A DNA stretch of 61,570 bases, counting the filler, from Sphacelaria rigidula (Eukaryota): NCBI GenBank assembly GCA_964200075.2. It is 9 parts of 9 records of this genome, joined end to end, with 100 filler letters (N's around TTAATTAATTAA, not from the genome) between each part and the next. Parts side by side here need not be neighbours in the genome. Positions count along the whole stretch, not along the records: positions 34,263 to 41,014 come from CAXNAA020018251.1; 8 more parts are not named here. One strand, 5' to 3'. Shown here piece by piece: positions 1 through 61,570 of the stretch. Position 1 is the first letter of the stretch. Each line of letters begins with the position of its first letter. Both the position numbers and the translations under genes were made by a program. The notes beneath the pieces were generated by a model. That model searched no databases, had not been told where the DNA came from, and saw only the letters and a list, made by a program, of their open reading frames with translations.

Positions 1-1294
1 GCCAACCAAATAACTAAGAATCACAACGTTCCATCTTGCGGCCTCTCGAGGGACAGCCATAAGCACAAGCATATGGAGTGGATGCTGTTATCCTTCGAAA
101 GGTTTCATCATTTGTACCATGTAAGCTCTCCTCCCCACTCCCAATGTTGGTCGTTCTCTCTTCTTGAAATACACAGATGCCAACTCTGGGCGACTCGTTG
201 ACGCCAGACAAGGTGGTGCAGTTCCTGTCGGAGCTGTTCAGGAGGGCCACCTTCCCGAGCCCGACATCCAGGGAGTACATGGCAGGTACTACAGTGCTGG
301 CTGTCACAGTAGAACATTGGCAGCTGTCGTAATTTTTCACAGTTGGTACTTGATAGCTGTGAGGATAGCTACCTCTCTGCGCCCGACCTTCGGGTGGTCA
401 CTGGCAGTTTGCTACATAGGTGAGTATTTACAGTTGACACGAGACCATACGTTGGCATTTTTATCCACTAGCTTGCTGTTCAGGAGAGCCAAAGTTTAGG
501 GAGTACACGGCAAGAAATATATACGTTTGTTGTTGTCTTCCGATATGCTATTGTCATTCCGACCCCCTTACGCCCCCCAGGAAGGAGATTGTTCATGTTG
601 AGCCCCAAGTTGCTGGTGCATGTTTCGATTTGCAGAGCGGTATTGGAAATATTGGCGTGGGAGCTGTAAATGGCTGTCCATCGTGAGTGCAGGCAAACGG
701 TGGGTGTCCTTGCCCGTAGTATATCGGCATATGTCAGTTTCCAAAGCGGTCCATGGCAAGGATATTCTATAGCCATGATCCATCGTATCCCTTGGGGTAT
801 GGTGACCAACGTTGCTGAACTTCTCCGTCGCAAGAAACCACGCAGTGACATCTAAAGGGCTTTCACGGGCATCAGGGGTTGGCTCAGGTACACAGTGGGG
901 GTTTATCGTTGAATATCTGAAAGCCAGTATTACCGAGTAAGTGAAGCCCCATCCCGCAGTGTGCCTCGTGTCCAAGAGCTTACATGCAAAAAAGGGTATA
1001 CTTGGTGTTAAATTCCCAGTACCATGATCAGCGCAACGCTGAAATCGGCATAATTGATGTTCATGCAGAGGGGCCGTGTAGTCATTGGTCCGCGATGTTC
1101 TCCAGTGGCGTTGCATTGGTCGACGATAAGTTCAGAAGCCTTATTACGACGCGCAACAATTTGTCAGAACCTCAACAATACTGCCAATAGCGGTGCATTG
1201 TTCATCAGGAGCTGTCGATACGTCTTTCGCTATTGAGGTGCATCCGACAAACCAGAGAGTAAACAAACATTGGAAATGAACCGGATACATTAAA

Positions 1295-1660
1295 GTGTGT
1301 CTGTGTTGTCACCTATCTATTCTGGACGCCAGTCTACACCTTTCGGTATGTGGGGATGCATCAGCTGGGGTCACACAGGAAGAAGGCCAACACCGAAGTT
1401 TTCGTTTTTATTTTGTTTTAGCCCTCCAGCTCTATTCTGCGGTGATTGCCTTTTTTTCTCATCGCGAGAGGGGTTCAGCAGTCCCTTTCCCTTGTCGATC
1501 GTTACAGTCGAATTTGTGTACCCACGACATAGTCGCTCTCCACTGTTGGGCATTGTGTGAGAAAAAAGTCCCAGATCGCGAGACTGCACCGAGATTCGAA
1601 CCCACTACCCAACCGCCAGAAGTTGTCGAGGTTACCAACTGAGCCACCGGGACGACCGGC
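1295..1660 (-). mobile_element. tRNA-derived SINE, apparently full-length copy
   Basis: The minus strand starts GCCGGTCGTCCCGGTGGCTCAGTTGGTAAC. Pol III A box TGGCTCAGTTGG at 1646-1635 and B box GGTTCGAATC at 1602-1593. The body ends in a (CA)-rich tail near 1295 and recurs at 12982-13257 and 21362-21498. Confidence 0.8.
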
Positions 1661-3985
1661 TCCGTGAAGGTATACATGAACACATGTCGTGGAGTCGAGT
1701 CATGTATATATTTTCCCACGATTCTACAGTCTGTAGCTGGGGTGGGAGAGTTGTCGGAAGGTTATTCAAATCTTGATGGTAGCAATCGCGGGGAAAGTGC
1801 GGTGTAGACGCTGTATGTTTGTTTGTCTTGCGCTCATGTCAGCGAAGGAGGGCGTTTATGAACGGCATACCCCTCGCGCATCACAAATCGAAAGGTACAG
1901 TTGGAGAAGAAGTTGGTCTCGAGTTGTGTCCGCCTAGCTGGTGTTTCAGAATGCAGCGGCTGACGTCATGGTCATCCTCCTCACCTTCCGGCTCGAATTG
2001 TCTGTACTTTGCGCGTCGCGAATGATTTTGCGGTTTTGGCAGAACCGAAACCTGGACGATTTCCCAGAGTTACTGGACGATCTCCTGGAAATCCAATCGG
2101 AACTGGTTATATTCATCAAGATTGTAACCAAAAAGGCTAAACTGCTTCCTGTCCGCGCGATGATTCAGATTTTGTTTTGCGTTGACCGCCTCTATCGCTC
2201 GACAATGGACAGCTGAGTATCATGGGATAGCTTTGGTCCCCACCTTTTCAACGAGACAGGCTGTGCTCCTTTGACTGTTGAGTGTTGACTGATATTTTTC
2301 TGGATCTCACGGTGAACGGTTAATCGCCACATGGTCCACGATTGGGTGAACACTATATGTAAATAAAAAGGGAAAAAAAGCAACCCTCGATGGAATTCAA
2401 TTCCTACTTTTACAAGGTTCGTCCGTAGCACGATCATGTTCTTACATCACACTTTGTATTCCATTTGGATACTATTCTGTAACAAATGCATATGACCCCC
2501 AACTATCTGTCGAGGATACGTCACCTCTTTCTATTGGCAATGCTGCTGAGAGAAGTCTAATCGTTGAGTGGCCGCAAGGTGCAGGCTTTGTAGGCCGGCT
2601 CGATCACCGCGACAAACGGAAAAAACAATCACCCATGTTGAGTGATGAGTAAAAAATCGCACACTTGGTGACGGATGAGCGAGTAGAATTCCTATCTTCG
2701 CGAATAGATCTTTCGCCGATATATATCGGCTTGGGCTGCAGAGACATATGGAGAAAATTTAGAAAAAAAAACTCACATCTAGCTGGCAAAACATCAGCCA
2801 CGCGAACCTCTTCTCACAGAAGGGCACGGAGAGGCTCATAGATGGTAGAAATGATGTGGATACTCACATGAAACAAATATTAATCGCCGTAAGTTTGGAG
2901 GTCTCGTCACGTTACTACAATACCTTCACGTATATTCACTTTTTCTATTTTTCTCCTGTATCCAGCATTTGGCGCATAACTGTTTCTACTTTATCTGGAT
3001 ATAATATTTGACGAATAGTGTTGTGTATTTGACGTATTTGACCCTGTCGTGCGTGAACGTGTGGTGTGCCATGTCTGTGTGTCTCTTGCATGAAGGTGTG
3101 GCGGAGGCGTTTGTGTGCCTCTGGAAAAGTCCGCACATGCTGGCGCGCGTGAATTCTAGCACGGTGTCCAAGCTGGTGAGCTGCGTGTTAGATCTTCTCG
3201 ACACCGACCGGCTTCCTCAGGGGGCTGGAGAAACGGGCGTGGTGAGGCACATGTGTGTGTGGCGCATGTTTATTTATGGCATACTGAAGATACGGCATTT
3301 TGAAGTATATATGAAGTATGGCACATAACTGGAGTATAATGTATGCTGAAATGTGATACATTTTGAAGCATGATTGATTTCATGACACACACTTCGAAGA
3401 ATAACCGTACGATCAACCGCAGAGTAGGATGATGTAAGATATAGAAATAAGCTGTGCAAACCATACTCTATGTGCATCTATTGCCATTAAGTTTGCCTTC
3501 CGAAAACTCAGGTTCGAACCGCGGTCGAGTACATCGTCCGGGAGGGTGTAAGCGCCCCCCTCCCCGAGCTAGCCCAGCAACTCGTGGCGAGGGAAATGCT
3601 GCAAATTCTTGCGGAGGTGGCCGGGTCAGCCCCCCCTGCCTCCGGCTTCCCACCACTGCTCAATGAACACCAGATTCAGGTATTAACATGGTAATAGTGA
3701 TAGTGTACACTTTCGGCAGATGCATTTCTGCAGTAGTTCAGTTTTGCGCGTGTTGTACATGCCACGCAGAGCCCGTGGCGTCGTAGCTGTTGAATGCGTT
3801 GGTTACTGACGAAGCAAAGAGAGTCAGCCAAACTACTTGTTCATGCCGAGGATGGGAAGGGGGAGGTTGCACGAGAGCATGGGTAGTCGAGAAGGTGCTT
3901 ATGAACTGACACACACTCACGCTGGTATACTTTGATTTTTCTGTTCCTTTCTGTTTCGTGAGCGTGGAGTGATGGGGGGTGGGGA

Positions 3986-4413
3986 GGGGCGTACTCATTC
4001 GTTGCTTGCCTTAGTCGTTTGACCATTGACCACGCATCCCTTTCAAGACGGAGCATCGTTCCTACTCCTGATAAAGACCCCCCTTCCCCTTTGGTTAGAC
4101 ACCCATGAGGCAGTGTAAAAGCCGTGGCTGTCTCTGGATGTGGCGATACCAGAAATAAAGCAACTCATTGTTGGCTCTCATCCGAATGCAAAATGGTCAG
4201 TAGGTTTCGGGCCGAACAATCTTAGCAGGATGCAGCTCACCCTCCATGCGACTCACCGAACACACCACTGCGCTTCGCGCTTGGTGGTTTCAATGCAAGC
4301 CTGGTCTGGCGAAAACCTCCGGCGAAAACCCGACGTGCTCCGTCCCGACATTGTAGGGATGCGAGGTCAATGGTCTGAGGACTATGGAATGCGTGATCAT
4401 GAGCACCCCCCCC
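3986..4413. mobile_element. ~430-bp element with imperfect ~58-bp inverted termini bounded by a G-run and a C-run (MITE or solo terminal repeat)
   Basis: Left end GGGGCGTACTCATT...GACCATTGACCACGCATCCCT; right end AGGGATGCGAGGTCAATGGTC...ATGAGCACCCCCCCC. These ends recur about 8 more times in the window. Confidence 0.7.
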
Positions 4414-4477
4414 TCCCGCCCCCTCAATATTCCGGTGCTCATCACGTTTCTTCCATACAATACGCAAAAACCGTTTA

Positions 4478-5059
4478 TCAGTCTGGGCGGAAATATAAGC
4501 AGGATTTGGACATGCGGCGCAATAACTTTGGCAGTTTCAACTTTTTGGTCGATCGTTTTTTTTCATCGTTTTCCTGGCGTTCTCGCGGGACTGTCAAGGC
4601 CGTTGCTTTTTCAAATCAGCACAGTCCTGCACGCGCCATCAGCACCCGAAGCAGGGGTAGTCAGAGCTCTCGTGCGGCAATCACCGTGAAAACGCCTTCC
4701 GGTCTGCTGATGAACATGTCCCTTGCTGGAGGCATGGCTGAGAAGGTGTCCAGAAAAAATCCCGATGAAAATGAGAGACGCGCGTTGATCGAGGAGCTTC
4801 TCAAGGGCAACAGCGGCAAATTGGTGAAGGGGGGCCTAAAGCGATCTGGAATCCAGGGAGATCCAGGGAAAACCGGGGACGCTAGTATGGCGTGCCCGGG
4901 TCGCCCAGGGGACTTGCCTAACCCTAAGTTCACGTCACGTGCGTAGTTTAAAACTTCCACGCTTGTTGAAGTGCTCTAGAGTCATTCTAGGGCGGTCCAT
5001 CCATATGAGGCTTATATTTCGTTTTTTTCAAATCCTGCTTATATATCCGCCCAGACTGG
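4478..5059 (+). mobile_element. Internally deleted Tc1/mariner-type DNA transposon
   Basis: TIRs CAGTCTGGGCGGAAATATAAGCAGGATTTG / CAAATCCTGCTTATATATCCGCCCAGACTG, with TA on both flanks (4476-77, 5060-61). The internal remnant RKNPDENERRALIEELLKGNSGKLVKG resembles the N-terminus of plant/oomycete-type mariner transposases. Confidence 0.8.
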
Positions 5060-5061
5060 TA

Positions 5062-6753
5062 CATACGTCATCCCCGTCCTGTCTCGCCGTCTGTGGCCAC
5101 CATCTATCTCCTGTATAACCATTGTTTTCCCGCTACTGTCTAGTGCATCAAATGATTTCATGTCACCTTCGTCCTGTCCCACATTTCCCCCTCTAGCACG
5201 TCCCGTTCCTCCTTATATAGCTCACATGCTGCAACATGACTTCTGTTCTCTGATGCTTTGCCACAGGGGCAATTCTGTGCATCTATCTACTTCCTCCTCC
5301 TTTCGACGACTGGTGAATCTCTTTCTTACTTCTGGCAGGTCCAGGTCCCCCACCCGAAATCGCAGTTTCAATGTTTTCGCCGCGTCCATTGGACCATGAA
5401 AATATTTTTTTATCCCTGTCCCCTCTCTGAACCCCCCGAATATTTTCAGGTTTTGTTCCTCGTCTACTTTACGTCTGAGCGCTCCGTTTCCCCTTACTTC
5501 TATTTTGTCTTCCACTTGTGTCTTGTACCGCGCGCCTTCACCTATGGGCAGTATTTTGTCTTGGTTTCCTCTTATCTCCTTCTATACTTTCTCAACTTCT
5601 CTATCCCGCCTTATTCCAGCGCGGCCTTTCGTAATTTTTTTCATATAGCCTTATCAACTTGAGCTGACACTCTCCTTCTCTGCATCTTCTTCGAGCTATA
5701 TTGCCATCGCAATTTCTCATGTCTCTGTTTCAAGTTAGTACATTCCCAACTCTGCTCTCAAAATTGTATTACTCGTCGTTTTCGAACATCCAAGTATTTT
5801 CTTAGCTGCTGGCATCTGTACTGTTTCCAACCTCTCCATCAACTTCACGTTCCCCTTCCATACTTCTCTTGCATATTCCAGCTTTGGTACAATCACGCTC
5901 ATCAGGATACATCTCTTAATCCTAGTGTCTAGGTGCGAGTCTATGAGGATCACGTCCATGCTGCTTATCTGTGCCTTATCCTCTTCTAGTACTTTGTTTA
6001 TGTGTGCATCCCAAGAACAGTTTCTTGGGATCTCTACGCCAAGGTGTGTACACTGGTCGATCATCGGCGATTCCTCTTCTCCCTACTTCCATTTGAACTT
6101 TACCGGATTTTTCTTATCTTCGTTACAGACGAGTACCGCGTAATTGTTAACGTTCACTGTCACTCTCCATTTCCTAGTGCATTCTAGCGCCTTTTATGTC
6201 TGTTTTTGCAGTCTTTCTGGTGTTTCTGGTGTTTCTGAAATCACCACAAAATCATCCGCAGACATCAATGCTGACACTATACCTTCACACACCTTGACTC
6301 CTTGGTTTGCTGCTTCTATCGCTAGTGTCAGATCATGAATGAATGTTGTACCTTGAATAGAGTGGGCGATAGCGTACATCCTTGTGCAACTCCTTGTAAA
6401 ATATTTCCATATTTCCATATTTCCCGTCAAGCATCATGGCACTTCTGGCACATTCTTTCATCTTCTTTATCATTCTCCACATCTTTCCTCTGATCCCAGT
6501 TTCCCACAATTGTTTTCACAACCAATTCCTCCATACTGTGTCATGAGCCTATTGCACGTCCAGAAAGAAACAGTACGGTGTCAGCCTGGTGTCTTTCCTA
6601 CCCTGAATAATCTCACCTAGTGTGTACACATGGTCTACGCAACAACGGTTTGGTCCGAAACCTGCTTGCCCCTCGCTGATTTTCTCTTGCTTTTCTAGCA
6701 TCGTTCCTAGTCTATCGCTCAGAATCTTACAGAATGTTTTCCCTACCGTGCTC
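5062..6753 (-). mobile_element. Decayed non-LTR retrotransposon (LINE) ORF2: RT and 3' region, cut off by contig end
   Basis: Frameshifted RT pieces: EGQAGFGPNRCCVDHVYTL (~6620-6675), ALMSADDFVVISE (YADD-like), HLGVEIPRNCSWDAHINKV, VIVPKLEYAREVW, and LKLRFRVGDLDLPE. Confidence 0.9.
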
Positions 6754-6853
6754 NNNNNNNNNNNNNNNNNNNNNNNNNNNNNNNNNNNNNNNNNNNNTTA
6801 ATTAATTAANNNNNNNNNNNNNNNNNNNNNNNNNNNNNNNNNNNNNNNNNNNN
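6754..6853. other. Artificial contig spacer
   Basis: N44-TTAATTAATTAA-N44. Confidence 0.98.
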
Positions 6854-6924
6854 AACGCTGATCTGACAAAAAGGCCAGGGGGGTGGCCCGCCGGAGCGTC
6901 CTCCCGCTGTGTGTGGGGGGGGGG

Positions 6925-7204
6925 GGGGGCACTCATTTGTTGCTTGCCTGAGTCGTTTGACCATTGACCACGCCCCGTCTCGAAAGGTCAATAGTCAAAC
7001 GACTAAGGCAAGCAACAAACAAGTACCCCCGCCCCCGAAAATGATCGAAGGCACTCGCGGACGGTACCTCCCTCGGGTTTTTTATACTGGTTAGAATGGT
7101 CAATGGTCAAACGACCAAGGCAAGCAACAAATGAGTACGCCCCCCCCCCCGAAAATGATCGAAGGCACTCGCGGACGGTACCTCCCTCGGGTTTTTTATA
7201 CTGG
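6925..7204. repeat. Head-to-head pair of left ends of the 3986-family element (hairpin), plus a ~105-bp tandem duplication
   Basis: 6925-6969 is inverted relative to 6986-7030; 6986-7090 is repeated at 7098-7204. Confidence 0.8.
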
Positions 7205-7635
7205 CTAGCCTCCTCAAACCTTATTTCATTGATGAACCTCATTTTGTAGAATCCCCTGTTATGAGACGAACGCGGATGGGTAGTCAAATCCCAGCTGGAG
7301 GTGGACATAACTATGTCCAAGTCACGACTTGGAAATAGCATTACCCTTCCAAGGAAATGAGGGGCGTGTAGCTCGTGACCGTCGGATTCGGCGGCGGCTA
7401 GTTGTTTTCGAAGCTGTCCGTTGGGGGCGGGGGGGGGGCGGGGGTGGAGGTGGAGGTGAAGGCGAGAAATACCTCAAGAAGGAGCAGCGGGCGTGACGCG
7501 TTGTTGCCGACACGGACGGATGGGCTTCATTTTGTTTCCTAAATATGAACAACTGTTCGGTCAGCTGCATTATTTTGTACGTGTGGGTTATTTTGTTTCT
7601 CGGCCCAGGCGGTTGGGTCGTGTGGTGCGGTTCAG

Positions 7636-8397
7636 GACATCCAAAATTTCGAAGAGGATGACGATGGACAGAAAAATGACAGTGCTAGTGACCATACACC
7701 GCTATGGAGGGGAATTCGTGGAACAAAGGGTGAGAGAAGTGGCAGGGGCAACGACGGTGGATGGAGACGAGAACGTGGTGGTGGCAGGAGCGACCAAAGC
7801 CATGACAGCGGCAGCAGCGGGAACAGCAGCAGTAGCATCAGTAACAGTAGTAGCAGCAGTAGCAGTGACGATAATGAGGATAGGGGACAGGAAGAGCGAG
7901 AGAAATCACAAAGTGTGCAAGGAACAGCCGACAAGAAGAAAACCCCCGAGACTCGTAATTCTAAGACAGACGCGGGTGGTACCGGGGCAGACAAGACGGA
8001 TTCGGTGGGCGGGGGCGTAGGAAAGGCAGCGCCGGAGGGGCGTCCTTCCCAAATCAAGGGTAAACACGCGCAAGGTTCAGGGGCACGTGGCCATGCACGG
8101 TCCACAGCAGAGGGGACTGGCAGCGACAATAGTAGCAGCAGCTCAGGCAGTAGTTGGAGCGGTAGTTCGGAGAGCGAAAGCGAAAGCGACAGCGACAGCG
8201 ACAGTTGGTCTGGTAGCTCCAGTTCTAGTAGTAGTGGTAGCAGTGACGCGGTGGCGGTCGCTGAGGGTATGAGGGGGGAGGGCGCGGTTGTCGGGAGGGA
8301 GGGAAGAGGCGACACAGGTGGTGGTGGCCGTGCGAGAAAAGGCGAAAGTGACAGCACTCGCGGGGGGGCGGTAGAACAAGCCGAATCCTTGAGCAAA
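7636..8397 (+). CDS. Internal exon of an unknown Ser/Gly/Asp-rich low-complexity protein
   Basis: CAG acceptor at 7633-35, 254 open codons (DIQNFEEDDD...AESLSK), GTAAGT donor at 8398; phase 0 matches the next exon. Confidence 0.6.
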
Positions 8398-8945
8398 GTA
8401 AGTTATTGAGTGACTCGTTTTTCGACTCGAAGTTTCATGGGTGGTTATTCGATGCCTTGTCTTCATCCTGCGGCGACTCAACACGTGGTGCTCAGTATAG
8501 TAGGTGTCCATGGAATACTTTGCGATATGTGATGGGTGTTCTCGTACAATTTTTATCCCCGCAGCGATTCACCTTCTCACTTTGCACAGCCGCACAATCA
8601 GCGGTACATCCCACAGCAATCCCTCGACCTCTGTTTCATCGAAGCCTCAATGTCGCCTGTGGAGGAGGCTGGGCACGCCTCAAAAATCATTCCGGGAGAT
8701 ATATCGTACGTACAAACTTGATTCCACACCGTATCCCCATACAGATATAGTTGAGCCCCCCTCTCTCAAGCACTCGCGGTAAAGCTACGTGCTCTCATCA
8801 CATTTTTCAGATTAGCTTCAGCACTTTCGGTGCTCTACACGGCACCGATACTAACTAGTTCGCACGACAAAATTTCTCGAAATCCTGGAGAGCTCCTCTC
8901 TCCCTCCTGATCCATCGCGCCGGTCCTCCTGCTGTCCCTACGCAG

Positions 8946-9269
8946 GCTTTGAAGGCTGTAGGATCGGCCTATGACCTCGCGGAAAGGCTTGGTGGGCGCC
9001 TGAAGACCCAGGCAGCCGCCGCAAGGTCTAAATCGCCGACACGACGCACCGCACCGACAGGTGCCGTTGGGGCGGCGGCGGTAGCGGCGACGGTGTTGAA
9101 GCGACCTAAATCGCCAGGCTCTAGGTCACTGACCTCGTCGAGACAAGGAGGTGGGCAGGGTGATAGTGCACTCAATGAGGCCAGAACGGAGGGTCAACCG
9201 CGGCCAGCATGGGGCAAAAAGGATGTTGGAGACGACGAATCATCTGCTGGGAACTGCGCTGTTGCCTAA
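8946..9269 (+). CDS. Next (possibly terminal) exon of the same unknown protein
   Basis: Pyrimidine tract plus CGCAG acceptor at 8941-45; in-phase ALKAVGSAYDLAERLGGRLKTQ... to a stop at 9269. The 3' boundary is uncertain. Confidence 0.55.
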   Translation, partial: ALKAVGSAYDLAERLGGRLKTQAAAARSKSPTRRTAPTGAVGAAAVAATVLKRPKSPGSRSLTSSRQGGGQGDSALNEARTEGQPRPAWGKKDVGDDESSAGNCAVA

Positions 9270-9306
9270 TACTTGACAGCCATTCTCCGTCGTGACAAGC
9301 AATACT

Positions 9307-9563
9307 GAGCAATGCTACGGTAGGGGTGCACTTTTTCCGCGAAATGTTGTCTGGTTCAGAGGCTCCTAACGATTCTAGACGCAGAAGATTATGGCTCAGG
9401 GCATCCCCGTTTGCAGATTCATTCGGGATATCCCCAGGACATTGGATTAGTAATCCTGGCTTACTCTCGCATATTTTCATAAGTTGTGTTTTGGATGAGA
9501 TAAAGGGCTCCTTACAATTCTAACCTCAGAAAATATTTGTGTACCCCTACCGTAGCATCACTC
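9307..9563. mobile_element. MITE (~257 bp), family A
   Basis: TIR GAGCAATGCTACGGTAGGGGT / ACCCCTACCGTAGCATCACTC. Second copy at 10962-11218, partial copy at 41115-41189. Confidence 0.85.
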
Positions 9564-9720
9564 TACTTGCACTCTAGACAGAAACGATCCTTGATTATAT
9601 CGAACCGTTACCGTAGCCGAATCCTGTTCCTCTCCCCTGATGTTCTCCAGGTGTTTTCCAGGTGAGCGCGATATGTGTGTCGTCGCAACCGCCGTAGGTC
9701 AGGATGTTGACGTATCCCGT

Positions 9721-9931
9721 TGTAATGCGTGAGAGGACCGCGCGCTTAGAGAACCGCATCCGAATTTGAATGTCCCTATGGTCAGGGTCAGGGTTAGGGT
9801 TAGTGATAGGGTCAGGGTCAGGGGCGTGGTACCTGCAGGTACTGACCCGATTGGGTTTGAAAAACGTTGATCCTGAGGTGTTTCGAACTACGGCGCGGTC
9901 CTCTAAGCACGCGGTTCTTTCACGCATTCCA
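9721..9931. mobile_element. MITE (~210 bp), family B, with internal telomere-like (TTAGGG/TCAGGG) units
   Basis: TIR TGTAATGCGTGAGAGGACCGCG / CGCGGTTCTTTCACGCATTCCA; inverted copy at 12504-12725. Confidence 0.75.
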
Positions 9932-10961
9932 CCGTGGCAGTTCTTTCCACGCGTTGTGAGTTTCCTGTCTCAACGTGTGTGTCATACTACACGCCGAGGT
10001 GTTTGTTGTTGACTCTATCCTGATTCCTTGTGCGTTTATGTTTTGTGGGCAGGTACCGGGTTCATGAAGCAAAGACTTGTTTCCAAAGACGCTGCGAAAG
10101 TAGACGCCAGCGTGGCCTGGCGGGACGGCGACCATGTGACAAGTAGAGGTTGCAACTATTCCCACGAAATCTGATCCCATTTCCCTCCTGCGCTATAAAG
10201 AATCCGACCACTCGTCATCGCTCTCTCCCTCTCCGTCACCTTCTCCCCACTTAATATCAAACATAGAACGACAAAGATGAAACCTGCATAAAACACAAGA
10301 TGAATGAAATTAATTGAAACGACATGATCAAAATATCGAAAGCAAAATATAGGATCATTTTCCAATGTTGAGACAATTAGCACAAGCGGCAACATCCGAT
10401 TCAACTTTCTGCATAGGGGTATGATAACAACGCACCAACTTTATGGGTGGAGTGCATAATGAATGACCTGAAGCAACACTCCATGTGCATGTATCTGCAA
10501 CGCCTATCGAGTGTACATCCGACGAACATGGGGCACCCATGATATCAGCAGATGTGGAACCACTGGGAACGGTTGAGCGATGTGGGAGGGGAAACCTGTC
10601 CCGAGGACGTGATTTTCAATTCAGATGCATTCGGAGAACGGTGTGGCAGTCTGTGTATTGCCCAACGCATCGAGTTGTCTAACTGTTCCTCATGAAGTTC
10701 CCTGTAATCGCAGTACCACCTACCTCAACCGACTCTTACCTATTACGCGCCACCATCATAGCCAAATCATGCAAGACTGTCCTACCCGGTCGCGGTGTTG
10801 GACGATGGCCTGATTTTATCCTACATATATCGTGCGACGCGTGAGTGTTACGATGCCTGCGTCAACCATCCGTATTAATTTCTCCAGGCCGTCCTTTCCC
10901 GACAAGCGGTTTCTGTCGTATGTGTGCCTCGATGAGGCCGCTCATCAAAACATACACAAGG

Positions 10962-11218
10962 GAGCAATGCTACGGTAGGGGTGCGCGTTTTTCGCGAAAT
11001 TACGTCTAGTTCAGGTGCTCCTAATGATTCTAGATGCACAAAAATATGGGTCAAGGCATCCTCGTTTGAAAATTCATTCGGGATGTTCCCAGCACATTGG
11101 AGTAGTAATCCTGGCGTACTTTCACATATTTTCATAGCTCGTGTTTTGCATGAGATAAAGGGCTCCTAACAATTCTAACCTCAGACAATATTTGTGCACC
11201 CCTACCGTAGCATCACGC
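10962..11218. mobile_element. MITE family A, second copy
   Basis: Colinear with 9307-9563, same TIRs. Confidence 0.85.
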
Positions 11219-11411
11219 AATGACGGTAAGGGGCCACGTGTACAAAAGCATAAATCAGTAAAAGGTCAGACTTCCCTTCACCTCCCGGCTTTTCCCCGGG
11301 GGTTGTTCTTTGTGCTTGTCGTTTTACGTTGTTGCACCGCACGAAAATACAAACACGGTCGGAGACACTCCAAGCTGCCAGAGCCGCTCAAAGCAAATAA
11401 CTGCATACTAC

Positions 11412-11855
11412 AACACGGGGTTCTACAAATTGGGGATTGATTTTTTATTGGGGATGAGAAACCCGGAGAATTGAAATATTCGTATCCACACAAAATCTTC
11501 GAAATATGGTTCCATGTCTTTACTTGCTGGTAGCTATTGACAGCTACTACACGTCATACAAATTTGGATTTCGATAACCGAAATATTGGGGTCTTAGGTG
11601 AAAAAACATTTTGAGGGAACTTCGGCGATTTCATCGGATCATCTAAATTCCCCAATATTGTTTCTTCACCTGGGACCCCAACAGTTCGGTTTTCAGGATC
11701 CAAATTTGTACGGCGTGTAGTGGTTGTCAATAGCTACCGGTAGGTGAAGGAGTGACACTTCATTATAAAGATTTGGTGTGGATATGAAGATTTTTATTCT
11801 CCGGGTTTTCATCCCCAATAAAAAAATCCATCCCCAATTAGTAAAACTCCGTGTT
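11412..11855. repeat. ~440-bp imperfect palindrome (foldback element)
   Basis: The arms pair along nearly the whole length, e.g. TTTTTTATTGGGGATGAGAAACCCGGAGAAT vs ATTCTCCGGGTTTTCATCCCCAATAAAAAA, and GGTAGCTATTGACA vs TGTCAATAGCTACC. Confidence 0.85.
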
Positions 11856-12503
11856 ATACGTAGATCCCCCACCATAGTCTGCCTATAGGTTGCAATTGAT
11901 GCGCACAGCAAACCTATGACTCTCCCGTTGTGGCCGAAGCTTGAACTACAGTTTTTTTACGGACGTAAACAACGGTAAACGATAAGCACCGCACGCAACG
12001 ACGGTTGAACTCTCACCCAAGGATCGAGTTGTTAGCACCACACACTGCAGTTGCTTTGCTCGCACGCTGAAAATGAGCATACATGTGTTTCAAACCAAGC
12101 GAGCACGACTGGCAGTCATAGTGGCACACACCATGCTCACTGCTCTCTCCTGAACTGAAAGCACCCTTGATGAATGACACGTCCGGTGCATGAGCTATCA
12201 CGAGCTCCTTCCACTCTTTTCGTGGGGTGCATTACTTCCACCGTCTGCGCGGGGGGCGGTTTGGGCATTAGCGCGGGGTGCCTGTTGGTTAGCGGTAGAT
12301 GTGAGCGAGGGTACACAGGGCAGAAATGATGACCCATTGCGGGAGAGGTAAGAATTTCATTGCGCAGTAAAGATACTAGATCAATATCTGAATATTTTTG
12401 GTAGGCGTGTACACTGCATTTCAGTCTTCGAATATGCAACGCATGCATGATATCACGTGCTGCATCATTGTCTCCGGTTAAACTTGTTGCTTATTGATCC
12501 TCT

Positions 12504-12725
12504 TGTAATGCATGACGGACCGCGTGCTTGAAGACTGCATCGGAGTTCAAAACACCCCTGGACCGACGTTTTTCAAGACCGCCCGGGCCAGTCCCTGCAG
12601 GGAGCGCGCCCCTGACTCTAACCCTAACACTAAGTCTAACACTAAGACTAACAGTAACCCAACCATAGAGAGTGTTTGAACTTCGATGAGGTCCAAAAAC
12701 GTACGGGGTCTGCTCACGCATTACA
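12504..12725. mobile_element. MITE family B, second copy (opposite orientation)
   Basis: TGTAATGC...GCATTACA termini with internal CTAACC-type repeats. Confidence 0.7.
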
Positions 12726-12981
12726 CTTCCACCTGTCGTATCATATTCATACGATTTGTTTCGCGCAACGTTCGCTACTCACTGAAATCTCCATACATGA
12801 GAGCTGTATGTAAGCTGGGGTGGCCGACAAAATGTTTTTTTTGGGGGCAGGGCATCCGGGTAGGGGGAGGTCGGCGAAAATCAAGGATGAATAACACCCC
12901 CCGAGTTCAAGTTGGATCTGTTATCTTTGCCGCAACGCACCGTCCTTGCTGGCATGTGTGCGACAGAAAACAGTAGTAGCG

Positions 12982-13257
12982 GTGTGTGTTGTCGTCCCAT
13001 TTATTCTGGGCGCCAGTCTACCCCTTTCGGGATATGTGGGCGCATCAGCCGGGGTCACACAGGAGGAAGGTCAACACAGGAGCTTTTTCTTCTTTTTTTG
13101 TTTTTAGTATCCCACCTTCCTTCTGCGGTGCTTGCCTTTTGAAATTTTTATCGAGAGAGGGGATCAGCCATCCCGTTCCCTCGTCGACCGTTAAGTCGAA
13201 TTTTGTGTACCCACGACATAGTCGCTCTTCACTGTTGGGCATGGTGTAAGAAAAAAG
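12982..13257 (-). mobile_element. SINE copy lacking the tRNA head
   Basis: Colinear with 1295-1567. Confidence 0.75.
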
Positions 13258-13606
13258 CGGTGACGGGAACATTGTCGTGTTTTTCAACATGTTTTTCAGC
13301 GCACAGAGGCGCGTCCTGTCCAAAAGGAGAGGCAGAGAGAAATCGATCTTCGCATTCGTGAGCTCGACAGACAAGAAGAGACGGAATCTCTCCGCACGTC
13401 GATGTTCTGGCACACAACACCATTGGCACATGCTGGTTTGATAACATCGATGATGCCAGTTTCTCGAGCGATTGGTAATCGCCAAGCGAGGACACACAAA
13501 GGACACGGGCGTGGAGCTTACTCTCTGTCGTTGCTTCTCTCTCTGGTGATATCGTCATCGACACGCACCCCCGTACTCGTTAGGTGCGCCTAGCCACAGC
13601 TGCTGA

Positions 13607-13706
13607 NNNNNNNNNNNNNNNNNNNNNNNNNNNNNNNNNNNNNNNNNNNNTTAATTAATTAANNNNNNNNNNNNNNNNNNNNNNNNNNNNNNNNNNNNNN
13701 NNNNNN
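13607..13706. other. Artificial contig spacer
   Basis: N44-TTAATTAATTAA-N44. Confidence 0.98.
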
Positions 13707-13785
13707 GTCCCGGCTTTGTAGGGATGCGAGGTCAATGGTCTGATTGATGACTATGGCAAGCATGATCATGAGTACACCCCCCCCC
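13707..13785. repeat. Right end of the 3986-family element at contig start
   Basis: GTAGGGATGCGAGGTCAATGGTC...CATGAGTACACCCCCCCCC. Confidence 0.8.
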
Positions 13786-13970
13786 AGTCCGTTGGGCAAT
13801 GTTTTTCGCCTAGCTCTGAGGAAACTAGACTAATTTCCCGATTCGGGGGAGATGCGGGAGCCCCCGATCTGAGTAGAAAGGTGATGAACCAAAAGTCAGC
13901 TTCCAGAGAATCGGGAAATTAGTCTAGTTTCCTCAGAGCTAGGCGAAAAACATTGCCCAACGGACTGGGG
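13782..13970. repeat. Perfect 63-bp inverted repeat with a 63-nt loop
   Basis: 13782-13844 is the exact reverse complement of 13908-13970. Confidence 0.9.
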
Positions 13971-15434
13971 TCCGAAAAATCAACCGACGGGAGAAAATCG
14001 GATTTATACGGGCTGAAATCCTCAAATTTGTACCAACATGGATTGGTTGCCATACAAGATGATCCAAGACTTGGCCTCACAGCCGTTGCAACTAGATGTT
14101 TTACACCGACGAAGTGAACAGACTGTTGAATGTTTTAAATTTCTGTTCGCGGTGCTATTTCGACGACGGGCTTTTGTCCGTTGGTGCTTCAACAATGTTC
14201 GGTTTTGACCCGAACGGCGGACTACGTGGTCAATGTACCCCGGAAGAACGTTGAAGTCCATACTTGTAAAAACGAAAAAATGACGCTATCTCTAATCGGT
14301 CACTCCTGCAGTATTCGCCGAAGTTACAGAAATCCATTGGATACGGACGCAATTAGAGAAAATGAGCCATTTTTTGCTAAATTATTACTTTTATTACGCC
14401 CCCACGCTGGCCTGTCAGCACCACTTGCACCGTCAGGTCGGAAACATGCGAGCTCGATCTCCGGTAGGTGTGTTCATTTTTTATTGTTTTGAAGTACCCA
14501 AAGTCCGTCGTTGATAACGTGAGAACATGACAACAGTAGCAAAGGTAGTTCATCTACTGTAACGAGAATCAGCACGATGCGGAAGGCTGACCCAATGTCG
14601 GATACCAAAATGCAGTACTTGTACCGAGGGAGAGATGGGTTGGTTTCTGGAGACCACGGACTTGTCCTGAGGAAGAGGAGGGATTGGAAATGTGACGAAG
14701 AAAAAAAAGGAGGGAAATTTTATTACTGTGACGCCACATTTGGAGCAGTTTAGCCGTCTGACAGCCCCAACGAAGGTGGGTAAGGGGCTGGCTGGTGCGG
14801 ATGCAGGATATACTGAAATCAAAATATGTATCGCACGAAAGCGAATATACAGTTGTCCCAACTTGTACCGCGCTACCATTAGGAGCGAGTGACGGACTGT
14901 AGTGCACGTGGAACATCACAATTACCTGGTAACCCGACCTTGTCTGACTTGCGTAGTTTTCGTACAAAAGCATGAACGACAGCCAGCAGGGACAACATTA
15001 TTCGATGTAAAGTCGACGGACTGTGGGAGTGGTCACCAATCAATGCTCGAGAATGAGGTGTAAGGTAGGTAGGCACCTTGGAAGATGGAAGAGATGGGTA
15101 GATAAATCCCTTGATATCTTCAGGATCACCCTGAAAATGGGAGCGATATCGAAGGTGTGATGCAAGAAAAAATGGGGCTGCTTGCTGCAAGGAGCGAGGG
15201 GTGTAATCAATATATCTCTGCTGGTATGTGCGTAATTTGGCCTTCTAGCTGGAATTTTTATTTTACTCAAAGTATCGCCATTCAGTTAATGTCTTGAGGA
15301 TTTTCACATACAAGTACATACTGTCCGTCCACTTTGATGAAGTGGTTCGACTCGTTGTCTACGTGACTGAAGGAACATTGTCGCATGCCAATTGTCCATC
15401 CGACCCATCCCGTGCGTCGCTTTTGTTGTGCAAG

Positions 15435-15562
15435 GGAGGGGAATACAAGAATGTAGTGGTTTGGCTTCATGGTCTGGGCGATACCGCGAGTGGCTGGTCA
15501 TCTTCCATGCCCGAATTCGGGATGACAAACACAAAATACATCCTACCCACGGCGTCGAACAG
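15435..15562 (+). CDS. Acyl-protein thioesterase / lysophospholipase (APT1/LYPLA-like), first visible exon
   Basis: GGEYKNVVVWLHGLGDTASGWSSSMPEFGMTNTKYILPTASN (HGLGD motif); GTGAG donor at 15563. Confidence 0.9.
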
Positions 15563-16900
15563 GTGAGCCCCCCTCCACGCCCCCTTTTTCATAAACTCAA
15601 CTTTTTAGTGTCCCCTCACCAGCCATTCTGATATTCCCATGTCAACAATAAAAGGGAGTCCTATCAAGTTTCTCTTACTTCCGAACTTTACTCAAGCTTG
15701 TTGAATATTTTATGTGTGGGGTATACTTGATCGATTGATGATCGGCTTCATTCTAATTGTCGCACATTAGCTGATCTACTGCTACCAATCCAGCCGCGGT
15801 GACAAGATGAACGTACCCAGGCTACTGCATGTAAACCGAGCCCTCGCTGCGGAAACTCGAGACAGGGGGACGAAGCTGGGGAACAAACGAGAGAGCAAAC
15901 ACATCGCTCCTGGATTAATATCGTGAACTTTATCAAGCAATCCGCAAAGGTGATCCCTCTGTTTGGAGATCTCTGGTATCTATCTACCTGATCGCTTTAC
16001 CCCATGGCCTTCCCTCGCATCATGTTTCGGCCAAAGACGAACAGCTCCCATCATGGCCGAAATCCAGCTCATAGGGAGTCGGGGGCAGCCGCAGCTGTAG
16101 CAGTGCCCGCTGCAGATATTCGTTATTTAAGACGATTTTCCATTCCCCGATCTATTTCTGTGGGGTGTATGGGGTGGTCTGCAGACAGGTCGGCAGCTCC
16201 GCAGATCTCTCCGCTCTTTTTAGCGTATGTGGATCCCATAAGCTCGATCTCTAGGACTCGCGATCAAAAATGCTGTCAGCCCTTAGTACGTGTACATCCT
16301 TCAACTCCGAATGCCGTAGCAAGCGACTCTTTCACATCTGAGTCAACTTGAGGTGATGGAGTCTGTTGACGTCTTGTGAGCTTACTACGTTGGGTTTAGA
16401 GTCGCGCTTTTCCTCCTCTCCCTTTGGACTGGGAGAAAAATTATACGGGTGTGGTTCCGGAATTGAGAGATACGCGCCCCGTTGGTTGTTACAGCTGCGT
16501 GAATGCATGGCACACGATTCATGTTAATGTCTCATGCAGCATAGTAGCTTGCACATCAGAACTTCAAGTTCAAGAGCAAGCACTATTTTACTTCATCCTG
16601 CCCTGTGCTACATATGCATACATGAGCCTTCCGTTGTTTGTTCTCCTTCCATTTTCCTTCGTTTCTCGTCAAACCATAGCGTCACAAAATTTCGTTTTCG
16701 CGGATTGATTGCCTCGAAGTGTCCATTGCACTATATCAGTCATCATCGTGTACCTCGTCCTCCTCCTCTTCCTCCTCCCTCTGGATACAAATGGCCCTTT
16801 TCTTGACCCCTCAAAACCGTTAGAAACCATGTGGTGATCAATTCCGTTTCGTTCCACAATATCCCTTCATTTCATTTTTTTTCTTTTGCTGTATCATTAG

Positions 16901-16985
16901 GGCGATAACTCTAAATGGGGGAATGCAGATGCCCGGATGGACAGACATCACGGGACTGAGCGATGACGCTTCAGAAGATGTTAAG
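16901..16985 (+). CDS. APT1/LYPLA-like exon
   Basis: TAG acceptor; (R)AITLNGGMQMPGWTDITGLSDDASEDVK; GT donor at 16986; phases match the neighbouring exons. Confidence 0.9.
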
Positions 16986-17818
16986 GTACTTGTGACTGAC
17001 TGCTCAACGCCGATTGGTTTCGCTGATATTCCTCATATATTCGACATGCGAGATACGTATATGGATAGATACCAAGGATGTGTTTTGCAGGGTATACCGT
17101 AGAGAATACGACCTTACAAATATCCACCATGTACTGGTGATGTGAAGATGGCTGGATCCTTGGGGGGTCAGTTGAAGTGCGACAATCAACCAATCAAACT
17201 GGTATAGGTGTATTATAAACGTGTGTATATTTTTGACAAAATCTCTGGGCTTGCGATGTGGGCGTTATGGTCCGGGCTTCGTTTTCGATTTTTTGCGTTG
17301 CGAGGACACACAACCAGTACACAGCTTGTTCCAGTCCATTTTTACTTTTTTTAATCAAGTGACACGGGAGACATCCATGAGGCACACGGCACCAGACGAG
17401 TGAAGCGAGGGCCATGGTGTGTATTGTGGTGCATATCCTGATTCTTCCATGTGTACATTGCTTGTCTGCGACTTGTCTGGGGTCGTTGACGATCCGTCGT
17501 TGTGTATGCGTATGTTTTGACACGACGAATGTGATGTGGTTCTTCTAGTAATTGTCCACCTTCTGTCTCACTTCGTGTTGGAGGCTTTGACCTCCCAAGC
17601 TTGTCCATCTGTCAAACCATCACTGTGTTTACTTTACTTGAGCAGGTGAGAATGGTTTGATCTCCCGAAAACCAAGGGTTCATCCGGAAGGAGGGGAGGG
17701 GCTGGAATGAAAGTGCGGCGAAATATATATTTGTATCCGTATCTACGGGCACTCAAAGGGGTATCTCTTAACCGATTCCATCTTGCTCTTCGTAAAAACG
17801 ACCAACAACGCTCAACAG

Positions 17819-17969
17819 GGATTCACCGAGAGTGCCGCGCGCGTGCAGTCAATTTTGGAGTCGGAAAAGGCCAAGGGCAAGGACGTGTCGAGGATGGTGG
17901 TCGGAGGTTTTTCGCAGGGTGGCGCCGTTGCTCTTCATGTGTGCCTTCGATCCAGCGAGAAACTTGCAG
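17819..17969 (+). CDS. APT1/LYPLA-like exon with the catalytic Ser
   Basis: GFTESAARVQSILESEKAKGKDVSRMVVGGFSQGGAVALHVCLRSSEKLA (GxSxG motif); CAG/GTAGG boundaries. Confidence 0.92.
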
Positions 17970-18152
17970 GTAGGATCTTGGGTGGGACAAGCGACCGCGT
18001 CAATCAATACACGTCGAAATCTTCACCCCAATTTTGGTTGTTTTTGTAGGAGAGTTTACCGGCGTTGGGCTACAAATGTTCACGGTTGATATTACTTGAT
18101 TTGAGTGTGAACAACGATAATCGGAATTTTAGTGGAACTGACAATCCCGTAT

Positions 18153-18320
18153 GCTCCTCGCGTTCGCAGAATGCGTTTTCGTTCAAATGGGCGCCACAGG
18201 CGCCGATTTGGGGTTCACCAACGCCGCACTATGCCTAGGGAATGTATGCACCGCTGTTGCGCGAGGGTTCTCGGTATGTGGTGGTTTGGGATTAGGGTTA
18301 GGGGTAGCGATACTTGTAAG
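18153..18320. repeat. Dispersed repeat ending in telomere-like units
   Basis: CCTCGCGTTCGCAGAA...CGAGGGTTCTCGGTATG...GGGATTAGGGTTAGGGG; related copy at about 32992-33140. Confidence 0.55.
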
Positions 18321-18437
18321 AATGTGTCAACCTTGGATATTTGTAGCCCAACGCCGGGAAACTAGCCTCTGTTTTTGTGTGTGTACTGTATATGATGGCT
18401 GTTTATTTGCCAGTGATTTGGGGGCGCAATTGACACA

Positions 18438-19099
18438 GGCTGGTTCACGCTTTCGACCTAAACTTCGCCAATCCAGAAATGCCTTCCGCGACACCCACCG
18501 AATTGCGTGGTATCACACTCACATCCATGGACAACTGAACAGGGTGACATAGCCGGAGTTTTGTTTAAGACCATATTGATGGCGTTAAGGACCAAAAAGG
18601 GGTAGAAAAAGGTACCCCGACCAATCAGCGGCCTTGAAATTACTCTCTGATTGATTGGTTGATTGTCGCACTTTAACTGCCCCCCCCACGGGTCCAGCCG
18701 TGGTGGTCGCAACTTTGAAATATAACGATGTGAATTCCCAACCCAAGCCTACCCAATCTCAACATGCTTCACTTTGTTGTAACCGCCATCAGCTCGGAAA
18801 TCCGACGGAAAACCATATTTGAAGACGATTTCCATGGGATCGAATCACAACCCAAGCCGTTGTATTTCGGGGATGTGGGGTTTTGGCGCCGTCGGATTTC
18901 CTCTGATGATGTGCACCCAAGACCCAGAGAGCCTCCAAATAGTTCGTGTGTCATATGTCGCAGGAAAGCTCTGACCGCCCTCAAACTTGGCAATTCGGTA
19001 TGTATTGATAATATAAAATAATTATTAGAGAAAAACGCCCGATGGTAAATGTTACCTTGTGCGGAGGAGTGAATTTTGGGTCGAAAGCGTGAACGAGCT
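18438..19099. mobile_element. Intronic MITE-like element (~660 bp)
   Basis: TIR GGCTGGTTCACGCTTTCGACC / GGTCGAAAGCGTGAACGAGCT. Confidence 0.65.
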
Positions 19100-19352
19100 T
19101 TTTTTTTAGCTTTTTTTGGGAGTGGGGGAGGGGGGAACATGACTTGGTTCGGCCACATATGTGATGATGGTGTACGGTTTCTGTCTGTTCCTATCTCGAT
19201 TTTTTTGTTTCTTTTGCCGTTTTTTGCATGTTGACGGTTGGCAGTTAGCGACTTGCGATTTTTGCTATTGATATTTTTTGCGCTTTCTGACTTGACCGCC
19301 GTCGATGCTGTATCGTTGCCGTTCCATGCTCGACGTTGGTTCTGTGCCCCAG

Positions 19353-19491
19353 GGTGTGTCGCATGCAGCTCGTGGGTACCGTTGAGCAAAGACTACCCGG
19401 GGGCACTTAGTGCTGCCGCCAAAGATATCCCAGTTTCGCAATTCCACGGGACAAGGGACGAGGTTGTGCGTTTTACGTGGGGACAACGTAG
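19353..19491 (+). CDS. APT1/LYPLA-like exon with the catalytic Asp; final His exon not found in the contig
   Basis: (G)CVACSSWVPLSKDYPGALSAAAKDIPVSQFHGTRDEVVRFTWGQR (HGxxD motif); CAG/GTCAGT boundaries, phase-consistent. Confidence 0.9.
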
Positions 19492-20458
19492 GTCAGTTCA
19501 CGTCTATTCTACTTCGCTATTTTTCGTGTACATGTTTTGTTTCTTGCCTTCTTCTGCGGGCTGTTTGGGTTATGGGTGTGGGTGGTATGTTCCTTGCACT
19601 CTGTGACCACGGGTTCGAGAGATGGAGCTAATGTGACGGATGTAATAATAATAATAATAATTTCAACGCCGTTTATTAGTCACTTCTTGAGTAGGATTAT
19701 GTATGTGAGCGAAAATAACGTGCCCGTGCTTTTTAAATAAATAATTTTGTTGATCTTGAGAAAATGAATATCGCCTGGAAAACTGAGTCGCGACTGCTGT
19801 GAAAAGACGCACGACCGACACTTGCCTGCTTGGTGTTTTGTCAGGTATTTATACTTTTATCGAAAAAGCGGGTTGTGCCTCTTTAACGCAGGGGAAGCAT
19901 ACTGTGGATTGGTGCCAATTTGTAGCAGGTCGTGAACCTAGGTAAACAAAATAAGGAGCAGCTTTAATTTGCTTATCCTCGTCTGCTTAGTTTTTCTCGC
20001 CATTCGATATTCGATGTTTTCTTTCCAAGGCTGCAATATCGCGGATCGAACAATTTTGTCTCAAGTGACTTACAGTGACATCACTGTAGTTCGTTAGTTG
20101 TTTTCGCTTCTTGCTGTTCTCCAATCCTTTGCCGCCATGTCCGAGAATGTTGAGTATGGTGCTTGCACATGTTTGTGCTCCTCAAGCGTCATCTCGACGC
20201 GTGACTTGGGATCAGAAGTTACACTGAAAATCCCTCATATGCACTGATAGTACTGTGCCTACAGGACGGGACGATTTTCCGATCCGGGGGTGACGTTAAC
20301 TTTCGTTCTGTTCGGTATTTGCTTTGATGGAGACGGATTTGCCATTACCTCGTGCGGAATTTTCTTAGTATCTTTGGTCCCCACACTAATAACTCAATTC
20401 ATACCCCCCCCCCCCCCCACCCCCCCCCCCCCACCCCCCACCCCCCGCCGCCCCCACC

Positions 20459-20558
20459 NNNNNNNNNNNNNNNNNNNNNNNNNNNNNNNNNNNNNNNNNN
20501 NNTTAATTAATTAANNNNNNNNNNNNNNNNNNNNNNNNNNNNNNNNNNNNNNNNNNNN
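20459..20558. other. Artificial contig spacer
   Basis: N44-TTAATTAATTAA-N44. Confidence 0.98.
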
Positions 20559-20610
20559 GACTGTTATATCTTTTCCTTCTTTCTGGCAGGTCTAGGTCCC
20601 CCACCCGAGT
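20559..20610 (-). mobile_element. Short fragment of the same LINE family as 5062-6753
   Basis: RVGDLDLPERRKRYNS matches RVGDLDLPEVRKRFTS at about 5310-5357. Confidence 0.7.
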
Positions 20611-21135
20611 CTTCGGGGGGGGGGAAGGGGGTATCGTAGAAAGGCTCAGTACCAAGAAAATATCGGACGACTGAAACGCTATGGTGGATGAGAGACGGGA
20701 AGGAGGACGTTGTTGGCCGTAATCAAGTGTTGGTGGGGAAAAAAAAAGAAGGACAGCGACGCCCAGCCAACGCTCATAATGTGCGTAGTTTGCTCGAATG
20801 TGTCGACGCCGCTCCTCTTTTACCGCAGTGCGGATTGTCATGATCGTTTCATGCGTTGAAAGACAATCGAGGTCAGTCGTCCCTTTTAAAAAGTACAACG
20901 CTCAGGACACAAACAGAAACAGAAACAGAAACAAGCAAGAACATGAAACACTCGAAAAATGTCATATTCCAGTGTGCGTGTGCGTGTGCGTGTAAAGCAA
21001 ATCCAAAGGAGATACAGAGGACGAATAAATACACATGAGATAAGCTTCCACCCATTTCGTGTAGTACCAGGTACAAATAATATGAGCAGTATTCGTCCAG
21101 CGGGGGCGTACAAATCATGATGCCGTGTTCCTTAC

Positions 21136-21243
21136 CGTCTCCTCGAGCGCGAAGATGTCCTTGCTTAGCCCAGCTATTTCGTCGGGGTTCGCGAACCGGC
21201 TAGCCTTGTGGTTTTCCATCTGCTCACGTACCCGGTCGATTAC
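21136..21243 (-). CDS. Unknown protein, exon 4 of 4 visible
   Basis: TTCAG acceptor, VIDRVREQMENHKASRFANPDEIAGLSKDIFALEET, GTAAGG donor. Confidence 0.7.
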
Positions 21244-21361
21244 CTGAAGACAAAATAAGCAATCCAGAATGAAACAAAAAACAGGAACAAATGTAAAAAA
21301 ACAACAAAAAGTATAATAATATCACCTGTTCGTTGATAGAGTTCAAATGTAGCGACATGTT

Positions 21362-21498
21362 GTGTGTGTGTTGTCATCCCATCTATTCTGGACGTCGGTC
21401 TACACCTCTCGGTATATGTGGGCGCACCAACCGGGGTCACACAGAAGAAAGGCCAAAACAGGCGTTTTTTTTTTTTGTTCTCCACCTTCCTTCTGCTG
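21362..21498 (-). mobile_element. SINE 3' fragment
   Basis: Matches the tail region of 1295-1440. Confidence 0.7.
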
Positions 21499-22258
21499 TG
21501 ATTCAGTAAAGACCGACAGGCTGCGGGAGTGTTGAGGCATAAACCATTGAGCACATACATTGATGTTAGATATAGATGTCACTGAAAGCCTGTCAATATA
21601 GTAAATCAATGAGCACACACGTTGGTGCTTGATACCGGTGTAACCCTAATAATCTGTCAGCACAGCCGCTGTACAGATCGTGCTTTCAAAAAAAAGGAAG
21701 GCACTCTTGTTGCAAGCTTCAGGCACACGGTATGCATACCTGTCGACCGAACAACAGCTGCATGTCAATCGATCGTGCTAGACAAAGCACAAAAAAAAAA
21801 AGTGTCGTTCCACATATAGGCATGCATAAAAGTGAAACCCATAATAAAGACGCTGCCACGAAACACACAAATCGATCCCGTCTCAAGAGAGACATGCAAA
21901 AGCGTTGCTTTTTTGGCACCACATTAATTTCTACAATATTGACCGGGATACGTGATACAAAACCCCCTTTCGCGTAGGTTGGACATACCTCCAGGTGATC
22001 ACCTCTCAAGTGTTTTTGGCACCATATTAAGATCTAGAGAATTGTACAGCGGTGCCTAGTATATCACCCTACCCTCCGAGTTCCCAGAAGTGATCACCGG
22101 CGGTTCGTATATTCTTGTCCACGTGATCAACACGACACAGTGACCATTTGACGGTTCGAACGAATCATCGCCGATTCGAATCACCAAACCCCCGACGTTT
22201 CAGGCCTGGTTGCTTGGAAGAGATAAAAAATGTTGCCCGCAAGTAAAAAAAGTCTTGA

Positions 22259-22410
22259 CGCAATTTTTGCGCCATTACGTGCCTGGGCTGCGCGTACCTG
22301 GGCTGCAACGCTGAAAACAAAGTCGAAGGATTGATTCATACGGTACGAATCAAGTACACCAAACTCATTTAATTTCCAGACGGATCATTCATTTGTCCGA
22401 CCCTTGGACC
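22259..22410. repeat. Dispersed ~150-bp repeat (probable MITE with GGTCCAAGGG TIR)
   Basis: Colinear with 28427-28574. This copy ends CCCTTGGACC; the other copy begins GGTCCAAGGG at 28406. Confidence 0.65.
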
Positions 22411-23138
22411 ATTTCGGAAGCAACATATTTGGACGCATGTTTTCGAGCCCATTTTCACGTGATTCCCACCATGGTGGTGACGAAACTAATGCACGTAGCG
22501 GATACGAACAGGGGTCGGACACAACTGGTGAGGTTTTGTGCCATTTGGATTTCAGGATCGATTTTATTCCTACTTTCAAATCCAATGGTGACAGGACGAT
22601 GGCCATGCGATATTTTTTGTCAAGATAATGCACTTGTATTCGTATTTTCCGGCAAGCAAGTCAACCTCGCCTCACGGATCAGAGAATCGAAGACGGATTA
22701 TTATTCAGCGCGTCTGGAGCATATCGAGCAAGGATAACCCGAAAGGTAAAACAAAAGATATAAGAAAATAAGAACCCTTGTTCAATCATCCTATGCATTA
22801 GTCGAGCTTCTTGCCCCCCCCCCCCCCCCCCCCCATCCCCTGCGCACATTCCGTGTCTTACAACCTAAACTTACTTGCATACATTGAACTCTAACTAACT
22901 CACCGAAAAACAAGCTTATCTCATCCTCCTCCTGTCTGGACACGCACACCGAAATTACCCCAAGATACTGGTCACATTGAACGAACGTTTCGCGGGAACT
23001 CTTTCGAGAGAAAACATTTTGCTGCTCGCATACATCACACGCACCCCCCTTCCCCCCCTTCCGCGTCTCATGACTACGGCATGCAAGATCACGAATACCT
23101 CCCCCCCCCGTTTCCATTTAATCGGCGTTGGCTCTCAC

Positions 23139-23248
23139 CGAGAGTTGCCTATGAATATGACCAGGGACGGACCGTTCCTCCATGGCGGGTATCTGCTGTG
23201 CGACATCTTCCAACATGCGACCGTCCATGCTCCAGTTAGATCGTTCTC
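23139..23248 (-). CDS. Unknown protein, exon 3 of 4 visible
   Basis: (G)ERSNWSMDGRMLEDVAQQIPAMEERSVPGHIHRQLS; AAG/GTGAGA boundaries; phase 1 to 0 fits the neighbouring exons. Confidence 0.55.
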
Positions 23249-24965
23249 CTTGCGCAGGAACCAGCGAGCAGGTTCGTGGCTGCCGGCCCTCATTGCCGCT
23301 GTCGCTCTTGTCGCCGCCTGCTCCCGTGTGTGTGTGCGCGCGTGAGTTTAAGTTCATGCCGCGATAAAAAAAATGCAAATTGTCAGCACGCGTCGGGTAA
23401 GGCCGGGGTTCAGGTCAGGATGGGGGATGAAGTCGGTCGAGTGGGGAACGAAAACGCAGCAAGAGAAAGAGAGATAAATATATTTGTGCACCACGCCGAC
23501 GAAGAAGACCCCAAGCGATAGCGAGTCGTTTTTCACGTAACGGTCGTCACCTCAGGCCGTCGTCCAACACAGGGTAGCCGCGCATGGAAGGAAGATATCT
23601 TGACAGTAGTTTTAACGAAAGCTGGCGTACGGGGTGCAGCAAACATCTACGTTCCGCGTACAAAGTTGGGGGATGACAAAGGACACGCGTCTGCGGGTTT
23701 TTGTTTTCTCACGCTGCGGGGAACGACGCAAGCACCGTCGTTCAAAGTACTACTACGTAAACATCAGCGTTACTGCGTGAAACCCCCATGAAATTGACGT
23801 GGTCTTTTCTCGAGGCCGAACGGCTGACTGAGGAACACAGAAATGGGACACACAGCACCGAGCATGATCCCTGTCCCGTGGAAAGCACGAACGCGGTCAG
23901 CGAGCTGACAGCAAAAACAAAATCACAACGCAGGCCGGCTGTATTTTACACCACATACCGCCTGTTCTCATATTTTTTTCTTTCAATACGGATCTTTACG
24001 GCTATCCGCTAACCGCACCGTTCTTGACAACGCAGTTGGTCGGCCGAGTGCCGTACCAGTACCAGGGCACACCGGACCCTGCACTTCCACCATATATCGT
24101 CTACCCTAGGATTCCTGATTCAGGCCAGCACAACGGGCCCCGCACTACCACCACATGTGCATTACCCAAGGATTCCCAGTTCCGATCACCACACCCGACC
24201 CCGCATTATCAGCATATATCAATCACCCTAGGCTCATGGTTCCGGTGAGCTCTAGGGGAAAGTTACCCTTTGACTCAACCTGTATCGAGGTCAGGATCGG
24301 TGAGAATTATCTCAAAGCGTTGCTGCCACCGGGCTGACAAGCATGATCATGCAAAAGTCGAGACGATGAAAATCCGTCCCCCACCTGTGCCCCGTGAGAT
24401 CTCCCTCAACCTCGCTACGACGCAAAGGCTGAAGGTGATATCCGCGTCCAGGACAAAACTCCTCTTGATTGGCTACGTTTGAGCCGACCCAACGACACAT
24501 ACTCGTCGTACGAAATCCGCACCTTTTTGCGGCTTTTACGTGCATAAGGCATCCCCTCCGCCCCTTCCCCTAACCCTATCGTAGCAATCGATCCCTGAAA
24601 GAAAACACCGACAACAATACGCTTCCAAGGAAGTTTGGCTATCGCGGGCGCCTTGTCTGAGCTCTCGTTACAGAATCTAGGTTGAGCTCTAGCTATAGAA
24701 CTGAGGCTTGTGGAGGTAGCGTGGAACATATACGGGTTGCTGGTCTCAAAAGAGGGCGCGAATCTCTTCTCAAGGACCAGGCAGATCTAGTCAGTGGATC
24801 GTTGGCCGTGACAAGTGACTTCTCGCGGATTTTGTCCAAGGGACGGGATCGACGGAACTCCCGGGACGTCATAAACGTGCTCCCCAAAACCATTGAAAAA
24901 GAGCACGCACGAAACACAAGAACAACGGGGGGGAATGCCGCAGACAAGAAAAAATAAATCCTCAC

Positions 24966-25182
24966 CACTTCCTGCGCCTTCTTGTATCGATTCCAACACG
25001 GACGGCAGTTTGGCTCCCTTGTCATCTGCCCGGTTCGCATCGATCTGGGTCTCCTCCGCATCCGTGTCTGATGCTTTGGATACCCACGGAGTGGATAACG
25101 GCATCGGTAAGACCGCAGCGGCAACCCGCGCAGCGACTTCCGGGCTGAGGCCCATGTTCTCCGAACAGTCGACTGCCATCAT
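24966..25182 (-). CDS. Unknown protein, exon 2 of 4 visible
   Basis: CAG acceptor, MMAVDCSENMGLSPEVAARVAAAVLPMPL...EGAGS, GTGAGG donor; phase 0 to 1. Confidence 0.6.
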
Positions 25183-26544
25183 CTGTTGTGTTTTTGTTTC
25201 AGTTTTTCGATGGAGTTGGGGGGGGGGGGGGAAATTGCACACAAGTTAGAGATATACATCGCCCGCCGTAACTTGCAGACCTTTCAACATGAGCAGTACT
25301 GCTTTTGAACGTGCTCCGTAAGGTAGTAAGGTATCATAGAATGGAACATGACAAAAAATAGACAGAGAAGCCGGTGGCTCAAAAAATAGTCAAACAAAAA
25401 CCAGGTAAATTCCAATTCCAACGCGCTCAAACGTGTGCAGTATGGACGCTACGGCTCGGACGATGATTTTCAATCATCAAACCACGAGCACCTTCATTCC
25501 GACCTGCGGTCGCATGTAGGAACTCCCCGGACAACCACGCGTGCATATAAAGCCAGAAAGAGCAAGAGAGGCAAACGTAGAAAGTGTTCATGGTGTCATC
25601 TGTTTGGAGAGGGAGGACAGAAGATCACACCATCGTGGGATCGTGTTACCAGTAGGAAAAAAAAAAAGAGCGAACGACGACCAAACAAGAAATGGAGTGT
25701 AAACTAATGAAGCGGAAAAGACGAGAGGAGAAATGCGTGCCGCATCACACCAACCGTGTTTGCTATGGATGAAATGAACAGGCGATGACTTTATTCTTCC
25801 GAGACACGAAGGCACGCCTGACAGCGATGAGGGGAAAAATGGCGAAACAAAAAAAAGGAAAGAAAAAGCATGAACATAGAAAATCGCCAACGATGAAGAT
25901 GACTGTTCGTAGCAAACTCCGAGAGGTCACCACGAGTGCAACCCTTGCACAGCTCGAGAGACGGGTTAATCCCTACGACAATGTACAAACTCTTCCCGCG
26001 AGGCGGGGACCTGAAACGTGAAAGAAATAAAAAAAGAAACAGAAATGAAACTAAAATTCACCATACCTGCCGCAAGAGAACCGCTTCCACATTTCCGCGA
26101 CGGTCGATAACTACATACCGCTGCTCTCGCCCGCTGTCTGAAGCAGCATCAGGCCCTGCACAAACGATCGTAATTGGCCGAGAAATGGAGAGAAAATGAA
26201 ACGGGGGAAAAAGTGCGTAAACACCCATCAACGATCACGGAAGATAAAGCGGCGGAGATAAAATTGTGCGGGGGCATCTCCACACTTCAATAGGGAACCA
26301 GGGTTGCAGAATCCTCGAAACCCATGGAACCTCCGGAACCCAAGGAACCTCCGGAACCCAAGGAGTCCCAGGAACGCCAGGAACGCCGTGGTATTTACAG
26401 AGGTGTGATGACAAGTGGCGAGAAGAGAATTGGATCGGTTAATTCATTTCCAATTGTAGGTATCATTTCCGGTACAAAATATTCCTAGTAACACGATCGC
26501 TTCGCTATTGAATCAGAAAAGCTAAGCATGATGCGATCGAGTAC

Positions 26545-26716
26545 CTCCAATATCTTGATCATCTTCTTGGATTTCGGAATCGGCGGCACAGTTTTCTCGC
26601 ATTTGTGGATACTCTCCGACGAACGCGGTTGTTCGGCCGTCGTCGAGCATGATAGCGGACCCCAGCCGCGCCAATGGTATAATTGTCTCGAGCAGCTCTT
26701 GCTCGTAGGCGAGGTC
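26545..26716 (-). CDS. Unknown protein, exon 1 of 4 visible (frame uncertain)
   Basis: CAG/GTAC boundaries. The frame ending ...KSKKMIKILE is in phase with the next exon, but an alternative frame (DLAYEQELLETII...) is also open. Confidence 0.45.
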
Positions 26717-26873
26717 CTGTCACATGGAGGACGTTGGCATGAAATATAGTAGCAATAGTAGCAGCAATGGTTTTTGGGGCGGTAGGGGAAGAGCGAAGAG
26801 CGAAGGATAGGAAGAAGTAAGGCGGGAGGCGAACATAAGAGTAGAATGGGAAGAGACGACGGCGACGACGACG

Positions 26874-26907
<34 letters not shown>

Positions 26908-26908
26908 C
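26874..26908. repeat. (AAC)n microsatellite
   Basis: Direct reading. Confidence 0.9.
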
Positions 26909-27019
26909 GACAGCAGCAGAAATTCTGTGAAGATCGTGCGTATTGGCCAGCGTCGCCGGAGGAAAACCATGGGGTTTACTGGGAATAGGATTTCGAGCGG
27001 GTGGAGAGGGCGCGGGGGG

Positions 27020-27110
27020 GGGATGGGGGGCATACTTATTTGTCGCATACCTCAGTCATTTGACCATTGGCCACGCATCCCTATCGAGACGGAACACCAC
27101 TCCTACTCCC
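27020..27110. repeat. Diverged left end of the 3986-family element
   Basis: GGGGGGCATACTTATTTG...GACCATTGGCCACGCATCCCT...CCTACTCC. Confidence 0.7.
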
Positions 27111-27310
27111 AACAGAAGCACCTCCAACAATCGAGCGCCCATTACGGTCTTGCCGCAAATTACTATTTCAATATATCTTGTGCGCTTCCTGTTTTACCGA
27201 CTGTGGCCACCATCCATCTCATAGTATGGCGATGGGATGAGGGGGGGGGAGGGGCAGGGGGGGGGGGGGCGTATGACGTCCAATCTCTTCACTGAAAGAA
27301 AAAATGGGAA

Positions 27311-27410
27311 NNNNNNNNNNNNNNNNNNNNNNNNNNNNNNNNNNNNNNNNNNNNTTAATTAATTAANNNNNNNNNNNNNNNNNNNNNNNNNNNNNNNNNN
27401 NNNNNNNNNN
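27311..27410. other. Artificial contig spacer
   Basis: N44-TTAATTAATTAA-N44. Confidence 0.98.
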
Positions 27411-27582
27411 TTTTGAAATCTCATACCTACGATACCTACGATACCACGGTATTTTCAAATTCCAATACCTACCCTACCCGCCCAATCCGGTATTTTGAAA
27501 TCTCATACCTACGATACCTACGTATACTAGGATACCGCGGTAAATACCGGGAGTACGCTCGGTACGGTACCTTACCTACGGT
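27411..27582. repeat. Repeat with reiterated ATACCTACG / GTATTTTGAAATCTC motifs
   Basis: TTTTGAAATCTCATACCTACGATACCTACG occurs at 27411 and about 27493. Confidence 0.65.
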
Positions 27583-28405
27583 GCCTGTGTAATTTTGTAA
27601 TCGTATGTCGCCAAGCGGGTAATTCGGTGTGAACAGACGGCACAGTACTGTCCAAACTATCCATCCTGTCTTTACTATTCATGAGCGTGTACACGATTCC
27701 GTCGCCCACCCCTACCGTAAAATATGCTCAAGTTTTCGCCAACAATAGAATAAACGTGCCTTCCAAGAGGCTGATAGTGTCGGCTTCCAATCGGGGGCGG
27801 TGCTATTGATTTAATACTTCCACCAAGATCCTAACGCACAGGAGTAGTAGTGACCAAGCATAGAACAGTAAAACCGGAAATATTTCTTCTTGTTATAGAG
27901 TTGGTCGAGAGATCATCAGGTCCATGTTGAACGTTTGAACTCTTCCTGCCGCCTGACATCTGAGCGGTAGTGTCATGTACTACATACAGCAGTGTATCCC
28001 TGTGCTCAACTCGTGCTCTTTACGGTAGAGTTGCGGTGGTGGCTAATAATCATGTGTGAGGTTTGTGTGGTTCTGTGAACGGGTGCTACCCGGCGTGGTG
28101 GTCAGCAAGATCGCCGACGCCTTTCCTTCGCAAAATCTAAGAGGAAAGACTTATCGAAACCCCAAAAAGGAACGGGAAAAGGAGCACGCTCAAGGCCCTG
28201 TCTTATCGAGACGAGAAGAACAAGCGAGAAACGTGACAAGCTTCCAAAAGCAGCATGTTGATTCGTCGCTAGGCGGGGTCTACGGTTGCGCTGACTAATC
28301 AGCATGCTGCTTGTCACGGTTAGGACGAATCATCACGACTAGGAATTACCAAATCCACGATTTCTTCGGCCTGATTGCCCACAAGGGAGAAATTCGTTGA
28401 CCGCT

Positions 28406-28574
28406 GGTCCAAGGGGTATGTATCCACGCAACTTTTGCGCCATTTCACGTGTCTGGGCTGCGTGTACCTGGGTTGCAACGCTGAAAACAAAGCCTAGGGA
28501 TTGATTCGTACGAGTCGAATCAATTATACTAAAATCAAGTAATTTCCAGACGAATCATTATTCGTCCGACCCTT
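28406..28574. repeat. Second copy of the 22259-22410 repeat
   Basis: Colinear sequence. Confidence 0.65.
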
Positions 28575-31500
28575 GCTGCTTTTGGACGCTTGTTTCGTTC
28601 TGCACTTATTTTTTCTTCTCGACAAGACAGGGCCTCGGATATTTCCTTTCTTGTTATTTGCCTTCTGATCACACTCGAAGAATTAGAAATAGTTGGCGTC
28701 ATCTGGGAAAATAAATGATGTGCACCTATCAGATGGAATGCCACGATTCCCCTGCTTGTTTTCGATCGTTTTTTTCTTCCATCAAGACACGCCCTCAGGC
28801 CGGGTCTCATCGAAACAAGAAATTGAGAATGGAATGGTGAGAGTGGTACTGAATGGTGAAGAACAATCCCTTTGTGGCAACCATTTCACGTTCCCTTTCG
28901 CGTTCGCATGTTCATTCTCATTATCAGCAAGGTCAGCCATTTTGTAACCAGTTTTTGCGAGAATGTAGCAATCCGATGAGAATGCGGGAGGGGGCTTGAA
29001 AAAGGGTTTCCACACGTGTGCTGTTCGTCACCATAATCATTAATGTCACAACCTCATCATCATTTTTCCGTGTCGATGATACGGGACCTCGAATCCTAGA
29101 GGAGGCAAACTTAACGACCTCTCACAACAAAGCCTACTACCGTTCTGACAGGTTTCTCGCTCCTCTCAGAACTGTTTTTTTTCTTTTCCAAATCTTGGGC
29201 AATATACCCATCTGTCCGTCGGACCCTCGCCAAGGCATCACACCTAGATGCCTACGGCCAACGGCGCTTGTGTGAGAGGGATGGCTTCTCCTCAGCTAAC
29301 CAGGGAAGAGGGCGCTTCAACACGAAACTCTTGTATTTCTTGGCCACCTCGCGATGCCCGGTGACGGTGCTCATTCCCATCCTTGTAGCGTTTGACGCCG
29401 AGGACAGCGTGCTAGATCAACGTGTTCTGAAGGAGCTGAAGGGTGTAGGAGTCTCGGGTAGGCTTGGAATCTTTGGCGGGCCTTACGATCTTTCGAGACA
29501 ACAATGTGCGGACGGCTTGCTCACGATCTGTGAGCTGTTGGGTTGCAGCGTGTATGTGCCCGGAATCAAACGCGCGAAATTTGGAGCCGTACCGGACGTC
29601 CTCAGGTCGTTCCCTTTCCCATATTTCTGAATTCCCAAAACTAGAAATAACAATTGACAGCAACTATTGGCTCAAACGTTTCCCTTAGTTGTTCGTCTTC
29701 GTGCTTAATATTTCGTTCAAGAAAAGCTCTTTGCTGTTGGAAGCGTTTCGCGAGCGTTTCCTTGACGCGGTGGCACTTTGTCCGTTTCACACATGACTCG
29801 CTTTTACGCCGTAATGTTATTCAACCACTCTTCGCGGCCTCGATGTTCGAGGTGATGAGTGTTGCCGCGAGTTGCTTCCGCTCAGTTCTGTGCGCATGAG
29901 TTCACGAAAATGCCGCCCAAGAAGTATTCACGCGATTGCGGGGAATGCAGGCTTTGTCTTCGACGCGCTGAGGATAACCAGCAAAGAGCAACTCAAGCGT
30001 CCAAGAAGCAACATGTTGATTGGTCGCAGCGACATATACGTGGCGGGATGATCAATGGACATGCTGCTTTTAGACGATTGCTTTCTCTTGCACTGTTTTC
30101 TCAAGTCTCGTCGGAGTCTGCGCATCAATAACCTCGAGTTACGACAGACTATGGTCTTGTGTGTGTCCCCCCTCCCCTCCTCCTTTTTTTTTTCCTGACC
30201 CACTCAGCGGCGTCATGTTGTGTCTCCGCATTAACGCCCAGTGTATTTATTTGTTCGCCAGCGTCTATTCCATTGAACGACTATTTGCTCTTCTTCTTGC
30301 CTCGCCCTCGCCCGTTTGGGGGGAGCGCAGGAGACGGGGGGGGCTGCTATCACTCATAACAAAGAACACTATATTTGTCTAGGAGTTCTCACATCGGCTG
30401 GACGACATGCTTGAAGAAACCCGTCCCTGACCCGAAGCTTTGACTGCTACCTTACCTGCTATCGCACGACCTATTTTCTAATTACAAGCAGACGACTCCA
30501 AAGATTTCTCCTGGGCTAGAAGGCATTCTCAAAGAGACTGCAAGTACGGGAGTGCCGTACTACGGCTGGGGTTTGCTGAAGGAGTTGTTGGCGGCAAGGA
30601 TGTTTGAGGCGGTGGAGGCTTTGGAGCGGGAGGTCGGGTTTCATCAAGCCAGCGGGGGCAAGGCGTACACACAGCGAAGGTGAAGCAATGTGTTGAATAC
30701 GGAATTCCGAATGTAGACTGAAGGATATACAGGCAGGCGGACGCATGCTCTGCCCCTGTGTCGGTTGGCGTGCACTTTGGTGCGTTTGACCCTGCGTCGT
30801 TGACATCCGTTTGAGAGAAAATATGAGTCTTCGTGTGGACCCTGTTTTGGCCTGTCGTACAAGTGTGAAGTTGGCATAATGATCTAGAAGGTATCGCTAG
30901 GTATTTTTCCCTGGATAGCTTCACAGAAAAAGCTCTATCAGCGTCACATGTACCGACATCACGGGTTCTATAGTATATTGAGCGGGATTCTTGGTTGATG
31001 ACTCACTCAGTATCCCCAAACCTCGGCTTTCGCCGCTCAGTTCGTGAGAAAGATGAACGCCAACTTCTTGATTCATCTACACAGTGGGAATGGCTGATAA
31101 GTCTATTGGTATGAAAAGTTCGATCAACCCGCATTTCTCGCGGGCCTGTCTTTTTCTTCTCCTATTAATGCAGGCTTGTTCACGGTGATCACCCAAAATT
31201 GTGTCATCAGCAAATGCCTTCCGCAATACGCACCCAATAGTCGCATATATGGTATCATACTGACCGCAATGAAGAGAGGAAGAGGGTGACACAGCCAGAT
31301 TTTTGTTTAAGGCTGTAGCGGTGGCGCTATGGACGAAAATGTGTCTAAGCGAATCAGTACCCTTCAAACTGTTCCGAGATCCAAATCACGAATACCAAGC
31401 CCAATTTTCACCCAATCTCTATATGCTTCAAATTGTAGTCACCGTCATCGACACGGGAATCGAACGAGAAAATCATATTTTGAAAACAATTACTAGAGGA

Positions 31501-32369
31501 GTCGAATTATACCCGAAACTGTGATGTTTCGGTGATGTCGGGTGTTGGCGTCGTCTAATTTCCACTAATGATGCACACGAAAGACCCGGGGAGCCTCGTG
31601 ACGGTGTCCTCTACATCTGTTGTAGAAGAGCTCAGATCGGCCTCAAAATCGGCAGTTCCCTAGGTATTGATGCTCAAAATAGAAAAATTGTATTCTTGAC
31701 AATATATAATGTTTTCTCCGTTCTCTACCGGCTTCCGGGGGTCCGAGCATGAAGACCCCCGGAAGGCGGTACAGAATGCCCTAAAAGGAAGATGATGAGA
31801 TGATCCGTCCCGGGAGAGTCCAAGGAATACGTGTACAAAGTTTGGTGGAGAAACTCGAAAACCTCATACAGTTTTTCTTGCCTTGACGTCAAATTCGCCC
31901 CAAAAGACGTTTCCATATTCAAACCAAGTAGTTATAATAATAAAAAGTTAGGAGTTGTACGTTTCAAGCGCACGTCCTCCACAAACGCGCAAACTTTCAC
32001 GCTGTCATTACGAGTTTGATCCTGAAACTTCGCATTAATATGCTATGTATCACTACACAACTTTCTACGAACGATGTTTTTTGTACTTGTTGAGGTTTCC
32101 GACGGGATCGGAGTCGTTTTACGAAGTAGTCTCCATTCTGGGACCCCGGAAAAACGGCACTGCGATATACATTTTTCATTTTCCCGCAAACCATCTGCCT
32201 CCGCATAACCCAAGGATGGGCTCCACAAGTTTTCGTCGCAAAACTTGATCAACTGATGCTTGAATTTCCATGTTCACGTCAAAGAAGGCCCAAAAACGCC
32301 GTTTTGGTACTAAAATCAAGTAGTCTGCGGTTTCACCGCGGTACGGCAAAGTTCATCGCACAGAGGCCA

Positions 32370-32652
32370 AGAACCTCACGCCGTTTTGAGGAGTTAGACC
32401 CTGAAATTTTGCACAAATGTGCTTTGGGACATTACGCAACTTTGCAGGAACGTTTTTTATATATTTTTTTCTTTGTTACCGTTTTACGGGGGTCCGATTG
32501 GGTCGAGGTTTACCCCCAAAACTGGGACCCCCGTAAAACGGTGAAATAAGTAAAAAAAAAATGAAGAACCCCGTTTCTGCTAAGTTGCATAATTACCCAT
32601 AAAACACTCGTGCAAAATTTCAGGGTCCAACTTCTTTAAACGGTGTGAAGTT
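32370..32652. repeat. Foldback/MITE-like imperfect palindrome
   Basis: GACCCTGAAATTTTGCAC vs GTGCAAAATTTCAGGGTC; ACCGTTTTACGGGGGTCC vs GGACCCCCGTAAAACGGT. Confidence 0.75.
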
Positions 32653-33938
32653 CTGTTGATGAGTGTTTTTTGGGTGATATGGGTGAACCAGCCTGTATGA
32701 GTTTCCCGGAAACTATTCAAGACCTCATGATGATATTGTATTGCTACTCGTGCAATTTTGCACGGACGAGTTCTTGATTTATTTTAGGGACGAGGTACTT
32801 TTTTGAGTGCTTCATGTGTTTTTCTTCTTTTACACGGTAAAGTGTACGTGAGGTACTGCCTTTAGGGGAGCAGTCCTTTTTCCAGTAGTGTTCACCACTC
32901 GGTCGATAGAACCTCCCTGGAATTTTACTACTTGATCTGAGTGTAAACACCGGTATTAGGATTTTTAGCAGGGCTGACAGCCGCAACCGCCCCTCGCGTG
33001 CGCAGAACGCATTTTTGTAGCGCTGTTTTGAGTTCTGCCAACGCCACACTTTGGTCAGGGAACACTGCATACCCCCCTCGCCCGAGGGTTCTCGGTATGC
33101 CTTCGGTTGGGGTTGGGGTTAGAGTTCGGGTTAGCGTTATTTTAAAAAAACATGTTTCCGAGAAATTTATTCATCGACCAAGTGGTGAACACACCTCCCT
33201 TTTTCTAGTGCAAGGTGTTGACGTCTCAGTGTACTGCTATCGTTATCAACCTGTTGGAAGGGGAATAGCTTGCACCTGTTCGGGATGTACGCCACCGTAT
33301 GCGTTCAGCGCAGTGGAACATAACTCGTCTTGGCTTTTTTGTGTGTGTTCTTTTTTCGTGTGAGCCGAAGCATCATCCCGCGCGGCCCGGATAAAATACA
33401 CTTTCTGTGGATACTACCGGAGTACCCTGTGGAATGCAGGCACGTACCCCGAAGTGTCCGATGAGGATACATCCGCTTTTTTTTATGTTGGCGACAATTG
33501 TAAGAGTGAAATATCTCATTTTTGCTCAAGTGTCCATGTACAAGGCAGTAGGTTTAACCTGGCCCAACAACCGCTACAGCATAGATTCGTCAAGTACAAC
33601 CAGCTTCTTCACGTGTAGACACAGTACACGCCTTTTTGTTTACTCCTTTCGAGCTTTATGCACCGCAGCCTCTTTTTATTTGTGTATTTTTTCGGCATTC
33701 CCCCCCCCCCCCCACATGGCCTTACAGACAGTACAGTATTGAAGTCACATTCCGCGTTGACTTGAGCTTGTTCCGATCTTCCAGCATGCCTCGCTTTGAC
33801 CTGGGCACCCCTGCGTTTTCTGACGAGTGTTTGATGGGTTGCTTCCCGTGAGTGGATAATTTTGAGCTTTTGCTTCACGTTGCATCGTTGTCTGTTTTCT
33901 TCGTCATTTTTTCCATGTATACCGTCACGCGGCCGCAG

Positions 33939-34014
33939 AGATGAGCTTGTGGCGTCCCTTCGAAACTTTGACGCGGCACCGTTCACACTCCAGCGCCTAG
34001 CGGAGCTCTTGCAG
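33939..34014 (+). CDS. PPP4R2: Exon of a protein phosphatase 4 regulatory subunit 2 (PPP4R2)-like protein
   Basis: DELVASLRNFDAAPFTLQRLAELLQ matches the conserved PPP4R2 motif F-x3-PFT(I/L)QRL(C/A)ELL; CAG/GTGAGA boundaries. Confidence 0.8.
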
Positions 34015-34162
34015 GTGAGAAAGGAAACGCCAAAAACTCACAGGAATGCGGTCTGTCGTGAGGTCCGTGGTCTTGTGTGTCCTGTCTTTCTCATGTATCC
34101 GTTTCTCGTGCTTTTTTTTTTTTTTTTGTTTTTATTTTTTTTTTTTTTGTCGGTATCTTTGT

Positions 34163-34262
34163 NNNNNNNNNNNNNNNNNNNNNNNNNNNNNNNNNNNNNN
34201 NNNNNNTTAATTAATTAANNNNNNNNNNNNNNNNNNNNNNNNNNNNNNNNNNNNNNNNNNNN
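34163..34262. other. Artificial contig spacer
   Basis: N44-TTAATTAATTAA-N44. Confidence 0.98.
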
Positions 34263-34439
34263 CGAAAACAGGATCAGTGGGTCACATTCTCATCCACCTT
34301 GAGGTGTGGCTTGCTCTGTTAACGAATACTTTGACAGGGGTAGGGGGGGGCGGGGGAGGCAGCAAACGTGTTTCACTGAAACTCGGTCAAATCCGTCGAA
34401 CACCAGAGTTTTGCGACAATTATGTCGAAATTAATTCCA

Positions 34440-35360
34440 CTTGGTTCGGTAGCTCTAAACAAACAGAAAGCATCAAGCTCTGCGAACGTGTTCGTCGAGT
34501 TCGGCGTTGCCAAACACGAAGGAGAATGCTCAAATTTGTTCCGAAAATCCGGGGATAGGCCAATTTATTCCCCGAATTGCCTCTTTTCCCTCTTTGGTGC
34601 CGGAAAGTGATGCATTGTGAGGCATTGTGATGCATTGCGATGGGTAAAGGTTTGTGCCCGGGGAAAATATCTGAAACGTCCTAGCTCTAGGTTTTCCATT
34701 TTCGCAGAATTGTCGATTTCCGGTGATCAGGGGGCATCACTCAACGTGCGTCATAGTACCTTGATCGTAACGTATGTACACCAAATTTTGGGAGATTTCT
34801 TTTAAAACGTATCTCGATGGGTTAATCAAGCAGAAGAAGAAAAAAACGTTCTCGTCGAGTACGGCGTTGCCGAACACAGAAATATGGGCGAAATTTGTTC
34901 CGAAAACTAGGGGGTAGGCCATTTTCATCCCCGGATTCGTTTTTGGCAAAACGGACTGCACTAGTGTCATACACAGTTTTATCGAAAGAGAAGGCCTGAA
35001 ACGTCCCAGGTGTTCCATTTTGGTAGTCATTATCGATTTCTGGTGAAAAATGAATGATTAGGGGAACCACTCAACGTGCGTGACAGAGTGCCTTAATCAT
35101 AACCGATGTGCACCAATTTTTGGGAGATTACTATCAAAACGTATTAGAATGGATCAAATAAGAAAAAGAAGAAAACGTTAGTTTTCGTCGAGTACGGCGT
35201 CGCCAAACACTGACTTAATGGCGAAATTTGTTCCGAAAATAGGGGATAGGGGATTTTCATCCCCGGATTGAATTTTTCTTCCCCTGTTCTTTTGGAAAAC
35301 GGACCGCGCTAATCTCATAAATATTTGTACCAAAGGAAAACGTCTGAGACGTCTAAGGTC
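34440..35360. repeat. Diverged tandem triplication, ~335-360-bp unit
   Basis: TCGTCGAGT(T/A)CGGCGT(T/C)GCC...AAATTTGTTCCGAAAA recurs at about 34492, 34852 and 35185. Confidence 0.85.
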
Positions 35361-35952
35361 GCGAGAAATCAACTGCTGCGTAAAGTGTACCGTAATTGAA
35401 ACAGAGGGTGTTTTGGCCGCATTTTTACGTCAATAGAGCCATACTCCACATCTACTCCTGCAACGTGGTTTGATTATTTTTCAATATTGAAAAGCTTGGA
35501 TGGTATAAGATGAAGTTTTTTACTCCGGATACTCTGGTCATTGCTGTCCGTGTCGTCGTTCCCACGAACCAGAGTTTTTCCCGTCAGGTGCCTTAAGCAT
35601 ACCTTAATTGGTACGTTTACTCAATGTAATAAGTATAAAAACAAAACGCTATTTACCGCGACGCAGCAACAATAACCATTCAGGGGCATTGCGGCGACAG
35701 TGGGACGAGCTCCGATGAGGTCGTTGTAAGGAGCGTCAACCACTTGGCTTTCCTGCTTGTCTCAAGATTTGTGTGCTCGACTCGCACCAACGTCGCCGGG
35801 TAACTCGGGGAGGAAACACCATTCGAAGGGTAGATGGTAAATGCGTTGCGATTGTTTGCACGACGTTTTGCCCTGATATTACCTATCCCAGCGTATCAGC
35901 AAGGTCGAACGACTTCTGATTCACGCGTGAGGAAAGACAAACGATGACTTAC

Positions 35953-36364
35953 CGTCGCCGACAATGCGCATGGCGTCTGAATCCAGGTTCCTGTACACCC
36001 TGCACGATATAGCCTTCTCTGGGCCGAACAGCTGTTGCCCCGCCGCTACCCTATGGTTGCCATCGAGCACCCTGTATTCAGCACATGCCATTTGCTCCGG
36101 CGTTGCGTTCTCGTCGCCGAGTGAAGTGCTAATTACCAATGCTGGTGGCTTGTGGTTCAGCCACCCGTTAATCGTTATCGATTTGATCACGTTATCGAGT
36201 TCTCGTGGATTTAACTCGCGAGACAACGCCGTCCGCGCGATCTGTTTCAGCGGGATGTCGTAAGTCCCGAGGCTGCATTTTTTGCCCAAAAGTCGGTCTA
36301 ATTCCCCGTCCGACGGCAGCGCCTCATCTGGCGATGAACGGGCCTGTTCGGCCGCCGTGGCCAT
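35953..36364 (-). CDS. First exon of a ParB/Sulfiredoxin-fold (ParB N-terminal-like) protein
   Basis: ATG at 36364; DIPLKQI...SRELNPRELDNVIKSITINGW...PPALVI...YRVLDGNHRVAA...ISCRVY; GTAAGT donor at 35952. No convincing downstream exon found. Confidence 0.8.
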
Positions 36365-37133
36365 GTTCCTCTCACGCTACAGGTCGTTCTACCGCCTAAT
36401 TGTGTCTACCACCCCCTGTAGCACCAGCGTGGCAGTATAGTTCGGTTGTGGTCATTGGAGGGGGGGGAGGGGGGGGTGATGAATATGTCCGGATGTTCAC
36501 CATCGAGGGGTCCATACGTTAGATACAACCCCACCCCCCTCCTTGCAGGTCTGGGTGCACGTACCCGGACGCCCGGAGTAAAACTCAAGGGCTGGCAAGC
36601 CATCCACCCTGTGAACCTTCAAATTCGTTCCGTCATCGTGCGATGGAGGCAAATGACAACCCGACGAGAAGGGCGGTTGGACACCGGCGGGAATGCCACG
36701 CACATACTGCTTCATACAGTCACAATCGTGGCGATGAGCGCATCGGATGACCGCTTGCGCAAGTTGCCTCGGCACCAAGCATGTGCACAGTCAGAAGCTC
36801 GAATAACATGTCTCTCAGATGCCAACACGTGAACAACCCTGATCTTAAACCTGCACATGCCTTTTCGCAACGGATTTGGTTGTTTATCCCGGAAAAACCT
36901 CAGGTCCTCAAAATCAGACCCACTAAGTTACGTTGGATGCTCAGGATGCGCACGTAGACCTGTGGCATTTTTTTCTGATCAATATTTTATGTATTTTGCC
37001 TTCGTTGAGGTGTCGAGGCGGCGCGATCGCGGTGCATACTCCCACCACCAACCCCACCCCCACACATCACAGTACATCGTCGGCTTCTATCCTCTACATT
37101 TCCATCTGAGACGACAGTCGTGTTCTTGCTATT

Positions 37134-37646
37134 ATGCCCGTGACAGATGCGGGTCGTCTCCTGTTCGCTCGTACCCCGCCAGGCGTTTCGTCCCCTCAGA
37201 CAGACGACCAGTGCCGCGTGGAGGGAATAGACAGCGCCCTTCTAGCCAACAACCAGCCGATCGTTGACACCGTGGCAGTCGCTGAACCACAAGTCCGTCC
37301 GAGACGATCAAAGCGTGTAACCGACCACGACGCCATGAATGACATGTTTTTCCGCTGCTGCGCGAGGCTGAACTGCGTGGAACGGTTCATGCGCGGCCGA
37401 TACGACGCGCAGCGACTGCGCATGGAACAGCAAGACTTCGCTCGTCTGACATCGTCGACGGCGCAATCGGCTAGGGTGCGCGAGCATGTCCCATACGAGA
37501 AACCCAGGAGAAGGATGGGCTCTATGTACGCTTCTGGCAGCTTGGTGTGCAACATTTTCTACGCTCATGTTTTCGGAGTGTCGAAGAATCTCATCAAAAA
37601 CGCAAAGCGCAATCCAAGAGCCCCCGCAAAGAGGGCGATGCTCTGA
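37134..37646 (+). CDS. Cys-rich ORF resembling the N-terminal region of Sola/DUF7869-type transposases (truncated or first exon only)
   Basis: CCARLNCVERF...QQDFARL...SLVCNIFYAHVFGVSKNLI fits the CC-x4-C...VCxxF(F/Y)xxx(L/F)G(I/V)S pattern I recall from these families. No DDD catalytic core is visible. Confidence 0.5.
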   Translation: MPVTDAGRLLFARTPPGVSSPQTDDQCRVEGIDSALLANNQPIVDTVAVAEPQVRPRRSKRVTDHDAMNDMFFRCCARLNCVERFMRGRYDAQRLRMEQQDFARLTSSTAQSARVREHVPYEKPRRRMGSMYASGSLVCNIFYAHVFGVSKNLIKNAKRNPRAPAKRAML

Positions 37647-37697
37647 GTACTGTTGTTGCCGTCATTGTTGTTATGATTGTCGTCGTTGATGATAAAA

Positions 37698-37699
37698 GT

Positions 37700-37753
<54 letters not shown>
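37698..37753. repeat. (GTT)n microsatellite
   Basis: Direct reading. Confidence 0.9.
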
Positions 37754-37755
<2 letters not shown>

Positions 37756-38692
37756 TTGTCAAGAGTCCAGCAATGCCGACCGCTACATCGCACACCCCAG
37801 ATTAACCCTTTGATCGCGAGGGTAGGTCACCTGCTGAATCGGCATCAATATTCACTTGAAAAAATTATGCCATCATCCAGGCGGGCTACCCCCACTGCGG
37901 TCTAAGGGTTCAGATGAATCATATATTGTTCTGGCCGGTGCGAACCCATTTTATTTTTGTATTAATATTTGCATTTGAGATTCACCCTGTAGGATTGAAC
38001 ATGCGGCCGGAATGACAAGGAATTTCGAAAGCAATACGAATCACGATACTGCACTCTGCTTGTACAGTCAATTTCAAACACGTTCCGCTTCCGCGCACGT
38101 TGTCTCCTGCGCGGGAGACAGAGGTCCCAAGACATTCGCCCCGCAGGCTCCTTCGTCGTGCAATTCGCGAGCGTTTATCAGATAATTGTTTTTTTTTCCA
38201 GATCCGTCCGGCCGCCTCCTTTCTTCACCGTTGGTCCCCGGTGTTTTTTATTCAGTAACTCGTTTTACATTGTGCCTCACCCCCTCATGTACCAAAACAA
38301 ATATCATCAGGATATAGTCTTTCTGAACATCGGCAAAATATTCGCTGTACAGTCGGCGAAGAAACCCTTTCTCTGATGAGAAGTCTCCCCACTGCTTCGC
38401 TCTAAATCTCAGGCTTTTCACCCAAAAGTCATCGAACAAAAATTATTCAGAAATCGTGAGTAAATTTCGGGTCACCGAACAAATGCTGTCGAAAAGACAT
38501 CTTATTGCGGCCGCAACGCGGGACCGGTAGTCGCAGCACGCCAGCCTCGTAGTCGCAGCACGCCACTAGATCAATTTCGAACTTGATTATTTACGTAATT
38601 TCAGCGCGTCGGACGAGTCATTACTCGCCGAAACGAGTGCAGTTGTCGGTGTTTTTAATACACACAACGAGCAATGAGTAGAATACTCCCCC

Positions 38693-38933
38693 TGACTGCT
38701 GCCGAGATAGCCCCCCCTCTAAACCGGCGAAAAAAGTGCACCGAGGCGATGATCATAGATGCCGTTTGAGCTGGTTTCGTGCTGCACGACGCCATTCATG
38801 TGGGCTGATTTTGGACTGCTACACGCCTCTCATGTGGGCGAAGTTGCTGCAAACGAGCCTAAGAGTGGAATCGCAGCCGGTTCGTCGGACGGTCTCCAGT
38901 GCACTTTTTGTGGGGGGGGCTATCTCGGCGTCA
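38693..38933. mobile_element. Small MITE-like insertion in the degenerate edge of the array
   Basis: Inverted ends GCCGAGATAGCCCCCCC..AAAAAGTGCAC / GTGCACTTTTT..GGGGGGGCTATCTCGGC; CTCCCC on both flanks (possible TSD). Confidence 0.55.
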
Positions 38934-39322
38934 CTCCCCTGTTCATTTTCCACAACAAGCAATGCGTCGAGTGCTCGCGCTAGTAGCTTGTCCACAAGCG
39001 GCAGTGGCTCGAGTATTTTTCGCATGACGTTTTTCACAATGAGCATACGACTCGAGGTCACGCCTTTTAAATTATTCCACAACGGGCGATGGCTCTGGTA
39101 CCCGCCGTATTACCTATTCGACAGCAAACACCAACTCGGGTACTCGCCTGTTTAGTTGTTCCGAGACAAGCAACGACTCGATTACTTGCATTTTCAAGTT
39201 CTCCACAACAAGCAAACATTCGAGTGCCCACCCTGTTGATATTTCGCACACCGGACGAGTCAGTAGTCGTCAAGACGAGTGAACTCGCGCTTTTCCCCTC
39301 AAAACACCACGAGCTTTGTTTT

Positions 39323-40940
39323 TCACAACGAGCAATGACTCGGGTGTTCTGGTCTTGATTTTTTTCTCACAACGAGCAATAAGTAGTGCGTTTCAGTCAT
39401 ATTGCTTTTAAAAACGAGTGATGACTCGTGTGCTGGAGTAATGTAATTTTATTTACAACAAGCAATGAGTCGTGTGCTCGAGTCCTTTGATTCTTGACAC
39501 AACAAGCAATAACTCGGGTGTTCGGGTGCTCGTCCTTTTTCACGACGACCAATGACCGTGTTCTAGAGTCCTCTTGTTTTTCTCACAAATAGCAATAACT
39601 CGGGCGCTCGAGTCACGATGTTTTGTTCACAACGAGCGATTACTCGTGCGCTTGGGTCACTATTTTTCGTCACAAAGATCGATGACTCTTTTACTCCAGT
39701 CCTGTACTTGTTTGTCACAACTCTCAATGACCCGTGTTCTATGGTCATGTATAATTGGTCACAACGAGTAATGGCTCGTGTGCTCAATTTTGTTTTGTTT
39801 TCGTAACAAGAGATGACTCGTGTTCCGGAGTATATTGTTTTATCACAACGAGCAATGGCTCGGGAGTTCAGGTCTTGTTTTTCTTTGCACAACGAGCAAT
39901 GACTCGTGCGTTTCAGTCATTTCGTCTTTGTCCCAACGAGCAATGACTCGTGTTCCAGAGTGTATTTTTCGTCACAACGAGCAATGGCCCGGATGTTCGA
40001 GTCTTTTTTATTTTTTCACAACTAATAATGATCCGTGTTGTAGGGTCATGTATTATTGGTCACAACGAGCAATGACTCGTGTGCTCGAGATTATTTGATT
40101 TCGCTACGAGCGATGACTCGTGTCCTAGAGTATGTTTTTTTGTCACAACGACCAATGACCCGGGTGCTCGAGTCATGATGCTTTGTCAACAACTAGGAGT
40201 GACTGGTGCGCTTGAGTCATTCTGTTCCGCCACAAAGATCGATGACTCTTGTGCTCCAGTCAGGTATTTTTTGTCACAACTAACAATGACCCGTGTTCTA
40301 AGTAATGTGTTATTGGTCACAACGAGCAAGGACTCGTGTGCTCGAGGGTTTTTGTTTTCGCAACGAGCGCTGACTGGTGTTCCGGAGTATAGTTTTTGTC
40401 ACAGGAAGCAATGACTCGGATGTTCAGGTCACGCATGATTTGCACAACGAGCAATGACCCGTGTTCTAGAGTCCTCTTGTTATTGTCACAAAGAGCAATG
40501 ACTCGGGTGCTCGAGTCACGAAGTTTTGTTCACAACGAGCAATTACTCGCGCGCTTGGGTCACTTTTTTTTGTCACAATGATCGATGACTCTTTTACTCC
40601 AGTCCTGTATTTGTGTGTCGCAACTAACAATGACCCGTGTTCTATGGTCATGTATAATTGGTCTCAACGAGTGATGACTCGTGTGCTCGAATTTTTTTGT
40701 TCTCGTAACAAGAGATGTCTCGTGCTCCGGAGTATATTGTTTTATCACAACGAGCAATGACTCGGGTGTTCAGGTCTTCGTCTTTTTTCACAACGAGCAA
40801 TGAGTCGTGCGTCCCAGTCATTTCGTCTTTGTCCCAACGAGCAATGACTCGTGTTCCAGAGTGTATTTTTCGTCACAACGAGCAATGGCCCGGGTGTTCG
40901 AGTCTTTTTTATTTTTTCACAACTAACAATGACCCGTGTT
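39323..40940. repeat. Tandem array of ~37-38 units of ~43 bp with a palindromic core and a ~900-bp higher-order duplication
   Basis: Core TCACAACGAGCAATGACTCGTGT followed by a T-rich variable part; 39541-40040 is repeated at 40443-40940. Degenerate units extend back to about 38660. Confidence 0.92.
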
Positions 40941-41014
40941 TATAGCCTCTACCAGACGATCTGGACAAGAGGGCTATTCAGTGAGGGACTTCTCCAGAAT
41001 CGACAGGCCTCACG

Positions 41015-41114
41015 NNNNNNNNNNNNNNNNNNNNNNNNNNNNNNNNNNNNNNNNNNNNTTAATTAATTAANNNNNNNNNNNNNNNNNNNNNNNNNNNNNN
41101 NNNNNNNNNNNNNN
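41015..41114. other. Artificial contig spacer
   Basis: N44-TTAATTAATTAA-N44. Confidence 0.98.
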
Positions 41115-41189
41115 TTTTGGATGAGATGAGGGGCTCCTAACAATTCTAACCTCAGAAATTATTTCTGTACCCCTACTGTAGCATCACTC
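41115..41189. mobile_element. MITE family A, right end
   Basis: Matches 9489-9563. Confidence 0.8.
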
Positions 41190-41293
41190 AGGAATGACGT
41201 GTCTGGCGTCTGCACGAAACAGTGGCGTGTTTCTGAAACTCCGCGTATGTAACCGCAGGGTCGTGACGAAGACCGAAAGTTTCATCCAATCTA

Positions 41294-41669
41294 TTTCAGA
41301 TGCACACACACGGCCATTTGGCTACACCCCAGAATGCCTCCAGAGGGATGCGCGGCCCTCCAGGGGGAAAACAAGCCTCCGGAGGCCTTCCATCCCTCTA
41401 GAGGAGACCAAACTCCACCGACCCGGAGGGTCACGCACCCCTCCGGAGGAATTTCGGGGTATGCGCGGCCTTCCGGAGGCGAGAATAAGCCTTCGGAGGC
41501 GTATAATCCCTCTGGAGGGAACCAAACAATCTACTCTGGAGGGTCGCGCACCCCTCCGGAGGCATTTAATTCCTCTGGAGGCTCGAAAAGTGTACCCACC
41601 TGGAGGGAGTTTGGAGGTAGCCAAATGGCCGCGTGTGCAGGGTGCGCATTAGGTGGTGTACATCTGAAG
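41294..41669. mobile_element. MITE with TA flanks and internal CCTC(C/T)(G/A)GAGG repeats
   Basis: TTCAGATGCACAC / GTGTACATCTGAA termini, inner IR CGGCCATTTGGCTAC / GTAGCCAAATGGCCG, TA on both sides. Confidence 0.7.
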
Positions 41670-41859
41670 TAGCAAGCAGTATGGGCCGTGGAAAAGAGCT
41701 TCCAACAAGATGCCGCGACCGGCGAGCCGCCCGCCACTTGTGGCTTTGGATGATACCGTTATCCCCACCACCTTGCCACACAGCCCTTTGTGGTCGGCGT
41801 TGGCCGCCACTTCCCCCCTTGATGCATGCGGCAAATTCTCTTCGAAGGGTATCAGCGTG

Positions 41860-43750
41860 CGGCACGCATGTGTCCCGCGGAATCGGCCGTCATAGGCCCT
41901 TCGGCAGCGAACACCCATGGCATGACTCCAGCTCTCCCTCAAGCTCTACATCAATAGCATCAGCCGTTTCCCGTGGCAGTACCTCGTTTAGGTGATCGTA
42001 CGATTGATGGAACAAATTAATGTTGGCGGGACCATTGAGGCGTAAAACGCCAGGGGCTAGCACAGTATTGGCAAATTCGTTTGCAGGTGAATCAAACTCA
42101 CGGTCGAACGAGCTTGGGGACGACGAGAGGCGAGTAGCATGGGTTGTGTTCACGTTCCCTTCGCGAGGGAAAACCAAATCCTGCCCACTATTCATGGGTA
42201 CACGTACTCCTGACTTATGTACCAGTGGTGGGTGGCCATTGTCAGCAGCCACCATGAGGGGGAAAACGTTAAAATCTAGCATAGGTACGTGTGCTACTTT
42301 TCCGAGATGTAGTCGGAAGTCAAATACCTCAGAGTGAAAAAGTAAAGGCAAACTACCATACCCCTCGATGGGAAGTGCTGTACCATTTGCAATGGTCAAC
42401 CCGACGATACCGTCGGTCTTAACATAGTTGGACATGCCCTCCTTCATTGGAGTAGTCATACACGACGACCCACTATCCGCTATCCATATTTCACCCCCCT
42501 CATGGTTTGCTTGTGCCAACATAGCCTTCTCCCTAGACAACAATCAAAGATACAATTTCGCCTGATGTTTATTGTGCAATAAATGCCCCGTTGGTGTGGT
42601 TGAATCTCATGTCTTGTACCGCCACGGCTGATGTCTCCTGTCGAGGGCAGTCATTCGCAACATGACCAAGCTGGTCACAACTGTCACACTTCGCCTTTGG
42701 ACAGTAGCGGCTGATGTGTCCGGGCTCATCACAGCGCCAACACTTTCGAGTTTCCAATCTTGACGCAGGGGGTACAGTACCCCCTGGTTTCGGTGCCATC
42801 GTCGAAGCAGAAGTCGATGTCGGCTCGTTGTTGTTGTTTATTGGTCCGGCCGGAGCGATTCCCTCGCCCCCTGCCGTTGCCACCATCACGCTTGCCACGA
42901 CCATTACCGCGGCTGGTCGCGACGAACAGAGCACGGCTGCTGCTTCCCTTCCCGGTCGGTTTCAGGGGCAAGTATTTCCCTCTGACAGCTGCCCTCATTT
43001 GCGCTCGCGAAACAACGTGTCCAGCAGAATAGCGCATGGGGTCGAGAACGGTGTCATATTCAGGAGGTAATACTGACATCATCTTGACAGTTACCACCTT
43101 ATCTGAAACGCCACAACCTTTTACATGCATCTCCGCGCCAACGTTCTCGATCTCAAGGAACGCATTTTCGGGGCCAGTTCCCGTCTTGTGCTGTATAGCA
43201 TTCACGTTTCAAGCAACGCCACCCCAGCACCCATAGAAACCGGAGAGTAGTGATCCTCCCATTGTGACCACGCGAGTGAAGGCGAACCACACCGTAGAAC
43301 GATTTGAAAACTGACATCGTCTTTCATTGCCCCCAACAAAAAGTGGTATGCCAGCTTTGCCGCTATAACCTCACGGCGTGAGATCCCGAACTCCGTCGGT
43401 CTCGCAGACATCATAGGACATACTTGAATTCGTAAATTTGTAGTGAGCGCTACGTCCAACCCATGTAAAGAAAGAGTATACGTGGTTTTACTCCACATAG
43501 CCCAGTCACTCAACTTTCTAGAAAAACGCATCGGTTTGACATCAAGCTTGCCGAAATATGAATACGAGAGGTTGGGTAGGTCATTCGTTTCATCATCATG
43601 CTCAGCTACATCATCATCATGTTCCATATCACGGAACATGTCACCACCGCCGGAATCAAAATCGAATCCAAGGCCACCTGGACCAAATAACGACTATCTA
43701 TCTACGTGGGGGTATTCACCTGAAGCACGTTCACGCCAATCTTCCACCAC
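41860..43750 (-). mobile_element. Decayed Ty1/Copia gag-protease-preintegrase fragment
   Basis: Gag (LPPEYDTV), two CCHC knuckles (CWRCDEPGHISRYC, CDSCDQLGHVANDC), protease WIADSGSS, GAG-pre-integrase HQSYDHLN...CHGCSLPK. Frameshifted. Confidence 0.9.
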
Positions 43751-43847
43751 ATCTCCTGGTCGAACACCGTCAGAGCGTGTTCGGCCACCGAGCTCATGAT
43801 CAACTCCACTAGTCGTTGACCTACGTGCAGCCCTGCTGCGTACAGGC

Positions 43848-44103
43848 TATGACGCCAGTAGATTGCTAGTACTGCAGCGTTTAATGCTGTTGAGGAACTC
43901 CCCAGTTCCACTGGCCTCAGGTTTCAGTTGTTGGCCTTCACAACACCTTTTATTATCCTGGAGTCACCTTCCAAGGCACCCACCTAGACACGCCAGGGCA
44001 TCAACCTAGTGTCCCCGGTCATTACCCAGACCATCACTACAAATCCCAAGTCATCATCTATATCATCACCATATACTCAACGTGACGGCGTGATTTCGTC
44101 GCA
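43848..44103 (-). repeat. 3' LTR of a chromodomain Gypsy element
   Basis: TGCGACG...CGTCATA on the minus strand, preceded by a short G-rich tract after the pol stop; homologous to 47077-47283. Confidence 0.8.
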
Positions 44104-44182
44104 GCACCCCCAAAGCGCGTTGGACGAGATTCAAGCAACAAGCTTGACACTCAGAAAAATAACGCCAACCCGATTGAGCAAG

Positions 44183-47076
44183 TCACAACTGAATCCCAAA
44201 CTCACGCGTGATACTAGCAGCAATGGAACGAGTCACTCGCACCTTACGCAACTCCTTTTTGAGAAGTTCTGGAGCGGCCTCGAGAATATTGTTAAAAGGC
44301 TCCCACGTACGCTCCTCGACTTCAAAACCTACCCAGTCGATCAAGACGATCAACGAACGACCCTCTGCCTCTGCCACGCGAACAATCCCAGCCATCTGAA
44401 ATTGCCCCTGGATGAAAGCGTGCTGAAACACATCCTTTACGTTTGCCGTTACATCAAGCTGTGAGTCTGCATAAAAACGCAGACGAGCTCCATGGGCGGT
44501 CTGAACACGACCCGAAACAATGTTTTGGATCTCAAACACATGCGGGTGATGAGCACCAACCACTCCACGGACCAGTCCACGTCGCCATCACTTTAGGCGT
44601 AACTCCCGGGCGACGCACGCGTGCATACAAAACATAACCGCCTGCCCCGAAATTCGGCAATATCAGCCCCGACGAGGACCCCTCACGTCTACGCGCACGT
44701 TCAGCGGCAATACGCTCCTGCACTTGAACGTGGAAACGTTCCTGCAACTCCAAAACTCCTTGCAACGCACGCTTGAGTTGCGCATCGTCTAAAACATCAC
44801 AGTTCCACTCCCCCGCCGATGAGGACGCCAACACCGAGAAAGACGTCCGGGGTGTAAGACCAAACATCACGTGATACGGCGTACTATCCTACCGACGGCG
44901 ATATGCTGTATTTAACGCCCATTGCACCGCGGGCAACACGTCCACCCACTCGTTCACCTCTCGACGCTGCTTGAGAAGAGTAGATCGAAGAGCACGAACT
45001 ACTTCCTTGAACATGCGTTCGCACGTGCCGTTAGACCACGAAGAATATGCCACCGCAAACCGGTAAACAAGGTGTAATGCCTCACGAAGCGGGTCAAGAT
45101 CGTGTTCTTGAAATGCGTGGCGGTATCACTCACCCACACACGGGGCACCCCCAAAGTTTTACACCAATCCAGCAAAGATGCAGCGGTCGATTCGGCAGTA
45201 CACACTGCTACTGGTTCCAGAGCCACAAAGTAGCTCAAATCATCCATGATTACCAAAATGTATCGAATCCAGCATCCTCCAACAAACCTTGGGAGGCTAG
45301 CGGGCCACTCTCGCCCACGTACAAGAAGTCAAAATGAACGACCTCATTTGGCGTGGTCCCATGGACCGTTTCACCGAGCGGGCGGGGAACAACATCGCCC
45401 GCCCTAGAATCAGCACAGTGAAGACACAGTTGGACAAACTCGCACACCTGAGTTTCCATTCCCTGCCAAACACAAAACGTTTGCAAGCGCACGAGCGTTG
45501 CAGCCACACCGCGATGCCCGGCATCGCGCATGTGCGCACAAATCATCAAACGTATGTGAAATTTTTCGTCGGAGCTGGGAATCCACAATACGTTTCGGCC
45601 ACGCACATGCACACAAAACAAACGCTCATTGTCCAAATAGTAGCACCAACATCCATCCGACTCGAAGGATTGCACATCCGCATCACTGGCCCCAACTTCT
45701 TTTCGTTGAGCTTGGCGGACCACAGATTTCAATGGCATCGAATCATCCGCTTCACACGGACCAGGTACAGTCACAGCTCGCGCGGGCAGAGTGGGAATAT
45801 TTACCCAGCGCGACAGCAAGTCACGCCACGCGTTATGTTCACGCGAAACATGACAAATCGTGTACTGATACTGGTCTAATACACCTTTCTACCCCTCCAG
45901 TTGCTGTGCCAACGCCTTCGACACAGACGTCACGCATGCCTCCGGATTGAAAATGTACTCGGTGATTCGTGAAATTGTGCACGCCATTCCACAATAGATG
46001 ATCGAGACGACGAAAAGTGCTCACGATGGCAAAACCTGCCTTGTCAATGGTTGCCCAACGCATCCGTGAACCCTTGAAACTATCACTCAGAAAATCCAGC
46101 GGTTCATGCGTCATATCTTCAACCGGCAACCGTCGTTGCATTTCTGCATCAGGCACCTGCGTGACAAAACTACCCCAATGACACTCGGATGCATCGGGAA
46201 ACATCAGCACCTGGTAACCGGGGCGGGGATGGAACAGCGTCACGGCATGAGTGACCAGATCCTTCGCTGCCGCCCATGCCTGCAGCCTGTCCTCCGTCCA
46301 CGATGCGGGCGGAAAAACGCGGTTTTTGGCCACCTGCTTGGTGCGCCTTGCAGCCCCCACCATGAGTTCTTCTAGGAAAACGCGCAAGGGCGTCACTACT
46401 TCAGCCATACGTGGCAACGAGGTACCCAACCAGTTCATTGCGTGCAGGAATTGCATTAGTTCTTCTGCTGTTTCTGAACGCCGCATGTCAGACAAACCTC
46501 GCAAGCGGACCGGGTCATACGAGACGCGGCTGTGTGAATATACTTTCCCACACCACACTAATTCACTAGCAAAAAAGGTACACTTGTGGGCAGCTGCAAA
46601 CAGGCCAACACTCTCTGAGCGAGCCAAGATTGCATCAAGCGTATCCAACAGTTCGTGTTCCGTATCCGCGAAGAAAAAGACACCATCCACCCAGATCTTG
46701 CATTTCAAGCCATCTAAAAGGTCTACCGTGACACCTTGAAAATAGGACGTAGCATTCAACACGCCTTGCGGTACTCTTTGCGGGGTAAACATGCCAAACG
46801 GAGTCGTGCTGGTGAATATCTCTTGTGCCTCTTAGGCCAACGGCATTTGCCAGTACCCCTGTAGGAGGTCCAACTTCCCGAAGCATCGCGCGCTCAACAG
46901 GTCTATCATGTCGGATTCCTGATTAGGCATGACATTTGGCGACTTCTCCACCTGATCATTGACGGCTCCGTAATGGCTGACAAGACGGAAAGAGTCCTTC
47001 TCCGGCACCGTAATCGCTGGACTGGACCACACCGCCTGTAGATTCCTGAAAACCATCCCAAACGCCACAAGAGCTC
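44183..47076 (-). mobile_element. Decayed Ty3/Gypsy pol (RT-RNaseH-integrase-chromodomain)
   Basis: LDLLQGYWQMPL, VPQGVLNATSYFQ, IWVDG, MFPDASECHWG, HMRDAGHRG..CLHC, WVSDTATHF, WTGPW, DWVGFEVEERTWEP. Several stops and frameshifts. Confidence 0.93.
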
Positions 47077-47283
47077 TGTGACGAAATCACGCCGTCACGT
47101 TGAGTATATAGATGATGACATGGACACAGGGGTGATACCCTGATGTGGTTTATGGAGCCGCCTGGAGGGTCACTCCTGAATAATGAGATGTTGTGAAGGC
47201 TGACGACTGAAACTGAGGCCAGTAAGACTGGGGAGTCCCTCAACAGCAGTGATCCAACAGTGCTTCCACTGGCTGGCGTCACA
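47077..47283 (+). repeat. 5' LTR of a second, same-family Gypsy copy in opposite orientation
   Basis: TGTGACGAAATCACGCCGTCACGTTGAGTATAT...GGCGTCACA (TG..CA termini, 7-bp inverted ends). Confidence 0.8.
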
Positions 47284-47595
47284 ATATCGGTATTAGTGCT
47301 AGTGCTGGTGCTGGTGTTAGTGCTAGAAATCTGCTGAAAAGAATTCGGCGGAAGGAGTTTGGTAGCTGTGGAAACCTGATAACCCACGCACGCGTGGAGA
47401 GGGTTCCAGCTGAGGCAGCTGCAGAAAGGTGGCTGGCCTGTGATTGATCCAGACTAGAGACTTGCTGAAGCTGCGTGCAGCGGGACTTTGGAGGCTCGTA
47501 CGACTGTGTGGTGTGGCGACGAAGTAAGGAAAGTGCAATTCGCGAAGGTCCGCTGGCCTGCAGAGGTTCGCAGGTAGCCGGTTACAGCTATAGCT

Positions 47596-47795
47596 ATGGC
47601 TACCGGTTCACGAGGTACGTTCACCGTGACACACGTTGTCATGCGGGGAGAATTTCGACCTCCCCAATACGGGGACATGTACCCAGAGAGTGCATCTCGC
47701 ACTTTTTATACAAAATACTTGGAGTACAAGAGGCGTGTAGAGCACGCTAATGCAGGGGGTGCCGTGCGGCATCAGGTGGTAACTATGGCACAACA
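47596..47795 (+). mobile_element. Probable gag N-terminus of the second Gypsy copy
   Basis: ORF MATGSRGTFTVTHVVMRGEFRPPQYG...FYTKYLEYKRRVEHAN about 310 bp after the LTR; assigned by position. Confidence 0.55.
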
Positions 47796-47866
47796 AAACA
47801 AATTGTGCGAATTGAGGTTTAACTCCGAGATGAGGTTCAAGCCTAAAACAGTGCTTTCCCCACACT

Positions 47867-47966
47867 NNNNNNNNNNNNNNNNNNNNNNNNNNNNNNNNNN
47901 NNNNNNNNNNTTAATTAATTAANNNNNNNNNNNNNNNNNNNNNNNNNNNNNNNNNNNNNNNNNNNN
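47867..47966. other. Artificial contig spacer
   Basis: N44-TTAATTAATTAA-N44. Confidence 0.98.
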
Positions 47967-50900
47967 GCTTTCAACGACGCTCTGACTCGAAATTTCGTGC
48001 AACAAATGGCCCAAAATACCCCCCCCCCTATCGTAGGATGACTCGAGAGTGGTGTGTAGATCCCGCTGTGGCCGTTTCTGCTGTTGAAATATACAATGTC
48101 TTCGGTGAGATCAGTGATTCGTCTCAAGGCGGAGCTGTCGATGGGTTGGGCCGAGATGGGCAAGCGAGACAGAAAATCAGCGTTTACGTTTTGAGGTCCT
48201 GTTCGATACTTTAGCGTGAAGTTATAAACAGACAGGATTTCAAAATAGTGTTGAACCCGGGGCGTTGTGTTCGGCCATTTTGGCGAGGTTTTCTAAACAC
48301 TTATGATCTGATAAATCACGAACGGAATATCACACAAATACTGACCGAGATGTCTCACTTCCCAAACAATCACACCGGCCTCTTGCTCCATGGTCGACCA
48401 GTTTTGTTCGTTTGGGTAGGTGGTTCGAATCAAATATACAATGGGGCGAATATTAGCATCTGGTTCTTCCTGTTCCAACGTGTAGCCAAACCCAATTTTG
48501 GAGGTATCCGTGTGAAGTCGGAACGGATGTGAACTATTCTCAGCGGCCGATCAGTCTGGGGAAAACAAGAACGGTGGTCGCGAAAGTGTGTCAGGCAGTT
48601 GACGTCCAGGTTTCTCCGTTTCCGAAGTAAACGCAAATTTCACTCCTTTTTTGAGAAGGGAGGTGAGAGGTTTGAGGATTTGGGCTAGGTTCGGCAAATA
48701 CTGTCGGTACTAGCTCAAACCGCCGAGCAAGAAGCGCAGTTGAGATATATCGCGTGGCATGGGCATATCTGTAAGTGCGGCAACCTTGTTGAGGTTTGGA
48801 CTACGACCTTCAGAAGTGATGCAATGGCTCAGGAATACCATGCTGGTCGCTCCGAGGCGGGATTTGGACGGGGCAAGTTTCAAGTGGTGTTGTTCGAAGC
48901 GAGCGAAGAAAGACGCCAAGCGCTCGACGTCTTCGGAAGAGGTGCTTCGGGATAATACTGCGTCATCGAGGTACATATAGCACTTGCACAATCCATCAGT
49001 CACACAAAACATCACACGTTCAAATGCACCGAGGGCGCCGGCGGCACCTTGTGGTATTACCAACCATTCGTACAGGCCTAACGGTGTCCAAAACGCCGTC
49101 AGTTCTTTGGATTGCGGATCTATCACAAGTTGGTGGTAGCCGGACTGCATGTCGAAATCCGAAAATACTTTACCCCCGCCGAGAGAGTCAATGATTTCAT
49201 CTATCCGGGGAAGAGGCAGACGTGCGATTTTGGTGACTGCGTTCAATCGTTGGCGATTGACTGTCAGTCTGATCTTACAGTTCTTCTCCCGGACGACAAC
49301 AAGCGGCGAGGCCCACGGGGACAGGGAGTGCCTAATTAAACCGGCAGATAAGTATCCATCGAGGACTCCCCGAATTTTATCCGCGAATAGGGGGTTTGAA
49401 CGGTACGGACGCGTAGCGATAGATGGAGTGCCATCAGGAATTTTGATCTTGAACGGTGTAGTGGTGCAACGGCCTAGATCTATGGGCGCCTTGGAAAACC
49501 GTTCAAAACATCTTGTCAGGATATAACGCAGCCTATCGATCACCGTCGGAGCCCAACCCTCACCAGATAGATCAAAAGCAATGTGTCGCAAATGTGGGGG
49601 GATATGGTCTTATAAACGTTGAAGCCTAACACGCTGCTCTGGCGATAATCTACCTAGTAATGCAGTTGGGGGGTTTCGGTCTGGTGCATTAGACGCATCG
49701 CCCACTATCATAAGGCAAGTCTTGTCTAACGGGAGAGAGTCCGCGTTGATCGAGGTGTCTGGTGACGCTTGCCGTTCGGTCGCCAGACATACGGTTGACA
49801 AGTCCATCCGTTGGAGGGGCGCCTGAGCAAAGTCCAACAACTGGCCGGGAAGTATATCGAAACATGCAGAAGACGTGAGACGGATTGATTGTCTACCTTC
49901 GTGAACGAGTACTTCGGTCTGGTCAAAGGCACCCACATCATCAGCGGACTGATTGAGGTGGATGAATTTGACCGAGTATTGTCTACTGAGGGCAGAGGGC
50001 CCGTTCCGTCTCACAAGGTTTACATGTATGAGTTGGGGTTCAGGGGACAAGGAGGCTACGTTTTCGCCAACATAGTACAGTCGGAAAGCATCACCTGTTT
50101 GTGTTGGATCATCGATATAGGCATGAGCCCCCGAAGCAGTGTCGTGATATCCCAATTTCAATCTGCCAGTCTTGGGATGATGCAAAACAAGTTTGTCCGA
50201 CGTGTATGTGTGAGTGGAAAGCCGTAGCCAACTATCACGCCCCAGCAAAACATCAACCGACATGGAATCATCGGGCACTATATGCGCCAACACGTACAAC
50301 CGAGCAGTCGGACTCATGTCATCGAACAATTGCACACTAAATCTCACTGATCGATCAACCGTAAGTGGAGTGGAGGCACCAAATCCGCCGAAAACACGAG
50401 GGGAAACCGTAGAAACGTAATGCGTGTCCGCAGCCCCCACGTTGATCATTCGTTGGCAGCAGCTGGCGGTGATGAAAGTTTGAGGCGAGCCTGAATCAGG
50501 CAATGCAAGAGCCATAAAGGGCATGTTGCATGCATTCCACGTTGTACACCTAGTTTCGTTGTGAAAGAGGAATCATCCATGATTGCAGTTCCGCTGACTA
50601 GATCCGGTCCAAAATATGTCAAGAGACCTGTGGACCAACCGCGCTTGTGATTGTAAGCGGTTGCGCTGAAAAATACACGCTGATAACCCTTCGGAGCAAG
50701 ATTTCTGTCCGAAGGTGAGTTTGGGCACGAAGCGTCTTCTGCAGTTGTTGAGAAATCTATCGAGTGTTGAATTTCGTGTACTGTAAGGGATGGACGACGC
50801 TTGGGGAGGGCAGTTGTCGTGGCTGGCCGCGACAACTATTGCGTTTGGTTGGAGATACCCTGGTCGGCAGCAACAAGTAGCGAAGCGTCAGTTTGCGAAG

Positions 50901-53900
50901 CTGGCGAGGCTACAGCATCTAGTGCGTGTAAACGAGGGGATGTTTCGGCAAAGGGTGAAGGCGATTCGGCTACACTATTGAATTTTCTATCCGTGTTAGC
51001 TGGGGACAACATTGGCAAAATAGGGGACGAGCGGTCAATCTTGGACGGCTCGTCAGCCACTACGCTATGTTTTCCTTGTGATAAAGACTTAGACGGGAGG
51101 TTTTTATGACAAGGAGACGAACGCTCAATTGGCAGCGAGGTATCTGACCAGAGAGGTGACAGCGCTATTACAGTGGTGGTTTTTCAGATAGTGCATGAGG
51201 GTTCGGCAGGGAGTAGTGTTGATCTGTTCGAAATCTGGGAAACACAGGCCTGGTCGACAGTATCGCCTTTGTTCAATTAAACACACACCCTGTTCACGAT
51301 CTCGGTGGACGGGTGCAACTGCGCCATCAGGGATATTTTATGAGGTCATCCGGAGGAGCCCGCCGAGGGTGACGCGTATAGCGCACCAAAGGTTCGGCTG
51401 CTCCGCGGGCTATTGGAAATTGGTCAAGGACAGTCCACCCTTGGTCATGCTCGTGGTGCTCCACCGGCGCTGTTACTTGGGGTTCCTTCCCAACCCGCTG
51501 AGCGACGGAAAGCCAGGGATCGACACGGTTGCGCTCCGTGCACAAACAATTACGCTCACCAAATGAAAGGGAACCGAGCACCGACGTCATTTCGTTCGTC
51601 GGTGTAACAGGGGTCGGCTTGGCGCCTAAGCCTGTTTGGGGGCTGGTGTGTGGCCTTGAATATATTATCCCATAATGAACGGTCGCAGGTGTAACAACTA
51701 CCGCGCCAAAAGATGTGCCTGCTTCGGGGGCAGGAGGTGTTACACTACATGACTGCCGATCCCGCGAGGAGAAAGGATACAACTGGCTATGATTGATACC
51801 ACTTGGGGGTAAAACTAGGTGATCAGCTCCATAATCAAAACACTGGGGTTGGTCAATGCGCAATTGGGAGTCATGCCATGATGCACGGAATTCTGCTGCC
51901 ATGGAACCCATCATGACAGTCTGATCGAGCCCAGTGTACGCGCACCACACACCTGAATCTGTGCCGTACGGCATTGATTCAGCTCTGTGATGTGTGTCTA
52001 CTGGCCGAGCGAAAAAAGCAGGGGGGCACTTCCGCGGCGTCTTGCCGTTAATCGTTGGTTCCTCAATGTGGGTCTGTGGCGGGCAACGGGGAATGAGCGC
52101 AAAGTGCAATCAGAACATGTGGATTGCGACAGCACAATTACGGGAGCAGTCGCACACTCGGGGTTACCCCACTATTTGCTATTCGGAAACGCGGGGTTTT
52201 CTACATTTCCAAAACATCGGCAGGTGGTGCTTTTATCATCAGTGGAGGAACGGTTCTCTTGCTGGCGGGGTTCTGCCGGTGCAGCAGGTCCCGTTGTGAA
52301 CGATTGGTGAGCAACTTGTGACTGAGTGTGCATTTGCGGATGAAAAGCGTACGGAAAAGAGGGGGGCAGGCTCGGGCGGGCAGCGTCGGCTAGCTGAGCC
52401 TGATAGTAGGGTTGTTGGTACTGTGTATTGGGGGCGTGGGATTCGTTACCGTAGTGGTGATTCCCGCGCCGTGAATGTTGTGTTGGTGTGAATTGCGGGC
52501 GTCGACAGATTGAGGGCGGCGATAAGAACGCATGCGCGCTTGCCAAGTCCGCCAATAGTGTGTATATTGTGGGTCAAGGAACATCGGGTCAAGTATACCA
52601 AACGCGTTCGTGAAAGGTTCTTCACAATGGCGCATTGAGAGCATCGAGACGCGACCGTCCGTAGAGTACCCCGTCTGTTCGTCGTACCAAATACCACAGT
52701 TTAGGCAGCGGTGCTTACAATAGCGAATCAATTCAGTCCTGAACTTAGGATCTACATCACGAGCCCAGAAGGGGGGATCTGGGTTATTCATGGAAGTGCT
52801 AACTTGGAAAAGCTCAGGCCATGTTTCTGCTGCAAAGGGCGAACTGGAAAATTGAGTGGCAAACGCGTCAGAGTGTTGTACAGAGGCTGTGAACATGGCC
52901 TCACCAGGTGTGGTCATGGACCCAGGAGTTTACGCAGGCTGACTCGCTTTAGGGCGAGTAGACTGCAATCGTGACGCAGTAGGTGCGGCTACCGGAAAGG
53001 ACGGTAGAGTGACGGAAGCATGGGCAGTGCCGCCGCTCGGGGAGGTGCCAGTATGTTTTGCATCCGTCGCGTCTATCGCCGGGGTCCGGTCTGACCGCAA
53101 TACATCTAACTGTCTCTACGTACTATCGAGGTCGGGGAACGGAACCGAAGCGGTTGCCGTATCGCCCACAGCACAGTCGGCATCAGGCTAGGATACTGCC
53201 GTCCCATACTGAAACGGAAAAGACTCATTACCATCTCCTGTGTAGGGGCTAGCTAACGCCCACCGTCAACCGTGACAGAAATCAACGTACGTAATTCCTT
53301 CAGATACTGGTCAAATGTCGTATTTACCGGTACCTTGAACGTGAGAAGGCGTTCGATTGATTCACCGTCATAGCTTGTGTTAAGTGAGGAACTGATCCAT
53401 ATGAGTAACAATGTGAAAGCGTCATATCCGCTTGTACCGAGCGTCATGTTACGAGCGACTTGATCGAAGTGAGTGTCGAATATGGTGGACAACTTCGTAG
53501 CCTGCGGGGTATTTAAGTCGAGGGCACCTTCGAGCGCTCGGTGTAGCGGACGGAGCCATCCGTCGACCCACGTACTAGGCTTCAGGAAGACGAATTGCTC
53601 ATCACAGATTGTAATGATATAAGTCATTACAGCTGTCACAGATTGCCGTAGTTGACAACATGACAGACCTGCATCTGATCCTGCTGAAAACGGAAGGGAA
53701 GGTTTGACCTCACCCACGAACGTGAGATCCGAATTCAGATATACACGGCGCACGCTTGACGGATTACGGGGCAGGAGGAGCGGGGAGGGGCTACTAAGTG
53801 GTGCAGAGATCTCAGAGGAAGAAACCTGTACGCGTCTGGTGGTGGGTTTGATGGTCTTTGGTTTCTTCATTTTGATTGCCGCGTGTCGCTGTTTGGCGAC

Positions 53901-54640
53901 ATTAGACGAGAGAGGGAGAGAATCGGCAAAGGTAGGCGGCACAGAGCGGAAGGGAGGGATACGCACGTTTTTATCTGAACCCTCGGTACTGGCCGACTCA
54001 CTATCAGACTGGAGGGATGCCGGCGGGTAGTTGAAAGTGGGTTAGCGAACAAAAGGTGAAGGGGTGCGCGATCGCGGTTAGTTTATCCCTGCGGTCACAT
54101 CAATATCCTTCATTTGGGTTTTTTTCTTCCCTTGGATGTGCCATCCATCGACACCCCACTTGTCTGGGGTTCACGGAATGTATAACCGAGAGGCGGGGCT
54201 CCTCCACCGTAAAGGCGGTTTGTACCACCGGTATTTTGCAGCTGCTGTGCTGACATGATTTGACCGTGTTCGTAGAAGGTTGTGCGAGTTTGTTCAATAT
54301 CCCTGACCAGCCCGATGAGGGGTTGTACGTAATCCTTACGGATTTCGCGACTTGTGTCGGAGAGAGGTTGAGATTCAACAGTTTGTACTACCCCTGCGAG
54401 CGTGGCGGTTTTTCGGTGATGGGAAACCCTGTGAGCAGGCCTCTAGCCTTTTCAGTCACGGGGACAGTGAGTCTCCATGCGTGACACGCATACATCAGAA
54501 GGTTGGGGGGATCAGCCGATAGGGTCTCCACACCAGAAAGATAATTTGTGTTTGAGTGAGAATCCTTGGGGACGATCTCAGGGGCTGCGTGAGTTACAGA
54601 TGTCGTTTTGGTAGCCGCCGTAGCATACAACGAGGGCCAT
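47967..54640 (-). mobile_element. Decayed Ty3/Gypsy-type retrotransposon (gag - long spacer - protease-like - RT - RNaseH), truncated by contig end
   Basis: RT 48710-49591 (SPWASPLVVV, FDMQSGYHQL, TPLGLYEWLVIPQG, YLDD); VDVLLGRDSW protease-like motif in 49610-50524; gag-like pieces at 52390-53966; RNaseH remnants (FTDCLFITSR, GPQNVNADFLSRLP) below 48700. Confidence 0.9.
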
Positions 54641-54644
54641 GGTT

Positions 54645-54718
54645 GGGTGTACTCATGATCATGCATGCCATAGTCATTAGACCATTAACCTCGCACCCCT
54701 ACAAAGCCGGGACGAAGC
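54645..54718. repeat. Right end of the 3986-family element directly upstream of the Gypsy gag region
   Basis: GGGTGTACTCATGATCATGCATGCCATAGTCATTAGACCATTAACCTCGCACCCTACAAAGCCGGGAC. Confidence 0.8.
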
Positions 54719-54818
54719 NNNNNNNNNNNNNNNNNNNNNNNNNNNNNNNNNNNNNNNNNNNNTTAATTAATTAANNNNNNNNNNNNNNNNNNNNNNNNNN
54801 NNNNNNNNNNNNNNNNNN
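54719..54818. other. Artificial contig spacer
   Basis: N44-TTAATTAATTAA-N44. Confidence 0.98.
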
Positions 54819-55310
54819 AGGGCAAGCGGGGGGGGGGTAGTGGAGAACGGAGGGGGGGAGGGAAAGAAGATGGTTCCCCCCCCCCCCCCCTCACGATGGT
54901 CTCATGACTATGGCATGTATCCATGATTTTGAGTACACACACACACGCACACACGAAGTTTCCACCACTTACTCCAAAGCTGTGAGTTTTCATGGTGTGG
55001 TCCCCATCTCAGGTCTTTTTACGAAATGAGTAGACACTCCCGCCTACCCTACGAACTTCGTACTTTCGAACAGTGGTTCTAGAGCGTATCTGGATGAACA
55101 TATTTTCAGGTCGCCGCAGTCCTCAACACCCCGAGATGGACATTACACTACCGAGGACATTTTTTGTTTCGCTTTCATTCGAATGACCCACGCTGAGCTT
55201 GGTCAACACCAGTTACAGGAGAGAGAGTCACTGCAGTGCAGCAAAGGTCACCTCAGTACATGCCACTGCAGGATATGGGGAATATGTACGGTGAATCATA
55301 AATTAATCAG

Positions 55311-55626
55311 GGCCCGATCACTTCCCATCCGCCCGGACTTGCCCACTGAAATAAATGAACAGTTACTGCTGCGCGCGGCCACGCTCAAGAACGGCGATCC
55401 GGCGGGTAAGGAGCGCATCGACGCCCGCGGAGGCACGCTCATCTTGTCGGGGGAGGATATTGTGTCCATCAACATCAAGCGCTTCCCCATGCAGTATGCC
55501 CCCCGCCCGACCGGCCTAGGCACTGATTCGGATATTGGAGGCAGGGTGGGTGCTGGTGGCAGGAGCGGCGGCGGCGTCCGCGGTCCTCGAGGTAGCGGTT
55601 CCACGGCCGAGAGGGAGCTGCAGAAA
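55311..55626 (+). CDS. ATXN2: Ataxin-2/Pbp1-like protein: exon encoding the C-terminal Lsm (SM-ATX) part and linker
   Basis: LLLRAATLK...GTLILSGEDIVSINIK...TDSDIGG...ERELQK; CAG/GTGAGT boundaries. Confidence 0.75.
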
Positions 55627-57797
55627 GTGAGTTGACGATGTGATTCCGCCGGGTTGCGTTGATTGGCATGGAATTCCTGTACTGGAGGAGGGGAAACAGG
55701 GGCGTCATGATAAAGGTACAAGAGCGCATGATCCTGTCGAGGCGTTTTGAGCGCATACCTCAACACTGTTGTCTCCCTTGATGGTTATCAAATTATTTCC
55801 CGGGGAAGGAGTTATGTTTTTGTCACTGATGAATCTCATGTATTTACACCTATGATGGACCTGGGAAAACGCGCGGCTCTTGCCCCTAAGCTCGAAACCC
55901 CCATAGCCCTTCGACCGCCAGCGTTGTCTCGTAACAGTATTTCCTATGCTGACATTTCGAGGCACTCTTTAAGTGGGGAAGGGGGGGCGGGGTCGCGGAT
56001 TCCCCCGTCGTAGGAAAAATATTTGCTTGATGAACTGTGCGTGTTTCCAGGAAACTTGCAGGCCGGGCAACAGCCCCAAGGGTTTTTGTAGAGTCACTGT
56101 TTTGAGAGTTTTGAATAGTCGAATGATGGATCATGTTCCTCTACAGATCGTGCAGTATCGCCCGCTTGTTGGTATAGCTATATTCAACCTTTTCTTCAAC
56201 CACTACCGAATTGTTGACGCACTAGGCCACAAGGGGTAATTCGTGGCTCTTGGCGCAGCTTTCGCGCCCCATCTCTCCTTTCTGCATCAGGACTGCGGTA
56301 CAGTGTTGTAGAAAGGCAGAAGCAGAGGTGTAGACAACACAATACTGTAAGCGGTCAAGAACGACACGTAGCTTGTTCTATATATTGACTTGCTCAGCGG
56401 CTGATGAAGGAGCACGTGTGTACGGTACAACACATCGGAACATGCTCCAGGTGTCCTAGCATCGCTCCGAAAGTACCAAGACGGTCAGAGAACAGGCAGA
56501 GCGTATCTGTATGCGTAGATATCGCAGTAGTGATGGTAGCCAGCAGGTACCACTTGATTTGTTGATAGGTTGGAGGATGACTGTGACAGGTCCCCTACAA
56601 ATCCAGTCGCACGCACAAGAAACTCGAGTAAGGGGAATGATTGAGAAGGGGAAGCAAGGGGAGAACTGAGGAAACTGTACAGACGGAAGTAAAGTATGTA
56701 GACCCGCGGGTATGGCTTAGTGAAAGCGTACATGCGTGTGTCGTGTGACTTGACTCGAAACCGGTAGATTTTTCTCCCGTGCGAATCTCTGCACGAATGT
56801 TCAACATCAACCTGGTTCATCTAAATAGGCATGCTTCTTGTCACTTCGAAAACATTTCCCGAGTAAAACCAGCCATGGTCAATTGTGGGCAGTCTGTGGC
56901 AGGGGGTGTCGCGGTCACCCAGGTTTCTTTGCCTGTCAGATGGGCATCAATTTTACTTGAAATACGACACTTTCTCAGACTCCCAGCTGAAATTGTTCCG
57001 GCCTTCTATCGGAGCCTCGGACGGGGGAACCTTATACTTGACCTCCTCTTGAAGCACGATCCCTTGATAATGTCGCCAACCTCGCGGGTGTAGTTAAGGG
57101 GGGGGGTTGGCCCCGTCAGGAGCGTCCACATTTTATATCGATGTTTCTATATATGTATGAGTGTAATTGGTATTCAGAAGTTGGCTTGCGATGCGGCACA
57201 AGCCATGCGTCCACTTCTCGTGGTAACTCACTTGTACTAATATTATAATGTATGTGACCACGGGTTCGAAAGATCGAGCTGATGTGGCGTAAATAAAAAT
57301 CATGTACAGTCGATGACCGCCCACTTCACTGTCTGATACGAGTACCACTGTTTTCGAGCTGGACCCATGTTACTCGTTCTTATCTCTACAGAAGGGGCGG
57401 TGGTGGGGCAGGGGGGAGGGATGAGAACATCGTTGTGCCGGCGGAGTCGCGGATCATGTTCCTGGCTTGCGCAGTTCTATACTTCAGATGTTTGCCAGTG
57501 GTTCCCATTCTTGCACCTCCTAGGCGATGCTGAGTAGGTTCCGTAGTTTTTCGTCGTGTACACGCAAGCTGGTGTGAGCGTGTTCCCATCAATCAGCCGC
57601 ATCTGATGGGTGTTTCTTTTCTTTTCCCTTTTTTTAAATTTTCTTCCGCAATTTTTTCTGCTTTGTTTTTGTTTCGTCTCGGGTATGTCCATTTGACCAC
57701 GGCTGGATCCTTGAGGTACCAGTTGGAGTACGACAATCGATCAATCAATGCGTTCGGTGCTGTTACCTCTGTTGCTGCCGTGTGTGAGCACTTCCAG

Positions 57798-57886
57798 GTG
57801 GACACCTCGTGGGTATCGGGCAAGGAAGACCTGTCGTTGTCCTCCAAAGGCGGGGCGAAGTGGGACCAGTTCGCCGCTAACGAGCG
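57798..57886 (+). CDS. ATXN2: Ataxin-2/Pbp1-like protein: exon at the start of LsmAD
   Basis: VDTSWVSGKEDLSLSSKGGAKWDQFAANER contains the WDQFxxNE LsmAD motif; in phase with the previous exon; CAG/GTGAGA boundaries. Confidence 0.85.
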
Positions 57887-60087
57887 GTGAGATTCGATGA
57901 AACACGGTTGAATTTTTGTTGGTCCACCCATCAAGATGAGCACCCTGAAAACCCTCTCTCGCATGGGGTACGTCCACCTGTCGCCGAAACTCGGAACCGA
58001 AAAAGATTACCGGATTTAGGTTCGTATCGTAGAGTTGGGTTGTTTCTTCCGGTTCGTTTCTTCCCCTCGTTATTTGCAAATAACGTGAGCAAACTACAAG
58101 ATGACCCCTTACGGTTCGTTTTTTCACCAGATTCTCGGAAACAAAAATACAAGACGAGGGAAATTTTACGAGATGGACCCTCCTGGCTCGTGTGTTGCGA
58201 GAAAATGCGAGACGAGATCGACTTGTATTTTCCTCTCGTTTTTTCATTTGCGGCGCGGTGAGACTACCAACTCCCGCCAGCCCTTACTATGTTTCTGCCT
58301 TTGACATCTGCAGGACTCTCTGGACAGAAATGTCGAACATCCCCAGCGCCGTTACACACTAGACCAAACTTTGCTTCGCCATCCCGGCGCAATCGAGATG
58401 TCGTCAAGGGCTGATGATCTATTGGCATCGACCGTCCTCTCGGAAATCTACAGCGCAAAGATTACAGGATACTGTTGTCTGTGCTGTCTCATGCAGTGAA
58501 TTGTAGGTGTCAGCTTGCACACAACGGTAGTACGCACGGCTGTAGTAGGAATGATGCGTACAGCGTGAGAAATGTGGACAACGTGCAATACAGACAACAG
58601 CAAGCAGTACTGTACTGTCTATACTGCCGGTTGAACAGTAGGATCCACATGCCATGCTGCACCCAATGGCTGCCGAAAATTATTTGGATGACGTGCAGTG
58701 CAGACAATATGTGGGTTGTGCTGCCGCATTCAACAGTACAGTAGGATGGAAATGTCAGTTTGCCAGTATTGTAGTACAACAACTGTACTAATTATGATGT
58801 GGGCAACGTGCAGTACAGACAGAACTAAGCAGTACAATACTGCCTGTTCTGCCTGCCCCATACGGCAGTATACATGCGCACATGTCAGGTTGGAGACGGT
58901 AATATACAACGGCTGCACTAGAATTGATGTGGAGGAGTGCAGTACAGACAGTATTACTATTTAATAGACGGTACAGTACTTTTGTCTGTACTGCCGCATA
59001 CGTGATATGACAGTGTAGATTGAAGATGTCAGTTTGCACACAGTGCGAGCTGGGCCAGCAGCGATCGGGGGAGGTCTACGTTTCACGTGTTTCAACACAA
59101 AACACAGGGAGCTTGGCATGGCGAAGTCTTTGGGTCTTTGTACCTCGCCTTGGCCTGCACATCCCTTCGATATCCGCTGACCGTCCTTGTGGTACCCACC
59201 CCCCTCAAAAATATATCTGCAACCGTAAGCAAGGGTCAACATCTCTCACAGTATTTTCATAGCGGTATTTTTTTCTCGTAATTTGTTGCATAAAACGAGG
59301 GAAAAAAACGAACCAGGAGAAGTGGCCTTAGGGGTAGGGTTTGTTGAATCCCGGTTCAAACATTTCGGAGAAAATTGCGGCGTGACGCCCTCATAAGTGG
59401 AACATGGTGTTCCTGGATTCCTTTGCGTGAAAAGGTGCATTGGAGGGTCTTTTTTGGCCCAAAAGTACTGGTACAGTCGCCTTTAAAGGAGTCCAAAAAC
59501 AACTGGGTGCACCATTTTTTGTTGTTCAATAAAGCCCACCCACCCAAAAACTCGTTTTTTTGTTCAGTCTTCTCCTTTCTAAGGGACCGTTTTTTTCAGA
59601 CTCTTTCCTCGAAACAGAGCGTGAGTCTTGAGTCGGTACCTACACTTTTGCAGAAGTCGGACAGACAGCTCATGAGCTACCTGAAAATTACTTGTTACTA
59701 GTGTGCTGATTTCGGATCATGAGCTAGCTCCTTTGGGCTCTTTTCCCTAAATTTCTCCCTGCACGAGGAGAGGCGAAAAAGTGGCGCTTTAGCTTCTCGC
59801 ACCCTGCTGTCACGTACCTTGTCTTATTTAACAAGGAATCCGAGGGTCTTCGGCAGTTATTTGTGATTTGAGGTAGCTCATGAGCTGTCCGACGTGTGCA
59901 CTGTTGTGTCGCGGTACGTTGCGTACCACCCCCTTCATCGCATCCTCGTGTCATGGGTTCTTGGGAGCGCCGAAAAGTATCAATCACGGCTTTTGATATG
60001 CCAGTCGTCGTGTTGTTTGCTCTTCTTTGCCCGTCAGAAGCGTGGCGGCTTCCTCCATGAGAACAGTAGAGGGTGGGGGCGATGACG

Positions 60088-60610
60088 AGTGCAGTGCAAA
60101 CGATCATGCGCTCCGTACAGTACAGCACAGTAAATTTGTAGCGCAGTTTGGCTTTGTGCGTGCAACGTGCTCCCACCAGCAGTCGCGATGCAGTTCAGGC
60201 TACTCTTCATGCACCGCAAGTCTGATAAAGACATGGCCATACTGTACACACAAGACGACGCAGTGCTGATGCCGTAGTTTTCCAGTCAACACATACAATA
60301 CAGCATTGTCTGTGCTGCTGTCCGTGCTGCCTGTACAGACAGTGGAGTACTAATCGTACGAATGCCGTGCAGCGAACCGTTGTGCACTCCGCACAGTACT
60401 GTAATTTGTACGCACAGTAGTGCGGTTTGGCTCTGTGCATGCAGCGTGCTCCCAACAGCAGTCGCAATGCAGAACGGATTGTTCATGTACCCAAGTCTGG
60501 TGGACACACGACCGTACTTTACACGCAAGACGGCATAGTGCCGATTCCCTAGTGTTGCAGTCAGTATATACAGTGCAGCACTATATATGCCGTTGTCCAT
60601 GTTGTCCGTA
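60088..60610. repeat. Diverged ~280-bp tandem duplication in CAGTAC-rich DNA
   Basis: GTTTGGCT(T/C)TGTGC(G/A)TGCA(A/G)CGTGCTCCCA(C/A)CAGCAGTCGC at about 60146 and 60425. Confidence 0.7.
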
Positions 60611-61504
60611 CAGACAGTTGAGCACCACGAGTACCGTGCAGCGAAGAGGTATAACCGTCAGTTCCACTGTCGGTGAGTACCGCGAGGCGGTGGGCATGTC
60701 AAGAGTTTTGCATCCTGCAGAACACCATGTATTGCTCAGTCAACAATTACAGTACAGTACGAACTGTACACCACGACACAGCAGCAGGGCGCTGTCTCTC
60801 ACACGCCCCCCAGCTTTGACAAATTTTCCCACACATCTTGTCGAAGACGACGTGAATTACTTTTCTGATTTTGATAACGTCCGCATGACGTAAGAAGGGT
60901 TACTTCAAAAAATCTGTTGATAAACGGTTTATCAGAAGTTGGCTTTTTTTTGTACATGAATGGCCTCACGGTCTTGACCTGGGATGATCTTCGAGCGAAC
61001 TACCGAGTTGGGTAAAACGCGCCTCTTGGTCGATCTCTAGATCCTTCAACCCTTTTGAAGAAACCCACGGGTGATTCTTGTTCATGTTAATCGGTGCATC
61101 ATGAATATGAAAATGATTTACAAAAACAGCAATCGACAACGGGTTACAGAAGGGTCAGCCCATCTTCAGCATATAAAGCGGCAGCTCAAGTTCGTTTTGC
61201 TCGCGATGTGCACAATGTTTTTCTCTGGCTGACTGTGTCAAATGAGGTGGGTACTTTGCCCGTGCTTGGCTCTCATGAGAGAGCGAGTTCGTGTGTGGCT
61301 TGGCGGTAATATTCTCTTTCCCCGTTAGTGGGGCGTGGAGAACGACTTTGGATTAGTTCCAATATTCAGCAGTGCCCAACTGTGATTACAAGGGATGCAA
61401 TGCAGGCGTGCATTCAGGGCAGGATGAAGTTGTTCTGGTGAAAGCCGGAAATACGAGCTATAGTCACAGAACTGCGGAAGTCGACACGTCCAAGATATTC
61501 GAAA

Positions 61505-61570
61505 GGGGGTGTACTCAGGATCATGCATGCCATAGTCATGAGACCATTGACCTCGCATCCCTACAAAGCC
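61505..61570. repeat. Right end of the 3986-family element at contig end
   Basis: GGGGGGTGTACTCAGGATCATGCATGCCATAGTCATGAGACCATTGACCTCGCATCCCTACAAAGCC. Confidence 0.85.

Follow-up and report, generated by a model that had tools for sequence, protein, structure and literature searches.

A fragment of a probable transposon-type element in the brown alga Sphacelaria rigidula carries the first exon of a predicted ParB/Srx-fold gene

Why would a spliced gene of a brown alga encode a domain with the fold of bacterial ParB proteins, and what is the second open reading frame that faces away from it on the other strand? The locus that raises these questions lies in a window of 61,570 nucleotides from Sphacelaria rigidula (GenBank assembly GCA_964200075.2), and a preliminary description had read it as a candidate two-gene, Sola-like DNA transposon whose accessory protein is ParB-like. 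We favor, with a probability of roughly 0.6, a reading in which a multi-copy element of transposon type, belonging to a brown alga, is only partly assembled here: the fragment comprises its divergent control region together with exon 1 of each of two outward-facing genes.

The window is split by eight linkers of N and TTAATTAATTAA, spaced at ~6.85 kb, into unplaced contigs of ~6.75 kb, one of which (34263-41014, 6752 bp) hosts the entire ParB-like/partner pair. Because this contig is unplaced and has artificial linkers on both sides, the locus is an assembly fragment. Its features are as follows.

34163-34262 and 41015-41114, unstranded: artificial linkers (44 N, TTAATTAATTAA, 44 N) flanking the contig
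34263-35300, unstranded: tandem repeat with a period of ~333-360 bp, ~3 copies, reaching the left end of the contig
35300-35632, unstranded: high-copy repeat inside the presumed intron of the ParB-like gene, from word depth
35947-35952, minus strand: GTAAGT 5' splice donor (ACTTAC on the plus strand) of a phase 1 intron, from sequence and homolog read-through
35953-36364, minus strand: exon 1 of the predicted ParB/Srx-fold gene (P0001), 137 codons, ATG at 36364-36362, from ORF, homologs and fold
36365-37133, unstranded: divergent spacer of 769 bp between the ORFs, presumed shared promoter region
37134-37642, plus strand: partner ORF (P0002), read as the first exon of another spliced gene, from the ORF and its homolog P0088
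37643-37648, plus strand: donor site of the partner gene, CTGAGT here and GTGAGT with the G read by six covering contigs
37698-37759, unstranded: (GTT)n microsatellite, 20.7 copies
37742-37963, unstranded: very high-copy short repeat, from word depth and loose ends
38613-40940, unstranded: minisatellite of 42-44-bp units with an imperfect palindrome, running toward the right end of the contig

The ParB-like ORF (35954-36364, minus strand) comprises 137 residues, from the ATG through D137, and is followed by one further exon base at 35953. The preliminary description had placed the end of this exon at the GTAAGT donor, and the splice site at 35952 proves to be conserved throughout the family. 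Specifically, 60 of the 69 aligned homologs carry the signature [GCSR][KE] directly after the residue aligned with D137, which is the read-through of N/GT-RAG, and five annotated gene models splice onward into homologous sequence at the same point. Past exon 1, a tblastn search of the window with all collected homologs gave nothing, and an HMM of the C-terminal extensions of six gene models (three distinct proteins together with P0085, P0087 and the P0019/P0031 isoforms) likewise gave nothing at E<0.8. There is no joint at 35953 or 37643 among the joints listed for any sequencing run, and none of the listed runs is recorded as RNA. Run X6, whose RNA status is a guess and which we do not take as evidence of expression, extends over part of each ORF, with zero cover at 36521-37075.

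The partner ORF (37134-37646, plus strand, stop included) comprises 170 residues and has a basic tail, KRNPRAPAKR. Its single homolog, P0088, is of nearly the same length and 51% identical, with the same start methionine and stop position. Both ORFs exceed chance: P0001 has 80 matches and P0002 has a homolog with matching start and stop. The in-frame stop of P0002 (TGA, 37644-37646) sits inside the donor site, and P0088 ends at the equivalent aligned position. In all six covering contigs, position 37643 is G (X1, 149.8 of 149.8 depth in three contigs; X2, 180.4 of 180.4 in one; X3, 6.64 of 6.64 in two), which makes the site a canonical GTGAGT donor; this donor of the partner gene is kept in other copies and has been lost in this one. 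Both ORFs are first exons of spliced genes. This copy had been described as seemingly internally deleted, a view that we abandon: each ORF ends at a splice donor, tandem repeats close the contig 1.7 and 3.4 kb beyond, and what follows in the two genes has simply not been assembled here.

What the partner gene might encode is less readily answered. The preliminary description had seen a Cys-rich ORF about 770 bp away on the other strand, resembling Sola/DUF7869 transposases. The ORF and its distance (769 bp) stand, but Cys-rich is an overstatement for five cysteines in 170 residues (positions 27, 75, 76, 81 and 139), four of which are kept in P0088 (CCx4C and one more). The resemblance to transposases was not recovered: at E<=10 no Pfam family matches P0002, DUF7869 (PF25273) included, and the PF25273 HMM does not match P0088 either, although the domain could be encoded by unassembled downstream exons. 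A word search yielded no longer relatives of P0002, and a literature search on DUF7869 returned no papers. The nearest entries in a feature-based atlas search are arthropod-rich eukaryotic clusters without names (score 0.93), and residues 60-170 gave no usable match against named entries. The spacer between the two ORFs contains a G-run/C-run inverted repeat (arms 36457-36470 and 36529-36542) and is repeated in runs X1 through X3 to the same degree as both ORFs.

Exon 1 of the ParB-like gene is predicted to encode a ParB/Srx-fold domain with a non-canonical DGNHR box. The AF2 model built from a 70-row alignment has a pLDDT of 85.5 and a pTM of 0.76. A Foldseek comparison of this model with the PDB, as the preliminary description had proposed, ranks ParB-CDP (6sdk) first (E 8.8e-6), followed by Noc, PadC, Srx, SerK/SbnI and KorB, and VIA-align gives Z of 10.4-10.6 and rmsd of 1.8-2.2 Å over 86-91 residues for PadC, ParB and Noc. 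In a viral structure library the model has 69 matches at E<=1e-3, and the majority of the named ones are ParB-like. The conserved residues are R49, S62, G67, W68 and D101-G-N-H-R105. The last of these motifs lies at the junction of strand 97-101 and helix 103-113, and among the 70 sequences G102 is invariant while D101, N103, H104 and R105 are nearly so. Thus, the predicted protein has the two features that mark the ParB/Srx structural superfamily, an N-terminal ParB fold and a strand-Gly-x-x-Arg-helix box. The structure matches and the 70-row alignment agree with the earlier proposal of a ParB/Srx fold that has DGNHR and neither the Srx cysteine nor the canonical ParB box.

Two familiar assignments can be set aside. 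The canonical form of box II in ParB CTPases is GERR, and a box that reads DGNHR rather than GERR (GxRR) removes P0001 from the canonical ParB CTPases (ParB/Spo0J, Noc). Nor is it a sulfiredoxin, as N103 stands at the position of the catalytic cysteine (GGCHR box) in at least 90% of the 70 aligned sequences. Pfam does not name the domain: even at E<=10 there is no family for P0001, including ParBc (PF02195), to which the preliminary description had pointed, and 41 homologs gave no ParBc match at E<=0.1 and only sub-threshold DUF6551, DUF1015, GmrSD_N and DUF3723. A sequence search of the PDB with P0001 gave no match, the phycocyanin matches from a profile search of the PDB were spurious (E>=0.015), and a word search found no longer relatives. 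The locus yields a confident structural model in which the fold is like that of ParB CTPases and the box, DGNHR, is non-canonical.

This exon belongs to a sizeable family. P0001 matches 80 library representatives at E<=1e-3 (best E 2.4e-41), which are clusters at 50% identity. Among 20 that were looked up, six are named, all six being annotated nuclear genes of brown algae (two from Sphacelaria and one each from Choristocarpus, Pylaiella, Cladosiphon and Ectocarpus), and the remaining 14 are Logan or ENA records. Full-length relatives have 300-880 residues. One family member, P0040, heads a 90% cluster of 45 sequences, which lie on different contigs as long as 1.6 Mb, and another, P0014, is a 68-aa deletion form from which residues 24-102 are gone. 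The 70-row alignment consists of P0001 and 69 homologs, with 11 of the 80 matches left out: P0052, P0063, P0070, P0071 and P0081 (long repetitive proteins whose matches fall in short repeated segments and were taken as spurious), P0014, the short fragments P0037, P0056, P0073 and P0077, and P0051, whose ParB part lies at a cut C-terminal end. Related-locus scans used a 12-row alignment because the larger one is too diverse. The metagenome scan returned 18 loci, all prokaryote-type ORFs that have only the VLDGNHRVAAA box in common with P0001 and match over 17-81 residues around it. Pfam and PDB sequence searches of the long relative P0087 (876 aa) found no methyltransferase domain; its residues 596-876 have a pLDDT of 34.9 in a single-sequence AF2 model, and by eye this tail resembles what we take to be an N6_N4 MTase layout with degenerate motifs. 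The family extends across brown algae with its intron position conserved, and such an exon is not peculiar to Ectocarpus.

The locus is multi-copy. Runs X1 through X3 contain diverged contig variants (90-99% identity) across the ORFs and the spacer and over all of 35633-38600, for example the two variants seen at 38088-38273. One X6 contig joins 35826 to 37181; the ends of this joint, AG..CC, are not splice-like, and we read it as a deletion-bearing copy rather than as a splice. Several diverged copies at different places, defective ones included, are the pattern by which transposable elements are recognized, and the present copy, itself a fragment, has suffered at least one disabling change. 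The divergent pair is known from this locus, the Logan contigs of the variants being only 95-350 bp long. Some observations count against a transposon. By a rough reading of depth, the number of copies at >=90% identity is low, amounting to a few, and no transposase domain, TIR or TSD was found within the 6752-bp contig.

The repeats around the pair are of a different kind from those that would bound such an element. The pair had been described as bracketed by repeat blocks, and blocks do lie on both sides, but these are tandem arrays of unrelated sequence rather than terminal inverted repeats: the ~333-360-bp repeat on the left, and on the right the (GTT)n tract, the very high-copy short repeat and the 44-bp minisatellite. 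No long inverted repeat surrounds the pair within the contig. Summed word depth reaches 14,000-105,000 (X1, X2) in the repeat of the presumed intron, compared with ~30-60 for exact single contigs, and up to 623,000 (X1) and 1,300,000 (X2) in the short repeat, which has many loose ends at 37802-37870 and is probably an unrelated nested repeat. Those further ORFs of the contig that were scanned gave no Pfam match, and there is no Rfam match anywhere in it.

A palindrome-bearing 44-bp minisatellite adjoins the pair, ~1 kb past the partner ORF. TRF reports 37.7 copies of 44 bp at 39315-40939, and the repeat-family count is 33 copies. With <=2 mismatches allowed, its palindrome, ACGAG-CAATGA-CTCGT, matches 20 times, always inside 38613-40852, against 0.01 expected by chance. 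The minisatellite could be a candidate protein-binding array.

If the locus is part of a transposon, then to which superfamily might it belong? The accessory role proposed at the outset has a direct precedent in Sola1-1_Ec32, a 21.5-kb giant DNA transposon of Ectocarpus that, in the available part of the publication, encodes a 1104-aa protein with ParB-like and DNA N4C/N6A-methyltransferase parts on the strand opposite the transposase (Dinatale et al., 2025, PMC12477816). That element is described there with AACCG...CGGTT termini, 282-bp TIRs and 1989 annotated copies, two of them intact, and the criteria for Sola1 include a DDD/DDE transposase related to those of other Sola1 elements and a 4-bp TSD. 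Given a contig of 6.75 kb, the TIRs of an element of the published size would fall outside it. The closest Ectocarpus member among the library matches, P0051, matches P0001 only at E 1.1e-5, so the gene here may represent a lineage different from the published Ectocarpus one. Mobility and superfamily, for which Sola1 is the leading candidate, are inferred, as are DNA binding and methylation and what the partner gene encodes.

As a possible, if doubtful, alternative, the locus would be mobile but fall outside Sola1, for instance in KDZ or EnSpm/Plavaka or among non-autonomous giant elements, and the partner ORF would then belong to another accessory gene rather than to a transposase. The lack of a transposase-family match for P0002, DUF7869 included, fits this alternative, as do the several giant families of Ectocarpus described as carrying non-transposase genes only (PMC12477816) and the red-algal ParB-like accessory genes, which are reported in Plavaka and not in Sola transposons (bioRxiv 10.1101/2025.02.11.637652). 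Moreover, the 80 clusters at 50% identity contrast with the one Sola-1 family listed in the available part of the Ectocarpus curation (PMC12477816), suggesting more than one host element. However, the sole brown-algal element with a ParB-like gene described in that part of the paper is a Sola1, whose two genes are also on opposite strands, and the arthropod-rich atlas neighbors of P0002 (score 0.93) are weakly compatible with a widespread transposon protein.

We consider it unlikely that the locus is an ordinary, lineage-specific pair of host genes that has a bidirectional promoter, has been duplicated a few times and is immobile. Such a pair would accord with two intact first exons with conserved starts, a conserved intron position, a contig in which no TIR or TSD was found, and a low copy number at high identity. 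Yet the contig is unplaced and has repeats at both ends, the spacer variants are diverged within the same runs just as the ORF variants are, 45 nearly identical copies of one family member are spread over different contigs, deleted and donor-lost copies exist, and the published Ectocarpus relative is described as transposon-borne (PMC12477816). A remnant of an integrated giant virus (phaeovirus or other NCLDV) with a ParB-like gene is highly improbable despite structural matches in giant viruses that include Orpheovirus, Pithovirus, Bodo saltans virus, Sylvanvirus and Gaeavirus, as viral-contig scans found no close relative (one distant motif-level match with the alignment, none with P0001 or P0002 alone), the gene has a conserved spliceosomal intron, and every named relative is an annotated nuclear brown-algal gene.

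Under the preferred reading, a fragment of a transposon-type element, the accessory protein would bind the DNA of its own element through the ParB-type module and would mark or modify it, and this marking could regulate or protect the element. The partner gene, expressed on the plus strand from the shared 769-bp spacer, would supply a transposase or some other element function. A bolder and rather improbable extension is that brown algae possess a large, diversified family of transposon-borne ParB-type nucleotide switches with a DGNHR box that load on arrays of short palindromes in their own elements, such as ACGAG-N6-CTCGT. If true, these algae would have a eukaryotic counterpart of bacterial ParB-parS, encoded on transposons and serving self-recognition, self-marking or partition of giant transposons, and the array at this locus would be a candidate binding site.

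Among known systems, the bacterial ParB-family CTP switches (ParB/Spo0J, Noc, PadC and KorB) are the best structural matches (Z ~10, rmsd ~2 Å, ~88 residues). Their motifs occur in the order Arg, S-I...G...P and then the strand-Gly-x-x-Arg-helix box, and P0001 has the same order. It differs in coming from a spliced eukaryotic gene, in having DGNHR instead of GERR and in the missing Pfam ParBc match; the dimerisation part of bacterial ParB and its central HTH, which in canonical CTPases binds a palindromic parS site, lie beyond what a contig with exon 1 can display. Sulfiredoxin and the SerK/SbnI kinases have the fold in common with P0001 (Z 7.4-9.1), but N103 replaces the catalytic cysteine of the former and the kinase C-terminal domain of the latter is not seen here.

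A second point of comparison is that ParB-type modules occur together with DNA methyltransferases. Phage and prokaryotes are described as having ParB-like domains in linkage or fusion with N6A/N4C DNA methyltransferases, ParB-Tls loci among them, and ParB-HTH-Dam fusions in chlorophytes and chytrids and the transfer of such modules to algae are described as well, in the available part of a survey (Iyer, Zhang and Aravind, 2015, PMC4738411). The prokaryotic metagenome ORFs with a VLDGNHRVAAA box recall these systems, but their likeness to P0001 is limited to 17-81 residues at the box.

Closer still are the accessory proteins of giant algal transposons. In red-algal Plavaka transposons, PAG3 combines ParB-like and 2OG-oxygenase domains and has tandem inverted-repeat arrays next to its gene, as far as the available text of the preprint describes it (Petroll et al., 2025, bioRxiv 10.1101/2025.02.11.637652). 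Likened by description, PAG3 and the protein here have an N-terminal ParB-like domain in common, and its arrays recall the 44-bp palindrome minisatellite; superfamily, fused enzyme domain and algal lineage all differ. Sola1-1_Ec32 was compared by its published description rather than by direct sequence alignment; its partner gene is a transposase, whereas P0002 has no transposase-family match, and of the ParB-like gene only exon 1 is present here, with no MTase part visible. In both cases, however, a brown-algal gene with an N-terminal ParB-like domain has a second gene on the other strand, nested repeats are abundant and most genomic copies are fragmentary (PMC12477816, available part). A ParB-like gene on a giant algal transposon is therefore an idea already published and not a new category, and the locus would join ParB-type accessory proteins that were first reported in 2025.

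Eight identical artificial linkers (44 N, TTAATTAATTAA, 44 N) divide the 61.6-kb window into pieces of about 6752 bp. Such a layout marks a pseudo-chromosome in which unplaced contigs have been ordered by size and strung together; the window is not a single natural stretch of DNA, and adjacency across a linker carries no meaning. The gene pair lies entirely within one contig (34263-41014), and sequence outside that contig is unrelated to it.

Features of the window and of the contig that carries the gene pair
6754-6853, 13607-13706, 20459-20558, 27311-27410, 34163-34262, 41015-41114, 47867-47966, 54719-54818: artificial linkers (44 N, TTAATTAATTAA, 44 N)
To the contig's left end: tandem repeat with a period of about 333-360 bp (repeat families D10-D12)
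35300-35632: high-copy repeat, from the depth of sequencing-run contigs
35633-38600: low-copy core, broken by (GTT)n and a very high-copy short repeat
35954-36364, minus strand: 137-codon ParB-like exon (P0001)
37134-37646, plus strand: 170-codon partner ORF (P0002)
37742-37963, core about 37802-37870: very high-copy short repeat, from run-contig depth
About 38650 to the contig's right end: minisatellite of 42-44-bp units

Both ORFs lie in the low-copy core and face outward from a 769-bp spacer, confirming the preliminary description of a ParB-like exon with a splice donor and a partner ORF. No long inverted repeat flanking the pair was found in the contig. Mid-spacer, a G-run (36457-36470) and a C-run (36529-36542) form a 14-nt inverted repeat, 58 nt apart. 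The short repeat at 37742-37963 has no Rfam match; its summed word depth reaches up to 1.3 million in DNA-like runs, and run contigs there have numerous loose ends, along with 'goes back' joints of 42-70 bp, which suggests a very abundant genomic short repeat, tandem or interspersed. A Gypsy-type retroelement (41893-46831, minus strand; Pol beta-barrel, zf-CCHC, RT, RNase H, integrase H2C2 and a sub-threshold chromodomain) lies in the following contig; it is probably decayed, because its domains are spread over several frames. A further unplaced contig carries a reverse-transcriptase ORF (48713-49609, minus strand; RVT_1, E 4e-16).

Relaxing the cut-off to E<=10 brings no Pfam match for the P0001 exon, and sequence and profile searches of the PDB bring none either. 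An exhaustive HMMER search with a cut-off of E<=1e-3 yields 80 representatives, 16 of which reach <=1e-10; the top match has 61% identity. Six of 20 homologs looked up come from named organisms, all brown algae: Sphacelaria (2), Choristocarpus, Pylaiella, Cladosiphon and Ectocarpus. In an alignment of the query with 69 of the 80 homologs (11 rows left out), G102 is invariant and R49, S62, G67, W68, D101, N103, H104 and R105 are nearly so. The AF2 model built from this alignment is confident (pLDDT 85.5). Foldseek returns 28 matches at E<=1e-3, with ParB-CDP, Noc, PadC, sulfiredoxin, SerK/SbnI and KorB at the top. In VIA-align, the model superposes on ParB, Noc and PadC with Z scores of 10.0-10.6 (rmsd 1.8-2.5 A over 85-92 residues), and on Srx and SerK/SbnI with 7.4-9.1; matches in a viral structure library are ParB-like proteins of phages and giant viruses. 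Together, the model and these structural matches establish the predicted ParB/Srx fold, as originally proposed. The earlier motif reading also holds, in that the DGNHR box differs from both GERR and the Srx Cys box.

The sequencing runs yielded no RNA support for the proposed P0001 donor at 35952, and the argument for it comes from the homologs. Most of these are plain ORF calls extending past the donor into intron sequence. The pair [G/C/S/R][K/E] directly follows the D137 column in 60 of the 69, and is the N|GT-RAG read-through in this frame. Among the nine exceptions are five annotated gene models (P0004, P0016, P0019, P0031 and P0044) that pass at this point into a common sequence, xxN[D/E/A]...R..[Y/F]D, and extend 50-700 residues beyond it. 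The read-through signature and the five spliced models show that the exon boundary 35953|35952 is conserved family-wide, which backs the donor claim, and that the ParB-like gene continues. Homolog searches of the contig did not find this downstream part; only 1.7 kb, mostly repeats, is left beyond the donor. The locus had been read as internally deleted, a view that the evidence does not support: the genes run off a 6.75-kb contig that ends in repeats.

The partner ORF belongs to no Pfam family (the only match, YabA at E 0.042, is noise), does not match DUF7869 (PF25273), and gave no longer relatives when these were sought. Its likeness to Sola/DUF7869 transposases, proposed in the preliminary description, is a putative one. 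In a feature-based atlas search its nearest neighbours are unnamed eukaryotic clusters rich in arthropods (score 0.93, 183-194 shared features), only a lead because the recognition value is low; a search limited to named clusters gave no match. Its one near-length homolog, P0088, is 51% identical over 172 columns and has the same start Met and stop position. A frame that stays open at this divergence points to a genuine coding exon. The stop codon lies within CTCTGAGTA, where position 37643 is C in the window copy and G in all six covering contigs from runs X1-X3. With G, the site reads CT|GTGAGTA, a canonical donor with the in-frame TGA inside GTGAGT, and the P0088 stop at the same aligned place is consistent with a donor there. 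The G in other copies and the P0088 stop thus make P0002 a first exon too, with the donor G missing from the window copy unless the base at 37643 is an assembly error.

Contigs from X1-X3 (X1 and X2 being one sample) cover every bin of 35300-38600. They are short and for the most part 1-10% divergent from the window, and at least two variants occur over the same interval, for example at 38088-38273 and 36852-37056. Across the core, depths add up to about 1.5-9 times the value for exact-match contigs; because depth is not copy number, 'a few copies' is only a reading of depth. Because spacer and ORFs are repeated to the same degree, the repeated unit covers both genes, with putative linkage in other copies. 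Defective forms also occur. Homolog P0014 lacks residues 24-102, and a single contig from X6 connects 35826 directly with 37181; the 1354 bp left out take in the ParB-like exon, the whole spacer and 47 bp at the start of the P0002 ORF. This is probably an element copy with a deletion, because the joint ends (AG..CC) are non-splice. P0040, a more distant homolog outside the window, belongs to a cluster at >=90% identity whose 45 members lie on different ENA contigs, up to 1.6 Mb long. The cluster has the look of an active repeat, and at least one lineage of the ParB-like family has multiplied recently in some genome.

The simplest account is that the contig is a fragment of a giant element with a ParB-type accessory gene, of the kind published for other algae. 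It would carry the region from which the element's two divergent genes are controlled, together with exon 1 of the accessory gene and exon 1 of a second gene. Pfam and PDB sequence searches of the long Cladosiphon relative did not confirm a methyltransferase part. The partner may be the transposase; Sola1 is the leading candidate for the superfamily, with other giant elements possible.

Literature searches returned only one paper on ParB-like accessory genes in algal transposons, the curation of Ectocarpus transposons by Dinatale et al. (2025; PMC12477816), and none on DUF7869. That paper describes Sola1-1_Ec32 as 21,549 bp long, ending in AACCG...CGGTT and bearing a 282-bp imperfect TIR, a 4-bp TSD and a ParB-like and DNA-methyltransferase gene encoded on the other strand from the transposase; it has 1989 annotated copies, 2 of them intact. 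Accessory proteins of this kind, in the authors' proposal, bind the transposon that encodes them and modify it epigenetically. Red-algal Plavaka elements, according to Petroll et al. (2025; bioRxiv 10.1101/2025.02.11.637652), encode a ParB-like and 2OG-oxygenase accessory protein, and tandem inverted-repeat arrays adjoin the ParB-like gene. The right-hand minisatellite of our contig bears a 16-bp imperfect palindrome, ACGAGCAATGACTCGT, with 20 occurrences at <=2 mismatches, all in 38613-40852 (0.01 expected by chance). By analogy with the red-algal arrays, these palindromes are a candidate binding array.

ParB-linked N6A methyltransferases are traced from phage ParB-Tls loci to algae and chytrids by Iyer et al. 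(2015; PMC4738411). Eighteen metagenome loci (L001-L018) encode prokaryotic proteins of ~370 aa that make up a uniform family, in which a VLDGNHRVAAA ParB-like box lies downstream of a conserved GSVGRYHDFD motif; the box alone is shared with the algal family. Overall, the transposon interpretation is partly supported, the kind of element is already published, and the locus is a new, defective member of that kind.
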